A stretch of DNA of 64,000 nt from an uncultured delta proteobacterium (GTDB lineage: Bacteria > Desulfobacterota > Binatia > UBA9968): NCBI GenBank assembly GCA_963745035.1, contig CAVUVW010000011.1, positions 64,001 to 128,000 on the forward strand. The letters run 5' to 3'. Position numbers and translations under genes: made by a program. How positions within the stretch are numbered: position 1 is the stretch's first letter; every line of letters begins with the position of its first letter. Below, in pieces: positions 1 to 64,000 of this stretch. The notes under the pieces are model-generated. The model saw nothing but the letters and a program-made list of their open reading frames with translations. It ran no database searches and was not told the origin of the DNA.

Positions 1-17
1 AAGAGCTGTTTGCACAT
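1..17 (-). CDS. 5' end of a gene running off the window (MCKQL...)
   Basis: Minus-strand ATG at 17 preceded by AAGGAGG Shine-Dalgarno. Confidence 0.5.
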
Positions 18-198
18 ATTGCCTCCTTGAATAGCTCGGTCGCCGGCTCGTGTTTACGATATAGTAGACGATGGGAGAATAGACAAGGGTGGAAGACCCG
101 GACGCACGTGGTCGAGAAAATCGGTGGAGTTGCGAATTCGAGGTAGTTCGAAGCAAATACCTTATCCGCTAAAGTCCGAGTTTGCCTGGAGCGACATC

Positions 199-1863
199 CT
201 ACGATAGCGGGAATCGCGCAATGTTGTTACGTCCCAGTCCGCGGAGCCCGTCGACGCTGATTGCATGACCGTTTTGGCAAACAATCTTATCGATCATCGA
301 AAGAATGCGGATGAAGAGATCCGAGCGAAAACGGCGATTCGGAATTCTTTTCGCACCGTTCCACGAGTACAAACGTCGGTCGCCGAGAATCGTTTGCAGC
401 GACTCAAACCCGATCCGGTTCCGTTCATCGGCCCATTGCTCGCCCATCAACTCTTCCAGAGAGCAGGAGCCGTCTGTCGGCAAGCCTTTGAGAAAGTTCA
501 AAATTCTCGTCGTGACGAACAGGGTGTAAATATCGTCGCGACTGAAATTTTGCGTTTCGATCGCCAGGGCGGTTAGGCGGGCTTTTACGTAGTCCGCTTC
601 GGTGAGCCCCACGCCATGCGCGATGGGCGCATTTGGCGTCCTGTAGAACGGCGAGGCGCCGAGCAGCACGGGAAGGCGGGCGTTGAAGGCGAGGGTTTGG
701 ATCATACTATCGAGGCTTTCGTTCGGCAGTCCCAAGATTTGATAAGAGACTATTTTGAAGCCGAGTTGATACGCTTTGTTTACCACTTTTATATAAGCTT
801 CGAGAGTGTGCGGACGCTTGGTGGTTTCGCGCACGGTCTTGTCGGAGCTCACCAGCGCGAGGTTCAAGTGTGAGAAGCCCGCCCGGTACATTAACTCGAG
901 CAACTCGTCGTCGAGGCTCAGATAGCTGATGCCGTTCATCGCGACGAACTCCATCTCGCGATGAGGAAACTGCTCGATGAGCCGGCGGCAAAGTTCCTTG
1001 AAGGTTTGCTTGTAGTAAGTGAGATTATCGTCCTCGAAATCAATTACGCGATAACCCTGCCGGTAACGAATCTCGATTTCTTCCAGGACGTTTTCCAGCG
1101 AACGGCGGCGGTAATTTGTTCCGAAAGTCGTGTGGACCGAACAGAATGAACACTTGTGCGGGCAGCTGCGCGACGTGATCATGAAGGTCATTGGCTTGCC
1201 GGCGAGCGTATAGGGCGATGGCGAGAGATTGTCCAAATCGGGAAACGACAGATCGTCGATGGGAAAGTTATCTTGGATCGGGTTGTAAATGATCTCGCCG
1301 TTTCGCCTGTATACCAGGTTGGGCACTGCGTCCAAGGGCAGATGCTCAAGCAGGTGGCGAAGAAATGCAACGATTGCTCTTTCGCCTTCGCCGCGGATAA
1401 CGTAATCGACATGGGGCGATCCGAGCAGGGATTCGGGCGCCGCCGACGCATGGGAGCCGCCGATCACGACGGCGGCGGCGGAGCGCTTCTTTATGCGCGC
1501 GGCGACTTCGAGCGCCTCGCGATAATAGGGGGTGAAGAGCGAGGAGATGCCGACGACGTCGGGCTTGAGCGCTGCGATTTCGTTTTCGATCACATCGAAC
1601 GATGCGCCAAAATGATAGTAACGATGGAACGTCGAGAACGGCGACTTGTCATCGACGGCGTAGTAATCGGTCAAGTAGCGCAACTCCTTCGGAATAGCTA
1701 CGGTGCGGCGGCCGGAGCCGCCGTGGTAGTCTTTGACGAGGACGTCGATCTCGGGAAGATGCTTTTTTACCGCGGCTTTGAGATAGCAGAGGCCGATGGG
1801 TTGTAGCCGCACGTCGGTGTCGTAAAAGTCCTGGATCGGGGGCTGGATAAGCAGAAGTTTCAT
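199..1863 (-). CDS. B12-binding domain radical SAM protein
   Basis: CPHKCSFC (CxxxCxxC); N-terminal cobalamin-binding domain (PIGLCYL, VVIGGSHAS, GEGE); FEDDN motif. Confidence 0.9.
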   Translation of the reverse strand: MKLLLIQPPIQDFYDTDVRLQPIGLCYLKAAVKKHLPEIDVLVKDYHGGSGRRTVAIPKELRYLTDYYAVDDKSPFSTFHRYYHFGASFDVIENEIAALKPDVVGISSLFTPYYREALEVAARIKKRSAAAVVIGGSHASAAPESLLGSPHVDYVIRGEGERAIVAFLRHLLEHLPLDAVPNLVYRRNGEIIYNPIQDNFPIDDLSFPDLDNLSPSPYTLAGKPMTFMITSRSCPHKCSFCSVHTTFGTNYRRRSLENVLEEIEIRYRQGYRVIDFEDDNLTYYKQTFKELCRRLIEQFPHREMEFVAMNGISYLSLDDELLELMYRAGFSHLNLALVSSDKTVRETTKRPHTLEAYIKVVNKAYQLGFKIVSYQILGLPNESLDSMIQTLAFNARLPVLLGASPFYRTPNAPIAHGVGLTEADYVKARLTALAIETQNFSRDDIYTLFVTTRILNFLKGLPTDGSCSLEELMGEQWADERNRIGFESLQTILGDRRLYSWNGAKRIPNRRFRSDLFIRILSMIDKIVCQNGHAISVDGLRGLGRNNIARFPLS

Positions 1864-2029
1864 CGCGCTGGAGATTTATAGCGCATGGAGTGAGGGTAGG
1901 GAAAGCCGTTGGCCCAGCGCGGCAGAGCTACTTGCGTGGTTGCGAAAACTCTCGACGATGGTGGTACGGTGAGTTTCAACTGTGCTAAGGATGAGGCGAC
2001 TCCGATCAGGCAATCTCGAAGGACGGACG

Positions 2030-3097
2030 ATGAAAATCACACAAGTGGAAACTCGCGCGTTGGAGATGCCGTACACTAAGCCATTGGTGACGGCGACCAA
2101 CAATTTTACCGTCGCGCGCGGATTGCTCGTGACCGTCGTGACGGACGGCGGGACTCAGGGGTATGGCTATTCCGACCTCTTCCCGCGCACGGGCGAGACG
2201 CCGGAAACGGCGCAGCACGTCATTCAATCGGTGCTGAAAGCGAAGGTTGTCGGGAAGGAACTGGAAGACCTCGCGCGCATACGGGCCGACATCGATCATG
2301 TACTGACCGGACACCCGAGGGCAAAATCGTCACTCGAAAGCGCGATGTACGATGCGTTGGCGCGAAGCTATCATATGCCGCTCTCCGTCATGATGGGCGG
2401 AAAGTTCCGCAACGAGATCAAGGTCATCAAAATGGTGAGCGTCGGGGAGCCCGAAGCGATGGCTGAGGAGGCGAAACAGCTCGTCAACGAGGGGATGGCG
2501 TTGAAGCTCAAGGTCAGCGGCAAGTTTGAAAAGGACCTGCCGCGGGTCGCGGCCGTGCGCAAAGCCGTTGGCGAAGGCGTTTTCATAAAGATCGACGCCA
2601 ACGAGGCGTACGACGCCAAGACCGCGATTCGTTTGGCTAACGCCCTTGCGGATCTCGGCGTCGAAGTCTTCGAGCAGCCAGTGCCGCGCGATCAGTTCGA
2701 TGCGCTGTGGGAAGTCAAAAAACATTCGCCTCTCAAGATCGAAGCCGACCAGTCGGCGCGATCGTTCGCCGACGTGCAATTGATGATCAAGCATCGCATG
2801 GTCGACTCGGTGAACACCGGCATTCCGAAGGTCGGCAGCATCGGTGAGGTGCGGCGGATCGCCGAGTTATGCGCAGCCAACGGCGTGCGCTGCGCGCTGT
2901 CGAATACGGCGGGCAGCATGGTTGGCGACGCGGCCGCGGTCCACTTGGCCGCGAGCACACCTGGAATTTCACCACTATGCGAGCTCGGCGAGTTCGAGGT
3001 GATTACCGGCGATCCGTTCACCGGACTTTCGGTCGAGAAGGGCACGATCCGCGTGCCGGAGGGCGAAGGGTTGGGGGTGAATCCGAGAGGAATGTAA
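2030..3097 (+). CDS. Enolase-superfamily enzyme (mandelate racemase / muconate lactonizing enzyme family)
   Basis: KLK, DANE, EQP and DQS motifs; ATG at 2030 chosen over the ORF-track start at 1982. Confidence 0.88.
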   Translation: MKITQVETRALEMPYTKPLVTATNNFTVARGLLVTVVTDGGTQGYGYSDLFPRTGETPETAQHVIQSVLKAKVVGKELEDLARIRADIDHVLTGHPRAKSSLESAMYDALARSYHMPLSVMMGGKFRNEIKVIKMVSVGEPEAMAEEAKQLVNEGMALKLKVSGKFEKDLPRVAAVRKAVGEGVFIKIDANEAYDAKTAIRLANALADLGVEVFEQPVPRDQFDALWEVKKHSPLKIEADQSARSFADVQLMIKHRMVDSVNTGIPKVGSIGEVRRIAELCAANGVRCALSNTAGSMVGDAAAVHLAASTPGISPLCELGEFEVITGDPFTGLSVEKGTIRVPEGEGLGVNPRGM

Positions 3098-3102
3098 ATC
3101 GG

Positions 3103-3253
3103 CTGGAGAAATGGAGTGTTGGAGTAATGGAGTGTTGCGCACAATTGACGTCATCGAGACGGAGTGTCTAATTCCGCTCGCTCCAGAGGATTGAGGTGAG
3201 GGCGAGCGTAGCTGAGAGATGGCCCTCACCGTAGCCCTTCGAAGGGCGAGGGA
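3103..3253. repeat. Intergenic 8-bp tandem units (TGGAGTRW-like) followed by a GC-rich palindromic REP-like element
   Basis: tggagaaa-tggagtgt-tggagtaa-tggagtgt, then ggtgagggc...gccctcacc inverted repeat and cccttcgaaggg hairpin. Confidence 0.6.
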
Positions 3254-3276
3254 ACTACTTAAGACAACAATAGGAA

Positions 3277-4716
3277 ATGATTATGCCGGATCTGCGTACT
3301 TGGCTAAACGAGGTCGATAAGCTCGGCCAGTTGATGACCGTCGAGAACGTGCACTGGGATTTGGAGCTCTCGACCTTGACCGAAATCATCAATGAGCGCT
3401 CAAAAACCCGTCCGGCGATTCTTTTCGACAGCATAAAAGATTATCCGCAAGGCTACCGGGTTGCCGCGAATCTGGTTTCTTCGACGGGACGTTTGGCGCT
3501 GACCCTCGGCATGGACAGCGGCTTGAGCGATATCGAGTTCATTCAATCTTGGCGCCGGCAGGTTAAGAAAATTTCTCCGCTCGCCGCTGAAACCGTGCCC
3601 ACCGCTCCGCTCTTCGAGAATGTTCAGAAGGGCAAAGACATCGACGTTCTCAAATTCCCTGTGCCGCGCTGGCACGAGCTCGACGGCGGGCGCTACATCG
3701 GCACGGACGATCTCGTGATCACTCGCGATCCTGAAGAGGGCTGGGTAAACGTCGGCACCTACCGCATCATGGTGCATGGGCCGGACCGTTTGGCGCTGCA
3801 CATGTCGCCGGGCAAGCACGGCCGCGTGCACAAGGACAAATATCACGCGCAGGGAAAGTCATTGCCGATCGCTGTTTCCTTCGGCCATCATCCGATCAAT
3901 TTTGTCGTCGCGTCTACCGACGTGCCGAATCGCGTGAACGAATACGACTATGCCGGCGGCATCCTCGGCAAACCGCTCCAGGTGGTGCAAGGTCCGATTA
4001 CCGGTTTACCGATTCCCGCCGATGCGGAGATCGCCATCGAAGGGGAAGTCGGCCTGAGCGACGTGATGCCTGAAGGGCCGTTCGGCGAGTGGACCGGCTA
4101 CTACGCGAGCAATCAACCGGCTGTGCCGGTGATTCAAGTCAAGGCGATCTATTTCCGCAACGATCCGATCCTGTGCGGCTTTCCGCTGTTGAAACCCTCG
4201 AGCGGCGACAACCTGCATTTCTCACTGATGCGCTCGGCGCTGATCTGGAATGCTCTCGACGAAGCCGGCGTGCCCGACGTCACCGGCGTCTGGTGCCACC
4301 CGTCAGGCGGCAGATTCTTGACCGTGCTTTCGATCAAGCAGCGCTATCCCGGCCACGCGCGCCAGGCGGGCATGATCGCGAGCCAGTGCCGCTCTGGCGC
4401 TTACCTCGGCCGCTACGTGGTGGTCGTGGATGACGACGTCGACATCACCGATTCGGAAGAGTTTCTCTGGGTGCTCAGCAGCCGCTCCGATCCCGCGCAG
4501 TCGATCGAAATCCTGCGCCGCGCCTGGAGCGGACCGCTCGATCCGCGCATCCCGCGCGACGAAGTCGGCCACAGCTCGCGCGCGGTGATCGATGCCACCC
4601 GCCCCTACGAGTGGCGCGAAAAATTTCCCAAGGTCAGTGGCGCCAGCCGCGAACTCAAGAATAAAGTCGCGGGCGATTGGCGCAGCTTTCTCGATGAGAG
4701 ACTCAGCAGGAGATAA
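3277..4716 (+). CDS. UbiD family (prFMN-dependent) decarboxylase
   Basis: NVGTYR, EGPFGEWTGYY, VVVVDDDVD and IDATRP motifs. Confidence 0.93.
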   Translation: MIMPDLRTWLNEVDKLGQLMTVENVHWDLELSTLTEIINERSKTRPAILFDSIKDYPQGYRVAANLVSSTGRLALTLGMDSGLSDIEFIQSWRRQVKKISPLAAETVPTAPLFENVQKGKDIDVLKFPVPRWHELDGGRYIGTDDLVITRDPEEGWVNVGTYRIMVHGPDRLALHMSPGKHGRVHKDKYHAQGKSLPIAVSFGHHPINFVVASTDVPNRVNEYDYAGGILGKPLQVVQGPITGLPIPADAEIAIEGEVGLSDVMPEGPFGEWTGYYASNQPAVPVIQVKAIYFRNDPILCGFPLLKPSSGDNLHFSLMRSALIWNALDEAGVPDVTGVWCHPSGGRFLTVLSIKQRYPGHARQAGMIASQCRSGAYLGRYVVVVDDDVDITDSEEFLWVLSSRSDPAQSIEILRRAWSGPLDPRIPRDEVGHSSRAVIDATRPYEWREKFPKVSGASRELKNKVAGDWRSFLDERLSRR

Positions 4717-4770
4717 GCGGCGCCTGCTTCCGAACTTGGCAGGGGCGTTTGCCTCTCATCGGGAAATCAC

Positions 4771-5754
4771 ATGAATCGACAATGCCAGACTAAAGGAATA
4801 CTCGAACGCTACCGCGTTCTTGCCGTTGCGATGACGTTGCTTCTTTCATCGTACTGTGCGGATGCGCAAACTTCGGACAAAGTTAGGCTAGGTGTCTCGG
4901 ACGTATCTTTTACTTTTTTGCCGCATTTGATCGCCAAGGATACCGGGATTTTTCAAAGGCGGGGTCTCAACGTCGAGGTCATTTTCATTGGCGGTCCAGT
5001 CGGAACGGCGGCGTTAGCGGCGGGAGAGCTGGACTACAGCGCGTCCACCGATTCCGGCTTGCCGGCGGCGGTGCAAGGTGTGCCGATCAAGGCGGTTTTG
5101 TTCGCGATGAAAGGGCCGCCTTTCTATCTTATTTCCCAGCCTGGGTTGAAAAAGATCAACGAGCTCGCTGGTAAAAAGGTGGGGCTAAGCCGGCTCGGCA
5201 CCTCTCCCCATTATGCCAGTCGCCGTATCTTCAGAAAGTTCGGTTTCGATCCCGAGAAGGTCACTTATATTCAAGCGGGCTCCAACATGAATCGGGTCAT
5301 CGCTCTTACCAACGGTTCCTTGGACGCCTCCATGCTTTCCCTGCCGACCGCGCGAATCATGATCGACAAAGGTTTTACCGAATTGGCTTCTCCTCGGGAT
5401 ATAGGTTTGGTGCCGCACGCCGGGCTCATCGCGAGGAACGCCATTATCGAGAAGAATCGCGAGCAGGTGAAAAGGATGGTCGCCTCGCTCGTCGACGCCA
5501 TGGAGTTCATGGCTAACAACAAAGCCAAGACGATCGATTACATTGCCGGTAAATGGAAACTCAATCGCGAGCTGAGCGAGCAGCTCCTTGTTAGAGACTT
5601 GCTTCCGATGTTGACCATGGACGGACGCATGGCGCGCGAGAGCGTGCAAGAGCATCTCGACACGGAGTATCAGAATAAATTCATCACGCGCAAAGCTCAG
5701 GCGAGCGAGGTCATGGATCTCAGTATGCTCGAGGAGGTTTTGGCGAAAAGATAA
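4771..5754 (+). CDS. ABC-type substrate-binding protein, NMT1/THI5/SsuA-like
   Basis: Signal peptide; GIFQRRGLNVEV and ELAGKKVG motifs. Confidence 0.85.
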   Translation: MNRQCQTKGILERYRVLAVAMTLLLSSYCADAQTSDKVRLGVSDVSFTFLPHLIAKDTGIFQRRGLNVEVIFIGGPVGTAALAAGELDYSASTDSGLPAAVQGVPIKAVLFAMKGPPFYLISQPGLKKINELAGKKVGLSRLGTSPHYASRRIFRKFGFDPEKVTYIQAGSNMNRVIALTNGSLDASMLSLPTARIMIDKGFTELASPRDIGLVPHAGLIARNAIIEKNREQVKRMVASLVDAMEFMANNKAKTIDYIAGKWKLNRELSEQLLVRDLLPMLTMDGRMARESVQEHLDTEYQNKFITRKAQASEVMDLSMLEEVLAKR

Positions 5755-5775
5755 TAGACTCGGTCCGACTGAAGC

Positions 5776-6750
5776 CTAGCGACCAACTTTGCCGAAAACT
5801 TTTTCGGTGAATCCTTCCTTGACGAGCCGATCGACGATGCTGTTGTCGACAAGCTTGTCCGTCAATTGATCAGCGCTGGCGCCTTTGATCGACTCGATCT
5901 CGATGGCGGTGGAGATCGTGCGGGGATCTACGCGGGGGATTCGCTCCAAGAATTTACTCACGATGGCATAGGTATCTTCGAGGAAAGCCGGGTCGCTGCG
6001 CTTGAAATACTTGCTGAAGATCTTCGCCGCCAGGCCGCGATCTCGAACCATGAACCCCACGCCTTCGATGTACGCCTTGAGCAGCCGTTCAGCCGTGTCG
6101 GCGTTGGTCTTGAGAAAGTCCTGGGTCACGGTGATCAGGTTCATGGCGTAGGGAACGTCCAGGTCCGCGGCGTTCGCAAGCGGCCGCGCCGCGGTCTTGG
6201 GTTTCACCGTGGTGACGAAGCCGGCGATTATTTTTTGCTCGAACGCTGCCTGAAGCTCCGGGTTGCCGCCGACCGGCCGCAACGTGACCGACTGAGTCAT
6301 CCCAAGATTGCGCAGCATAAGAGTTGTGATCGCATGACCGGTGGAACCGAATCGGGTAATGCCTATCGTTTGGCCTCTGAGCTGCTCCGGTCGCGTAAGC
6401 TCCGGTTGAGCATAGAGCGTCATGGGCGGGCGATTCATCACCGATCCGATGGCGACGATCGGCGCACCCCGTGAAGCGAGCAAGACTGCGCTCGTGCCGC
6501 CGGGCGTGGCGACTTCCAGACTGCCGCCCAAAAGCGCCTGGGCATTGGTCGCGCTCGATGAAATGTAAATAAGCTGGACGTCCAAATTATATTTCCTGAA
6601 CGCGCCGGTTTCCTGCGCCGCCCATACGCCGGAGAGCGGCGGAGCGATGGAAGCGTAGGCGAAGCGGAGCGTAGCCGCTCCGGCTTGATTCCACGCCAGA
6701 ACCGTCGTTGCGACAATCAGGGAACTCAGGAAGGCAAATCTATTCTTCAT
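5776..6750 (-). CDS. ABC-type substrate-binding protein, NMT1/THI5/SsuA-like
   Basis: Signal peptide; GAFRKYNLDVQL and LRGQTIGITRFGS motifs. Confidence 0.85.
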   Translation of the reverse strand: MKNRFAFLSSLIVATTVLAWNQAGAATLRFAYASIAPPLSGVWAAQETGAFRKYNLDVQLIYISSSATNAQALLGGSLEVATPGGTSAVLLASRGAPIVAIGSVMNRPPMTLYAQPELTRPEQLRGQTIGITRFGSTGHAITTLMLRNLGMTQSVTLRPVGGNPELQAAFEQKIIAGFVTTVKPKTAARPLANAADLDVPYAMNLITVTQDFLKTNADTAERLLKAYIEGVGFMVRDRGLAAKIFSKYFKRSDPAFLEDTYAIVSKFLERIPRVDPRTISTAIEIESIKGASADQLTDKLVDNSIVDRLVKEGFTEKVFGKVGR

Positions 6751-6770
6751 CGCACTTTCAAAGCTCCCGA

Positions 6771-7841
6771 TTACTCAACTTTATGGAGCTTGGCCGAAAG
6801 CCAATCGCCGATATGGAAGAGCACCGACTTGTTGTCGTAATACACGCAGTGGGGCGCTCCATCGTAGATTTTCAGGTCTTTAGGGCCGGGAGCTTTTTCG
6901 TACATCTTGACCGTCTGCGACGGCGGAATGACCACGTCCTCCGATCCGTTGATCGCAAAAAACGGCACCGTAAGCTTATCGATCATCCCATCGAGGCTAA
7001 AGAGTTTTCTCGTTTGCGGCCACTCCGCTTCGGACACCTTCATGTTCAACATGCAATTATGCTTGAGCATGTGAATGATTTCGAAATCCTCCAGGCTGTA
7101 GAAGCTGCCGAGAGACACGCAAGCTTTAAATCTCTTCTCTCGCGCCGCTGCTCTGACCGCGATGTAGCCCGCGAAGCTTTGCCCGACGATCGCCAGTCGC
7201 TTCGCGTCGATCTCCGGCCGCCGCTCCAAATAGTCCACCGCTGCGCTGATCGATTCGGTTACGTCGGGCAGCAGCTGCATGCCTTGAAAGCGGGTTTCAC
7301 CTTGCCCGGCGGTATCGATCGCCAAGGTGGAGAGTCCTTTTTCCAGCAGAAAATTTGAGATCGTATGGAGCTCTATTTCTCTCGCGGCATCGAGGCCGCG
7401 AAGTAGGATTACGCACGGCGGTTTGCTGGTGGCCGGCGCTTGACGGAAATAGGCCGAGAACGTAAGCCCACCGAAAGGATACTCGACTCTTTCAGCCGGG
7501 ATGCGAAAATGCCCGCGCGCCTTGTCGTACACTGTAACGACCGAGCGGTAGGCTCCTTTTCTGATATCGTTGTCCTCGAAGGTGCCGAGCAGGCCGATAT
7601 GATAGTACGCCGCCGCGGATAAATAGTTGGCGACTTTGACTTGGTTGTCCGCCATAGCGTCCGCGCTTTCTTCGAATCTTTTTCCTACTTTGCCAAATTC
7701 GCTGCACCAGTCACCAAGCTCATGGACCTTTGCGAATGTGTCGAACAGCTCTTCCGCTCTCGCGCCGAGGCCAAACCAGCGGCGCACCCTGCCGTGATCC
7801 TTCAACTGGCCGAGCACGGCTCGCGCTTCTGCGGCGTTCAT
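6771..7841 (-). CDS. Alpha/beta hydrolase (FrsA / 2,6-dihydropseudooxynicotine hydrolase-like)
   Basis: GQSFAG nucleophile elbow; GSEDVV Asp; GAPHC His; true start taken as MNAAEA at 7841 because the ORF-track extension looks non-coding. Confidence 0.82.
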   Translation of the reverse strand: MNAAEARAVLGQLKDHGRVRRWFGLGARAEELFDTFAKVHELGDWCSEFGKVGKRFEESADAMADNQVKVANYLSAAAYYHIGLLGTFEDNDIRKGAYRSVVTVYDKARGHFRIPAERVEYPFGGLTFSAYFRQAPATSKPPCVILLRGLDAAREIELHTISNFLLEKGLSTLAIDTAGQGETRFQGMQLLPDVTESISAAVDYLERRPEIDAKRLAIVGQSFAGYIAVRAAAREKRFKACVSLGSFYSLEDFEIIHMLKHNCMLNMKVSEAEWPQTRKLFSLDGMIDKLTVPFFAINGSEDVVIPPSQTVKMYEKAPGPKDLKIYDGAPHCVYYDNKSVLFHIGDWLSAKLHKVE

Positions 7842-8037
7842 CTTTCGATCCTCCCAAGTTGCCGTCGATTTTCTTCTCCAGTGATGTAGCACAGCCGCTC
7901 GGCCATGACCACGCAGACGGGGCCGGCAAGAGAAAAATGGATCGGTTGAGATGGTGAGCGTACTGACTTCTCGGCGATCGCGGGTAAGGCCGATGTCCGA
8001 GAGCGAAGATTGTGTTCTGTGACAGGATATGCGGCGA

Positions 8038-8156
8038 GGCGCTGATCTGGAATTCGCTCGACGAAGCCGGGGTGCCCGACGTGACCGGCGTCTGGTGTTA
8101 CCCCTCAGCGGCAGATTCTTAGCCGTGCTTTCGATCAAGCAGCGCTACCCCGACCA
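8038..8156 (+). pseudogene. Diverged internal fragment of the UbiD gene (copy of 4236-4355)
   Basis: Manual alignment: about 12 differences over 120 nt, many at third codon positions, with one 1-nt deletion. Confidence 0.9.
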
Positions 8157-8206
8157 TTGCTCGTCACGCTAAGGCTAAGCAGCGCTGTCTGCCGTTTTTC
8201 AGGGGC

Positions 8207-9244
8207 TCACTTGCGCGATTGATCGAAGCGAGCCCGCGCTCTTTGGTTTGTTGACGGCATGGCGGGGATCTCGCCGCGCAGGGCTCGCAGAATATTGTCC
8301 GCTGCACGCAGTTCGATTTGCCGGCGCACTTCATCCACCGCCGAGCCCAGGTGCGGTGTAAATAGCGTTTGACCGCGATTATCGAGAAGAGTTTGCGGAA
8401 TCGATTGGGGACAGTCTTGCCGTTGCAGGTCTTCCATCTCGAATACGTCCGCGGCGTAACCCGCGAGCTTGCCCGACTTCAGCGCGCGCGCCACCGCAGT
8501 TTCATCGACCACCGAGCCGCGGCCGACGTTCACGAGATAGCTGCTGGGTTTCATGACGGCGAGGGTGCGTCGTTGATCAAGTGCAATGTGCCATCCAAGA
8601 GCGGCGCCGCTAGAATCACGCAATCACTTTGTTTCAATAACTTGCTCGAGCGTGAGTCCAATCCAGCCCCTCGCGACTTCCTCGTTCGGTTCTAAACGAT
8701 GGCGATCGTGATACACGATCTTCACATCGAAACCGACGAGACGCTGCGCGATGGTCCGACCGACGGCGCCCATGCCGATGATGCCGACGACACGCCCGCT
8801 CAGTCCGGCGCCGTAAAGCTCCGGTCGCCAGCCGGTAAAATTTCCACTGTGCACGAAGCGATCGCCGTCGAGCACCCGGCGGGTGAGACCCAACAGCAGC
8901 GTAACCGCCAGCTCGGCGGTGGGAATCGTCAGGAGATCCGGGACGATGGTAAACCAGATGCCGCGCCGGCTCATGGCCTCGACGTCGAAGTTGTCGAAGC
9001 CTTTGAGAGCGGCGGCGACTATTTTCAAATTGGGGCAGTGGCGCAGGAATTCTTCATCGATCAGGTCCGGCATGAAGACCATGAGCGCATCGGCTTGCTG
9101 CGCTTTCTCGAGTAGTTCCTGGCGCGACCAGGTGGTGCGACGATCATTGACGATCACCGTGCAGCTTTGGCTTAAAAGCTCGACGACCTCGCGGTGAACC
9201 AGATGAGTGACGGTGACGCACGGTTTCACGGAAACCCCGTTCAT
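8207..9244 (-). CDS. ptxD: NAD-dependent phosphite dehydrogenase (frameshifts near 8560-8630, probably assembly errors)
   Basis: [45 protein letters not shown] and [10 protein letters not shown] match PtxD signatures; ATGA overlap with the ptxC stop. Confidence 0.88.
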
Positions 9245-10044
9245 TTGAACTGCCGGCGCAGATAACCGCTCAAGCCGTCGACCAAGGTGACCATGAGCAG
9301 CACTACAATTAGAATCGCCGAGAGGTCGCGATACTGCATGAGCCTGAGCGCCCCCATCAGCTCGAAGCCGATACCGCCGGCGCCGACCATACCCATAACC
9401 GTGGAGGCGCGGAAATTGTACTCCCAGCGGTAGATCGATACGTCGGCCATCTGCGGAATGACCTGCGGCAGGAAGCCGTGGAAGATCACCTGGAGCGGCG
9501 TATGGCCGGCGGCGCGCGACGCTTCCACGGGCGCGACGTGGGCGTGCTCGATCGCCTCGGCAAAGAATTTTCCCACCATGCCGACGGAGTGGAGACCGAG
9601 AGCCAGCACGCCAGGCAGTGCGCCAAAGCCGACGGCAGCGACGAAAACGATGCCCATGATCAATTCCGGGATCGAGCGCAGGCTGTTCAAAATGCCACGG
9701 GAGATTTGATAGACGAACGGATGCGGCGACGTGTTGACGGCCGCTAAGAACGCCAGCGGCAGAGAGAAGAGGACCGCGAGAGCGGTTCCCGCTACGCTCA
9801 TCATCAGCGTGTCCAAAACCGGCCACAGCCAGTTTTTCGCGTCGGTGAAATTGGGCGGCAACATTTCACCGACGAGACTCACGATGCTTGGAACGCCTTG
9901 CGCCAAGCGGGGACCGTCAAAAAGCTTGACGTGGTATAAAGCCGCTCCGACGATGACGAGAACCGCGCAGACGATCAGGCACGAGCGCTGCCACCGGCGC
10001 TGGTATTCGCTCAAGGTTGGGCCGTACGTGTTTTCTGTAGACAT
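9241..10044 (-). CDS. ptxC: Phosphite/phosphonate ABC transporter permease (PhnE family)
   Basis: RSIPELI, GKFFAEAIE and YRWEYNFRASTVMGMVGAGGIG motifs. Confidence 0.9.
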   Translation of the reverse strand: MSTENTYGPTLSEYQRRWQRSCLIVCAVLVIVGAALYHVKLFDGPRLAQGVPSIVSLVGEMLPPNFTDAKNWLWPVLDTLMMSVAGTALAVLFSLPLAFLAAVNTSPHPFVYQISRGILNSLRSIPELIMGIVFVAAVGFGALPGVLALGLHSVGMVGKFFAEAIEHAHVAPVEASRAAGHTPLQVIFHGFLPQVIPQMADVSIYRWEYNFRASTVMGMVGAGGIGFELMGALRLMQYRDLSAILIVVLLMVTLVDGLSGYLRRQFK

Positions 10045-10057
10045 CGGATTTGCAGGT

Positions 10058-10948
<891 letters not shown>

Positions 10949-11759
10949 CTATTGATCAATGGCCGAGAGTAGCGATAACCGACCATTTGCCGGCTCGGAG
11001 CGGTACTCGATCGGTGTTGAACGGTCGCTGGCTGCGCGCGCGTAAATGCGGTCCAGCACCGCGGCAGTCAGCTCTGCTACGGTCCCATCGAACACGACGC
11101 GGCCGCGCGACAAGGCCGATCACTCGATCGGCGAATGCCTTGGCAAACTCTACCTGATGGAGGCTCACGATCGCGGTGAGATGTTCCGCTTTGGCGATTC
11201 GGTGTAGCAACGACAGCACGTGCCGCGCGGTTGCCGGGTCGAGGCTGGCGACCGGCTCGTCGGCGAGGATCAATTTGGGCCTCTGCGCCAGCGCGCGCGC
11301 GATGCCGAGGCGCTGCTGCTCGCCGCCGCTCAAACGATCCGCTCGCTCCATCGCCTTATGCGCGAGCCCCACTTGGTCGAGAGCCGCCAGTGCCAAAAGC
11401 TTGTCCTCCCGAGGCAGCGGCAGGAGGCTGCGCAGCGCGCCGTGAAAGCCGATACGGCCCATGAGGACGTTATCCAAGGCGGAGTATCGACCGATCAACT
11501 GATGCTGCTGGAAGATCATACCGGTTTTAAGCCGATGGGTTCGAATGGTGCGCCGGTCATTGAGCTCTCCCAACTCCCCGACCCGAATCTCGCCGGTAGA
11601 AGGAGCGTTCAAGAGATTGAGGCAGCGCAGCAGTGTCGATTTCCCGGCGCCTGAGGGACCGAGCAGGACAGTAAATTCGCCGCTGCGAAAGTCCAGAGAC
11701 GTGGGCCCAAGCGCAGTGACAGCGCCATAGATTTGACTGAGATTTCTGACCTGGATCAC
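10949..11759 (-). CDS. ptxA: Phosphite/phosphonate ABC transporter ATPase (PhnC family; frameshift near 11110)
   Basis: Walker A GPSGAGKST, LSGGEQQR, LADEPVASLDP; corrected frame ends ...SAIDQ* at 10949; GTG at 11759 follows AAAGGA (alternative start 11807). Confidence 0.85.
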
Positions 11760-11823
11760 GCGATTTCCTTTGGCGAATTGATATTTACTCTCGATTTGAA
11801 TAGTCACTGCGGACGACGAATGT

Positions 11824-11850
11824 GTGAATACAGAATTACAGTTCGGTTAA
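11824..11850 (-). promoter_or_regulatory. Putative Pho box (three half-sites at 11-bp period) upstream of ptxA
   Basis: Minus strand reads TTAAC-N6-GTAAT-N6-TTCAC; plus-strand units start at 11824, 11835 and 11846. Confidence 0.6.
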
Positions 11851-12020
11851 AATTCAGGCCGAGAATTTCCATCCCGCTGCTCGTCGGCCAAGTGATAAAA
11901 GCCGGCCCTTGCCGGCATGGAAAAAAAAGAGGAATCTAAAATTGTCCTGGCGGTGCGCTGCGCCGTTTTGCGCCAGGGTTTCTCCGGCGGCAGCAATACA
12001 GCGGTAAGGTGAATATTACG

Positions 12021-12605
12021 ATGGCTGGCGAAGATCAAAAAATATTCTTGTTACGCCACGGCGAAACCGAGTGGAGTCAGAATGGACGACACACCGGCGT
12101 GACCGATATTCCTCTTACAGAGAACGGGCGCTTGGCAGCGCGGCGTCTCGCTCCCATTCTGGCCCGAGAGATTTTCGCACTAGTTCTCACCAGTCCACTC
12201 CAGCGCGCTCGCGACACTTGCGAGCTGGCTGGTCTCGGCAAGCAGGCGCATGCCGCGACAGATCTCATGGAATGGAACTACGGCGAGTATGAGGGACTTA
12301 CAACGCAGCAAATTCGCCAGACACGACCGGATTGGTCGGTTTTCCGCGACGGTTGTCCGGGCGGCGAGTCGCCGGAGCAGGTCGGCGCGCGCGCTGATCG
12401 TCTGCTCGTCAAAATTCGCGCCACCGAGGGAAACGTCGCCCTATTCGGCCACGGCCATTTTTCCCGTGTTCTCGCGGCGCGCTGGATCAACCTGCCGGCA
12501 AGCTACGGCGAGCACTTTCTGCTCGATACCGCGACCTTGAACGTGCTCGGTTATTATCGCGAATCGCCGGCGTTGAAGATGTGGAATGCGCCGCTGCCAC
12601 GCTAA
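12021..12605 (+). CDS. Histidine phosphatase (phosphoglycerate mutase family), copy 1
   Basis: LLRHGETEWS, SPLQRA, EWNYGEYEG and GHGH motifs. Confidence 0.9.
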   Translation: MAGEDQKIFLLRHGETEWSQNGRHTGVTDIPLTENGRLAARRLAPILAREIFALVLTSPLQRARDTCELAGLGKQAHAATDLMEWNYGEYEGLTTQQIRQTRPDWSVFRDGCPGGESPEQVGARADRLLVKIRATEGNVALFGHGHFSRVLAARWINLPASYGEHFLLDTATLNVLGYYRESPALKMWNAPLPR

Positions 12606-12809
12606 TATTCGCGAAGGCCGCTGATATCGTATGTTCCGCGCGACGAGGCCGTCTGAAATTCATATAGGCAGATCCTCTCATGAAGATTTAAAGGATGTAT
12701 TGGTAACATTTTTCCCAGGTGTTAGATTCTCTACGCATCGAAGCAGTAATCAGCGGTAAGATATTACTTGCCATCTGCCATTATGTGGCAGCCAGAAAGG
12801 AGAAAAACC

Positions 12810-12929
12810 ATGTCTAACCACGGCAGTGAAAGCGAGAACCCAGTAATCCCCTCGCCGACTCCCAAGCGGATTCGGCCCAGGACGAACAGGGACTGGTGGC
12901 CGGATCAGCTGGAGCTCTCAAACTTCTAA
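12810..12929 (+). pseudogene. katG: Catalase-peroxidase N-terminal stub (about 37 homologous codons)
   Basis: [37 protein letters not shown] matches the KatG N-terminus (NRDWWPxQL); GAAAGGAG RBS; below the ORF-track size cut-off. Confidence 0.8.
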
Positions 12930-13605
12930 AGCAAGGGTCACTGCCTTATCGACGTGAATAGCCATGGTATCAAAGAGTCGCAAGGGCGTGTCTTCCTGGC
13001 GGATCAGCAAAGGGAGTTCCGTGCAGGCTAGTACCAGAGCTTGCGCTCCGGCGCGTTGCAGATCGAGGATGATGGCGAGTAGTTTTGCTTTCGAGTCACC
13101 CATCAGCTTGCCTGCGCACAACTCATTTAAATAACCTCGTGAACGCAGGTTCTCTGTCGTTCGCCGGGGAGTAAGACGTCGATGCCTCGGCTGCGCAAAC
13201 GGTCTCGATAAAAATCTTGCTGCATCACGAATTTGGTGCCCAGCAGGCCAACCCTCCGGATTCCCGCGGCCGCAATCGCCTCTCCGGCGGCGTAGGCGAT
13301 GTGCAACAGTGGAATCTTGATCTCTGCTTGCACGGAGTCGGCAGCTTTGTGCGCCGTATTCGACGCCAGAAGAATAAACTCGACTCCCGCCCGCTCCAAA
13401 CGTTTGGCTGCGTCAACCAAAACTACAGCGAACTCCTCCCAGCGCTCATCCAATTCGAGCTGCGCTACCGGCTCGAAGTCGAGGCTATACATGACCAGCT
13501 TGGCGGAATGCGCCGGTCCTAATCGCGCTTTCACTTGCTCATTGATCGGTAATACTCTGCCGAGGACTCCCAACTCATGCCGCCGATGATGCCGATCGTT
13601 TTCAT
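12918..13605 (-). CDS. Aspartate/glutamate racemase family (YgeA/RacX-like), two frameshifts
   Basis: [15 protein letters not shown] start; ASNTAH, GLLGTKF and LACTELP motifs spread across three frames. Confidence 0.85.
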
Positions 13606-13898
13606 GGCAGTCTCCTGTGCGCGGTCGCTGTCGGTTTTGTACTGCGGCTGGACTGGTGAGTGTTTGGACCGGGAAGACGCCAGGCCGCCATTCGGTCGAA
13701 TAGACTTACAGCAAACCGGCGGAAGAAGCCTCGCGATGATTCGCTCGCCGCATCGCCCTGCCTAGTTGAATACATTGCCCAATCCCGCTCGACGCGCATG
13801 CGATCGGCTTTGCTCAAACGTTGCTCGCAGACCGGACCGCGGCAGCAGCGGCAGATAAGAAAAACGCCGCAATCTTCCGTGTGAAAGAAGTGTTTCAT
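13602..13898 (-). CDS. Small Cys-rich hypothetical protein
   Basis: GGAGGA RBS; stop overlaps the racemase ATG (ATGA); divergent from the MocR gene. Confidence 0.6.
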   Translation of the reverse strand: MKHFFHTEDCGVFLICRCCRGPVCEQRLSKADRMRVERDWAMYSTRQGDAASESSRGFFRRFAVSLFDRMAAWRLPGPNTHQSSRSTKPTATAHRRLP

Positions 13899-13961
13899 GG
13901 CTATTCCTCCGATCGGTTCTCCTATGTGGAGTGGAATTTAGCCAGTCCGCCGGATAGAGTA

Positions 13962-14045
13962 CAGATTCAGTTATTTGAAATTAACACCATAACAGTCATT
14001 AAATCTCACAACTGTGCTCATCGATCTATACGGCGACTGTATCTG
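13962..14045. promoter_or_regulatory. Putative MocR operator in the divergent intergenic region
   Basis: Outer inverted pair CAGATTCAGT / ACTGTATCTG (one mismatch) with inner ACAGT / ACTGT in an AT-rich spacer. Confidence 0.55.
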
Positions 14046-14057
14046 CCGGGGAAATAA

Positions 14058-15509
14058 ATGGAGCGCTATACTCGGGCCATGCTGGGACAAGAAACGAGAA
14101 ACGAGGCGTTGTTGTACCAACAGGTGGCGGATCACATCACCAAGCTGATCGATCAGGGTACACTCCACGCCGGCGAGCGTCTTCCATCGATAAGAAAACT
14201 GAGCTCGCAGATGGATGTGAGTATTTCCACCGTGCTCCAGGCTTACATGATCCTGGAGGACAAGGAATGGATCGAGGCGAAACCTCAGTCGGGATTTTAC
14301 GTTAGGCCGAGGCGCAGCCTGCCGCCCGAGCCCAAGACTTCGAGCCCCTCACTTGTCGTGACGCGCGTCGGGGTGAATGAGTTGGTCGCCCAGGTTTTTC
14401 AGTCCGCGCACGACCCGGAAACGGTTCAGCTCGCGCTATCGACGCCGAGCCCGGATCATCTTCCGGTCAAACGGTTGAATCGCCTGATGGCGGCGGCGAC
14501 GGGCAGGGCCGGAGCCCGCGCTCTGAGCTACGATTTTCCGCCGGGATATGCTCCGCTGCGCCATGAGATCGCGAAGCGATTGATGGATTCCGGGTGCCGG
14601 CTATCGGAAAGCGAGATCGTCACCACCAACGGAACCATGGAGGCGCTCAATCTTTGCCTTCGCGCGGTGGCGAAAGCAGGGGATGTCATTGCGATCGAAT
14701 CGCCGGCGTTTTACGGTACCTTACAAATCATCGAGAGCCTCGGTATGAGGGCTTTGGAGATTCCCACCGACCCGCGCGACGGAATCATTCTGAGCGCGCT
14801 GGATTCCTCGATGAGAAGGCAAAGAATCAAAGCATGCCTGTTTGTCACGAACTTCAGCAATCCGTTGGGTAGCTGCATGCCGGACGCCCATAAGAAGGAA
14901 TTGGTCGAGCTGCTCGCACGGCGCGAGATTCCATTGATCGAAGATGATATCTACGGCGATTTGTATTTTGGCGCGGCGCGACCACGGACGGCAAAGGGCT
15001 ACGACAAGAAGGGGCTAGTGCTGCTGTGCTCGTCATTTTCGAAGACGTTGGCGCCGGGCTACCGTGTCGGCTGGACTTCGCCGGGACGGTTCAGGCCTCA
15101 GGTCGAAAGTCTCAAGTTTACCAGCTCGATGGCGACCGCTACGGCGCCGCAGATGGCGATCGCGGATTTTCTGCAGAGCGGAGGGTATGATCGTTATCTG
15201 AGAAAGATCCGCCGCATTTTGATGACGCAGGTTCAGCAGATGAGCAACGCCATGGGCAGATATTTTCCCGACGGGACAAAGGTCACCAGGCCTCGGGGAG
15301 GCTGCGTGCTCTGGGTCGAACTGCCGCGCCCCGTGGATTCGATTGAGCTGCATCGCCGGGCGCTGGAACAGAAGATCAGCATTGCGCCCGGCCCGATCTT
15401 CTCGCCGAAGCAGAGGTACAAGAATTTCATTCGACTGAGCTGCGGCCTGCCGTGGTCGGAAAAAGTCGATAGGGCCGTCGCGACCCTGGGAGAGTTGGCT
15501 CGGCAATAG
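14058..15509 (+). CDS. MocR/GabR family regulator (GntR HTH fused to a PLP aminotransferase domain)
   Basis: GERLPSIR...PQSGFYV HTH; IEDDIYGDL; SFSKTLAPGYRVGW PLP lysine. Confidence 0.93.
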   Translation: MERYTRAMLGQETRNEALLYQQVADHITKLIDQGTLHAGERLPSIRKLSSQMDVSISTVLQAYMILEDKEWIEAKPQSGFYVRPRRSLPPEPKTSSPSLVVTRVGVNELVAQVFQSAHDPETVQLALSTPSPDHLPVKRLNRLMAAATGRAGARALSYDFPPGYAPLRHEIAKRLMDSGCRLSESEIVTTNGTMEALNLCLRAVAKAGDVIAIESPAFYGTLQIIESLGMRALEIPTDPRDGIILSALDSSMRRQRIKACLFVTNFSNPLGSCMPDAHKKELVELLARREIPLIEDDIYGDLYFGAARPRTAKGYDKKGLVLLCSSFSKTLAPGYRVGWTSPGRFRPQVESLKFTSSMATATAPQMAIADFLQSGGYDRYLRKIRRILMTQVQQMSNAMGRYFPDGTKVTRPRGGCVLWVELPRPVDSIELHRRALEQKISIAPGPIFSPKQRYKNFIRLSCGLPWSEKVDRAVATLGELARQ

Positions 15510-15639
15510 GTAGTGAGTTATCGTGTGTTGCTCGTGATTCTGAAACTTTTAGCTGCCGGTGCAACTCAACTGCAGAGAGACCGCAAGTCTGACAGACCCG
15601 AAACTAAGAAGCCATCGGCGTGCAGCGCAAAGTACTTTT

Positions 15640-16116
15640 ATGGCTGAAGCGCGACAACCTCCGAAAGGTTTCAAAGAGCCGAATGCCATCGACCGGATGA
15701 TTAACCGTGCGTTTGGCTTTCTATTGAAGGCGGGTATCGGTTTGCCGCACAATTATTTATTGGAAGTTCGCGGACGCAAAACCGGCAGAACCTACGCGAC
15801 ACCGGTCAACGTGCTCGAACACGGAGGCAGGAAGTATCTGGTCGCGCCGCGCGGTTATACCCAGTGGGTTAGGAATGCGGAAACAAGCGGCGAAGCGGCC
15901 TTGGTCAGAGGCGCCAGGCGCGAGAGAATAAGGTTAAGGGCTGTTCCGGATCAAGCAAAGGCAGAGCTTCTCAAAATCTATCTCGATCGCTTCAAGCTGA
16001 CGGTGCAGCGCTATTTTCCGATCCCGGCCGGATCGTCTAAGGAATCTTTTGCGCCGCTATCCGGACGTTATCCTGTCTTTGAGCTGACCCGAAATGAGGC
16101 GGCGTCAGATAATTAA
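15640..16116 (+). CDS. Deazaflavin (F420)-dependent nitroreductase family (DDN-like) protein
   Basis: LEVRGRKTGRTYATPV, QWVRN and YPVFEL motifs. Confidence 0.78.
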   Translation: MAEARQPPKGFKEPNAIDRMINRAFGFLLKAGIGLPHNYLLEVRGRKTGRTYATPVNVLEHGGRKYLVAPRGYTQWVRNAETSGEAALVRGARRERIRLRAVPDQAKAELLKIYLDRFKLTVQRYFPIPAGSSKESFAPLSGRYPVFELTRNEAASDN

Positions 16117-16131
16117 CGAGGGAATGGAGCT

Positions 16132-16716
16132 GTGGCTAACGAAGAACAGAATGTCTCTCTACTGCGCCACGGGGAGACGGAGTGGAGCAGGAGCGGAAAG
16201 CACACGAGTGTGACCGATCTTCCGTTGACCGAGAACGGACGGGCGGCCGCGCGACGCTTGCGGTCTCTTCTAGCCGCGCAAAAGTTTGCGCGAGTGCTGA
16301 CGAGCCCGCTCCAGCGTGCGCGCGAAACCTGCGAGCTCGCCGGCCTCGGTGCGCAAGCGGCGATCGAGCCTGACCTCATGGAATGGAACTACGGAGAGTA
16401 CGAAGGGCTTACGACAAAGCAAATTCGTCTGGCCAGGCCTGGCTGGTCGCTCTTTCGAGACGGCTGTCCCGGCGGCGAGTCACCGGATCAGGTTGCCGCG
16501 CGCGCCGACCGCGTTGTCGACAAGATCCGCGGCACGGATGGAGACGTTGTGCTGTTCGCGCACGGCCATATTCTGCGCGTGCTTGCGGCACGCTGGATCG
16601 ACTTGCCGGCAAGCCATGGTGAGCACTTCTTACTCGATACGGCGACGTTGAGCGTGCTGGGCTACTACCGCGAGCAACCCGCTATTAGGATCTGGAACGC
16701 GCCGCTGACGGTCTGA
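16132..16716 (+). CDS. Histidine phosphatase, copy 2
   Basis: LLRHGETEWS; gapless alignment with copy 1, 144/194 identical residues by manual count. Confidence 0.9.
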   Translation: MANEEQNVSLLRHGETEWSRSGKHTSVTDLPLTENGRAAARRLRSLLAAQKFARVLTSPLQRARETCELAGLGAQAAIEPDLMEWNYGEYEGLTTKQIRLARPGWSLFRDGCPGGESPDQVAARADRVVDKIRGTDGDVVLFAHGHILRVLAARWIDLPASHGEHFLLDTATLSVLGYYREQPAIRIWNAPLTV

Positions 16717-16875
16717 GATTCGCGAAGAGCACGGCCCACCCCGGGAGTGAAATTGAGCGTTTGTTTGTGGAAGAGGCACGAACGTGATGAACTGATCGGC
16801 GCCAAAAACCGGGAAGAGCTTTTCGGTTTTCGCACCGCATGAGAAAGCGGCGGCGATTCCTGGGAGGATGACCGC

Positions 16876-17624
16876 ATGATATTTCGCGTAGCGACTTTGA
16901 ACTTGGAGCAGGACCAGAGACGTTGGGAGGCGCGCCGGAACCTCGTGGTCGCCCAATTTGCTAAGTTGCGTCCCGATATTTGGGCGCTCAATGAGATTCA
17001 TATCCCGAGTCAGACGGGACGGTGGTTGCAGCGCGCTGCGGCGCAAGCGAGTGGGACGAGATACGCTTTGGTGCAGCAGTCCAAGGCCGGCGAAGACGGG
17101 CGCGCCCAGGCAGAAGGGCTGCTCACGCGCTATCCGGTGGTCGAGTCGGCGAATCTCGACTATCACTCGCATGACTGCGTTGCCTTGGTCGTCCGCTTGG
17201 AAATCGACGGCCGTTTGCTCGACGTCTACGTGACTCATTTGATTGCCGCCAAGGTCGCCGATTCGGCGCGGCAGCATCAAGCGGCTTTGCTTCTGGATTG
17301 GATGCGGACGCGCGCCGACGCGGTCGGTGCGGTCGTTTGCGGGGACTTCAACGCGGCGCCCGATCAGCCATCGATCCGCACATGGCCGCGGCTTTGCGCG
17401 CGACGCAAAGCCAACCGACCGCCTTCACGCCGCTGCGCGAGCCCGATGGCGAGCCCACCCATCCGGAGTGGCCGCGCTTCGATCGCTGCATCGACTACAT
17501 CTGGGTATCCGCGTCGATCAAAGTTCACGCCACCGGTTTGTGCTTCAACGAGCCGGCCGCGGACGATCCCAACCTGTGGCCGTCCGATCACATCGGTGTA
17601 TGGGCCGATTTGGAGCTTGCTTGA
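16876..17624 (+). CDS. Endonuclease/exonuclease/phosphatase family protein (frameshift near 17375)
   Basis: VATLNL, ALNE, VTHL and GDFN, then IDYIW and SDH in the second frame. Confidence 0.85.
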
Positions 17625-18098
17625 TAAGCTGAGTAGTTTGCCCTTTACGGTTTTTTCGGCACGAGGCGGCGCGCCAGGCCCACCGACACTAGCGCAATCG
17701 AGATCGCGATGACACCCATGGCCATGCCGGCGGCGGGACTGCGTCAGCGATGTATTTGGGATGCTCGTTGCCACGTCGACGTGACGGCTGGTGATCTGGG
17801 CGAAGCGCGCCTTGCCAAAGCGCTTGGCGGTGTTAAGCACCAAATCCCGCAGCGGCGCAAGAATTTGTCGGCGCTCCTGACAATCCTGCGCGGCAGAGGG
17901 CGGCAATGCCGTCGCATGCGATAGATGCGCTGATCAAATGCCACGGCGACCCGTCTTTCAAGCAGGTGGAAATCGCGTCAGAGCTGCGGGAAAGCGCTTG
18001 TTTCGTTGTGGCGGTTGGAATAGATTGGCCGATAGTTGGCAAACAACGTCGCGTACACTGGGACTTTCGCGGTTAAACGATAAACTAAGGAGACTGCC

Positions 18099-19124
18099 AT
18101 GATCGACATGCATGCCCATTGGAGGCCCGCCGAGCTGATCGACGCCCTGCGCGCCCGCACCAAGGAACCGCGCATCGTACGCAATCAGGACGGCGTAGAA
18201 GTGGTGAAAAGCCGGATCGGCGAGGAGCCGGTGTCCAAGGCGTTTGATGACGTGGACTTCCATCTCGCAAGGATGGATCGCCAGGGCGTGAACACCAGCG
18301 TGCTGTCGCTGCTCGGCGCGTACTGCTGGATCGAGTCGCAGCCGATCGAGGTTTCGCTGCCGCTTTGCAGGATGGTCAACGACGCGCTGTCGAGGCTTTG
18401 CCAGCAATACGAGGGGCGCTTCAGTGCGTTTGCCGCGCTGCCGCTCGTGGATATGTCCGTCGCCGCCGCCGAGTTTGAGCGCGCGCTGGCGCTGCCGGGC
18501 GTGGTCGGCGCGCAAGTGCCGGGAAACGGGTTTTTAACCAAGAAGGACGCCGAGGCCATGCGCCCGCTGTTGGAAGTGGCGAACCGGCGCCGTGCGATCG
18601 TGTTCATTCATCACGGTCCGCGGCCTGGCGATGCGTTTCCCAAGGTATCCGGCGACACCGACAACGCGCGCCGCCGCAACGGCACGCTCGACATGCAGGC
18701 GAGCTTGTCCTCGGTGATGGTGACCTTGTGCCTCACCGACTACCTCGCGCCGTACCCCGATGCGACGGTCCTGGTTCACAATCTCGGCGGCAATATTCCC
18801 TACGAGATCGAGCGCATGGATCACCGCTGCCTGCTGGACTCAGCGACGGAGGAACTGCCGTCGTCGCGCTTCCGCCGCGCGAAGGTGTTCGTGGATTGCA
18901 ACTCGTTCGGCCCGGGCGCGATCGAGGCTGCGGTGCGCTTGTACGGCGCCGAGCGCATCGTGTGCGGCACCGACGGAACCGAATTCGGCTGCGAGTGGAC
19001 CAGCAAGGCGCTTGCGGAAGCGCAGATCGGCGAGGAGGCGCGCGAGAAGATCCTGCGCAGCAATGCCGCAGCGATGATGTCGCGGCTCGCCAAGGTCGCG
19101 CAGCGCGAAACAGTCGCCGCGTAG
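18099..19124 (+). CDS. Amidohydrolase family 2 (ACMSD-like)
   Basis: IDMHAH, FIH and GTD motifs; AAGGAG RBS. Confidence 0.88.
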   Translation: MIDMHAHWRPAELIDALRARTKEPRIVRNQDGVEVVKSRIGEEPVSKAFDDVDFHLARMDRQGVNTSVLSLLGAYCWIESQPIEVSLPLCRMVNDALSRLCQQYEGRFSAFAALPLVDMSVAAAEFERALALPGVVGAQVPGNGFLTKKDAEAMRPLLEVANRRRAIVFIHHGPRPGDAFPKVSGDTDNARRRNGTLDMQASLSSVMVTLCLTDYLAPYPDATVLVHNLGGNIPYEIERMDHRCLLDSATEELPSSRFRRAKVFVDCNSFGPGAIEAAVRLYGAERIVCGTDGTEFGCEWTSKALAEAQIGEEAREKILRSNAAAMMSRLAKVAQRETVAA

Positions 19125-19441
19125 TCCTAGCGCGGGCAGAGAACGGGCGTTGAATCCTAACTTTTGACATTTACGGTTTCGCCTCAATCGATTTTCCTGC
19201 CATCATCCAAAGTAATGATTTGACCCTGACGCTTGCTGCGGGCCAGAAAAAGGGTGGTTTAAAGTTCCTATACAGAAGCGGTAACGCGGCGGGACTTGAG
19301 TCGGGCAATCGCGCCAAGCGCATCGGCGATCAATTCGATTTGCGATCGAGACGATCATGAAACCATGCTTCGGTATTCTTGAAGCAGGGTCCATGTTAAA
19401 ATACTAGGAATTCCGGTAATGGCCGATGTGAGGAGGCGGGC

Positions 19442-21229
19442 ATGAGCAATCGCTGGAAGAGAGGGGCTCAATTCATTCTCTTGTTGGTTTTTGCCATTTA
19501 TTGTCAGGCGGCCATATCCCAGCAAAGACCTGATAGCAATCTATTGGTTCTGACCGGCGCGACGGTCATTGATGGGTTGGGAGGTTCTCCAATTCCAGAA
19601 GCAGTTGTTCTGGTTGAAGGAGATAAGATCAAAGCCGTCGGAGCGAAGGGAACAAGCTATCCTTCGGGTGCCACCGTTGTAGACCTGTCCGGAAAGGTCA
19701 TCATCCCCGGGCTGATCGACTCGCACACTCACTATGAGGAGTGGATGGGCGAGATGTTTCTCAACCACGGCGTAACGTCCATTTACGCGGTGGGCGGCGA
19801 CTGGGGCCGGGCGAAGGAACGCTCCCAGCAGAGCGACGCAAGAACGCCGAGGATTTACGACTCGGTCGGGGTCCTGCGGCATGCGCCTTCGATGACGCAG
19901 GAGCAGGTCCGCCACTCCGTGCGGCAATGGCTGCAGAAGAAACCGGATTTTGCGACGCTGGGCTCGTTCAATGACCGCAACAAGCAGGTGTACCAGTGGA
20001 CTGCGGAAGAGGTGCATCGCGCCGGCTTGATTGTCTTCGGCCACACCGAACATGCGCCGGACTCCATCCGGGCCGGACAGGACGTCGTCGAACACATCTG
20101 GGGTTTCTCACAGCCAACCATGTCTCCCAAGGAGCTGGAGGACTTTCAGAGCGGCAAATATTTGCATTGGGCCATGTTCTTGAGGGATTGGACGAAGCTC
20201 GATCAGTTGATCAAGGACGCGGTCGGCCGCGGCGCCTACATCAACCCCACATTCTATTTCGAGCTGGGCTCGTTGAGCGCGTTCGCGGTGCGTCACGAGC
20301 AGGAAGCTTATCGTGCCTATGGCCATCCCTCGCTCATGGCCTATTTCCCGCAGGGCATTGCCGACTCGTTGCTCCAAAAGCAAAGGCAAATCAGAAATTT
20401 CTCGGCCAAGTATGAAAACCTTGTTCTCCTGTCCGGGCTGCCCGCTGCGGAGGCGGAAGAATTCCGGCAAGGTTACAAGCTTGCGGGTGAATTCCTGAAA
20501 CGGTTTGTGAATGCCGGAGGCAAGATCCAGGCGGGAACGGATTCGCCGTCCGGAGGCACGCCCGGGCTCAGCCTCTTGCACGAAATGGATCTGCTGGTTG
20601 AAGCAGGATTGACGCCGATGCAGGCGCTGCAGTCGGCCACCGGCTGGTCGGCGGACAAGCTCGCCGGCAAGGGACGGGCGATGGGGAATCCAAAGGTGGG
20701 GTCGCTCGCGGAAGGGTCCTTCGCCGATCTCGTGGTTCTGGGCGCCAACCCATTGGAGGACATCACCAGTACGCGCAAGATCGAGCGGGTCATGAAGGGC
20801 GGGAAGTTCATCGCTCTCGGTTACACCCCTTCCTATTTCACGTTCACCAGGACCCCGCGCCGAATCGCGATGGCGACCCCGACGCCGGAGATCAGCGCAA
20901 TTACGCCTCACACTGTGGTTGAAGGCAGTGCGGCGTTCGAGATGACGGTGGAAGGCGTAGGCTTCGGGGCATATTCCGTGGTCCGGGTCGGCGGCATGTC
21001 AGTGCCGACCACATTCGTCGATCCGCGGACATTGAAGGTCACGATCCCGGCGGAGGTCTTTGCCCGCGCCACACCAAACCGTTTCGATGCCCCCGGCCCG
21101 GCGCAGAGAGTCGGCGTCTTCGGAGACAGGACTGCGCTGATTTCGGTCTACAATCCGCCTCCCGAAGGTGGAACCAGCACCACCATTTCGCTGCGCATAA
21201 GGGCCAAGGGAGGCCTGACCGGAGATTAG
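19442..21229 (+). CDS. Secreted amidohydrolase with C-terminal IPT/TIG-like domain
   Basis: Signal peptide; IPGLIDSHTH, AGTDS and ADLVVL motifs; C-terminal PEISAITP...GVGF...VYNPPPEGGTS. Confidence 0.8.
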   Translation: MSNRWKRGAQFILLLVFAIYCQAAISQQRPDSNLLVLTGATVIDGLGGSPIPEAVVLVEGDKIKAVGAKGTSYPSGATVVDLSGKVIIPGLIDSHTHYEEWMGEMFLNHGVTSIYAVGGDWGRAKERSQQSDARTPRIYDSVGVLRHAPSMTQEQVRHSVRQWLQKKPDFATLGSFNDRNKQVYQWTAEEVHRAGLIVFGHTEHAPDSIRAGQDVVEHIWGFSQPTMSPKELEDFQSGKYLHWAMFLRDWTKLDQLIKDAVGRGAYINPTFYFELGSLSAFAVRHEQEAYRAYGHPSLMAYFPQGIADSLLQKQRQIRNFSAKYENLVLLSGLPAAEAEEFRQGYKLAGEFLKRFVNAGGKIQAGTDSPSGGTPGLSLLHEMDLLVEAGLTPMQALQSATGWSADKLAGKGRAMGNPKVGSLAEGSFADLVVLGANPLEDITSTRKIERVMKGGKFIALGYTPSYFTFTRTPRRIAMATPTPEISAITPHTVVEGSAAFEMTVEGVGFGAYSVVRVGGMSVPTTFVDPRTLKVTIPAEVFARATPNRFDAPGPAQRVGVFGDRTALISVYNPPPEGGTSTTISLRIRAKGGLTGD

Positions 21230-21283
21230 CCGACTCTCTCTCATCGCGGCCGTGACAGTGAGTTTTCTTAGTAGGGGTCACCT

Positions 21284-21503
21284 GAGAGTCTGTGAAAAAA
21301 ATCATTTACAAAAGGTCGCCAAACGTTTGGCGGTATGAGATCGTTTTTTCATGAACGAACAAGCGATGTTGTTTGCAAAGCTGGCTGAGTCGGCGGCGGT
21401 TAACGAGTCGAGCGGCGCTGCGCAGGGCGCACCGCGAGTGCTGTTGGCCGAGCGCAATCAAATCGAGGGAGAAAAGGGTCAGGGATTGGGGGTCAGACTT
21501 TGA
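21284..21503 (+). mobile_element. Probable IS1182-family remnant: left end plus truncated transposase start
   Basis: GAGAGTCTGTGAAAAA end-like sequence; 50-aa ORF 21351-21503 containing GAPRVLLAERNQIE, resembling IS1182 transposase N-termini (recalled, not searched). Confidence 0.55.
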
Positions 21504-21507
21504 TATC

Positions 21508-21646
21508 GATTCTGCTGAAAAAGTCCCATTCGAAAATTTAGGAAAAATCATTTCGCTCACAGATGCTCTATAATGCACGATCGGAGTTTGGTTAATGATT
21601 TTGTTCATCCCGAATTTTCGTGAACAGAGGGTTTTTCAGCAGCATC
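21508..21646. mobile_element. 139-bp MITE with terminal inverted repeats
   Basis: GATTCTGCTGAAAAA ... TTTTTCAGCAGCATC flanked by GATATC at 21502-21507 and 21647-21652. Confidence 0.75.
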
Positions 21647-21691
21647 GATATCACGACAATCATTCTCATCCGGTCGGCCTGCTTCGCCCAT

Positions 21692-21910
21692 TCACGCCGC
21701 TGGCTTCCAATTTAGCGACAGTCTCTTTCGACTTGCCGCACAATCGCGCAAGTACAGGTTGATCAGCGTCCGAGCCGGAATCCCAGTTTCCACTGCTATA
21801 GATTCGAAATACTCGACGGTCCCTTCGTCGAGCCGAACGGTGACTTCTTTTTTAAGACGCTTCGCGTATGGGTTGGGTTTGGCATTGGAAAAATCGTAAT
21901 GCTTTCTCAT
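21692..21910 (-). CDS. BrnA-type (RHH/CopG) antitoxin
   Basis: MRKHYDFS, NPYAKRLKKEVTVRLD and INLYLRDC motifs. Confidence 0.85.
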   Translation of the reverse strand: MRKHYDFSNAKPNPYAKRLKKEVTVRLDEGTVEYFESIAVETGIPARTLINLYLRDCAASRKRLSLNWKPAA

Positions 21911-21978
21911 CGTTTCCACCCTTTACTGTAACCAGTTCGTTCCGAGCAGTCTGCTGCGCGCGCTGATATAAGGAGAAT
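21907..21978 (-). pseudogene. C-terminal remnant of a BrnT-type toxin
   Basis: Minus frame ILLISARAADCSERTGYSKGWKR* (ISAR motif), with its stop overlapping the antitoxin ATG. Confidence 0.6.
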
Positions 21979-22314
21979 CAACTCGTCTTGCTGCCTGTAC
22001 GTATGGCAGACTTTGAAACCGGGTCGGAGCCTTTGTCTTCACAATCAGTCATAACTGCGGAGCAAATAAAAATTCCGTTCTCTACTAGAATGTCGACACA
22101 GCGATCAGCGAGTTTTCCTTCAATGTCGGCAACCTCTTCTTCGCTCATTCCGGCGGGCGGATAAATCCGCACATGGCCGTCCTCGTCTTCGAACGTCTCC
22201 GTGGTCGCCTCGATCCTTGATTCCGGACAAAGCTGCTTTCGCAAGCAGGCTCAACTCCGCAAGGTAATTATCCACGAGGCTTTTTCGTTCAGACAAAGAC
22301 ATCGATTTAACCAT
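21978..22314 (-). CDS. Small acidic hypothetical protein (frameshift near 22240)
   Basis: ORFs 22120-22338 and 21978-22244 join into MVKSMSLSERKSLVDNYLAEL...FEDEDGHVRIYPP...ILVENGIFI. Confidence 0.55.
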
Positions 22315-22567
22315 TGGAAAGCCCTTTCTCGATCTCACCGACGAACTCAGTCGCTTTTTGCGAGCGCCCGTGTTGCCTGTCGGCGGCTCACGTCATGGTC
22401 TCTATGATCCGCCGTGTGCCGCAAATCCTGCACGACTTTTAGATCACGGGCTAAAAAAGCTGAATAAAGTTTTTTCTCCGGGTAAGCTCATTAGCGAAGG
22501 TCGCTTGGAGTCCTGCGTGAGTCCACTCGGCACGCAAAAAACCGGCCGCTTCAAGGGCAACCCGCTT

Positions 22568-22636
22568 GGGGTCATGACTCGGGGTCAAGGCGGGGGGTCA
22601 GGCCTGAGCGGGGTCAAGGCTGGGGTCTGAGTCGTG
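22568..22636 (+). repeat. Cluster of five GGGGTC(A) units
   Basis: Units at 22568, 22581, 22594, 22610 and 22622; imperfect inverted pair catgactc / gagtcgtg. Confidence 0.75.
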
Positions 22637-22804
22637 CGTTGTTGTCGGTTATCTCGGCTATTTTCTTTTCCGCCGCACAGGTGCTTTTGAATTCAACTCC
22701 ACAGCTTCTTGCCCGCGCTCGCCGCGCCGTCCAGAGGGCGCGGAGCTTGGCCCAGGCGATTTGCGGGTGGACACGGCCGCGTAGGCCGCAGTCGGTGCCG
22801 ATTA

Positions 22805-23062
22805 GAGCGTGTGAAGAGCGGTTGCTAGCGTCGGAACAACCGCCCTTCTATCATCTATGTAGTGTATCTACGTCGATGATCGCGTCGATGATTGCCGGCC
22901 TGCCGCTGCGGTTGGCTTCGAGGCCGCGCTTCAGCGCATCCTGGAGCTTTTCCGGATCGGTCACCTGCTCGCCGTAACCGCCGACGCATTCGGCGACCTT
23001 CACGAAGTCGGGAGGATTGATATGGGTGCTGTAGTAGACATTGGTCTCTACCGCGATCCCGT
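22805..23062 (-). pseudogene. Diverged copy of the TPP-enzyme 3' end and its downstream flank (matches about 23724-23959)
   Basis: Long identical runs (e.g. ggttggcttcgaggccgcgcttcagcgcatcctggagcttttccggatcggtcac) interrupted by codon-level substitutions. Confidence 0.88.
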
Positions 23063-23212
23063 TTCAGTTTGAACGAATTATTCTGGATTACTCACCGGGG
23101 CCGGGCAAAGAGCGACGCAACAGGACCGCGCGCTCGCGTTGACCAACTGGTGAAACCCTCGAAATCCGAAATGCCAAAACCCACGACTTGACCCGACGCC
23201 GCCACTCTCGAT

Positions 23213-23662
23213 TTACTTCTTGCTTTTTTGATCTATGACCTTCAGGTCGAACTTCCCTGGCGACTCCTCGTAAAAGAGCGCGCCTTCCTTCGGGTCTCCG
23301 CTGCTCACATGCACGGTCCCGCCCGGAATGGAGAAATAGGACCCGGCATCGACTCGCCGCTCGTTGCCGTTCTGGGGCTTGTAAATATAGGCGCCCCGCA
23401 GCACGACGATCCGGACTTCGTTGGTGTGGGTATGCACAGGATTGGTCAGGCCTGGATCGAACCTCGTGAAGGCGCCGTAAGGTCCCTTGTCGTGATTACC
23501 CCACAGGATCTTTTTCTTAACTCCCGGCGCGATCTCCTTGAACTCCGCTTTCTCGGATTCCACGAAAACCGGTTCCTTCTTGCTCTGGGCCAGCGCTACG
23601 CCCAGCAAGCAGGCCACCACCGCGACTCCGACTACCGAAACCAACTTTGCTTGCATCTTCAT
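23213..23662 (-). CDS. Secreted cupin-domain protein (DUF4437-like)
   Basis: Signal peptide; PVHTHT and PGGTVH cupin motifs; GGAGG RBS. Confidence 0.8.
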   Translation of the reverse strand: MKMQAKLVSVVGVAVVACLLGVALAQSKKEPVFVESEKAEFKEIAPGVKKKILWGNHDKGPYGAFTRFDPGLTNPVHTHTNEVRIVVLRGAYIYKPQNGNERRVDAGSYFSIPGGTVHVSSGDPKEGALFYEESPGKFDLKVIDQKSKK

Positions 23663-23765
23663 AGCTTCCTCCTGCGATGTGACTACGGACGAATTTTCCC
23701 TGGTTCTGGATTCTGTTCCTGATCGAGCGTGTGAAAGGCCGTTGCTACCGCCGGCTTCCCATTCT

Positions 23766-25456
23766 CTAGGTAACGATCACGTCGATGATCGCCGGCTTGC
23801 CGCTCCGGTTGGCTTCGAGGCCGCGCTTCAGCGCATCCTGGAGCTTTTCCGGATCGGTCACTTGCTCACCGTAGCCGTCGACGGATTCGGCGACCTTCAC
23901 GAAGCTGGGCGCATTGATGTGGGTGCCGTGGTAAAGATCGATCTCGGCCGCGATCCCGTCCGGATACATCTTTTGGTGCATGCCCTGCATGGCGGCGTAT
24001 TTTTTGTTGTTGAAGATGACCGTCATAGTCGGCAGGTTGTAATCGCGCGCCGCGCCGAGGCTGCCGAGAGCCGGGTTGTAAAGGAACGCGCCGTCGCCGA
24101 TCAGGGTCACGACCTGCCGTTCCGGTTTCCCGAGCTTGATCCCCAGCGAAAGACCCAGCCCCTGTCCGAGACCGCCTTGGCGGGTGAACAGGCACTGCGG
24201 GTGGTTCCATACGAGGTGTTGGCGCAAGGTGGCGGTGTGGGTGGTGACTTCGTCGATGTAAATCGCATCTTTGGGCATCACGGCGTTGAGCGAGGCGCAC
24301 AGCCATACCGGATCAATCGGTGTCTTCTTGCGCGCAGCCGTCTGCGCCGCATTCCTTTTCTCGACCAGCGCATCGTGCGCCGCGGCGAGCTCCTTGCGTC
24401 TTGCCTCCACCGCGGCCTTATCGACTTTAGCGGCATTGGCTAGATCGCGCAGCGTCTGTGCCACGTTGCCTTCGAGATACATATCGGCCTGATGACTCTG
24501 GTAGACCATCGCCGAATTGTGCGGCGCCTCGTCCACCATGGCGACCACGGCCTTGGGCGGGCGGTTGCTTGGCGGATACCACGGGGCGCGCGCGCGGACG
24601 ACGATCGCGAGGTCCATGTCGTTCCAGAACGGTTTGATATCGGTGCCCTGATAAAGCGGATGATCCTTGGGGAAGTTGGCGAACAGGGCGCCGGGCTTCT
24701 CGACCAACGGCAGAGCGAGCTTCTCGCACAGCGCGACCAGCGCCTCGTAAGTCTCGACCTCCTGGCCGGCGCCCTCGGTGAGCACCACCGGGTGTTTCGC
24801 TTTGGAAAGCTGGGCGGCGAGCTTTTCGATGTCCTCCGGCGCAGTCAGGATGCGCGGTGCGGGCGGAACCGTGCGCGGATTAACTGCGGCGGTGTCCAGC
24901 CATCCATCAGCGTTTCCGTCGAAACGGAAAGATAAGTGGGTCCGGTCGGTTGCCGCTGCGCCAGCTCGCCGGCGCGGATGACGCTTTCATAGAGCGTGTG
25001 GACGCTGCCCGCGACAGAGGAGTACTTGACGATCGAGTCGACCAGGTTGGTCGTGCCGCTGACGATGCTCAAGTTGTTCATCCACTGGGCGCCCGGATCG
25101 AACTCCGGCTGCTCGCCGTAGGTCATCGACTCTCCGGAGATCACCACCATCGGGACTCCGGCGACAAAGGCGCCGTGCATGCCCATGGCGCCCTGCAACA
25201 GGCCGGCGCCCGCGTGCAACAACACGGCCTGCATTTTGCCGGTGGCCAGCGTGTAGCCCGCCGCGATGTCGACGGCGAGTGTTTCGTGCCACACGTCCAG
25301 CAGTTTGGGACCGCTCTTCTTCCGGTGGATCTGGTCGGCCATGGCTTCCCAGACAGGCGCCCATTCGGTGCCCGGCGAAGACAGGATGTATTCAACTCCG
25401 AGCTTGCGGAACGCTTCGACTAAGGCGCTGCCGCCGTCGAACTGGTTCTTTTTCAT
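23766..25456 (-). CDS. Thiamine diphosphate-binding enzyme (ALS / benzoylformate decarboxylase-like), frameshifted near 24800-24880
   Basis: SPGTE and HE in the N-terminal half; GDGAF...NN TPP motif in the C-terminal half. Confidence 0.88.
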
Positions 25457-25549
25457 GTTTGGTCTCCCTCGAATGTGTAACTAATTGGCAATTAAAGTAA
25501 GTTGCTCCGTCTGGCTGCCGACGAGATTTCTAGAGAACCCAATTGGATT

Positions 25550-26633
25550 TCACGCCAAACCGTAAAACGTTCTCGGATTATCCTCGACGATCTTTCTGTG
25601 CTGCGCGGCGCTGATGCCGCCGCCATCTTTTAACGTCGTCAGTGCGTCCAGTTCCGTCGACGAGTCGGCGTGGCCGTAGTCGGTGCCGATCATCAGCGTG
25701 TTTTCGCCCATGCAGCTCTTGATGAGATACGGCACGTCGTCGCCGATCTGGCAGGTCACGAAGATGCCGCAGCGCTCGAGCAAGATCGTCGGGCAGCCGA
25801 TTGCCTACTTTGTCCAAGCGCCGGCGCAGCTCATAAATGACCCACGGCACCCACGTCGCCGCGGTTTCGATGAAGCCGAAGCGGAGTTTGGGAAATTTCT
25901 GCGGGATGCCGCAATTGATCAGGCGGAACATCGCACCGACGTTAAAAATTCTGTACTGGTTGAAAAAGTCCCGGCTGCCGTCGGGATTGACCATCATGTC
26001 CACTGCCGCGGCGCTGCCGTTGGATTGGTGCAGGCCGATGCAGAAATTCATTTTCTCGGCTTGCTCGTACAAAGGAAAGAAATAGGGATCGCTGATCTGG
26101 CGCGCGCCTTCGAGCGGGCGCATGAAGACGCCGCAGCCACCGTTCTCCTTGGCGAACTTGAGCTGGTCGAGCGCGTCCGGCATGCTGAGCAGCGGCAAGT
26201 TCGCCATCCAGCGTAAACGCCCCTTGCTCTGTTTCCAAACATCCGCCATCCAGCGATTGTAAGCGCCGCACAACGCCACCTCGGTATCGGCGCGTTCGGT
26301 CACCTGGTCGAGAAAGATGCTCGTGTAGAGCACTTGGATATCGATCCCCAACTCGTCCATGTGCTTGACGCGCGCACCCACGTCGGCCAGATCGCGCGTC
26401 GCCATGTCGGTCGCCATATCGCGGCCGATCTCGGCCGACTTCTTGTCGAGATCGGCCTTGCTAAAGGTGAACCGGAACAGGCCGCGGATCTTGCCGTCGA
26501 TCACCCAGTGCGCCTTTTGATTGTCATCCTCCGGCTTGAACAACTGGGGCCGAAACTTTTTCTCCGCCGCTGTCAGGTAGTCCCACGTCAGCGGACTTTC
26601 AACGACATGCGCGTCAGCGTCTACCCATCCCAT
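25550..26633 (-). CDS. Amidohydrolase family 2 (frameshift near 25780)
   Basis: DADAHV, FPKLRFGFIE and GTDYGH motifs. Confidence 0.85.
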
Positions 26634-26648
26634 GGTTCGATCCTCCGG

Positions 26649-26743
26649 TATTTTGGATTGCCGATTTTGGATTTTGGATTATCAGAATGCCGACAAGGTT
26701 TATCCGCACGGAACTGTTGCCTGTTGCCTAATGCCTGCTGCCT
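26649..26743. repeat. Two short 7-bp-period tandem arrays
   Basis: ttttgga-type units at about 26650-26680; tgcctgt/tgcctaa/tgcctgc units at about 26717-26743 (similar array at about 44545-44572). Confidence 0.6.
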
Positions 26744-26748
26744 TCTTC

Positions 26749-27513
26749 TCAATGAAGCACCGCCCCACCATTCACGAGAATGGTTTGGCCTGTAACGAAC
26801 GTGCTCAAATCAGACAAAAGATAGAGCGCGGTCCCGACCAGATCTTCCGGTTGCTCGATGCGTTTAAGAATTCGTGTCGAAGCCGTTCTCTCGTAATTCT
26901 TCAGCGCCGCCTCAGTAGCTTTTTCTTCGCTCATCGTCGCGCCGGGAGCCAAAGTATTTACGCGAATATTGTCGGGGCCAAGCTCGCGCGCCAGCACTCG
27001 GCTGAAGCCGACCACGGCAGCCTTCGAAGTCACATAGTGCATCATCGTCAAGCCGCCGTTGAATGCCATGTTCGAGGAAATGTTGACAACGCTCCCTTGT
27101 TTGCGCTGCTGCATCGCCGGCACGACCGCGCGGCTGGCCAGCCACAGTCCCTTCACGTTGACCGCCATGATCCGGTCCCAAGCCTCCTCGGTAATTTCCT
27201 GCCAGCTACCCTTCTCGGCGGGCACGCTCATGAAGATCGCAGCATTGTTAACTAGTCCGTCGACCTTGCCGTAGGCATTGAGGGTCTTCTTCGCCATCTC
27301 CTGGCAGCTCGAAAAATTTGCCACGTCTACTTTCGTCGCGAGCGCTTTGCCGCCGCTATCGATGATCGCTTTGGCCACGCCTTCCGCCGCCGCTGCGTCG
27401 ATATCGGCAACGACAGCGGTCCCTCCTTCGCGGGCAATTCCTAGACAATATGCGCGGCCAATGCCATGGCCGCCTCCCGTTACGATCACGACCTTGTCAT
27501 CAAGTAGACCCAT
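26749..27513 (-). CDS. Short-chain dehydrogenase/reductase
   Basis: TGGGHGIG, NNAA and YVTSK motifs. Confidence 0.92.
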   Translation of the reverse strand: MGLLDDKVVIVTGGGHGIGRAYCLGIAREGGTAVVADIDAAAAEGVAKAIIDSGGKALATKVDVANFSSCQEMAKKTLNAYGKVDGLVNNAAIFMSVPAEKGSWQEITEEAWDRIMAVNVKGLWLASRAVVPAMQQRKQGSVVNISSNMAFNGGLTMMHYVTSKAAVVGFSRVLARELGPDNIRVNTLAPGATMSEEKATEAALKNYERTASTRILKRIEQPEDLVGTALYLLSDLSTFVTGQTILVNGGAVLH

Positions 27514-27728
27514 CTACACTTCCTCTCAATGAATCTGAACGGCCGAGCGCAAGTAGGCTTCCGTTCACTTAGTTATCACCGCGCATTTATCATTGTCAAA
27601 ACCGAGCGGAGCCAATAAAATACCCGTCGTTTTTACATGATGCGTCTTGGATCCGATCTGCGAACGTCCCGGCAAGTAGTACATGACAGCTCCGTGGCGG
27701 TTCAACCAGGGTGATTCTCGAACCATTA

Positions 27729-28838
27729 ATGCTTAAGAAAACATTGCAATATCTTCTGCTGGTCCTATTCGGCGCGGGCACAGCCATGGTCGGCGTCGAA
27801 TTCATTGGGCGGATTGTGCCTATCGATAGTCTACCACGTTCGTTGTCGGCAATTGTTCAGACGATGCAGCTTCATGAAAACGTTTACCGGCGCGACGTCT
27901 ACCTGCAATACGTAATTGATCCTGGAGCTGACCACTTGTTCCAGCATAGAGAGTTCACCTACCGTGTTAAGCCAGGACTCAAATTGGAACAAGCTGGTTT
28001 TCGTGGCAGCCCGCTGCAAAATCCGGTATGGGGCATAGCCTTGGGTGATTCTTTTACATTCGGCGTGGGAGTCGAGCATGATTCAACTTGGGTGGCGCAA
28101 TTAGCAAAACTGACGCGGAAAGAAATAGTAAACCTCGGAGTGCCGGGGTGGGGTCCTCAACAGTATACCCGAGCTTTAGAGCGATACGGCGCACCCCTAA
28201 AACCAAAAGTAGTTTGGTACGCTTTATATAGAAACGACCTGCAAGACGTTTTGTTGTTTGATCAATGGTCTCGGAAACCGCCTTACGGGCAGAGAATCCA
28301 GAACTTCTTGGGACTACATTCCATCGTTTACAATTTTTTCCGATTGCTTGTAGGCAGCGTTACGCCGGGAGCCGAAACGATTGTTCTGGAGAACTCTCTT
28401 AAGTTCAACTCGAAGGTGCTCAAGCACGGACTGCTAACTGATCGTAACAGCTTTAACTCGGCGTGGTCGATCATGAAACGAGAAATCAGCCTTGCCATAG
28501 ATTACAGCCACGCTATAAACGCGATTTTCGTGCTGCTTTATTTGCCTTCCAAGGAGGAGGTCCATTGGGAGTCTATCAAACGGCGAGGGATCGATCTTGG
28601 ATCATTCGATCACGATATCGAGATGCTGAGATCCCATGTTCTGAATTTTTGCAAGCTGCGGGAAATTTCGTGCTTGGATCTCACACCGGGGTTTCGATTC
28701 AAAGCAGCGGCGGGAATGAAGCTCTACTATTCAGATGATAGCCACTGGAATGAAGCGGGAAACCGACTTGCCGCTGACGAAATTCATCGGTTTATCCGGA
28801 ATCATGCCGAGATTGGCCTTAGAGTATCTTTACCTTAG
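27729..28838 (+). CDS. SGNH/GDSL hydrolase-like protein (AlgX/AlgJ-like), membrane anchored
   Basis: N-terminal TM segment; GDSFTFG, NLGVPG and DSHWN motifs; visibly more AT-rich than neighbours. Confidence 0.82.
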   Translation: MLKKTLQYLLLVLFGAGTAMVGVEFIGRIVPIDSLPRSLSAIVQTMQLHENVYRRDVYLQYVIDPGADHLFQHREFTYRVKPGLKLEQAGFRGSPLQNPVWGIALGDSFTFGVGVEHDSTWVAQLAKLTRKEIVNLGVPGWGPQQYTRALERYGAPLKPKVVWYALYRNDLQDVLLFDQWSRKPPYGQRIQNFLGLHSIVYNFFRLLVGSVTPGAETIVLENSLKFNSKVLKHGLLTDRNSFNSAWSIMKREISLAIDYSHAINAIFVLLYLPSKEEVHWESIKRRGIDLGSFDHDIEMLRSHVLNFCKLREISCLDLTPGFRFKAAAGMKLYYSDDSHWNEAGNRLAADEIHRFIRNHAEIGLRVSLP

Positions 28839-28913
28839 CCAGGCTTTGTCGCATTCGAGACAAAGCGCCAAACGTCGGCGCACATATCGAGAAAAATCAC
28901 ACCTGTCGTCTAT

Positions 28914-29247
28914 CCAGTCGAGAATGACTTGATTGGTTTCTTCCGGCGCCTGCAAAAAAACCGTGTGACTGGCCTTTCAAGATTTTCATCTCCGCGCCGG
29001 GAATTCGAGGAGCACCTTTGCTGGCAATGTAATTGCCGCCGATGTATAGCTTCGCCGATCAACCTAACGTCGACGCCTTGCCGCCGCTATCGACAAATGC
29101 TTTGGCTATGCCTTCCGCCGCCGCTGCAGCGATATCGGCGGCCACAGCGGTTCCTCGTTACGCGCAATTCCCAAAGAATATGCACGACCGACGCCATTCC
29201 CGCCGCCGGTGACAATCACCACTTTCTTTTTGCTCCAGTAGTCTCAT
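28914..29247 (-). pseudogene. Chimeric remnant: SDR 5' end fused to alpha/beta hydrolase 3' end
   Basis: 29074-29247 resembles about 27340-27513; 28914-29079 resembles about 31426-31603; junction at minus-strand AAGGCG (29074-29079). Confidence 0.85.
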
Positions 29248-29328
29248 CTCGGATCCTATCTTGTTTAGCTGTGTCCGGGCCCATCCGGTGGTACAAAACC
29301 GGTCGGATAGCGCTCTCTATCCTTCGTT

Positions 29329-30387
29329 TCACGGCTTCAACATCTTGCGCAGCTTCGCCTTCAAGTCGGCCGGCAGAGCCAAGAACTCCGTCACCAGCTT
29401 TTGCACCTGCTGCGCGGAGACCGGAGCGATTTCAAGTTTTCCTTTTTCGGCTTCCGCCAAAAACTCTTTGTCCGCGAACGTTCTCGTGAGGGCCGCTTCC
29501 AGAGCGGCGCTCCGATCCTGCGGTACGGCCGACGGCACGACGTAGACTTTGCCGAACTGATTCGGCGCCGCGGCGCCGTAGCGGAGCAACTGGCGCTGCT
29601 CTTCGGTTTTGGCGATCATCGGAATCGTCGGCACGTTCGGAGCCGGCAGCTCCGCAATGGGATTGTCGCTGATCTGGGCGAGAATAAGCCACTCGCCGCT
29701 CTTGACCTTGTCCAACGAAGTTATCTTGGTCGATTCCCAGCTATTCATCAGGCCATCCAGCTCGCCGCTCTCTATGGCTAGGCGGATGTCGGCCGTGCCT
29801 TTGTAGCCGCTCACCATTTTAATGTTTGCCCCCAGGAGGTCGCGGAGAAGAATCGGCCCCTGTTCCACCGTCGAGCCGGGAATCCCGCCCATGACAATCT
29901 GTTTCGACTTCGACCCCATCACCTCTTCGAACTTCGCGACACCGGGTTTGCGCGTCACGAGCACGAGGTAGGTCTCGCCGATAGGCACACCGAGGTAGCG
30001 AAACTTGCCGAGGTCGTATTGCACCGCCGGGTTGGCAAAGAGCTGTTCCAAAATAATCTGCCCGCTAATGTTGCCGATCACGGTGCCATCTTTGGGCGCG
30101 GCGTTGAAGAGATGATTGGCCGCGATGATGCTGCCGGCGCCGGTCATGTTCTCGACGATGACGCCGGGATTACCCGGAATGTGTTTGTGGAGATGGCGCC
30201 CGATGACTCGGGAATAGGCGTCGTACCCGCCGCCGGCGGAAAATCCCACGATGATGCGGACGGTCTTGCCTCGATAGAAATCCGCCACCGCCTTCTCGTC
30301 AAATGCTGCGGCAGCCCATGCTTGCACCGCCAAACTAAAACACGAGTAAAGACAAAGAAACATCATCAAGGATAGAAGCCTTCTCAC
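29329..30387 (-). CDS. Tripartite tricarboxylate transporter substrate-binding protein (TctC/Bug family)
   Basis: FYRGKTVRIIVGFSAGGGYD, ENMTGAGS and GYKGTADIRLA motifs; GTG after GGAGG. Confidence 0.87.
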   Translation of the reverse strand: MRRLLSLMMFLCLYSCFSLAVQAWAAAAFDEKAVADFYRGKTVRIIVGFSAGGGYDAYSRVIGRHLHKHIPGNPGVIVENMTGAGSIIAANHLFNAAPKDGTVIGNISGQIILEQLFANPAVQYDLGKFRYLGVPIGETYLVLVTRKPGVAKFEEVMGSKSKQIVMGGIPGSTVEQGPILLRDLLGANIKMVSGYKGTADIRLAIESGELDGLMNSWESTKITSLDKVKSGEWLILAQISDNPIAELPAPNVPTIPMIAKTEEQRQLLRYGAAAPNQFGKVYVVPSAVPQDRSAALEAALTRTFADKEFLAEAEKGKLEIAPVSAQQVQKLVTEFLALPADLKAKLRKMLKP

Positions 30388-30565
30388 AAGCACCTCCGGA
30401 TTGGATGTCGATGTGCGGAGCCCAAGCAAAGTTGTACGTCTGCTCTGGCTACCACCGCGCCGTCGCCACTGTCAACACGAAGCTCAGATCGGGTACCGCT
30501 TGCAAATCGGCGGCGCTGTAGACACTCTGCTCTTTATCCGCAATGACACTTGACGGAGGCTCATC

Positions 30566-31378
30566 ATGGCGAGCGGCGAGGCACCCCGGAGCAAATTCAC
30601 CGAAGTGCAGGGAATCAAACTCCACTATTTGGAATGGGGAGAGTCCGGCAAGCCGGATCTCTTGCTGGTTCATGGCTGGACCAATTTTTCATCGAGCTGG
30701 TCGGCGGTCGCGGAATATTTTGAGAACCGCTTTCACATCATCGCGCCGGACCTGCGCGGCCACGGCGAGTCCGATAAACCGCAAACGGGCTATCGGCTGC
30801 GCGATTTCACCGAAGATATTCGCCAGCTCATCAAGAAACTTGAGCTGCGCCAGCCAGCCTATGTCGGCCATTCCTGGGGCGGCAACATCGGCACGATCCT
30901 CGCGTCGGATTCACCGGTTCTGATTTCGCGCGCCTTCCTCGAAGATCCCGTTTACTGGCGCATGCTCCACGCCTTCATGACCGCGCTGCCGGGCGCGCTG
31001 GCGCGGCTCAGTAGACCGGAAGCGGAGATCCGCGCCGAAGCCAGGCAAAAAGGCCTTTCGCAATCCGACGAGGACATGGAAGTTTACCGCAATCGCCACT
31101 TTTCGGCCGACGCGATCACACGTTTGCTTACGGACAATCGCGACTGGGCTTTTGCTTTTGAAGATCATCTGAAGCGCATCGCCGTGCCGACGATGCTTTT
31201 GGTCGCCGACAACAAAGCCGCGCAGCCGGGCGCGATCATGCGCGAGGAAATGGCCTATCTCCAGCGCATCGCTTCGCCGCAAGTGAAGTTCGACTTCTGG
31301 GAAGGAGTCGGGCACGGCATGAAAGCGGCAAGGCCGGCGGAATACAACAAAGCGTTGGAGTCGTGGCTGCTGGCCTAG
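30566..31378 (+). CDS. Alpha/beta hydrolase
   Basis: VHGW, DLRGHGES, GHSWGG and GVGH motifs. Confidence 0.88.
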   Translation: MASGEAPRSKFTEVQGIKLHYLEWGESGKPDLLLVHGWTNFSSSWSAVAEYFENRFHIIAPDLRGHGESDKPQTGYRLRDFTEDIRQLIKKLELRQPAYVGHSWGGNIGTILASDSPVLISRAFLEDPVYWRMLHAFMTALPGALARLSRPEAEIRAEARQKGLSQSDEDMEVYRNRHFSADAITRLLTDNRDWAFAFEDHLKRIAVPTMLLVADNKAAQPGAIMREEMAYLQRIASPQVKFDFWEGVGHGMKAARPAEYNKALESWLLA

Positions 31379-31392
31379 TCTGCGCGAAGAAA

Positions 31393-32236
31393 TCAAATCG
31401 CCTGGTTTGCGCCGTGCTTTTTTACCCAGTCTAAAATTACCGCATTGGTTTCTTCCGGCGCCTGCCAGAAAAAGCCGTGCGACTGGCCTTTGAGAATCTT
31501 CATCTCCGCGCCGGGAATGCGCTCGACGAGCACCTTCGATTGCGCGATATGATTGCTGCCGATCGTGTCGCGCTTCGCCGATAAGAATCAGAGTCGGCGC
31601 CTTAACGTCGCCCAGGCGGTGCGTGCCCTCGAAATTGTGCCGCGCCATACAGAGGTGGATGAACTCCGGAAGCTTGGAGTGGGTGGCCCAGGCAAGCTTG
31701 AAAAACTCTTCGACCTTGTCGCGGTTCTTGTCGCGATAGTCTTTGGTAAAGAACGTATCGGATTCGACGATCTCATCGTAGATAAATTTCTCGAAGCCCA
31801 TCTCGACCATGTCCAGGACCAGCCGATGCGGCAAACCGGGAATGCAATCCGAGCCGGGCCGGGCCGCCGGTCCCGAGCCGCTGGCCGCCATGATCAAGCT
31901 CTTCACCCGTCCGGGAAAGTTCTGCGCGAGCGAAAGCGCGATGCGTCCGCCCATCGAGTGGCCGATCAAATGCGCCGACGCCAGTTTCAAGTGATCCATC
32001 AACGCGACGATATCCAGCGCCATTTGCTCGATCGTATAAACTTGCTGCTCCGCTACCGATCGGCCGCACCCGCGCGGATCATGAAAAACGATGTTCAAAG
32101 AATTCGCCAGCGGCATCTGAGACGGCTTCCAGACTTCGCCGGAATAGGCGGTCGAAGGAACGAAAATTAGAGGTTCACCGCTGCCGTGAGTTTCGTAATA
32201 AAGATCGACGCCGGTCGGTAGTTTGATATTGGGCAT
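31393..32236 (-). CDS. Alpha/beta hydrolase (frameshift near 31572)
   Basis: DPRGCGRS and GHSMGG; corrected C-terminus ...GQSHGFFWQAPEETNAVILDWVKKHGANQAI*. Confidence 0.85.
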
Positions 32237-32271
32237 AGATCAACGCCTCATGTTCGGAATCAGAGATTCTG

Positions 32272-32387
32272 GAGAAAGATTCTCCCGGAGTTTATCCTGA
32301 GCCTTGCCGAAGGAATCGAAATGACACGCGAGTGCTTGTTTTCGCTTTGTCCCATTGTGTCATCTCGAATGAAATGAGAGATCTTTC
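32272..32387. repeat. Palindromic REP-like element (AGATTTCTC...AATGACA / TGTCAT...AGATCT family) with a nested CCTGAGC...CGAAGG unit
   Basis: Same core as 34592-34670 and 57022-57100. Confidence 0.75.
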
Positions 32388-32397
32388 CGATAACTGC

Positions 32398-33381
32398 TTA
32401 CTTCGGAAGCCCCGCTTTATAGAAGCCTTCCTTTTCCAACTGACTGACAAAGCGCGTGTCAAGAAAATCTTCCGGTTTTGCCGTCTTGGCTTTTGGTTCA
32501 GTCGGCAACAATTCGGCAATGATCGTCTCCATTCCCTTCCGCGTAACGTACGGGACGTTCTCGATGTAGGCGCGGGCCTCGCCGTAAGTCGCTTCGAGAA
32601 TGTCCGGATCTTTGATGCGCGCATACTTTTGGATCGCCCGGATGCCGGCCGCCTTGTTGGCTTTGAGAAACAAAACTCCTTCGCTATAACCGCGAACGAA
32701 CCGCCGGGTCATCTCTTCGTTGGCTTTGATGAATGACCGCGTCGAGCCGATCGCCACTGAAACATAGTCCGGCCCGTCTTTGCTGAGGTCGATCAATTCG
32801 CTGAGCCCCGCTTTGCGCGCCCGGAAGTTAGTCGGCGGCGACAGCGCACCCGCATCGATCTGCCCGGCGGCGATCGCCGTAAAGATATTGGGCACGTCGA
32901 CCAACTGGAGCATTTGATACTCTTCCGGCTTGAGTCCGAACTTGTTCGCCACCCAGAGCGTCACGCTGTGGGTCGACGAGCCGATACGGGTGATGCCGAT
33001 CTTCTTGCCCCGAAGCTCGTTAAAGCTTTTGATTTCCGGCCGCGCCATAAAAGAGAACACCAAGCGGTTGGCGACGCCGGCGACGATGACGACATCCGCG
33101 CCCTTCAGTGCCGCAGTCACCGAGTTGCGTCCGTCCATGTAGGAGTAATTGAGCTCGCCGGCGAGCATCACCTGGATCGCCCGCGAGGTGGAAGGAATGT
33201 GGACCAGCTCAACTTCCAAACCGTTTTTTCGAAAGAGACCTTCTTCCTGGGCGACCCAAGTCCCGCTCATGTTGCTGGCAAATGAGGTCCACGCGACCCG
33301 CGCCTTCATCTGCGCCCAGGCGTGTGTTGCGCATAAGCTCATTAACACTATGACGGTGATCGGAAGGATTCTGCTCTTCAT
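32398..33381 (-). CDS. ABC-type substrate-binding protein, NMT1/THI5-like
   Basis: Signal peptide; GLFRKNGLEVEL and LRGKKIGITRIGS motifs. Confidence 0.87.
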   Translation of the reverse strand: MKSRILPITVIVLMSLCATHAWAQMKARVAWTSFASNMSGTWVAQEEGLFRKNGLEVELVHIPSTSRAIQVMLAGELNYSYMDGRNSVTAALKGADVVIVAGVANRLVFSFMARPEIKSFNELRGKKIGITRIGSSTHSVTLWVANKFGLKPEEYQMLQLVDVPNIFTAIAAGQIDAGALSPPTNFRARKAGLSELIDLSKDGPDYVSVAIGSTRSFIKANEEMTRRFVRGYSEGVLFLKANKAAGIRAIQKYARIKDPDILEATYGEARAYIENVPYVTRKGMETIIAELLPTEPKAKTAKPEDFLDTRFVSQLEKEGFYKAGLPK

Positions 33382-33548
33382 TCCTGTCTCGATTGTTGAA
33401 TTGTCTGTCTACGGAGCTGGCCGCTCAATATCACAGTTTTTACGGCAGAGTCGAGAACAGCACGCGGCCGCTTGCGTGATGGCCGAACCCTGTCATAGAG
33501 TCGCCCGTCGAGAATCCGGCCCGGCCGTTCGCATTGGGAGGATAGATT

Positions 33549-34529
33549 ATGAAGCGCAAGTCGCTGTTGGCGATATTGTTCTCAATCCTTTGCGCGTCCC
33601 CCGCATTTGCCGCCGATCGGTTGCGCATTGCTTACAGCTCGATCAGCGCCGCTTACGCCGGCATCTGGGTCGCTCACGACGCAGGCTTATTCGCCAAAGA
33701 AGGATTGGAAGACCAGATCATCTTTATTGCCAGCGCCACGCAGCTTGCCCAGGTGCTGGTCGCCGGAGATGTCGATATCGCGTCCCTCGGCGGCGGTCCG
33801 GTGATGGCCGCTTCGTTGAGCGGCGCGGAACTCAAAGTCATCGGCAACAACGTCAACAAGCTCATCTTCTCGATCCATGCCAAACCCGAGATCAAGAGCC
33901 TCGAAGAGCTGCGCGGCAAACGCATCGCGGTCAGCCGCTTCGGCTCGAGCGCCGACATCGCCGCGCGCACGGCGCTGAGAAAATACAAGATGGATGCCGC
34001 GAAGGACGTGAATCTCATGCAGTTGGGCACCATGTCGAACATGTTCGGCGCACTCAAGTCCGGCGCCGTGGAGGCTTCCGTGGTATCGCCGCCTACGCAG
34101 TTTCTCTCCGAGAAGATGGGCTTTAAAGAGATCGTCAACATCACGGAAATGGATCTCGCCTATCCGAACCCCTCCATGGCGGTGTCCGGAGACTTGATTC
34201 GTAAGAAGCCCGACTTGATCGACCGATTCATGCGCGCTTATGTCCGCGCTATGCATCGCGCGAAAACAGATAGAGAATTCACGATCAAGACTCTGGCGAA
34301 ATATACCACGATCACGGATACGGCGATTTTGGCCAAAGCCTATGATTTTTACATGGGCAAGGTTCTGGAACCCGCTCCTTATATCAACATGCAAGGCATG
34401 CAGAACGCTCTCGATGATGTGGCGCGAACCGTTCCCGCCGCGAAGAACGCCAAGCCCGAGCAATTCGTCGACCTGCGATTTCTAGACCGGTTGGAAAAAA
34501 GCGGTTTATTGAAGGAACTGTACAGGTAG
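33549..34529 (+). CDS. ABC-type substrate-binding protein, NMT1/THI5-like
   Basis: Signal peptide; GLFAKEGL and LRGKRIAVSRFGS motifs. Confidence 0.87.
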   Translation: MKRKSLLAILFSILCASPAFAADRLRIAYSSISAAYAGIWVAHDAGLFAKEGLEDQIIFIASATQLAQVLVAGDVDIASLGGGPVMAASLSGAELKVIGNNVNKLIFSIHAKPEIKSLEELRGKRIAVSRFGSSADIAARTALRKYKMDAAKDVNLMQLGTMSNMFGALKSGAVEASVVSPPTQFLSEKMGFKEIVNITEMDLAYPNPSMAVSGDLIRKKPDLIDRFMRAYVRAMHRAKTDREFTIKTLAKYTTITDTAILAKAYDFYMGKVLEPAPYINMQGMQNALDDVARTVPAAKNAKPEQFVDLRFLDRLEKSGLLKELYR

Positions 34530-34536
34530 GGACAGT

Positions 34537-34711
34537 TCACCACGAAGTGAGTCATGGGCTTACGCCCCCCGGCAGATGATGAAAACGCGTGGGGAAAGAT
34601 TCCTCACATCTGTTCGGAATGACAACAAAAGCGGCCGCCTGTCATTTGGAACGAAGTGAGGAATCTTTCTCTACCTACATTTTTCGAAGCAGCACACGAA
34701 GTTCACGAAGG
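34537..34711. repeat. About 175-bp composite intergenic repeat, copy 1
   Basis: Colinear with 56968-57144 (tcaccacg...tcatg...gaaagatt...aatgaca...tgtcatt...aatctttctctacct...cacgaa). Confidence 0.8.
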
Positions 34712-34804
34712 CTCGTTCTCTTTTTATGCCTTCCCCCTCGACGGGGGACGGCTAGGATAGGGGTGATCTTTCGCGAGACCCGAAACTCGAGACTCGAGAC
34801 CGAT

Positions 34805-35803
34805 TTAATTCGGCAGCCAGCAAACCGCCGCGATCTCGCTCAGCTCTCTTCTCAGTTTCGTCCATGAAGCCCCGGCATCGTCGCTGCGATAGAGATAGCC
34901 GTACCGGCTTGCCGCGAACATGACATTCGGATCATCCGAATTGGTGCCGAACGTCCACATCGTCGAGTTCGGCTCGACCGGCAGCGGCAGCAGTCTCCAA
35001 CTCCGGCAGAAGTCCTCGCTCTGCGCGATTGCGCCCGAAGTTCCCGGCGTAAAGTCACCGAAGCTGAGAAAGATTCTCTTCGAGTTGGCCGGATCCACCG
35101 CGATACCGCGCAGATAATTTTCTTTTCGCGGGTACTCCCAGGGCAAACACTTTTGCATGTCGCGCGGCTCCCAGCTCTGGCCGTTATCAGTGCTCGCATA
35201 AATCTCGCGATTGGCCATGATGAAAACTGTTTTCGGCGGTCCAGCCGTCACGGCAACGTTGTGGATGTCGCGGCGACCCGTCACGTCCACAATTTCCCAG
35301 GTATCGCCGCCATCGCTGCTGTGACGCGCGCCGTCCACCTCGAGTCCGGCCCAGACATGATTAGGCTCAATCGGATCGACGGCAATGCCGGTAAATCGTG
35401 GCGTGCCGACCGCCTCGCATTCCGTGGCCACTTCCACCGGCCGCTTGTCCCAACTCCGGCCGCTGTCCTTGGAACGAAACAGCATCGCCGGCGTCGGCGT
35501 GCCGGTGCCGACGAACATATTGTCCGGATTCGCCGGATCGATGCCGATTGTCCAGATATAATGAGGATTGAGCGCCGAGTCGAGATACTTCCAGTTCGCT
35601 CCCGCATCCTCGCTGCGATAGAGACCTCTTTCCGTGCCCGCAAAAAGAATATTGTGCTGCTTTGGATGCATTGCGATGCAGCGCACGGAGGCTTCATACG
35701 CAAAGCCGCGCCGCGGACCGATGCGCGCCCAGGTCTGACCGTTGTCTTCGCTGCGCATAATGCTCTGGCCGATCGTGCCGACAACAATCGTTACATCTTT
35801 CAT
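34805..35803 (-). CDS. BNR/Asp-box beta-propeller protein (Ycf48 / sialidase-like fold)
   Basis: Repeated SxDxGxxW Asp boxes (SEDNGQTW, SEDAGANW, SKDSGRSW, SSDGGDTW, STDNGQSW, SDDAGASW). Confidence 0.85.
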   Translation of the reverse strand: MKDVTIVVGTIGQSIMRSEDNGQTWARIGPRRGFAYEASVRCIAMHPKQHNILFAGTERGLYRSEDAGANWKYLDSALNPHYIWTIGIDPANPDNMFVGTGTPTPAMLFRSKDSGRSWDKRPVEVATECEAVGTPRFTGIAVDPIEPNHVWAGLEVDGARHSSDGGDTWEIVDVTGRRDIHNVAVTAGPPKTVFIMANREIYASTDNGQSWEPRDMQKCLPWEYPRKENYLRGIAVDPANSKRIFLSFGDFTPGTSGAIAQSEDFCRSWRLLPLPVEPNSTMWTFGTNSDDPNVMFAASRYGYLYRSDDAGASWTKLRRELSEIAAVCWLPN

Positions 35804-35876
35804 GGCTCCCTCCGACGGTTTGAACGTTTTGGCCGTTTAACGTGCTCGAATCTTACTCACGCCTCACGCCTAACGC

Positions 35877-36858
35877 CTAAATGTTGACCCGATGCATATC
35901 CCGGCTGCGCGGCCCCGCCACGGCTTCCGGCCGCAAGATCGCATCGAGGCGGGCCAAATCTTCCTTGCGACAACTTGATCTCCGCCGCCTTGATATTTTC
36001 TTCGAGGTGAGAGCGCGTCTTGTTGCTGGGTATCGGAATAACGTCGTTCCCCTGCGCCATCAACCAGGCGAGAGTCAACTGCGCCGGCGTGACGCCTTTT
36101 TCTTTCGCCACCGCCTCGAACTCAGCGAGCATTTTTAGGTTTCGTTCGAGGTTGCCGGGTTGGAAGCGCGGATGATTGTTCCGCCCATCGCCCTCGCTCA
36201 TATCGTTCTGCCCATGCACCACGCCGGCAAAAAATCCGCGCCCCAGCGGCGAATAGGCCATGAAGCCCATGTTGAATTCCCGGCACGCCTGGATGTTGCC
36301 GCCTTCCGGGTCGCGTGACCATGGCGAATACTCCATCTGCAAGGACGCGATCGGATGAACCTTGCGCGCGCGGCGGATCGAGTTCGCGCTGGCTTCCGAG
36401 AGGCCGATGTACCGAGTGAGGCCGCGCTCGACCAACCGCGCCATGGCGCCGACTGACTCTTCCACCGGGATATCGGGATCGACGCGCGACATGCAAAACA
36501 CGTCGAGGGCGTCTACACCGAGCCGCTTCACGCTCTGCTCGCAGTTTTGGGTTAAATATTCCGGCGTACTGCCGCTGCGATTGCCGCTCGCGTCCGGCGC
36601 CCGCGGGCTGCCGGACTTGGAGTGAATCACGATGCGCTCGCGCCGCCCTCTCAGCGCCTTGTTGATCAGCTCATGATTATGCCCGCTGCCGTAGCTCGCC
36701 GAAGTGTCGATGAAGTTGATGCCGAGATCGAAGGCGCGGTGCAAAGTCGCGATCGACTCATTGTCGTCCGCCGGCCCGTACGCTCCCGACATGCTCATGC
36801 AGCCGAGCGCTAAATGGGAAACTTTAAATTCCGTCGTGCCGAACTGAACGTATTCCAT
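35877..36858 (-). CDS. Aldo/keto reductase (frameshift near 35965)
   Basis: LGCMSMS, IDTSASYG, IGLSE and AYSPLGRG motifs. Confidence 0.88.
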
Positions 36859-37058
36859 CTTACCTCCGTTATGTTTTCGACAGTTACTCCAGTTGCGCGA
36901 ACCAAGTCAACCTCAGCGGCAGGCCAGTTCTCGATCGGCACCACGCCCTTCTTTTTTCTGCAGCGAGTCAAATGAAGGCACACCTCAAGCAATATGATTC
37001 CTTTGAACGAACGCTCGTGAATGAATTCTCCTCTTTGAAGAAGAGGGGCAGGGGAGAT

Positions 37059-38138
37059 TTAGAACGTTCTGACTATCGGCATGACTGCCTCTGCGAAGAG
37101 CCGCATCGAATTCAGCGCCGCGTCCTGCGGGAGAGTGCCCGAGGCGATGTTCAGCATGAGCTGCTCGGGATGCAACGCCGCCATGTAAAATCTGATCTTC
37201 TCGATGCAGTCCTCCGGTGTGCCCCAGACTGCCATGATATCGGTCCCTTCCTTTAATACGGCTTGCCGCGCCTTTTCCGGCGTGGATAATTTTTCGAACG
37301 CCATTCGCGACGCGCTCTTGGTCGCATAGGCTTCTTTCACTCCGCTCAGGTTCGGCCGGCTCTGGCTCGAGCGCAAGAACACGTCGGCCTGGGTGGCTAG
37401 GGCGAGCGCGCCGTTCTCGATCGCTTCTTCGCGATCGCGCGCCACGTGCAGATGAATCCCTAGAACCACCTCGCCGCTGATGCCGGATGGAAGATTTTGT
37501 CGATACGTGTCGGTCAGCCCGCGCACCAAGTCGAAAGGAATTCCCAGGTAGCCTGGCTGCACGAGCCCATGGCCGATCCTACCGGCAAAAATCGCGCTGT
37601 CAGGAGTCGTCGCCGCGGCAGTGTAAATCGGCGGATGCGGCTGCTGCGCCGGCGTGGGGCTGAGTTTGAAATCTTTGATTTGCCAGAATTTACCGTCGAG
37701 CTGTTCGATGTAATCGCCTTTGAAAATCTCGACGAGCATGCGGATGCTTTCCTCGAACCGCGCCGTGCTTTCGCCGGGATTGACGCCTATTCGATTCAAC
37801 ACCCACGGATGCCCGCGGCCGATGCCCACCATGATCCGTCCATTGGTGAGCAGATCAGCGGCGGCGATCTCGCTCGCCAGTATCGCTGGATGATGCGCCG
37901 GCGCGCTGATAATTCCGGTCAGAAAGCGAATGCGCTCGGCGCGCTGCGCCGCCGCGACGTAAAGACCTAACGGAAAGGGCGAGCAAGAGAACAAATCCTT
38001 GCCGTAGCTCTCCGTCGTCGAGAAAAAGTCGAAACCCAATTCGTCGGCAACGGCGATTTGCTCCAGCACTTCCGCGTACGTCTGCTGCTCCGACTTTTCA
38101 GGATACGAAAACTCTGTGAATAATCCGACTTTCATCAC
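37059..38138 (-). CDS. LLM class flavin-dependent oxidoreductase (luciferase-like)
   Basis: ADELGFD, GIGRG, PAQQPHPPI, GTPEDC and SMRLFAEAVMP motifs. Confidence 0.88.
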   Translation of the reverse strand: MMKVGLFTEFSYPEKSEQQTYAEVLEQIAVADELGFDFFSTTESYGKDLFSCSPFPLGLYVAAAQRAERIRFLTGIISAPAHHPAILASEIAAADLLTNGRIMVGIGRGHPWVLNRIGVNPGESTARFEESIRMLVEIFKGDYIEQLDGKFWQIKDFKLSPTPAQQPHPPIYTAAATTPDSAIFAGRIGHGLVQPGYLGIPFDLVRGLTDTYRQNLPSGISGEVVLGIHLHVARDREEAIENGALALATQADVFLRSSQSRPNLSGVKEAYATKSASRMAFEKLSTPEKARQAVLKEGTDIMAVWGTPEDCIEKIRFYMAALHPEQLMLNIASGTLPQDAALNSMRLFAEAVMPIVRTF

Positions 38139-38165
38139 GTTCCAACTTAATTTTTGAACTGACTT

Positions 38166-39115
38166 CTAATCGCCGATCACCATCGTCGTCCCGACACTGT
38201 TGGGAATGAATGCCGCAGGAAATTCGCTGGGCGATCAGATGCGTCGCTTTCCAACCGGTGCAGTGCTGCGGCACGATCACCCTCGGACTGAATTGCTGAA
38301 GCGCCTGAATGGTCGGTGCGATGATCGACTCGAATGTCGGACCGGTCAGATGAAAGCCGCCGATCACGGCATGAATTTGATCGACCCCGGTAAGCTCGCG
38401 CGCGCACTTCAAGGTGTTGACCACACCCGCGTGGCCGCAGCCGGTGAGCACGACCAGTCCTTTGTTCTTGACGTTCAAAACGATCGCCTGATCGTCGTGA
38501 ATCCAGGGATCGGGCTGCCACTTGCCGTCGATCCAAGCGACCTGCGCCGGGCTGCCTTTTTCGAAGGGCGTCGTGCGCGGGATTTGGCCGGTCACCAGCG
38601 CGCGCCCGCCGATGACCATGGTCGGGACCGCGCTCCTCTATGATTTCGACGTCTTCCGCTTCGAGATCGCGCTTGCTCGGCGGAATGTGTTCCGACTCGT
38701 GCCCATCGGGCTGCACGTTTTTGCGCTTGAGATAGGCGTCGGGATGGAGCACGATCGGGACTCTGGGCCGGCCGTAGCGTTTGATGAAACCGATCAATCC
38801 GCGCGTGTGATCCGTGTGGCCGTGACTCAAAACCACCGCGTGCAATTCGTTGCCTTTGATTTCAAGCACATCCATGTTGTGCAGCACGCCGTCGAGAGTC
38901 ACGCCCGTGTCGAACAAGAAGGAATCCTTGTTGCCGCCCTCATAGGTTGTCACCAGCATCGAGACACCGTGCTCGGCGCGTAGCTGCGGTTTGGCGAGCG
39001 CGTCGCGCTCGCGCTTGGCTCGTTTTGCGACCGCGGTGCTGCCCATCAAAACGTCAATGGAATTATCCATGACACTGAGTATCTCGACGCGATCAACACT
39101 CTTCAGCGCAATCAA
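38166..39115 (-). CDS. MBL-fold metallo-hydrolase (two frameshifts)
   Basis: AEHGVS, FDTG, SHGHTDH, TGCGHAG, GGFHL and PQHCTG motifs. Confidence 0.85.
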
Positions 39116-39124
39116 AGCAAACTC

Positions 39125-39924
39125 CTATTTGACCTCGTGAGCGACCGGCTTCTTCAACATCCAGTTGACGATCTGCTCGACGGTGTCCGACTCCTTCCCC
39201 AGAAAGCCATGCTGGCTGAAAGCATCGCACGGCCCGGACTGCGGCGAAGGTCCGCCGAAAACCGTAATCAAGGGAAATTTATCGGCCAGGCGCGCCGCCT
39301 CTGCGTACGGCGTCGATTCGCACTGGTCGCTCACATGATGGACGAAAAGCAGCGGCGCCTTGATCGTCGCGAAATCGAATTTGCTGAGGCCTGGTCCTGG
39401 CTCTTTCGAATTTTTCGGGCTCCGCCGAAACATTGTCGCGGTGAGGACCGCCCCGGCAATTTCTCCCTCGGCAAAGCCCGCGCCGAGGGCGGCGGCGGAA
39501 ATACTGCCGCGGCTGGTGCCGACAAAAACAGCGGCACCCCGGCAACTCTCTTCCGAAGATCACGAACAACGGCCGAGATGTCGGTAAAGTGATCGGTACC
39601 CAGGCGAAACTCGTCGCCCATGCCCCAGCCGCCTTGCTGGTCCGACGGCGCGTCTAAAATGGCGGCAACGACACCGCGCTTGATGAACTCAGACCGGCTC
39701 CGCACAAGAAAATTGCCCTGATTGAATCTGGGCTTGCCATTTTCGTTCCGTAGGTGGATCAGACCGCCGGAGCCGGGAAACAGCAGCGCCACCGCCTGGA
39801 GATTTTTCGGGATGCTCGTCAGAAAATAGGATTGCGTCACGCCGGCTCGCGTCGGCAGCGTGACGATCTCCTGCTGCGCGAGCCCTGTAGCGGCGTCATG
39901 CAGCAGCCACAACAGCGCGAGCAC
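39125..39924 (-). CDS. Exported alpha/beta hydrolase-fold protein (frameshifts near 39520-39550)
   Basis: LLFPGSGG and NFLVRSR; GTSRG in the shifted frame; VHHVSD and HGFLG; start uncertain. Confidence 0.72.
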
Positions 39925-39980
39925 CAGCGATGTCTTTGCCGCAACCAGGATCCTTTTGAGACAATTCAGATGAATCTCTG

Positions 39981-40889
39981 TTATTTCTTCACCGACCTGT
40001 AAGCCGCGTCGATATTGGCTTCCAGGCGATTCTGGTCATGCCAGTCGGCGTACTCCGGCATCTTCAGTTCCTTTTTGATCTCGGCGAGAGACTTGCCCTG
40101 GGCCGCCATTGCGCCCACGCGCTTGAGGAGCAGCGTGTAGAAGCCCTCGTATTCGTCGAAGACTTTCGTCGTCGTCGGAGGGCCGTGGCCGGTAATCACA
40201 ATTTCTGGATTCAATGACTTCATCAACTTGTAGCTCGCGAGCACGTCGGGAATCACGACCGAAGGACGAAGATTGAGGAACCTTCTTACATTGGCCGCCG
40301 ATGACGCGAAAAGGACGCGCTCCTTGGGCAGCCAGATCGCCGTATCGGCGTCACTGTGAACGTTTTTCAGATAGATGAGTTCGAAAGTCCGCTCGCCGAG
40401 GTTGATTGTCATACGATCTTTATACTCGATATGCGGCGCGATCATCTTTTCTCCTTTCAGCGCGTCGCGCATTTCGGGAGATTTCGCCGCAAGGGTCGCG
40501 GCGCGCTTCGGACTGTATTCCTTTTTCATGCCAGCCCCGGCTCCCAGGTGATTGATGACCGTTGCCGGCGGCGAGAATATAAAATGATTGGCCGTATGAT
40601 CGCCGTGCGTCTCCGTGTCGATCAGAAACACAATAGGCTTGTCGGTAACTTTCTTTATCGCCGCCGCCATATTGCGGGAATCCACGGGGCTGTTGCAGCT
40701 ATCGATCATGACGACGCCTTCCTGAGTAACTATGAAGGCACAGGTTGTCGTGGTCGCGTCGGGTGCAAAAACGTAGATGCCGTCCTTGACCTTCGAAAAA
40801 CCGGGACCAAGCTCCGGTGCCTGCGCGACATGTCCCGCGCACGAGAGCGCGATAAGCGGCACAATGAACAAACCGAATTTGATTTTCAT
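39981..40889 (-). CDS. Exported MBL-fold protein (cyclase/glyoxalase II-like)
   Basis: AAGGAGG RBS; signal peptide with a lipobox-like ALSC; ETHGDH, VHSDAD and TGHG motifs. Confidence 0.82.
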   Translation of the reverse strand: MKIKFGLFIVPLIALSCAGHVAQAPELGPGFSKVKDGIYVFAPDATTTTCAFIVTQEGVVMIDSCNSPVDSRNMAAAIKKVTDKPIVFLIDTETHGDHTANHFIFSPPATVINHLGAGAGMKKEYSPKRAATLAAKSPEMRDALKGEKMIAPHIEYKDRMTINLGERTFELIYLKNVHSDADTAIWLPKERVLFASSAANVRRFLNLRPSVVIPDVLASYKLMKSLNPEIVITGHGPPTTTKVFDEYEGFYTLLLKRVGAMAAQGKSLAEIKKELKMPEYADWHDQNRLEANIDAAYRSVKK

Positions 40890-40924
40890 GGTCGCCTCCT
40901 TCAACGATACACTCGGACGGAGGG

Positions 40925-40954
40925 AAAGTAGTTTAATCACGGGTACGCCGTCAA
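40925..40954 (-). promoter_or_regulatory. Candidate sigma70 promoter for the MBL gene
   Basis: Minus strand TTGACG-N18-TACTTT. Confidence 0.4.
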
Positions 40955-41078
40955 GGGATTTATCACTACGGTGACAAGATGCCGAACCATTGACCAGCCT
41001 GATCGGTTTGTACTAAGAGGGCGTTGCGGAGATTGCATGGCCGAACTCGTTCGCTCGCAGAAACTTGGGAGGACAACC

Positions 41079-42107
41079 ATGAAGACACTGGCGTTGGCGG
41101 TCTCTTTCTTCCTTCTTGAGATTTTTGCCGTACAGGCTCAGACGCCATACTTTCAAGGAAAGACGATTCGAATCGTGACCGGCTATCCCGCCGGCGACGT
41201 GAACGATCTCTGGCCGCGGCTCATCGCCCAGCACATGACGAAGTATATTCCCGGCAACCCGACTTTCATCATCCAAAATATGCCGGGAGCCAGCTCGATG
41301 ATCGCCGCGAATTATGTGGCTACCGTCGCCAAGCCGGACGCCTTGACTCTCGGATGGATCGCTCCGACTCTCTATTTCGATCAGATCGTCGGACGCAAAG
41401 AGGTGCAATACGATTGGGGAAAGTACAGCTTTATCGGCTCGCCGTCGGAGAGCGAACACCAGCTTTATATGCGCACCGACAGCCCGTACAAAACCATCGA
41501 AGACATTCGCAAGGCAAGCGAGCCGCCCAAATGCGGCTCCGGCGGCGCCACCGGAACCGGCTTCTACTTTCCCAAGCTGCTGGAAGAAACGGTCGGGGCC
41601 AAGTTCAACATCGTGCTCGGTTATCAGGGCGGCGGCCCCATCGACCTTGCCGTCGAAAAGGGCGAGATCCACTGCCGCGCGATGACCATCGAGTCATTCT
41701 TCGCGCGCGAGCCGTTTCATACCTGGCGCAAGACCAACTTTGTCAAAAGCATCGTCCAATCGGCGCGCAAGCGCGACGCGCGTTTGCCGGACACGCCGAC
41801 GATCTACGAGCTCATGGATCAATACAAAACCGGAGAGCAGTCACGGAGGGTTGCCACCGTGATTCTCGCCGGCGGCGTCTTCGGCCGTCCGATGGTCGGA
41901 CCCGCTGGCATCGCTCCCGATCGGTTAAAAATCCTTCGCAGCGCTTTCGCCAGTGCGCTCAAAGATCCGGAGCTGAAGGCGGAAGCGGAGAAAAGAAACT
42001 ACGAAGTCGGACCGGTGGCGGGCGAAGAAATGGAAAAACTCGCCAAAGAAGTGATGGCGCAGCCGCCCGCGGTTATCGAGAGGATGAAAAAAATATTGGG
42101 CAACTAA
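41079..42107 (+). CDS. TctC/Bug family substrate-binding protein
   Basis: GGAGG RBS; YFQGKTIRIVTGYPAG, QNMPGASS and GYQGGG motifs. Confidence 0.87.
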   Translation: MKTLALAVSFFLLEIFAVQAQTPYFQGKTIRIVTGYPAGDVNDLWPRLIAQHMTKYIPGNPTFIIQNMPGASSMIAANYVATVAKPDALTLGWIAPTLYFDQIVGRKEVQYDWGKYSFIGSPSESEHQLYMRTDSPYKTIEDIRKASEPPKCGSGGATGTGFYFPKLLEETVGAKFNIVLGYQGGGPIDLAVEKGEIHCRAMTIESFFAREPFHTWRKTNFVKSIVQSARKRDARLPDTPTIYELMDQYKTGEQSRRVATVILAGGVFGRPMVGPAGIAPDRLKILRSAFASALKDPELKAEAEKRNYEVGPVAGEEMEKLAKEVMAQPPAVIERMKKILGN

Positions 42108-42331
42108 TCAGTTTCCAGAACTAGATCGATGATTCAGCGCCGGCTTCATTGCTTAGCGCAGCACTCATCATTAGCTCAGTAAAAACTTCGGTCGCTCTCG
42201 TCCGTCATTCCGCCCGAGCCGGAATCCAGATTGGCCGGTAGGGCGCCGTGCTCCTCACTGACAGTTTTAGGTGTAGCCCAACGAATCCGTTCTTCCGCAA
42301 AACGGAACGACTACCTACGCCTGGGTTGCGC

Positions 42332-43519
42332 CTAGACGTCTTTCACGATGAGTTTCAGCTCGCGCTTGCCGAGGCGGCGGGCGCCGGTCTCGGTAACCGT
42401 GACCGTGTCGCCGATGCTGCCGCGTCCTTTTCCTTCCTTGGGCCGGACTTGCGGCTTGAGAATGAATGTCATGCCGGTTTTGAGCTCGATTTTTGAGAAC
42501 CGCTCAAGATCTTTGTCGCCCAGCAACGCCGGGCCATCGTCGCCCAACCCGCGCGCGTGCATCACCGGGTGGCTCCACAGATATTGTCCTTGCCCCTGGC
42601 GCTCGACGGTGTCGCGATAGATGTCGAAGAGCCAGCCGAAAGTCACGCCGGGTTTCATATTGTGGAGGATGGCATCGAAACAGGCGCGGGAGATATGAAT
42701 CAATTTTTGATACTCATCATCCGCCGCGCCGATCACCACCGGGCTCACCGCCTGCGCCGCGTAGCCGGCGTATTTGGCTTCGATCTCGTTGATCAGCCGG
42801 TCGCCTTTTTGAATCCGGTAGTCGGTCGGAACGAATGAGCTGTTGGTGAGTCCCGGCCCGGCGCTCAAGAAAAACAAAGTCGGCAGCTCGCCGCCGTTGG
42901 CGAGCATGGCGTGCACCATCGCGCCGTAAAGTTCCTTCTCGCTCACGCCGGGATTGGCGTTTTCGATCATCGCCGCGATGGTCTTTTCGACGATCTCCGC
43001 CGAGCGTTCGAGCATGGACACTTCCTCGGCGCTTTTCACCGCGCGAATCTCCTGCATCATTTCCGTGGCGTTGACAAACTGGGCTTGCGGAAACGCGTCC
43101 TGAATCGCTTTCACCGACGAGTAAGGGATGATCCCTTCGGGCGCGCGAAACAGGCCCGCCAGTCCGGAAATGCCGATGGTGCCTTTCTGCAAGCCTAGCT
43201 CGGTGATCCGCTCGATGGCGTTTTGTCCCCAGCGGTTGCGCCCGTCGCGCACGTCGCTGACCCATTTCTGCGCTCTCTCCCACCATGCCGCGCGGTTGAA
43301 GATATACGCCGTCACATCGCCTTCGCGCGGAAACACGGTGAAAACTTCGGTGGCGAAACCACCGATGGTCGTCAGATAGCGCGAATCCCCTTGGAGTTGT
43401 TCCCAGCGGCCGGTGTTCGCCGGCAAAAGCAAAACATCGATGCCGCGCTCAGCCATCGCCGCTCGTACGAGCCGGTAGCGCCGGTCGCGTTCCTGAATAG
43501 ACAACTGTGGAATCATCAT
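42332..43519 (-). CDS. M24 family (Xaa-Pro peptidase / creatinase-like) protein
   Basis: RAVKSAEE, PGVSEKEL, HARGL and DTVTVTETGARRL motifs. Confidence 0.83.
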   Translation of the reverse strand: MMIPQLSIQERDRRYRLVRAAMAERGIDVLLLPANTGRWEQLQGDSRYLTTIGGFATEVFTVFPREGDVTAYIFNRAAWWERAQKWVSDVRDGRNRWGQNAIERITELGLQKGTIGISGLAGLFRAPEGIIPYSSVKAIQDAFPQAQFVNATEMMQEIRAVKSAEEVSMLERSAEIVEKTIAAMIENANPGVSEKELYGAMVHAMLANGGELPTLFFLSAGPGLTNSSFVPTDYRIQKGDRLINEIEAKYAGYAAQAVSPVVIGAADDEYQKLIHISRACFDAILHNMKPGVTFGWLFDIYRDTVERQGQGQYLWSHPVMHARGLGDDGPALLGDKDLERFSKIELKTGMTFILKPQVRPKEGKGRGSIGDTVTVTETGARRLGKRELKLIVKDV

Positions 43520-43548
43520 GGTCCCCTTCGCTCTGGGTTTTCCTACGA

Positions 43549-43583
43549 TTTGAACTTTTTGAACGGCTTGAACGTTTTGAACG
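43549..43583. repeat. 9-bp-period TTGAAC array
   Basis: ttgaacttt-ttgaacggc-ttgaacgtt-ttgaacgaa. Confidence 0.75.
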
Positions 43584-43594
43584 AATGTTGTTGC

Positions 43595-44464
43595 TCAGTG
43601 CGACCCTTGATGGCCAAACCGATGCCCGATCTGGATGCGATTGCCGAACGGGTCATAGCCGTAAACCGTATGCCCGCCCTGCTCGTGCCAGGGAATCTTC
43701 GTTGGATCCGGACCCCAATAGAACTCGCGCCGGTTGAATTTTTCGAGAATCGGCGGATACAGCTCCGGCGCGATGCGAAAATCCACGTGCGGCCCTTTGA
43801 CCGCGCGCGTGCTGCGCTCGGCGACCTGATCGACTTTGCGCAGGATCACCAACTGCCCCGTGTTGGGAACCGTCAGCGTGACTTGATCGTCGCCGGGAAC
43901 CTGTGCTTCTTCGGCCAGACCGAACGTATCCCGATACCAGGCTTTGCCCTGATCCATATCGGTGACCTCGATGCGCACGTGACTGATTCTTCGAAGCGGC
44001 ACGATCTTTCCCTGCGGCTTGTCGTTCACCGGATCACGGCGAATAGAAAGCTCTAGTGTGTTGCCGTCGGGATCGAGCACGAACAGCGACTGCTTGATCG
44101 GAGAGGGCGCCGCATACTCGACCGGCCCGTGAACGCGCAGCTTTCTCTCCTCCGCCGCGCGCGCAATCTCGGCAATATCGTCGGCCGCAACTTCGAACCC
44201 GTAGACCACGCCCTCCAACGGCCGCGCGGGGTTCGGCGAGATCGGAAAATCCTGCAAAGCCACGCCCCAGCCTTTGTGATTGGCGAGGGTATAAAAAATG
44301 ATCTGCGGCACTTCGCGATTGAGACCGCGCAGATTGAGATTGGTCATATGATCGATCTCGCCGCCCATGAACGCGCCGTAAAAACGATGCGCCCGTCCCA
44401 GATCGTTGCTCGGAATCACCCCATGGTCGATGCGATCGATCGTCGGCTTTCCATTTGAGCTCAT
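43595..44464 (-). CDS. Two-domain VOC (glyoxalase/dioxygenase) family protein
   Basis: RIDH...DPDGNTLEL and RISH...DPFGNRIQI repeats. Confidence 0.85.
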   Translation of the reverse strand: MSSNGKPTIDRIDHGVIPSNDLGRAHRFYGAFMGGEIDHMTNLNLRGLNREVPQIIFYTLANHKGWGVALQDFPISPNPARPLEGVVYGFEVAADDIAEIARAAEERKLRVHGPVEYAAPSPIKQSLFVLDPDGNTLELSIRRDPVNDKPQGKIVPLRRISHVRIEVTDMDQGKAWYRDTFGLAEEAQVPGDDQVTLTVPNTGQLVILRKVDQVAERSTRAVKGPHVDFRIAPELYPPILEKFNRREFYWGPDPTKIPWHEQGGHTVYGYDPFGNRIQIGHRFGHQGSH

Positions 44465-44575
44465 CTCAATCTCCTCACGGATTCACAGAAACTACTTGCG
44501 GTTCAATGCGCTCGAATTGCTCATCGATATCCGAATTTCGTACTGTTGCCTATCGCCTCGTGCCTGTTGCCTATT

Positions 44576-45728
44576 TTATTTTCCCGACTTCTGCCGCGCG
44601 GCGTTGATCAAATCCCCCACCGGCTTCCATTCCATCCAGTCATGCCGGCTGATTTCGATATAGTCCACGTCTTTTCTTCGCCGCGCCGGCTCGGGCACCA
44701 CGCTGAGCGGTAAATCCTCGCGCATGGAAGTCGTCGTATCGTCTTCCATGGTGTTGTTGGCTTGGCGAAACGCGATCTGCCCGTCGCGTGACAAGTACCA
44801 GTTGAGGAAAACCTTCGCCGCATTGGCGTGCGGATGATTGTTCATCAGGACAATCGCGCCGTTGTTGGAGCCGATCCCGGGCGCTTCCTTGAAATGATAC
44901 GGGCTCACTTCCGAGACCGGCAGACCCTGTTCGTGCGCCCGCCGCAGCCGGCAAAGAATACAGATCTGATACTTGCCGGCGGCCAGCCAATCGGTGCCCT
45001 GCCGAAAGTCGCTGAAGTAGGTAATGATCCATCTCGCTGTAAAGCCGCTCGAGAAATTTCGGTCCGACCTGTGGATGATGATACATAAAAAGCAGCGCGG
45101 TCGAGACGTAGTTGGCGCGCGGCCATAAACCGATCATCTTGCCTTTCCACTTCGGGTCGAGGATGTCCCACACCGAACGGATCGAGTCCAAGTTGACCAG
45201 TTTCGTGTTGGTGTAAACCGGCGGGCCGTAGAGCGAGCTTTGGTAGACGAAAACAAATTGATTCTCGGGATCGACGTAGCGGTGCTTGCCTTTCCACCAT
45301 TTGGCAAGATCGATCACCTCGGGCAGCACCAGCGCCGGCGGCATCGGGTCGAGCGCCTTGCCGCGATAGAAGCTGTTGTACGTCGCGCCCGGCGCGCCGA
45401 GCATGACGTCGACCAGAAACTGCCCGGCGCGGCGTTCGGCCATCACCTTGGTGACGATCTCGCTGGTCGTGCTGATCCCCGTCGCATTGAGCTTGATCTT
45501 GGGAAATTTTTTCTTGAACGCCTCCCAGATCACTTGCAGGTCACCGACCGAGTTCGTCGCGTAGACGGTGACCTCGCCTTCCTTCTCCGCGGCCTTAACG
45601 ACATCCTCCCAACGGCTCGGCGCCGAGCGCGGAGGATCGGCGCCGAACACCGAAGCCGCCATTATACAAATTGACGCCGTAGCCGAAGCGATCCAAGCCC
45701 GCATCCTGTGTTTTCCGTCGTGCTTCAT
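44576..45728 (-). CDS. Extracellular solute-binding protein (Fe/spermidine-type; frameshift near 45025)
   Basis: AAEKEGEVTVY, ERRAG, DPKWKGK and HPHANAAKVFLNWYLSRDGQ motifs. Confidence 0.83.
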
Positions 45729-45741
45729 ATCTCAGTCCTCG

Positions 45742-46689
45742 CTATTCCAGGCTGATCTCCCGGCCAAGGCCGCGCTTGCGCGCCTCTTCGTAGGCCCACG
45801 CCGCCAAAGCCAGATCGCCATAGCCGCCCTGCGAATCGCGAAACACGATGATGCTCTTCGATCGATCCGGCGGCGCAGCTTTGCCCGCGATCATATCGCC
45901 GAGCTCGACCACCGAATTCCACGAAATAGTCCCCGCGCGCGACAGGCGAATCAGCGGCTGGTCCAACCGTGTATCGTAATATCCGAGCTCATGAGTTTTG
46001 CTGGTCACGCAGATCAAGGCGGCGCGCAAATATACTTCATCGTCGAATTCATTGGGCCGCCCGATACCGAAAATCGCAAGTCCCGGACGCAGCCATCGTC
46101 CGAGCAATGCCGCCGCCGGCGAGTTGGTGCTGACCAGCACGAAATCCGCGCCATCGATGGCTTGCTCGGCGGAGGCCACGGCCTGAACCGGAATTTCTAG
46201 TTGCTCACTTGCTTTGCGCGCGAAAGCTTCGCGCTTTTCCGCGCTCCGGCTGTAGACCAGAACCCGTTCGAGCGAGCGTGCCGCCACTGCCGGCGTGAGA
46301 GCCGACAGCGCCAGCCGGCCGCTGCCGATCATCGCCGCCGCGCGCGCTTTGGGATCGGCGAAGCGGTCGATGGCGAGGCCGACGGTCGCGCTGATGCGCA
46401 GATTGCTGAACGGATAGCCCATCAGCGCCACCAGATCTCCCGAGCGAATACTGAACAGCAGCGCCATCGCCTCCCCGCCCGTCACGCTGACGCGGAAGCC
46501 GGTCTTGTCCTGTGCTTCGAGCGCACCTGCCACCATGCGCATGCCGCGGTTCATGAGCCGGAGCGGCGCCACCTGACCGACCTTGCCGTCGGATTGTTCG
46601 CGAAACGTCTGCTCCAGCACCGTCATCGCGCTTTTGAGATCGAGCATCGAGGAAATTTCTGTGCGTTTGAGTAAAAGCGCCACGATCAA
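45742..46689 (-). CDS. Ornithine cyclodeaminase / mu-crystallin family
   Basis: IGSGRLA, VYSRS, ELGDMI and DSQG motifs. Confidence 0.85.
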   Translation of the reverse strand: MIVALLLKRTEISSMLDLKSAMTVLEQTFREQSDGKVGQVAPLRLMNRGMRMVAGALEAQDKTGFRVSVTGGEAMALLFSIRSGDLVALMGYPFSNLRISATVGLAIDRFADPKARAAAMIGSGRLALSALTPAVAARSLERVLVYSRSAEKREAFARKASEQLEIPVQAVASAEQAIDGADFVLVSTNSPAAALLGRWLRPGLAIFGIGRPNEFDDEVYLRAALICVTSKTHELGYYDTRLDQPLIRLSRAGTISWNSVVELGDMIAGKAAPPDRSKSIIVFRDSQGGYGDLALAAWAYEEARKRGLGREISLE

Positions 46690-46906
46690 CGTCCCTGTGA
46701 AGCGAAGGCTGCGGACGAGCGCAATCTACTAACGATAGGTGAATGAGGTCAAGGCGAGCTGAAGACTTTGCAGTGGCAGCGCGTCGCAAAAGCCGAGGGA
46801 AGTCGTTCCGCCGGTGAAACGCGCGAGGAGCGCGCACGATCGGCGCAGTGCGAACGACTTGAGCGCGGCGTGCCAAGCTCAGATCGCCGATCGAAAACGA
46901 AGGCGC

Positions 46907-47446
46907 TTACTTTTTCGTATCTTTGATATCGGTGATCTTGACGTCGAACGACAAAGTTTTTCCCGCTAGCGGATGATTGAAATCCATGACCACCGTTTTT
47001 TCCTTGACCTCGTGCACGCGCACCGGAACTCCTTCTCCGGCCGGGCCTTGGGCCAGCAGCATCGTGCCCACCTTGAGCGCCTCGGGCGGCACGCTTTCTT
47101 TGGGGATTTCTCGAAAAGCCTTGGGATCGACTGGACCGTAGGCATCCTCGGGTTTGACCGTGACTTTTTTCTCGCCGCCCACGGTCATGCCGGTAAGCTC
47201 CCTTTCCAGTCCGGGGATGATCTGTCCTGTGCCGTGTACGTAGTGCATGGGCACTTTGCCCTTGCTCGTATCGACCACTCGGCCGCTCTCGTCCGTCAAG
47301 GTGTAATCAAAAGACACCTCGGCGCCAGACTGCACGACAGAATCGGGCTTAGTTGCGCTCTGCGCCGGGCCGATGTTGCCGGGAAAATCGGCGGCGAGCA
47401 GCGAAATAGTGAGAGAAACAGCGGCGAGAAATCGAAACGGCAACAT
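46907..47446 (-). CDS. SlyD-type FKBP peptidyl-prolyl isomerase with N-terminal signal peptide
   Basis: GGAGGT RBS; IIPGLE, PEDAYG and DFNHPLAGKTL motifs; no His-rich tail. Confidence 0.87.
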   Translation of the reverse strand: MLPFRFLAAVSLTISLLAADFPGNIGPAQSATKPDSVVQSGAEVSFDYTLTDESGRVVDTSKGKVPMHYVHGTGQIIPGLERELTGMTVGGEKKVTVKPEDAYGPVDPKAFREIPKESVPPEALKVGTMLLAQGPAGEGVPVRVHEVKEKTVVMDFNHPLAGKTLSFDVKITDIKDTKK

Positions 47447-47552
47447 GATCACCTCCGGAGCGGTTGCTGGAACGGCACGTGACAATTTCAAGCTACGTGC
47501 TAATCCGTCCGACTTCAACCACGCCGCTGCATGAGGCATAAAACGATTGTCT

Positions 47553-48581
47553 TTATTGCGACAGAATCTTTTTAATCCGCTCCACGACCTCCGGCGGCTG
47601 CTCGATGACTGCCTTGGCGATCTTGGCCAATTCCTCACCGCTCACCGCCTGGATCTCGAGATTGCTTTTGGCGGCTTCCGCCAACAGCGCCGGATCGGCC
47701 ATGCTCTTCATGAACGCGTCTTGCAAAATTTTGACGCGGTCCGCGGGCAGCCCCGGCGTAGTAACGATCGGCCGGCCCAGCTCGCCGGAACCGAGCATGA
47801 CGGTGACCACTCGCCTTCCCAGATCCGAGGTTTTGAATTCGTTCATCAACTCGCTGAGCAGCGGCGTATCCGGCAGCCGTGGATCTTTCTTTTCGCCGGT
47901 CTGCATCAGAATGCGGACAAACCCTTTCTTGCGCCAAGTGTGATAGGGCTCGCGCGCAAAGTAGGCCGCGGTGGTAAAAGAGCGGCATACGACTTCGTTG
48001 CGCTCGGTGGCGAGATCGATCTCATTGCCGCCGGCATAGCCAGTGACGATGGTAAACTTGGTGCCGAGGGCTTCTTCGAGCATGCGGGGAATGTAGTGGC
48101 CGCTGGTTCCCGTACCGGTGGCGCCGCATTTCGGCGCTTCACTCGCCTTGCGCACGTCTTGTATGGTCTTGTACGGCGTGTCGGTGCGCATGTAGAGCAT
48201 GTGTTCCGACTTATCGGAGCTCGCAAGCCAGGTGAATTTCGGCCAATCGAATTTTACTTCCTTGTTGCCCTGGAGCTGGTTGAAATAGTGCGCCGGGTTG
48301 ATCGAGGCAATCGTGAGACCGTCGGGCTTGGCCACGCCATACACGTAGTTCGCGGCCACCATGCCGCCGGCGGCCGGCATGTTCTGCACCACCACGGTCG
48401 GATTGCCGGATATGTACTTGCCGATATGGTTTGCGAGCAGCCTGCCGTACATGTCGTACGCCGTCCCCGCTCCCGAGCCGACGATCAAGTTAATCGTCTT
48501 GCCTTGATAAAACGTGCTCTGCGCACCCAGCGGACTCGCCGCCAGCGCGAACAATGCGGTGAATAAAAAACTGAATTTCAT
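47553..48581 (-). CDS. TctC/Bug family substrate-binding protein
   Basis: FYQGKTINLIVGSGAG, QNMPAAGG and GYAGG motifs. Confidence 0.87.
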   Translation of the reverse strand: MKFSFLFTALFALAASPLGAQSTFYQGKTINLIVGSGAGTAYDMYGRLLANHIGKYISGNPTVVVQNMPAAGGMVAANYVYGVAKPDGLTIASINPAHYFNQLQGNKEVKFDWPKFTWLASSDKSEHMLYMRTDTPYKTIQDVRKASEAPKCGATGTGTSGHYIPRMLEEALGTKFTIVTGYAGGNEIDLATERNEVVCRSFTTAAYFAREPYHTWRKKGFVRILMQTGEKKDPRLPDTPLLSELMNEFKTSDLGRRVVTVMLGSGELGRPIVTTPGLPADRVKILQDAFMKSMADPALLAEAAKSNLEIQAVSGEELAKIAKAVIEQPPEVVERIKKILSQ

Positions 48582-48932
48582 AGTCCCTCCCCGGCGCTGC
48601 TTGAGATCGAGCGGCGCCATACTAATGCGCGGCAAGGAGGCAAATCAAGGGTGAAGATGCGCATTCCAAACAAATGGCATGTCGCGAAATTCGTTCACCG
48701 CGCGAAAACTGTGCATTCCTCCAGGGGAACCACCGTGGGCACGGTGGTCCGGCGCTGACATTTACGGGCACTCTCGCCAATCCCGGCGATCGACGATAAT
48801 CTATTGCTCCCAAAAGTTCGCTGCTATTGCGCGGAGGGCATTGCGCGCGCTGCGATCGGAGCGAGTGGACCGGGGTACAAAACTTGCTTTGAACGAGTCG
48901 TTTGAGTATTCAAGGGAGGACCCCCAGTTGTT

Positions 48933-49850
48933 ATGACAAGCCGCGAACGGAATTGGCCCATGGGATGGAAAGGATTCCTAGGCGTCGCGAGCTGCGTGAC
49001 CGTCTTGGCTGTTGTCTATTTCGGTTACGGTGCCGGCACGAAGTCGCCCCAGAAAAACGTCGTTGCCGAAGCGAAACCCGCGGTCCAGAAGCGGCCTGTT
49101 CGAGCGATGAATCTCGCGCTCGGCAACATGGTCTTCTTTGCTCACGAGCTCGGCTTTACCGTGACGAGCGCCAAGGGCGCAACCGTCGACTCCGCCAAGA
49201 TCGCCGCGCGTATCGAGAACCAGTTGCACGGTGTGCGGGAGCTGTATCGCCAAGCGATCGCCAAGAATCCCTCCCTCGCCGGCGGCCTGGTGTTGCAATT
49301 TAGCATCGCACCCGGCGGCGAAGTAAGCCATGTGCACGAGCTTTCTGCGCGGCTGAGCGATGGCGAGTTCAAAAAGGCCGTCGTCGCACAAGCCGCGACG
49401 TGGTCGTTCGCCGAACTCGTCGCGGAAAATCTGCTAGTTACTTGCCCGCTGCTGTTCGTCCACGAAGGGATGGACATCACCACACTCATCCAGTGGGAGA
49501 AATCCGTCGAGGCCCCGGCCGCGAAAACGGTGACCGCGCGTCCGTCTGGCAATCCGCTTGCTGCCGCGTCCGCATACGCAGCCGCAAGCGCAGGCACCGG
49601 CCCGGCGCCTGTCGGTGTTCCACGCGCGAGCGTGAGAACGGACGGAAGAGAATTTCAGATCAAGTACGCTACTGCTCTTCGCGCAAATCCGAATTTTTCC
49701 GCCCCTTCCTTGTTGACCTTCGCCATTGGCACGAAAGTGACAGTGCTGCGGCGCCAAGGTGATTGGCTGGAGGTCCGTTCGAGAACAGACGGACCGACCG
49801 GTTTTATTCGCAAGGAATTTGTCACGCCTCTGGAAACGGTCCGCAAGTAA
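48933..49850 (+). CDS. Membrane-anchored AgmX/PglI (TonB C-terminal-like) domain protein with C-terminal SH3b domain
   Basis: N-terminal TM; YRQAIAKNPSLAGGLVLQFSI; LRANP...GDWLEV...GFIRKEFV. Confidence 0.72.
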   Translation: MTSRERNWPMGWKGFLGVASCVTVLAVVYFGYGAGTKSPQKNVVAEAKPAVQKRPVRAMNLALGNMVFFAHELGFTVTSAKGATVDSAKIAARIENQLHGVRELYRQAIAKNPSLAGGLVLQFSIAPGGEVSHVHELSARLSDGEFKKAVVAQAATWSFAELVAENLLVTCPLLFVHEGMDITTLIQWEKSVEAPAAKTVTARPSGNPLAAASAYAAASAGTGPAPVGVPRASVRTDGREFQIKYATALRANPNFSAPSLLTFAIGTKVTVLRRQGDWLEVRSRTDGPTGFIRKEFVTPLETVRK

Positions 49851-50103
49851 GTTGTGCCGGGGCTTGCCGTCCGGCGTTCCCAGTGACCAGCAGGTGATGC
49901 GCTCCCGTCCTCAGCCCGGATGATTCATCGTCGGTAACTTAGAAGGTCTCCTGAGTAGGGCAGGGCGCGCCTTGCCCTATCGCCTGGCGTCACAGAGGCG
50001 CACGGTCCATTGCCCCATCTCACATGAATGGACGACTTTTCATTTTCATTTGTGAGGAGTGATCGCGCCGGATAGAATTGTCCACGTCCGACCGCCGTTC
50101 GCC

Positions 50104-51075
50104 ATGTCGAAGCTGCCTCATCGCCGCCCCTGGGAAGTGTGCGCGCGCGAAGCGACGCCTGAAACGATCTTTCGCGAGCGCCGCCGTTTCCTCAAGATAA
50201 CCGGCTCCATCGGCCTGGGACTCGCCGCGCTCGGTTTTCCCGGGTGCGGTCCGGCGCGCGACGCGTCGGTCATCGGCGCGCAGGAAAATCCGCCGGCGCT
50301 CGATCTCTACCCCGCTCGACGCAATCCACGTTTTCCATTGGACCGCCCGCTGACCGAGGAAGCCTATGCTGCTTCGTACAATAATTTCTACGAGTTCAGC
50401 GTGTTCAAGGGCGGCGTTTACAAGAAAACGGCGCGTTGGCGCACCTCGCCGTGGCAAGTGGAAATCGGCGGGCTGGTCGAGAAACCGCGCGTCGTTGATA
50501 TCGCCGAGCTGATTCGCGCCATGCCGCTCGAAGAGCGGCTTTACCGTTTTCGCTGCGTCGAAGCCTGGGCCATGGCCGTGCCTTGGACCGGTTTTCCGCT
50601 GCGCGATCTCATCACAGCCGTGCAGCCGCTTTCCGCCGCGAGATATGTCCGTTTTACAGCGTTCCTCAAGCCGCAAGAAGCGCCCAATCAACATCCTTCC
50701 CGAGGTCCTTGGCCCTACACGGAAGGCTTGACCATCGCGGAAGCGATGAACGAATTGACCTTGTTGGCGACCGGCATTTACGGTCGTCCGCTACCGAAGC
50801 AGCACGGCGCGCCGCTCCGTCTGGTCGTGCCCTGGAAGTACGGCTTCAAGAGCATCAAGTCGATCGTCAGAATCGATTTCACCGCGGAGCAGCCGCGCAC
50901 GTTTTGGAACAGCAATCGGCCGCGAGAATATGATTTTACCGCTAACGTCGATCCGACTCTCCCGCATCCCCGCTGGTCGCAGGCGAGCGAAAAACTGATC
51001 GACACCGGCGAGCGCCGCGCGACTTTGCCTTATAACGGTTACGGCGAATGGGTGGCTGGACTTTATAGAACCTAG
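50104..51075 (+). CDS. msrP: Protein-methionine-sulfoxide reductase catalytic subunit
   Basis: Tat motif RRRFLK; YNNFYEF, RCVEAW and HGAPLRLVVPWKYGFKSIKSI motifs. Confidence 0.93.
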   Translation: MSKLPHRRPWEVCAREATPETIFRERRRFLKITGSIGLGLAALGFPGCGPARDASVIGAQENPPALDLYPARRNPRFPLDRPLTEEAYAASYNNFYEFSVFKGGVYKKTARWRTSPWQVEIGGLVEKPRVVDIAELIRAMPLEERLYRFRCVEAWAMAVPWTGFPLRDLITAVQPLSAARYVRFTAFLKPQEAPNQHPSRGPWPYTEGLTIAEAMNELTLLATGIYGRPLPKQHGAPLRLVVPWKYGFKSIKSIVRIDFTAEQPRTFWNSNRPREYDFTANVDPTLPHPRWSQASEKLIDTGERRATLPYNGYGEWVAGLYRT

Positions 51076-51142
51076 TCGAGGATCGATGATGGAGGATGGA
51101 GATGGAATCGCGATCCTCGATCCTCCATTTTCTATACTCGCG

Positions 51143-52256
51143 TCATTGGATCAACTGCTTGAGCGCCTTGGCGAGAATCTCAACGTTCTCCGTCCGCGCT
51201 CCATGTCCCATCAAACCGACGCGCCAGATTTTTCCCTTGAGCGGTCCGAGGCCGGCGCCGATTTCGATGTTGAAATCGTCGTACAAGCGCTGGCGCACCT
51301 TCGGATCGTCGACGCCGTCGGGGACTTTGACGGCGTTGATCATCGGGGCGCGGATCGATTCGGCGACCGCCGGCTCCAGCTCGAGCTTGCGCATCTCGCG
51401 GATGAAGGTTTCGTGGGTCGCGCGATGGCGCTGCCACGCCGCTTGCAGACCTTCTTCGAGAACGACGCGCAGCGCTTCATGCAGCGCGTAATTCATCGAG
51501 ATCGGCGCGGTGTGGTGATAGACGCGCTCGCTGCCCCAGTATTTTTCGATCATCGAGAGATCGAGATACCAGCTCTGGACTTTGGCTTTGCGCGCGGCGA
51601 ATGACTTCCACGGCGCGCTCACTGAAGGTCACCGGCGACAAGCCCGGCGGACAGCCCAGACATTTCTGCGTGCAGCTGTAGCAGGCGTCGATGCCGAGCT
51701 CATCGACTCGCACCGGCGCGCCGCCGAGCGAAGTCACTGTATCCACGAGCAGCAGCGCGCCGCTCTCGCGCACGATTTTTGCGATGTCGTCGAGCGGCTG
51801 CAGCACGCCGGTGGAGGTCTCGGCGTGGACGAGCGCCGCGAGCTTGTATCGCTTTTGCGCCAGCGCGGTTTTGAATTGCTGCGCGTCGAGCGCGCTGCCC
51901 CACGCCGCGTCCACAGTGTCGACCTCGGCGCCGCAGCGCTGGGCGACGTCGACCATGCGCGTGCCGAAGACGCCGTTTACGCCGATCAGCACGGCGTCGC
52001 CGGGCTCGACGAGATTGGCGAAGCAGGTCTCCATGCCGGCGCTGCCGGTGCCGGACATGGGCAGAGCGAGGCGATTCTTCGTCTGAAAAACTTCGCGCAG
52101 CATCGCCATGCTCTGATCCATGATTTCCAAAAATTTTGGATCGAGATGGCCGATGACGGGAAGTGACAGGGCTTGGAACACGCGCGGATGGACCGGGCTC
52201 GGCCCCGGGCCGAGCAACGTGCGAACGGGCGGATTGGCTTTTGGCGCTGCGGGCAT
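51143..52256 (-). CDS. Alanine-glyoxylate / serine-pyruvate aminotransferase (class V; frameshift near 51590)
   Basis: [27 protein letters not shown] and YHHTAP motifs. Confidence 0.9.
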
Positions 52257-52277
52257 AAATAAAGTTCCTCGTGTGAG

Positions 52278-53165
52278 CTACTCGTCGGCTTTGACGTGCA
52301 GCTCCATGCTGCCGATTTTCTCGATGGTGCCGTGCAGATGATCGCCGGGGTTGAGCTTGCTCACGCCCGCGGGCGTGCCGGTGGTGATCAAATCGCCGGG
52401 GCGCAGGGTTAAACAGCCCGACAGAAAACGGATGTGCTCGCGCAGGCCGCAGATCATGTCGCTGGTGTGCGCGACCATCGCTTCCTTGCCGTTCTGCAGC
52501 ACTTTGATCGAAAGATTCTGCGGCTCGTCGATCTCGTCGCGCGTGACGATCCACGGCCCCAGCGCGCTGAAGGTGTCGAAGCCTTTGCGGATATTGCGCG
52601 TGTTGTGCATGCCCTTGCCCCACGGGTCGCGCTGGCTGATATCCCAGCAGATCGTGTAACCGAATACGTGATCGAGCGATTGCTCCTCGCTGACTTTGCG
52701 CGCGCGTTTGCCGATGACCGCGCAGAGCTCGCACTCGAAGTCGACGAGCTTGGAGATCTTCGGCAGGATAATGGCGTCGCCCGGACCGATGATCGACGAG
52801 GTTGTCTTAAGAAAAAATTCCGCCATCAGATCGTCTTTATTCTTGATCTCCTTGTTGGCGCTGCCCATGCGGTCGACCATTTCGGCTCGATGGGCGTAAT
52901 AGTTCGCCGCCGCGGCCCACAACGAGCCGGGATTGGTGATCGGCGCAAGCAGCTTCACCGATAACAAATCTTCCCCGCTCGTGCTGCTTTCGGCGTCTTT
53001 GGCAATCTGCATCGCCTTGGGATTGTTGGCCAGCGCGTCGATGATCTCCAACATCGTGTAACCCTGGCGCGCGAGCCCTGCTTTGATCAGATTCTCGCCG
53101 ATGTTGACGACTTTATTGCCGACGACCACGCCCGCCTGATGATTGTTGTAATGGCAAATTTTCAT
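52278..53165 (-). CDS. Fumarylacetoacetate hydrolase family protein
   Basis: DFECEL, DISQRD, KGFDTF and TGTPAGV motifs. Confidence 0.9.
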   Translation of the reverse strand: MKICHYNNHQAGVVVGNKVVNIGENLIKAGLARQGYTMLEIIDALANNPKAMQIAKDAESSTSGEDLLSVKLLAPITNPGSLWAAAANYYAHRAEMVDRMGSANKEIKNKDDLMAEFFLKTTSSIIGPGDAIILPKISKLVDFECELCAVIGKRARKVSEEQSLDHVFGYTICWDISQRDPWGKGMHNTRNIRKGFDTFSALGPWIVTRDEIDEPQNLSIKVLQNGKEAMVAHTSDMICGLREHIRFLSGCLTLRPGDLITTGTPAGVSKLNPGDHLHGTIEKIGSMELHVKADE

Positions 53166-53387
53166 GTTCGAACCTCCGCACAGAGCAGATTCGCAAGCTC
53201 AATTTTCATACCTGATGGAACGCGCAAAGTCCAACGAGCGCGGCGTGATCGCGCTCTTATGGCGCCGTTGGCGCGCGCGGAAGTGCGCGCAGATTTCTTA
53301 TTGACAGCGGCGTCGTACCTAGTTTATCCCTGCTAACGGTTGACCGATCCCTCACGAAGCGCGAAACCTTAACGAAAGGAAAGAAAC

Positions 53388-53759
53388 ATGGACGTCAGCG
53401 GCACGATGCAGGTAATCACGGCGTATGCGATCGCCGTCGGCTTCAAGATCGTCGGCGCAATCGTCTTTTGGCTGATCGGGCGATGGCTCATTGGTCTTGC
53501 CGTGCGGCTGGTCTCCAACGCGTTGGAGCGGCAAAGAGTCGACCCGACTCTGCTCCGCTATCTGGGCACGGTGATCTCCGTCACCCTGAATGTTATTCTA
53601 GTTGTCGCGATCCTCGGCTACTTCGGCGTCGAGACGACGAGCTTCGCCGCCATCGCCGCCGCCGGCGTCGCCATCGGCATGGCGTGGAGCGGCTTGCTCT
53701 CCAACTTCGCCTCCGGCGCCTTTTTGATGGTGTTGCGACCGCGGCTTTCCGCCCGATGA
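53388..53759 (+). pseudogene. mscS: Truncated small-conductance mechanosensitive channel (TM region only)
   Basis: FGVETTSFAA...GMAWSGLLSNFASG...LRP, then homology stops before the expected FKVGD; the next gene starts 82 nt later. Confidence 0.8.
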
Positions 53760-53840
53760 TCCGACGCCGCGGCCGGAATGCATCTTCTCGTCATTCGAGA
53801 GGCAATCCGCTAGGTTGTCTTTAATGGAGCCGTAACCTTC

Positions 53841-54872
53841 ATGCTCTCTCTCAAACTCGGTCTCACCAACAATCCGCGCTTCGGCCAGCTCGTCGACGGC
53901 ACCGCGAAATCGCCGCGCTGCGATCTCGACGTGGTGGTCACGACGCCGCCGGAGCTTTTTTACCGCAATCTCAAAAACGACGAGTTCGACGTCTTTGAAA
54001 TGTCGCTCTCCGAATATCTGATCACTCGCGAAAAGGCGGTCGGCAATCGCTGGCAGTGGTGTGCGCTGCCGATTTTCCCGGCAAAGGCGTTCGTGTGGCT
54101 CGGTCTCTACGTCAACACATCGAGCGGCATTCATTCGCTGGCGGATTTGCGCGGTAAACGCGTGGGCGTCCCCGACTACGTCATGACGGCGGCGCTCTGG
54201 TTTCGCGTGTTTCTGCGCGAGCTCCACGGCATCGGGCCGCGCGAGGTCTCCTGGTATATCGGCCGCACGAAAGATTTGAGCCACGGCGGGCTATTGAATG
54301 CCGACACCGAGCCGCCGCCGGAAGTTCCTATGACCTGGCTCGATGCATCGCAGACCTTCGATGTGATGCTAGATCGCGGTGAGATCGACATCGCCTATGG
54401 CTTTGCGCCGCGCCACGACCCGAAACTCTTTTCTCTCAACATCGACCGCTACGGCGGCACGCCGCTCGAGGGGAATCCGCGCATCGGAAAACTCTTTACC
54501 GACGGCGGCTGCGCCGTGGTCAAAGCTTTCTTTCAGAAGACCGGCATCGTTCCGGCCAACCACGTGATCGTGGCGCAGCGGCGCTTGCTCGAAGAGCATC
54601 CCTGGCTCGGCGCCGAAGTTTTGGAGCTTTTCACCCGGAGTAAGCAAATCGCCTACGAACGAAATAATTTCGGCGCGCCAGCTTATCTTTATTTCGAAGC
54701 GATGAATCGAGCCGAGCAGGCGGCGCTATACGGCGATGACCCGTTTCCCTTCGGCATTGAGAAAAATCGCCATATGCTCGAAACCCTTTTCCGCAGCTCG
54801 CACGAACAGGGGCTCACGCGACGACTCGCAAGAATAGACGACGTCTTTCATCACAGCCTGCTGGACACATAA
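53841..54872 (+). CDS. 4,5-dihydroxyphthalate decarboxylase-like protein (SBP fold, no signal peptide)
   Basis: FDVFEMSLS, LRGKRVGVPDYVMTAALW, IVPANHV and DDPFPFG motifs. Confidence 0.75.
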   Translation: MLSLKLGLTNNPRFGQLVDGTAKSPRCDLDVVVTTPPELFYRNLKNDEFDVFEMSLSEYLITREKAVGNRWQWCALPIFPAKAFVWLGLYVNTSSGIHSLADLRGKRVGVPDYVMTAALWFRVFLRELHGIGPREVSWYIGRTKDLSHGGLLNADTEPPPEVPMTWLDASQTFDVMLDRGEIDIAYGFAPRHDPKLFSLNIDRYGGTPLEGNPRIGKLFTDGGCAVVKAFFQKTGIVPANHVIVAQRRLLEEHPWLGAEVLELFTRSKQIAYERNNFGAPAYLYFEAMNRAEQAALYGDDPFPFGIEKNRHMLETLFRSSHEQGLTRRLARIDDVFHHSLLDT

Positions 54873-54887
54873 AGCGACAAGGAAGCC

Positions 54888-55988
54888 ATGATGGCGGTTC
54901 GATTTCCCACCGTCGATGCCGATGGTCATCTCGAAGAGAATCACATCGACTGGAAGGAGCGCCTACCGGATATCTACAAGGACCGAGCACCGGAGCGCCG
55001 GCAGAGCGGCAATGGTCAACTGCGGACGATTATCGAAGGCAAGCCTTGGCCGCGTCCCGACGGCTTGGGCATCGGCGTGGGCGGCCCGTACAGTCGTCCT
55101 CATCCGCGCCGCCCGGGGATGACCGATCCCAAAGCGCGGCTCGTCGATATGGACAGCGAGGGCATTGACGTGGCCGTGCTGTTCGGCGCCGGACTGGCGG
55201 GAACCCTGCCGGCGTTGGAAGACGGCGGTCTTGCCGCCGCGCTCGCGACCGCGCGCAATAGTTGGCTCGCGGAATACTGCGCGGCGGATCCAGAACGCAT
55301 CAAAGGCACGGCGGCGCTGGCGCAGCAGGATATTTCGGCGAGCGTCAAAGAATTGGAGCGCACCGTAAACGAGCTCGGCTTCGTCGGCGCTTCGCTCTTT
55401 CCCAACGTCAAAGGCCGCCATCTCGGCGATGCCTACTATTTTCCGCTCTACGAAGCCGCCGAACGCCTCGACGTGCCGATCTGCGTGCACATGTTCCTGG
55501 GACGTTACGGCTCGGACGCCGTCGGCACCGACCGGGTCGAAAAATTTTTTTACTCGCATCTGTTCGGCCATCCGTTCGAGCAGATGATCGCGCTGTCGGT
55601 CATCATCGGCGAAGGCGTGCTCGACCGTTTCCCCAAGCTGCGCTTTGTTTTTCTCGAGTCGGGCTGCGGCTGGCTACCCTACTGGTTTGAAAGAATGGAC
55701 GAGCACTACGAGGTGCTCGGCGTGCAGCTACCCGCGCTCAAGATCGAGCCGAGCAGGCTCTTGGAGCGCGGCCAGCTCTACTTCTCCTGCGAAGCGGACG
55801 AAAAGGAGCTCGCGCACGTCGTCGACGTGATCGGCGCCGATTGGATTGTCTTCGCGTCGGACTACAGCCATTTCGACAGTCGCTGGCCCGGCGCCTCCGA
55901 GCCGATCGCAAATCACGCAACGCTCAGCGACGCGGTGAAGCGGAAGATTCTCAACGACAATGCGCGCCGGCTCTATCCCCTGGACTAA
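54888..55988 (+). CDS. Amidohydrolase family 2
   Basis: DADGH, DMDSEGID, FPKLRFVFLE and SDYSH motifs. Confidence 0.88.
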   Translation: MMAVRFPTVDADGHLEENHIDWKERLPDIYKDRAPERRQSGNGQLRTIIEGKPWPRPDGLGIGVGGPYSRPHPRRPGMTDPKARLVDMDSEGIDVAVLFGAGLAGTLPALEDGGLAAALATARNSWLAEYCAADPERIKGTAALAQQDISASVKELERTVNELGFVGASLFPNVKGRHLGDAYYFPLYEAAERLDVPICVHMFLGRYGSDAVGTDRVEKFFYSHLFGHPFEQMIALSVIIGEGVLDRFPKLRFVFLESGCGWLPYWFERMDEHYEVLGVQLPALKIEPSRLLERGQLYFSCEADEKELAHVVDVIGADWIVFASDYSHFDSRWPGASEPIANHATLSDAVKRKILNDNARRLYPLD

Positions 55989-55992
55989 CGCA

Positions 55993-56926
55993 ATGAAAAA
56001 AACAGAATCACTCCTAGCGATCCTCTTCGTGCTGTTTACCCTCTCGCCGGCTCATGGCGAGGACATCAAGATCGGCCTGCCGTCGGTGACCATCACCGCC
56101 ATGCCGTTTTTCGTCGCCAAGGAACACGGCTTCTTCAAGCAGGAAGGCCTCAACGGGGAAATGGTGGTGATGCCGGCGGCGCTGAACATTCGCGTCCTCC
56201 TGGCCGGCGATATCCAGTATGCGGCGACCATCGGTTCCGCCGTTGCCGCGGCGATTCGCGGCATCAACGTGCGCACGGTGATGCTCTTCGTCGATCGCCC
56301 GCTGCAGGATCTCGTTGGCGGAGCCGGCATCAAATCGATACCGGACCTCAGGGGAAAAGTCGTGGCGCTCTCGTCGCGCGGCGGTCTGCAGGACATCATC
56401 ATGCGGCGCATGCTCGCAAAGGCCAAGATCGATTCCACCCAGATCACCATGGTAACCATCGCTGGCCAGACCGCCCTGATCGCGGCCGTGAAAACCGGAC
56501 GGGTCGCCGCGGCGCTGCTCAATCCGCCTTATAATTTCCTCGCCTACCGCGAAGGGCTGAACAACTTGGGATTCTCCGGAGACTTCGTGCGCCTGCCGAG
56601 CACGGGCATCGCGACTCTTGGGTGAAACTCTCGAGCGCAATCCCGATCAAGTGCGGCGCCTGACACGCGCGATAGCGCGCGCCCGCGCTTTTGCCAGAGA
56701 CAACAAGGCCAAGGTGATGCCGACCCTCAAGCGCGCGCTGCGCATCGAAGACGAAGAGCTGCTATCGAAGATCTATGACCAGCACAAACTGGTCGAAACC
56801 GCCGACGGCCGCGTCGATGACGGCCTGATCGCCGACACCATCCGCGACGCGCGCCAGACCGACAAGATCGAGAAAGAAATTCCCGCCAATCAGGTCTTTG
56901 ATTTCTCGTATTTGCCGGCGCGCTGA
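55993..56926 (+). CDS. ABC-type substrate-binding protein, NMT1/THI5-like (frameshift near 56620)
   Basis: Signal peptide; GFFKQEGL and DLRGKVV motifs; C-terminus VFDFSYL in ORF 56618-56926. Confidence 0.82.
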
Positions 56927-56967
56927 CGCCGATGGTGTGATCTCTGCCGCGGTGAATCAAAGGATCA

Positions 56968-57144
56968 TCACCACGGAGTGATTCATGAGTTTCGCTCGCC
57001 CACAGATACTGAGAAAGCATCGGGAAAGATTTCTCGCATCCGCTCGAAATGACAATTAGGCGGACGCATCTGTCATTTCGAATGAAGTGAGAAATCTTTC
57101 TCTACCTGTTATTTTCAAAGGAGCAAAACGAAGGCCACGAAAGG
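56968..57144. repeat. About 175-bp composite intergenic repeat, copy 2
   Basis: Colinear with 34537-34711. Confidence 0.8.
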
Positions 57145-57244
57145 TAAGGATATCGTGGGTTCCGTTGATCTAAGCGGGCTTCGATCGATGCGCAAGCGCA
57201 CCTTATGAGAAACTTTGCGCCCTTGGCGTTCTCTGCGGTTTCCT

Positions 57245-58285
57245 CTACTTGAACTGTGGCATGACTTTTTCGGCGAAGAGCCGGATATTCTTAAGCGCCA
57301 TCTCCTGCGGCATGCCGCCGAAGTGAAACGTGCCGGAGATCGTGGTGAGCCCGTTCGGTTCGCTCCACTTGCGGATCGTGTCGGCCACCCGCTGCGGATC
57401 TCCTGCCAAGACAAACCCTTCCCTGATCTGCGTCTCGGCGGCGCGCTGGACGAGCAGTCCTATTTCTTTGCGATCGGTATCCGCCGCGGTGTGAACTTCG
57501 AGATAGTTGTCCAAATAGGGCGCGGCTTCTTCCACGGCTTTGTCCAAACTGCTCGACACGTAGATATGAAACTTGCCCAAAATATCCGTTTTGCCGGCAT
57601 CATGCCCGGCCTTGGCTAGATTCTCGCGGTAGATTTTTATGAACGCGGGCAAGGCTCCCGGATCGCGATAGAGGTACGGCAAGGTCATCAGATGAAAGCC
57701 GTTTTCTCCCGCCCAGCGAAACGAATCCTCGGTGCGCGCACAACCGACCCAGAAACGCGGATGGGGCCGCTGTACCGGCTTGGGATAGACCGGCACGTTC
57801 TCGTAATTGTAAAACTCGCCTTTGAAATTGACCGGCTTGTCCGACCATGCCTGCAGCATGACTTCGACGCCTTCGTACATGCGCCCGGTCGCTTCCTTTT
57901 GATCGACGCGAAACTTTTTGTACTCGTGCGCCTCGCTGCCCTTGCCGACGCCGAAATCCAATCGCCCGTTGGAAATCACATCGACCATCGCATAGGACTC
58001 GGCGATGTCGATGGGATTATGCAGCGGTAAAACATTGATAGCGACGCCGAGGCGAATTTTTTTGGTCGTCCGCGCGATCGCCGACATGAAAGTCGGCGGA
58101 TGCGGCAAATCGCCGCCGTAGTGCGCGAAATGATGCTCGGTGACCCAGATATGGTCGTAATCGAGCCGGTCCATTTCCTCCATCTGCCCGAACATCTTTT
58201 GATAGAACTCCGACACCGACCCGTCGAGGTCGGGAACGTAGGTTGGTAAATAGTGCGCGCCAAACTTCATCGTTTTCCTAGCCAT
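57245..58285 (-). CDS. LLM class flavin-dependent oxidoreductase
   Basis: WVTEHHF, GRLDFGVGKG, PKPVQRPHP and LFAEKVMP motifs. Confidence 0.9.
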   Translation of the reverse strand: MARKTMKFGAHYLPTYVPDLDGSVSEFYQKMFGQMEEMDRLDYDHIWVTEHHFAHYGGDLPHPPTFMSAIARTTKKIRLGVAINVLPLHNPIDIAESYAMVDVISNGRLDFGVGKGSEAHEYKKFRVDQKEATGRMYEGVEVMLQAWSDKPVNFKGEFYNYENVPVYPKPVQRPHPRFWVGCARTEDSFRWAGENGFHLMTLPYLYRDPGALPAFIKIYRENLAKAGHDAGKTDILGKFHIYVSSSLDKAVEEAAPYLDNYLEVHTAADTDRKEIGLLVQRAAETQIREGFVLAGDPQRVADTIRKWSEPNGLTTISGTFHFGGMPQEMALKNIRLFAEKVMPQFK

Positions 58286-58397
58286 CCGGAATCACAACCT
58301 CCAAAAATTTCATCCCACTAGATATAGGGTGGCGCTCCGCGGGAGTCAACGCTGGGCCGGCGACCGGTTCTACTTAATCTGCCCGAATCGCCAGGGT

Positions 58398-59738
58398 CTA
58401 ACCGCCCATTGCTACCGGCGGAGAAAATACCGTGGGTCCTGTGACCTCGGACTCGAGGGCACGAAGCGCGGTCTGAATAATCTCCCGGCGCAAACGCGCA
58501 TCGAGCTCTTTCGACAGGTTCGGGTCGCCGCACGGGTGTGGAATACTCACGCCTTTCACGATCCGGTTCGCGCGCACCTGTTGCGCCACTGCAAACATCG
58601 CGCTCACGAGCGCCACCGGCAGGCCGGCCTTTTCAAGTTCCTTGCTGATCACAGCGCCGCTGCGACTGCAGGTTCCTCACGTGGCGACGAAAAGAACTCC
58701 TTCCACATTGTCTTTCTTCAAGTCCGCGGCGATTTCCTGACCCATGCGCCGCATGACGGCGGGCGAGCCCTGATTCCCCGGAATAACGTAGTAGGCGGGG
58801 TAGAGCTTCCCGGCGCCGATGGCGCCTTCCGTTTCTAGCGCCCGCAGAGCGTCGAGCGGCACACCGTAGTGCGGATTCTGATTCATGTAGGCAACGTTGT
58901 AGCCGCCGTGCACCGCTTCCCACTTCCCCGGCTCGAGTTCTTTGAGCTCGGCGATGTTGTATTTGCGCCAGTACGTGTTGCGGTACGTCTTGAACTTGTC
59001 CGGGTTGCCGTACGGCACGACGCCGCTGGTCGTCACCACGGCAAGATTGCGACTTTTCGCATGGTCGAGCGGCGGGGCCGGCGCGGCATCGTCCCAAACT
59101 TCCAGCGGCAGCTCGCTCGCGAACGGTTCACCGTGGATTTTCCGGAGCAACATCTCGACGGCGCGCGTCGCGCCGCGGGACTCGGCTTTCTCAATGCGCC
59201 GAATGCCGCGGCCAATGTAGCCTTCTTGTGCTGCGGAACCGATCTCCTCTCCCTGGGCAAGGCGAATCGTGAGGTGAGCCAAGCGGGTCATGGCTTCGCT
59301 CATGCCCGCAGTGGTTTCCGCCGTCGGCAAGCAGTACATCCGCGCATTGGCGAACTCGCGATAAGCGTCCACGCCGGGATTTTCGATGTGCATCGCGGTC
59401 ACGCACGGTATCGCTAGTTCGTTGGCAATTGCATTGCCCGCCTCGACGCAAATCACACCGTAGCGTCCGGAATTGAAAGCGGGCCCGGCAACAACAACTT
59501 GCGGCTCAGCGGCCCGCACGGCATTCAAGATGGCCGTGATCGCCTCATCCTTGTGCTCGTGGAAGTAATTGTCGCCGACATAGATCGTGCGCACGACCTC
59601 CGCCTGTCCGCCGAGTTTCGCCTCCAAAGCCCGCGCCGCGCCGGCGCTGCCCTCGATAATGCCGACGGGCATACCGGCTTTTTCCTCGCCGCCGAGGCCG
59701 GCAAAAAATTGATTGACGACGTGAACGATGTTGATCAT
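58398..59738 (-). CDS. grdB: Glycine/sarcosine/betaine reductase selenoprotein B-like (446 aa, Sec at TGA 58677-58679)
   Basis: NQFFAGLGGEEKA, AGPAFNSGRYG and VHGGY; reading through the TGA gives VAT-U-GTCSRSGAVISKELE...PHPCGDP in one frame; AAGGAG RBS. Confidence 0.9.
58649..58665 (-). promoter_or_regulatory. Putative bacterial SECIS hairpin
   Basis: mRNA UCGCAGC-GGC-GCUGUGA (7-bp stem including one G-U) starting 11 nt after the UGA. Confidence 0.65.
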
Positions 59739-59756
59739 GAGTCTAACTCCTTGAGA

Positions 59757-59842
59757 GTTCAAAACGTTCAAGCCGTTCAATCGCTTCGCTCTGTTCAACC
59801 GGTGGGGGATCGAACGGTTTGAACAATCTGAACGTTTTGAAC
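59757..59842. repeat. Palindromic element of opposed 9-bp GTTCAA / TTGAAC units
   Basis: Perfect terminal inverted repeat GTTCAAAACGTTCA / TGAACGTTTTGAAC. Confidence 0.8.
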
Positions 59843-59844
59843 GG

Positions 59845-61171
59845 CTACGAAATTAATGCTCCGTCGCATCTAAAATTTCCGCCGCCCCAAATATCTGCCC
59901 CGCCGATCATCACGTCGCGCGCTTCCAGCGCTAGTGCGCCGAGCGCAGGCACGGGAGCGGCGCCGGGAAAGGGAAAGATCTTGATCTGTTCGTAGGGCCC
60001 GATCACTCGGTCCATGGCCGGCAACTCGACGGTGCGATCGAGCGCTCCTGTGCTAACGATCGCATCAGCTTCTGGAAGATAGAACAACACCGGACTGTCC
60101 TTCCCTTCCTTGCCGCCGTTCTCGTACGTAACGAGCGTCGTCTTGATCCCCGCTTGCTCGCAGGCGCGCACGGTCAACATCACATCGACAAAGGCGTTGC
60201 CGCCGCCGATCCATGTGACCAGCGCGCCCTCCGCGCCCATCGCCTTGGCCAGGCGCGCCGCATTCTGAGCGCCGACTTCCTTGCCGTGATTCGTTTCAAA
60301 GCGGATGCGCTGCAAGATGACTCCGCCGAAGTTCACGCTATTGCCGTGCGCCGCGTACAATTCCAGCGCCAGAGGATGGTTTTGCCAATCCCATGTCGTC
60401 GGGTAATAGCCGCGGCCCGAGCGCGTCGTATCGACGGTGACCGCGCCGTCAAGAAGCTCGTTCGGATGGATGAACGTAGACAGCGAATTCCGCAGCGATA
60501 AGCCATAGTACCCGACACCCGAGTGCACGTGCTGGGGGTCGGTAATGCATCCTTGAATCAGCATGACGTTGGGCAGGTCGGGATGCTTGTCCGTCAAATC
60601 ATAAATGGAAATTTTCGCGGGCGGCAATTCCGCGGTGACTTGCGCAAGACGCTGAGCAACTTTGAGCTCGGCGGACTGAATCGCGCCATGCGCATCGAGC
60701 TCGCCGAGGCCGGCAGCGATGCGAAAGCTTACGACCAGATGCACATGCGCGCTGAACCGTGAAATCTCCGCGCCGGGGCCGGACATGTCGAGGATCGCGC
60801 TTCGTTGCACCGTCGTGCCAGCCCGGATCGTGCCGTCATAATCGGCGGCTGCAATGACGGTCATGCCCGAGAGACGGTGCGTCCGCCCTTCGCCCACGGT
60901 CGCAACCTCGCCCAGAACACCGGGAAAAACCTGGCCGCTGCCGGAAACTTTGTATCTCGGCTCGACGATGTCCCTGATTCCGGTGATGCGCGTCTTCTCT
61001 CCCGGCGTTGCCACGGCAAGCGTTCACGTCGCTGATCCGCGCATCCTGCCGAAACCAGCGCGATCAACGCCGCTTCATCGACCTCGAAGCACTTCGCTCG
61101 TCGTACTTGAACCGATGCCCCAGCCGAATCTGTTTTACCGGAAATTCTGCGAGTTCGAGTCTCATCATCAT
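59845..61171 (-). CDS. Glycine/sarcosine/betaine reductase component B alpha/beta subunit-like (GrdE family; several frameshifts at 61010-61100)
   Basis: MRLELAEFPV, PGEKTRI...DIVEPRYK, GEGRTHRLSG, LDMSGPGA, HPNELLDGAV and ADAIVSTG motifs. Confidence 0.83.
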
Positions 61172-61179
61172 TCGCGGGA

Positions 61180-61330
61180 GTTCAAAACGTTCAATACGTT
61201 CAAACCGTTCAAGCCCTCACCCCGGATCACGTCCGGGGCAGGCTCTCGTTCCTCCCCCGCGACGCGGGGGAGGATGCAAGGAGGGGGTTTGAACGGAGCG
61301 TAGCGGTTGAACGGTTGGAACGTTTTGAAC
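61180..61330. repeat. Nested palindromic element: 9-bp GTTCAA / TTGAAC arms around CCCTC-type REP hairpins
   Basis: Terminal inverted repeat GTTCAAAACGTTC / GAACGTTTTGAAC; inner ccccggatcacgtccgggg and cctcccccgcgacgcgggggagg hairpins. Confidence 0.8.
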
Positions 61331-61337
61331 GCTTATA

Positions 61338-62411
61338 TTACGGCGCCCCCATGATTTTCCGAAAGTCCTGGATATAAGTTTGCAGATTTGTCCCCAGCTT
61401 GGGGCTCACGACAAAGTCCGGCTTGATCTGAAATTCTTTGAACTTGCTGCGCGCGCCTTTCATGGCGCTGCCTTTGCCCAGATTCGTCGCCAGAAAAGAC
61501 TGCGCCTCTTCGGAAAGCACCCATTCGGCGAACAGCAAAGCGGCATGCGGGTGCGGCGCGTTCTTCGCCACAAACAGCCCTTCGGGTTTGACGATCGCCG
61601 GAGCGAGGACTTTGAAGCCGAGCGGCGCGCCTTTTTCGCGGATGGCCGCCGAGGTCTCGCCGTTGATCGCGATGCCGATAGGATATTCGCCCGAAGTCAC
61701 GACTTGAGTCGTCAGCGTTCCGCCGCGCCGGTAACTTATGTCCTGCTTGGCGAGCCTGCTCAGATAAGCGACCGCTTTCTCTCGTCCCCAGGCGGCCTCC
61801 ATGGCCGCGAGAATATAACCCGCCTCCGGATCGAACAGCATCTTCCCCTTCCACGTGGGCTGAAGCAAATCGTCGTAACTTTTCGGTGCTTGCTCCGCCT
61901 TGACGGCATTGGCGTTGTAAATCAGCGCCGTGGTCAAATAGTACATGCTGTGCCAGGAGCCGGCCGGATCGTAGGTGCCGTCGAAAAAGCGGTTCGCTCC
62001 GGGAATCGCGTAAGGTTGCACAAGGTTGGCGTTGAGCAATTGATAGCCGTAGCTCAGATCGACCTGCACGATATCGAATGCATGCCTGCCGGCGCGCGCT
62101 TCGGTCAACGTCCGGCTGAGAATGCCGTCGCGCGGCGAGAAATAATGATGCAGAGCGATGGAACGATAGCGCTGATTGAAGACGCGCGCGAGCGGCAGGA
62201 ACTCGTCGATCGGCAAAGTGCCGTAATAAACCATTTCTCCTTCGGCTTGAGCGCCTTTGACGAGATAATTGATCCGCTCTTGTGGCTTGAGTGATTTGAT
62301 CTTATCTGCGACTTCGCCGATGGTCGCGGCGCCCGCCGGCAACGCCGACAGGACGCAACAACCGATGAGCAACATAAACCAGCTTGATCGAATTTTTCGA
62401 GCCCGAGACAT
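61338..62411 (-). CDS. Extracellular solute-binding protein (Fe/spermidine-type)
   Basis: Signal peptide; GAQAEG, EARAG, PKSYDDLL and APHPHAALLFAEWVLSEEAQ motifs. Confidence 0.86.
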   Translation of the reverse strand: MSRARKIRSSWFMLLIGCCVLSALPAGAATIGEVADKIKSLKPQERINYLVKGAQAEGEMVYYGTLPIDEFLPLARVFNQRYRSIALHHYFSPRDGILSRTLTEARAGRHAFDIVQVDLSYGYQLLNANLVQPYAIPGANRFFDGTYDPAGSWHSMYYLTTALIYNANAVKAEQAPKSYDDLLQPTWKGKMLFDPEAGYILAAMEAAWGREKAVAYLSRLAKQDISYRRGGTLTTQVVTSGEYPIGIAINGETSAAIREKGAPLGFKVLAPAIVKPEGLFVAKNAPHPHAALLFAEWVLSEEAQSFLATNLGKGSAMKGARSKFKEFQIKPDFVVSPKLGTNLQTYIQDFRKIMGAP

Positions 62412-62515
62412 GAAGCGATTCCTCTTTCCAGTGAGTTGCCAGATTTCCGTTTACAAAACATCCAAGCGAGCGTCAACTCGCAGGATTACGCAGCATGCGC
62501 GACGGCGGCCGCGCG

Positions 62516-63148
62516 TTACGAAGACACTGTCCGAGGTCCGATCGGTCCCTGATAAACCATATCGACGTCCATCTTTTGATAAGCGGCGACAAAACCGTTC
62601 TTGTATTCGTGGCCGCAGTAGTGCGCCGGCTTGAGTTTCTCCCACACAAGATAGCCGTTGGCGTCGACGCAGCCCTCGTCGACCGACGCCGCAACCACTT
62701 TCCCGACCACCATGACCCGGTGCAACCATTGCCTGGTCCATTCCACTTTGCACTCGAAATGGCTTTTGCATTCGGCGATGCGCGGCGGTTTGGCGACCCT
62801 TGACGGCAGCGCCGTCAGCCCCGCTTTTTCCAATTCGTTGACGCCCGGCGGAAACTCTAATCCGCACACCCGGACCTTTTCCAAAATTTCTTTCTCGAAC
62901 GGCGGTACGTTGACGACAAACTCGCCGGTCGACATGACATTGCTGCATGTGTCTTTTGTCGCACCAACGGTAAACGCGATAAACACCGGATCATGGCACA
63001 CGCGCACGCAGGTGCCGAAGGAGGCGGCATTGATTCGGCCTTGGCCGTCCACAGTGGTGATCATCACCAAACAAGCGCTCGGCGCAAACAGCCGATCCCA
63101 GTGTTCGCCCGGCACGTCGATCTTTCTAGCGAAGCTCGATTCGTTCAT
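62516..63148 (-). CDS. Flavin reductase-like FMN-binding protein
   Basis: ITTVD...INAASF, KDT..N....EFVVN, NELEKAGLT and PPRIAEC..HFEC motifs. Confidence 0.86.
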   Translation of the reverse strand: MNESSFARKIDVPGEHWDRLFAPSACLVMITTVDGQGRINAASFGTCVRVCHDPVFIAFTVGATKDTCSNVMSTGEFVVNVPPFEKEILEKVRVCGLEFPPGVNELEKAGLTALPSRVAKPPRIAECKSHFECKVEWTRQWLHRVMVVGKVVAASVDEGCVDANGYLVWEKLKPAHYCGHEYKNGFVAAYQKMDVDMVYQGPIGPRTVSS

Positions 63149-63340
63149 TTCACCGCCTCCTTTAAATTCGATCAGGAACCGAAGTCTATTCGAGTGGCAT
63201 CGGCATCGTCAATGCGTCGCCCTGGAAGACGGCGTAATTTTCCGCGCAAACGTTCAATAAACCGCGTCTCGTTCATCATTTCAGATAATATTTGCAGCCC
63301 AAACGCCACGCTCGTAAAATATGCCTCTAACGAGCCTTGT

Positions 63341-64000
63341 ATGAAGCGCTGGCAAATTATGGTCATCGCGGCCGTCGTCGTTCTGGCGATGGCGGTGATC
63401 GTCGGGTATCGAATCGGCGTGCAAATGCTCCACGACAAAGTCGTTGCCGCGCTCGGGAGCGGCAGCCGCTTGACGGAGCTGAAGGTCAATTGGTTCACGA
63501 TCGAATTGCTCGGGCTCAGCATCGACGCTCCCAAAGGATGGCCGGCGGCGCGCACATTCGAAGCGGAGCGGGTGATCATAACTCCCGATCTTCGCACCCT
63601 GTTTACTAGAAAAAACCGGATCTTTTCCATCGTCGTCGAAAAGCCTTACATGTCGATCCTGCGCAATCCAGCCAAACTGGTGTTGGTTCCCAGTTTGACG
63701 GAACGGCAGGAACCGGCGCAATCGACAGAATCAAGCGCTCATGAGATAGAAATCTCAAGGATCGAGCTCAAGAACGGCAGCTTGGATTTCTATGACGCCA
63801 CGGTGAGCCGGCCACCTTATAAGACCAGAATTGAAGAAATCGATGCGCTGATCAAAGACGTCGCGACCCCCGCGGCCGACAAAACCCACTTCGAGCTGAC
63901 TGGAATTGTAAAAGGAGTGCGGCGCGATGGTCGAGGCAAGGTGCGCGGCTGGGTCGGGCCGGCGGCCAGGGACTCTTCGTCGCAGATCACCCTCGAAGCG
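63341..64000 (+). CDS. DUF748/AsmA-like membrane-anchored protein, 5' part (runs off the window)
   Basis: Open frame from ATG 63341 (MKRWQIMVIAAVVVLAMAVIVGYRIG...) to the window end; absent from the ORF track; family call is by pattern only. Confidence 0.65.
   Translation, partial: MKRWQIMVIAAVVVLAMAVIVGYRIGVQMLHDKVVAALGSGSRLTELKVNWFTIELLGLSIDAPKGWPAARTFEAERVIITPDLRTLFTRKNRIFSIVVEKPYMSILRNPAKLVLVPSLTERQEPAQSTESSAHEIEISRIELKNGSLDFYDATVSRPPYKTRIEEIDALIKDVATPAADKTHFELTGIVKGVRRDGRGKVRGWVGPAARDSSSQITLEA

Follow-up and report, generated by a model that had tools for sequence, protein, structure and literature searches.

Five co-oriented genes are found on the minus strand of the window, that is the whole stretch of 64,000 nucleotides analysed, encoding a flavin-reductase-like protein, an SBP, a GrdE-like protein, a GrdB-like protein (U-G-T-C, with an in-frame TGA) and an LLM class enzyme. 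The features are as follows.

57245..58285, minus strand: LLM class flavin monooxygenase, 346 aa (PF00296, 198.5 bits)
58398..59738, minus strand: GrdB-like selenoprotein, 446 aa (PF07355, 382.1 bits; TIGR01918, 444.7 bits)
58648..58666, minus strand: SECIS-like hairpin (consensus fold of 26 distinct sequences)
59845..61165, minus strand: GrdE-like subunit, about 436 aa in its unbroken form (PF09338, 275.9 bits)
61176..61337, no strand: dispersed intergenic repeat (sequence reading, genome-wide clusters, contig depth)
61338..62411, minus strand: secreted SBP, 357 aa (SBP_bac_8/6/1/11)
62516..63148, minus strand: flavin-reductase-like FMN-binding split-barrel protein, 210 aa (PF01613, 77.1 bits)

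This arrangement had been proposed in a preliminary description of the window, and profile searches recovered all five genes in place with matches to the expected families; the gaps between them are of 104-323 nt as assembled. When orthologous loci were compared, the conserved core proved to be SBP-GrdE-GrdB, GrdE being present in 54 of 55 assessable metagenome loci and the SBP gene lying directly upstream of it in 32 of 34, with SBP linkage in 9 of 11 genome loci. GrdB is followed within 2.5 kb by an LLM ortholog in 33 of 46 assessable metagenome loci (13 are without it) and 9 of 13 genome loci. The flavin-reductase gene was found at some place in the locus in 4 of 71 metagenome and 4 of 13 orthologous genome loci, and of 23 assessable loci it adjoins the SBP in 1. 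Thus, from the LLM/SBP/flavin-reductase neighbourhood put forward earlier, the SBP linkage holds strongly and the LLM is frequent, but the flavin reductase is not a conserved member.

The SBP starts with a signal sequence bearing an LIGC lipobox-like motif. It matches the PhnS2 and thiamine SBP models weakly, far below their cut-offs, and among solved structures it comes closest to a PLP-binding protein (48 bits) and to ferric-iron SBPs. The repeat between the SBP and GrdE-like genes is made of tandem TTGAACGNN units in inverted arms together with a GC-rich hairpin; the triple unit forms 154 clusters genome-wide, and contig depth is 10- to 100-fold higher over 61180-61347 in four metagenome runs.

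The GrdB-like and GrdE-like subunits

The GrdB-like protein belongs to the TIGR01918 subfamily, its score exceeding by far the cut-off of 65.45 bits over profile positions 2-430 of 431. Sec354, within the motif FVAT-U-GTCSRSG, corresponds to the TGA at 58677-58679, and a single in-frame TGA occupies the identical column in 32 of 32 compared genes; of the 120 best database homologs, 112 end at 353 aa. A SECIS-like hairpin (GUCGCAGC-GGC-GCUGUGAU) starts 13 nt after the U of the UGA. Over codons +4 to +9 the third base is invariant in 25-26 of 26 sequences, whereas in the conserved residues on either side it varies freely; folded as a single sequence, the hairpin is no better than shuffles (z -0.21). 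The genes selA, selB, selD and tRNA-Sec are all present in the genome. Selenocysteine read-through is accordingly a prediction well supported by the conserved TGA, the hairpin with its frozen synonymous sites and the decoding machinery, in agreement with the selenoenzyme announced by the preliminary description.

At the selenocysteine motif, the window protein and 26 of 26 clade members read U-G-T-C-S-R-S (UxxCxxS), with the Cys at U+3 kept and a serine at U+6, whereas three canonical proteins read U-G-T-C-T-R-C. The UxxCxxC motif of GrdB, whose third cysteine is said to contact GrdA in PMC13188914, is therefore not found here. Nor does the protein nest among canonical GrdB, GrdF and GrdH: in the tree it falls in a separate clade, outside the group holding A. 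noterae GrdB and P. acidaminophilum GrdF, and the GrdE/GrdB-like pair stays below all equivalog cut-offs for glycine, sarcosine and betaine reductase. The scores were 400.6 bits against 602.2 for glycine reductase GrdB (TIGR01917), 429.2 against 800 and 206.1 against 780 for the sarcosine reductase GrdF/GrdG models NF040794 and NF040793 (P. acidaminophilum controls, 854 and 881) and 395.5 against 775 for betaine reductase GrdH (NF040795; A. noterae control, 811.6). The fluoroacetate reductase FarE model (NF053623) gave 106.9 bits against 675 and the D-proline reductase PrdB model 72.7 against 300.

In the GrdE-like subunit both GrdE/GrdG processing cysteines are replaced, and 59 of 59 orthologs read TVDTTRSGRGYY with neither of them. 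The self-cleavage column, at which a cysteine becomes the pyruvoyl group in the C. difficile GrdE peptide 242-266 (PMC9908766), holds a Thr (VDTTRSGRG in place of SGNCVS-AC), so that the subunit does not have the cleavage cysteine of the GrdE/GrdG proproteins. As neither processing cysteine is there, no pyruvoyl group or Schiff base is to be expected in this protein.

The remainder of the Grd system in the genome and in the order

The preliminary description was correct in reporting no grdA, grdC/D or thioredoxin gene within the 64 kb. One grdA-grdC pair was found elsewhere in the genome, on contig C13, with GrdA at C13:1654698-1655141 (1 TGA, 178-182 bits) and the adjoining GrdC scoring 556 bits (cut-off, 450), the two being 47% and 41% identical to their A. 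noterae counterparts. Four GrdB and five GrdE loci stand against this one GrdA, three of the GrdB/E loci being additional to that of the window; such a many-B, one-A layout is described for other bacteria in PMC10838667.

Among 61 genomes of the order, 43 encode GrdA and GrdB-like proteins, 3 GrdB only, 1 GrdA only and 14 neither. GrdA thus accompanies GrdB-like proteins in 43 of 46 GrdB-positive genomes, a co-occurrence that cannot assign GrdA to the window paralog, since several GrdB genes occur in each positive genome and the genomes are related to one another. In a sister clade of 65-70% identity, GrdB-GrdE-GrdC-GrdA are encoded in one operon in G105 and G178, and in G186 grdA lies 3 kb from the sister-clade genes; the C13-type paralog is likewise operonic with grdC-grdA in G121 and G047. 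Within the orthologous clade itself, GrdA and GrdC were among the queries for the 71 metagenome loci only and were found in none of these; the 13 genome loci showed neither.

GrdD is component C alpha, the acetyl-phosphate-forming subunit. Its best match in the genome, which is 92.6% complete, was of 24.9 bits, A. noterae GrdD gave no tblastn match, and GrdD was found in none of the 61 genomes of the order; a search of the genome for GrdX also gave no match. With GrdD found in none of these searches, the classical end of the pathway is left open, in line with the earlier doubt about a link to acetyl-phosphate formation. The designation "stand-alone", on the other hand, is true of the locus and fails for the genome: the selenoprotein gene grdA with grdC on another contig, the co-occurrence in the order and the sister-clade operons speak against its working independently of the Grd system.

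A probable substrate-specific protein B module and its alternatives

The reading that we consider probable, with some reserve, is that SBP, GrdE-like and GrdB-like proteins constitute a "protein B" module with its own substrate, belonging to a Binatia-type glycine-reductase-like system, and feed the shared GrdA. The secreted SBP would capture a putative X-CH2-COO(-) compound, which a permease would import. By the family mechanism, and with the Sec, the UxxC motif and the SECIS-like element in place, Sec354 would then attack the alpha-carbon, expel X and become carboxymethylated. The GrdE-like subunit would act without pyruvoyl group or Schiff base, resembling in this betaine reductase GrdI and fluoroacetate reductase FarE. 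A primary or secondary amine needing imine activation is for this reason improbable as X. The carboxymethyl group would move to the single selenoprotein A encoded on C13 and be worked up by the adjacent GrdC, the final product being possibly acetyl-phosphate, acetate or a thioester, as no GrdD was found. The LLM and flavin-reductase-like proteins are neighbours of this module, at most accessory ones (acting for example on the leaving group or a precursor), and not part of its core.

Betaine reductase (GrdH and GrdI of the Peptoclostridium/Acetoanaerobium/Enterococcus type) shares with the window a two-subunit protein B with Sec in T-U-G-T-C, a partner without the cleavage cysteine (SGSF in A. 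noterae GrdI-like, VDTT here), which is a resemblance of mechanism and not membership, and a location away from grdA/grdC and next to a gene for uptake, which in A. noterae is a BCCT transporter and here the SBP. It differs by an identity of only 38%, its separate clade and UxxCxxC in place of UxxCxxS; moreover, the uptake partner here is an SBP of the iron/thiamine/PLP/aminoethylphosphonate kind and no betaine carrier, and the host lineage is without GrdD. Glycine and sarcosine reductase (GrdE/GrdB and GrdG/GrdF of Stickland-fermenting Clostridia) have the same Pfam families, Sec column and subunit pair, but the window GrdE-like protein has no SGNC...C processing site and the grdX-trxB-trxA-grdE-grdA-grdB-grdC-grdD operon was not found here. 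Fluoroacetate reductase FarB/FarE of Synergistota (PMC10838667) is a precedent for recruitment of a GrdB/GrdE pair to a non-glycine substrate: it has its own small locus with a transporter, is thought to feed the common GrdA system, and is described there with a FarE without processing cysteines and a FarB with an altered CxxC motif. The window locus differs by having neither a radical SAM gene nor an antiporter, and its host is a soil bacterium from Binatia, an uncultured class, rather than a gut anaerobe. As for D-proline reductase PrdA/PrdB, the C-terminal half of the GrdB-like protein aligns with PrdB, but PrdA is a pyruvoyl proprotein and no prdC-like gene lies in the window locus.

Several observations speak against a module fed into GrdA. 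The third Cys, described as GrdA-interacting in PMC13188914, is replaced by serine throughout the clade; of the four PF01613 loci of the genome, two are only a few kb away from GrdE/B+SBP loci and hint at another electron donor; the textbook pathway is incomplete without GrdD; the SBP gene has no permease or ATPase gene as its neighbour; and the clade's own loci are without GrdA and GrdC. All of these except the missing transport genes would also suit a self-contained, proline-reductase-like mode, close to the earlier idea, in which the pair cleaves its substrate without GrdA/GrdC and forms no acetyl-phosphate. Cys357 of the conserved UxxC would resolve a Se-carboxymethyl or Se-alkyl intermediate, and the Se-S bond would be reduced again by NAD(P)H through the flavin-reductase-like protein, which binds FMN; D-proline reductase is given, in PMC13188914, as a family member working without protein A. 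The flavin-reductase-like protein has as best solved relatives the FMN-binding protein 1EJE (104.6 bits), 2-nitrobenzoate nitroreductase and flavoredoxins. This mode is nevertheless judged unlikely, as the flavin-reductase gene is missing from most loci, the C13-type paralog with a PF01613 neighbour has the Cys-less motif U-G-T-S-T-R-S, close sister clades are operonic with grdC-grdA and the PrdB match is weak.

A similarly low probability is given to a five-gene catabolic operon, in which LLM and flavin reductase would form a two-component monooxygenase preparing or consuming the substrate or product of GrdE/B, in one pathway for one imported compound. The common strand, the short gaps and the frequency of LLM near GrdB are consistent with it, as is the closer relation of LLM to solved FMN-type LLMs (7BIP, 142 bits) than to F420 enzymes (about 62 bits). 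However, wherever contigs run on, LLM is accompanied by a convergent NMT1-amidohydrolase-orf343 block on the other strand; common descent of close relatives explains the synteny equally; an extra SBP gene parts GrdB from LLM in several orthologous loci, others are without LLM, and more distant GrdB clades (56-70% identity) have neither an LLM nor a flavin-reductase neighbour. The genome has 41 LLM-like places, the LLM reaches the cut-off of no NCBIfam model, and promoter and terminator scans gave scores not above shuffles. PF00296 and PF01613 are both in the locus but three genes apart, and no equivalog model was reached. The two-component flavin coupling suggested before is consequently a weak proposal.

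The PF09338 match of the GrdE-like protein covers profile positions 51-388 only (open frame 59845-61014). Its true start is the ATG at 61165-61163 (MRLELAEFPVKQIRLG...), and the assembled frame is open only from a GTG at 61014, extra bases (+2, +1 and +1 relative to five orthologs) shifting the first ~50 codons out of frame; the orthologs are full length. In contigs of about 98% identity, taken from three runs that belong to three studies, one base is missing at each of 61022, 61047, 61086, 61098/61099 and 61167, so that the breaks are either errors of the assembly or peculiar to this strain. Further genes that are split in the window also suggest scattered assembly errors; rpoB and rpoC are unbroken in the genome. 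That the locus is decaying, with the GrdE-like gene a recent pseudogene and the pair non-functional, is very improbable in spite of the disrupted codons and of two more broken GrdB/E loci (C15 in three frames, the C27 GrdB in two), for the rest of the gene and its four neighbours are intact, the near-identical contigs carry the unbroken form, the split genes point to errors of assembly, and GrdB keeps its TGA, SECIS and full C-terminus.

Wider meaning

Overall, the real, non-canonical selenoenzyme, its SBP linkage and the lack of GrdD remain from the preliminary interpretation, while independence from the Grd system does not and the flavin coupling is weak. A bolder and improbable generalization is that Binatia, with their oxygenase-gene-rich soil genomes, run a GrdD-less selenocysteine reductase family with a dedicated SBP for each paralog, the window clade cleaving an imported carboxymethyl-X compound other than glycine, sarcosine or betaine without pyruvoyl, with an FMN protein in place of thioredoxin/GrdA as its source of electrons. 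If this FMN-fed, GrdD-less reading were true, reductive C-N or C-X cleavage would here be carried out by a new system, self-contained and outside anaerobic Stickland fermentation.

The five-gene run and its selenocysteine codon

The five co-oriented minus-strand genes claimed in the preliminary description were all recovered as open frames within 57245-63148, with the following Pfam assignments.

Open frames of the run
57245-58285, minus: Bac_luciferase, luciferase-like monooxygenase (LLM)
58398-59738, minus: GRDB, GrdB-like protein, with the TGA at 58677-58679 read through
59845-61014 as open frame, minus: Gly_reductase, GrdE-like protein
61338-62411, minus: SBP_bac_8/6/1/11, solute-binding protein (SBP)
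62516-63148, minus: Flavin_Reduct (PF01613), flavin-reductase-like protein

Upstream, the run ends at a divergent DUF748 gene on the plus strand; downstream, a convergent gene for an NMT1-type binding protein closes it off. A possible sixth gene, orf152 (63172-63630, minus), was dropped: it is probably an antisense reading of the DUF748 gene, and what look like its homologs ahead of the SBP gene in relatives agree with this. Promoter and terminator scans gave counts no higher than in shuffles. The source genome comprises 7.43 Mb in 28 contigs (92.6% complete, 5.8% contamination), and its closest relatives among public genomes carry the labels Candidatus Binatia or "uncultured delta proteobacterium". 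The window as a whole holds at least six NMT1-type and three TctC-type binding-protein genes, against one ABC ATPase only, and orphan binding-protein and hydrolase families are strongly expanded across the genome.

With its TGA read as selenocysteine (U), the GrdB-like frame runs 92 residues further, and the whole frame matches positions 2-430 of 431 of TIGR01918 with 444.7 bits. Among the 120 best database homologs (74-96% identity), 119 cover 79% of the query and 112 are exactly 353 aa long, a length attributable to gene callers that end them at the Sec codon; the family is thereby mis-annotated at scale. Exactly one in-frame TGA, in the same column, was present in 32/32 GrdB genes compared, which represent the Binatia clades, paralogs and three clostridial references. 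A SECIS-like hairpin (GUCGCAGC-GGC-GCUGUGAU, window 58666-58648) lies 13 nt past the U of the UGA. Over codons +4 to +9 the third bases are invariant in 25-26/26 distinct sequences, and at equally conserved flanking residues the third base varies freely (e.g. 10/26 at Gly+1 and 10/26 at Val-6). The hairpin fold of the single sequence was no better than shuffles (z -0.21) and is not significant; the evidence for the SECIS comes from the 26-sequence comparison. The whole-genome check for sel genes returned selA, selB, selD and tRNA-Sec, all on contig C17 of the same genome.

On that contig, selD (G000:C17:318816-319742) directly follows selA and selB and holds an in-frame TGA itself, corresponding to a selenocysteine-containing SelD, and the tRNA-Sec gene lies 52 kb beyond it. 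Some GrdB paralogs of relatives have two in-frame TGA within the match, which may mark a second selenocysteine; they include (genome:contig) G145:C58, G187:C43, G081:C5, G097:C155, G159:C52, G137:C1:1982636 and 3670004, G191:C1:857166 and others.

Placement against the canonical reductases

Almost all GrdB-type selenoenzymes known to date come from anaerobes that ferment amino acids. Their established substrates are glycine, sarcosine, betaine and D-proline, plus fluoroacetate. The window's GrdB-like protein scored below all three equivalog cut-offs (400.6 bits against 602.2 for GrdB, 429.2 against 800 for GrdF and 395.5 against 775 for GrdH), and the reference genes, taken from named records, exceed their own cut-offs (P. 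acidaminophilum GrdF 854 and GrdG 881, A. noterae GrdH 811.6); the labels of the A. noterae operon (grdX-trxB-trxA-grdE-grdA-grdB-grdC-grdD) were assigned from ORF order, sizes and homology, the record being unannotated. In a maximum-likelihood GrdB tree (quick search, LG+G4, 111 rows, first 353 residues, rooted at the midpoint for display only), the protein falls in an orthologous clade of 11 rows (SH-aLRT 99) nested in a Binatia/"delta" clade of 26 rows (SH-aLRT 100), outside the separate 9-row group (SH-aLRT 86) that includes the canonical A. noterae GrdB and GrdH and P. acidaminophilum GrdF. The whole-library search returned 1,472 proteins at E<=0.001, and among the 80 of at least 330 aa that were scanned against NCBIfam, out of 150 representatives listed, only a handful approached canonical scores; the canonical enzymes are thus small twigs within a large uncharacterised radiation. 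Sequence searches of the PDB with the GrdB-like and GrdE-like proteins gave nothing at E<=0.01.

Both subunits also differ from the references in their motifs. The active site reads U-G-T-C-S-R-S in 26/26 clade members, as against U-G-T-C-T-R-C in three references. The GrdE-like subunit has VDTTRSGRGYY, a stretch identical in 59/59 orthologs, where GrdE and GrdG read SGNC-VS/VA-xC, and consequently both processing cysteines are gone. The A. noterae GrdI-like subunit is also without the first cysteine. Derivation of the pyruvoyl group from cysteine is documented for C. difficile GrdE (PMC9908766), and the processing cysteine is likewise reported missing from GrdI and FarE (PMC10838667).

Fused GrdE-GrdB proteins of 774-798 aa, ending at the Sec codon, were encountered in the representative library (P0150, P0169, P0205 and P0209); the N-terminal half of P0169 is FarE-like (358.7 bits).

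Conserved neighbours and dispersed partner genes

Thirteen loci in genomes of relatives (L028-L035, L037, L041-L044) carry a GrdB ortholog at 74-89% identity. Among them, GrdE precedes GrdB in 12/12 assessable loci, SBP precedes GrdE in 9/11 assessable, 9/13 have an LLM at least 75% identical downstream (that of L042 is 57% identical) and a flavin-reductase gene is present anywhere in 4/13. The clade is abundant in soil metagenomes, where one scan gave 176 confirmed stretches, the best 80 being retained; 71 among these best 80 of 176 have a GrdB at least 75% identical. Within these 71 loci, GrdE was found in 54/55 assessable, SBP in 32/34 assessable and LLM within 2.5 kb in 33/46 assessable, the last figure being slightly favoured since loci with an LLM seen were counted as assessable, while a flavin reductase lay within 300 nt of SBP in 1/23 and anywhere in 4/71. 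From these neighbour counts the firm unit is SBP-GrdE-GrdB, with LLM as a frequent and the flavin reductase as an occasional neighbour. Of the LLM/SBP/flavin reductase neighbourhood put forward for testing, the SBP link was thus strongly conserved, the LLM link frequent but subject to a reservation, and the flavin reductase link rare.

That reservation arises from longer contigs, on which the window's convergent NMT1-amidohydrolase-orf343 block recurs beyond the LLM, so that conservation of the LLM may reflect nothing more than common descent. In more distant clades (56-70% identity) the order is GrdB-GrdE, with no neighbouring LLM or flavin reductase. Some link to a flavin-reductase-like protein is favoured, on the other hand, by the presence of only four PF01613 loci in the genome, of which a second one adjoins a 33% identical SBP paralog beside the GrdE/B locus of contig C13. 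A true five-gene pathway including the LLM, an enzyme nearer to FMN-dependent than to F420-dependent solved structures, is doubtful on this evidence. By tblastn, the genome has 89 SBP_bac_8-like and 41 LLM-like places, and 108 Amidohydro_2-like and 176 NMT1-like ones; Amidohydro_2 and NMT1 genes were dropped as GrdB/E partners, since with such numbers their presence beside GrdB/E is expected by chance.

The SBP carries a signal sequence containing a LIGC motif and is weakly like PhnS2; its nearest solved structures are a PLP-binding protein and ferric-iron binding proteins (38-48 bits), and no permease or ATPase gene adjoins it. The closest species-representative ortholog, L037 (= L074; JBLMXG010000300.1 = G174:C300), bears the public label Chloroflexota; its contig sits in a genome that shares the window's genus, and either the label or the binning is probably in error.

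Intergenic repeats of tandem 9-nt TTGAACGNN units, with inverted arms and often a GC-rich hairpin, stand before GrdE (61176-61337) and GrdB (59739-59844). They were rejected as a grd-specific regulatory element, as 154 clusters occur across the 7.4-Mb genome. In four metagenome runs from soil and rhizosphere, contig depth over the repeat is 10- to 100-fold higher, so it is common to many genomes, and translated remnants were also seen before GrdE in relatives.

The GrdE/GrdB pair ("protein B") had been described as stand-alone. This holds within the 64 kb, where no GRDA, GrdC or thioredoxin gene is present, but not for the genome, in which one GrdA (selenoprotein A) with TGA and a directly adjoining GrdC (556 bits; cut-off 450) form a two-gene grdC-grdA unit at G000:C13:1654698-1656582. 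TrxB homologs are on C13 and on the window's own contig C11, the latter outside the window. The paralog count suggested earlier gave four GrdB loci and five GrdE matches in the genome. The whole-genome search for grdA/C/D thus yielded the first two and not GrdD, for which the best HMM match was 24.9 bits; A. noterae GrdD and GrdX queries had no tblastn match in this genome, and GrdD was matched in 0/61 genomes of the order.

In these 61 genomes, which are kin, so that the counts are no statistical test, GrdA was found in 44 and a GrdB-like gene (E<=1e-60) in 46, both together in 43 and neither in 14; three have a GrdB-like gene without GrdA (G166, G172, G081) and one the reverse (G153, 81% complete). 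In a class sample of 151 genomes, full-length GRDB matches occur in only 16, all but one in the window's order, the other 62 positives being short, weak, partial matches. Two genomes of the same family, G105 and G178, have the order GrdB-GrdE-GrdC-GrdA with GrdB 70% and 65% identical to the window's, G105 having a second GrdE. GrdA lies 3 kb from a sister-type GrdB in G186, and in G121 and G047 GrdC-GrdA is followed by the C13-type paralog, with a thioredoxin-domain (DUF255) protein of ~500 aa divergent beside grdC. The 61-genome counts together with these sister and C13-type operons point to a single GrdA shared by several scattered protein B loci as the normal layout of the order, a layout also described for other bacteria (PMC10838667).

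Proposed function and its alternatives

Genes, Sec decoding signals, motif losses, synteny and co-occurrence were observed directly, and in the best-supported reading, which we favour with some confidence, SBP-GrdE-GrdB would be a substrate-specific protein B module. The chemical steps, the use of GrdA and the transport are what we infer: the SBP would deliver a carboxymethyl-X compound, Sec354 would displace X, and the carboxymethyl group would be passed to GrdA and then to GrdC. Since the GrdE-like subunit is not expected to form a pyruvoyl group, X is probably no amine needing Schiff-base activation, by analogy with betaine and fluoroacetate. With GrdD not found in the order (0/61 genomes), the textbook pathway is incomplete at its last step.

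Two alternatives concern the enzyme's reductant and the state of the gene. The PF01613 protein is nearest to an archaeal FMN-binding protein, a nitroreductase and flavoredoxins, and a self-contained Prd-like mode would have this FMN protein as reductant; with the flavin reductase an occasional neighbour and a GrdA-GrdC pair encoded on C13, such a mode seems unlikely. Decay of the locus in this strain would fit the broken 5' end of the GrdE-like gene, the open frame of which begins at GTG and matches the profile from position 51 only, its N-terminus (MRLELAEFPVKQIRLG...) being found upstream in other frames; decay is the least probable of the readings. Set against five GrdE orthologs, which are full length at about 435 aa, the window's gene carries extra bases (+2, +1 and +1) within ~70 nt. 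Logan contigs from three metagenome runs of three studies (X1, X5, X6) match 60700-61247 with 9 substitutions and are each one base short at 61022, 61047, 61086, 61098 or 61099, and 61167; in a further run, X7, the GrdE 5' end lies outside coverage. No sequencing run contained more than a third of the sampled words, and the source sample was not found among the runs. The full-length orthologs and the metagenome contigs without the extra bases indicate that the breaks are assembly errors or private mutations and that the gene is intact in the population. The rpoB and rpoC genes of this genome are unbroken.

Other broken frames were noted in the same assembly. In the C15 locus (G000:C15:300835-303622), GrdB is spread over three frames and GrdE contains an internal TGA, and the C27 GrdB (G000:C27:167168-168500) is in two frames. 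In the window, a 2-hydroxyacid dehydrogenase (8207-9826) and an NMT1 binding protein (55960-56926) are each split over two frames and look like frameshifts of the sort met at the start of the GrdE-like gene; a ThDP enzyme (23766-25456) has its N-terminal and C-terminal halves in separate ORFs, perhaps a natural split.

The system is of an already known kind, in which protein B modules are dispersed, each has an uptake gene of its own, the partner subunits are non-pyruvoyl and the CxxC motifs are altered. New relative to the literature searched are the Binatia lineage, the SBP partner (32/34 assessable metagenome loci among the best 80 of 176), the UxxCxxS motif and the order-wide failure to find GrdD (0/61 genomes). 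No paper on Binatia/Binatota with glycine, betaine or sarcosine reductase genes was found in that literature, and searches on GrdB-type selenoproteins and grdC/grdD surfaced none on the Binatia lineage; for the Olavius symbiont (PMC1976440), neither GrdA nor GrdB is among those listed.

As the steady partner of the clade, the SBP offers a direct experimental handle on the substrate, and the failure to find GrdD across the lineage prompts the question by what route the carboxymethyl-selenoether is resolved. Should the substrate turn out to be a common soil compound, the module would add a selenium-dependent route, so far unrecognised, to the turnover of carbon and nitrogen in soil.
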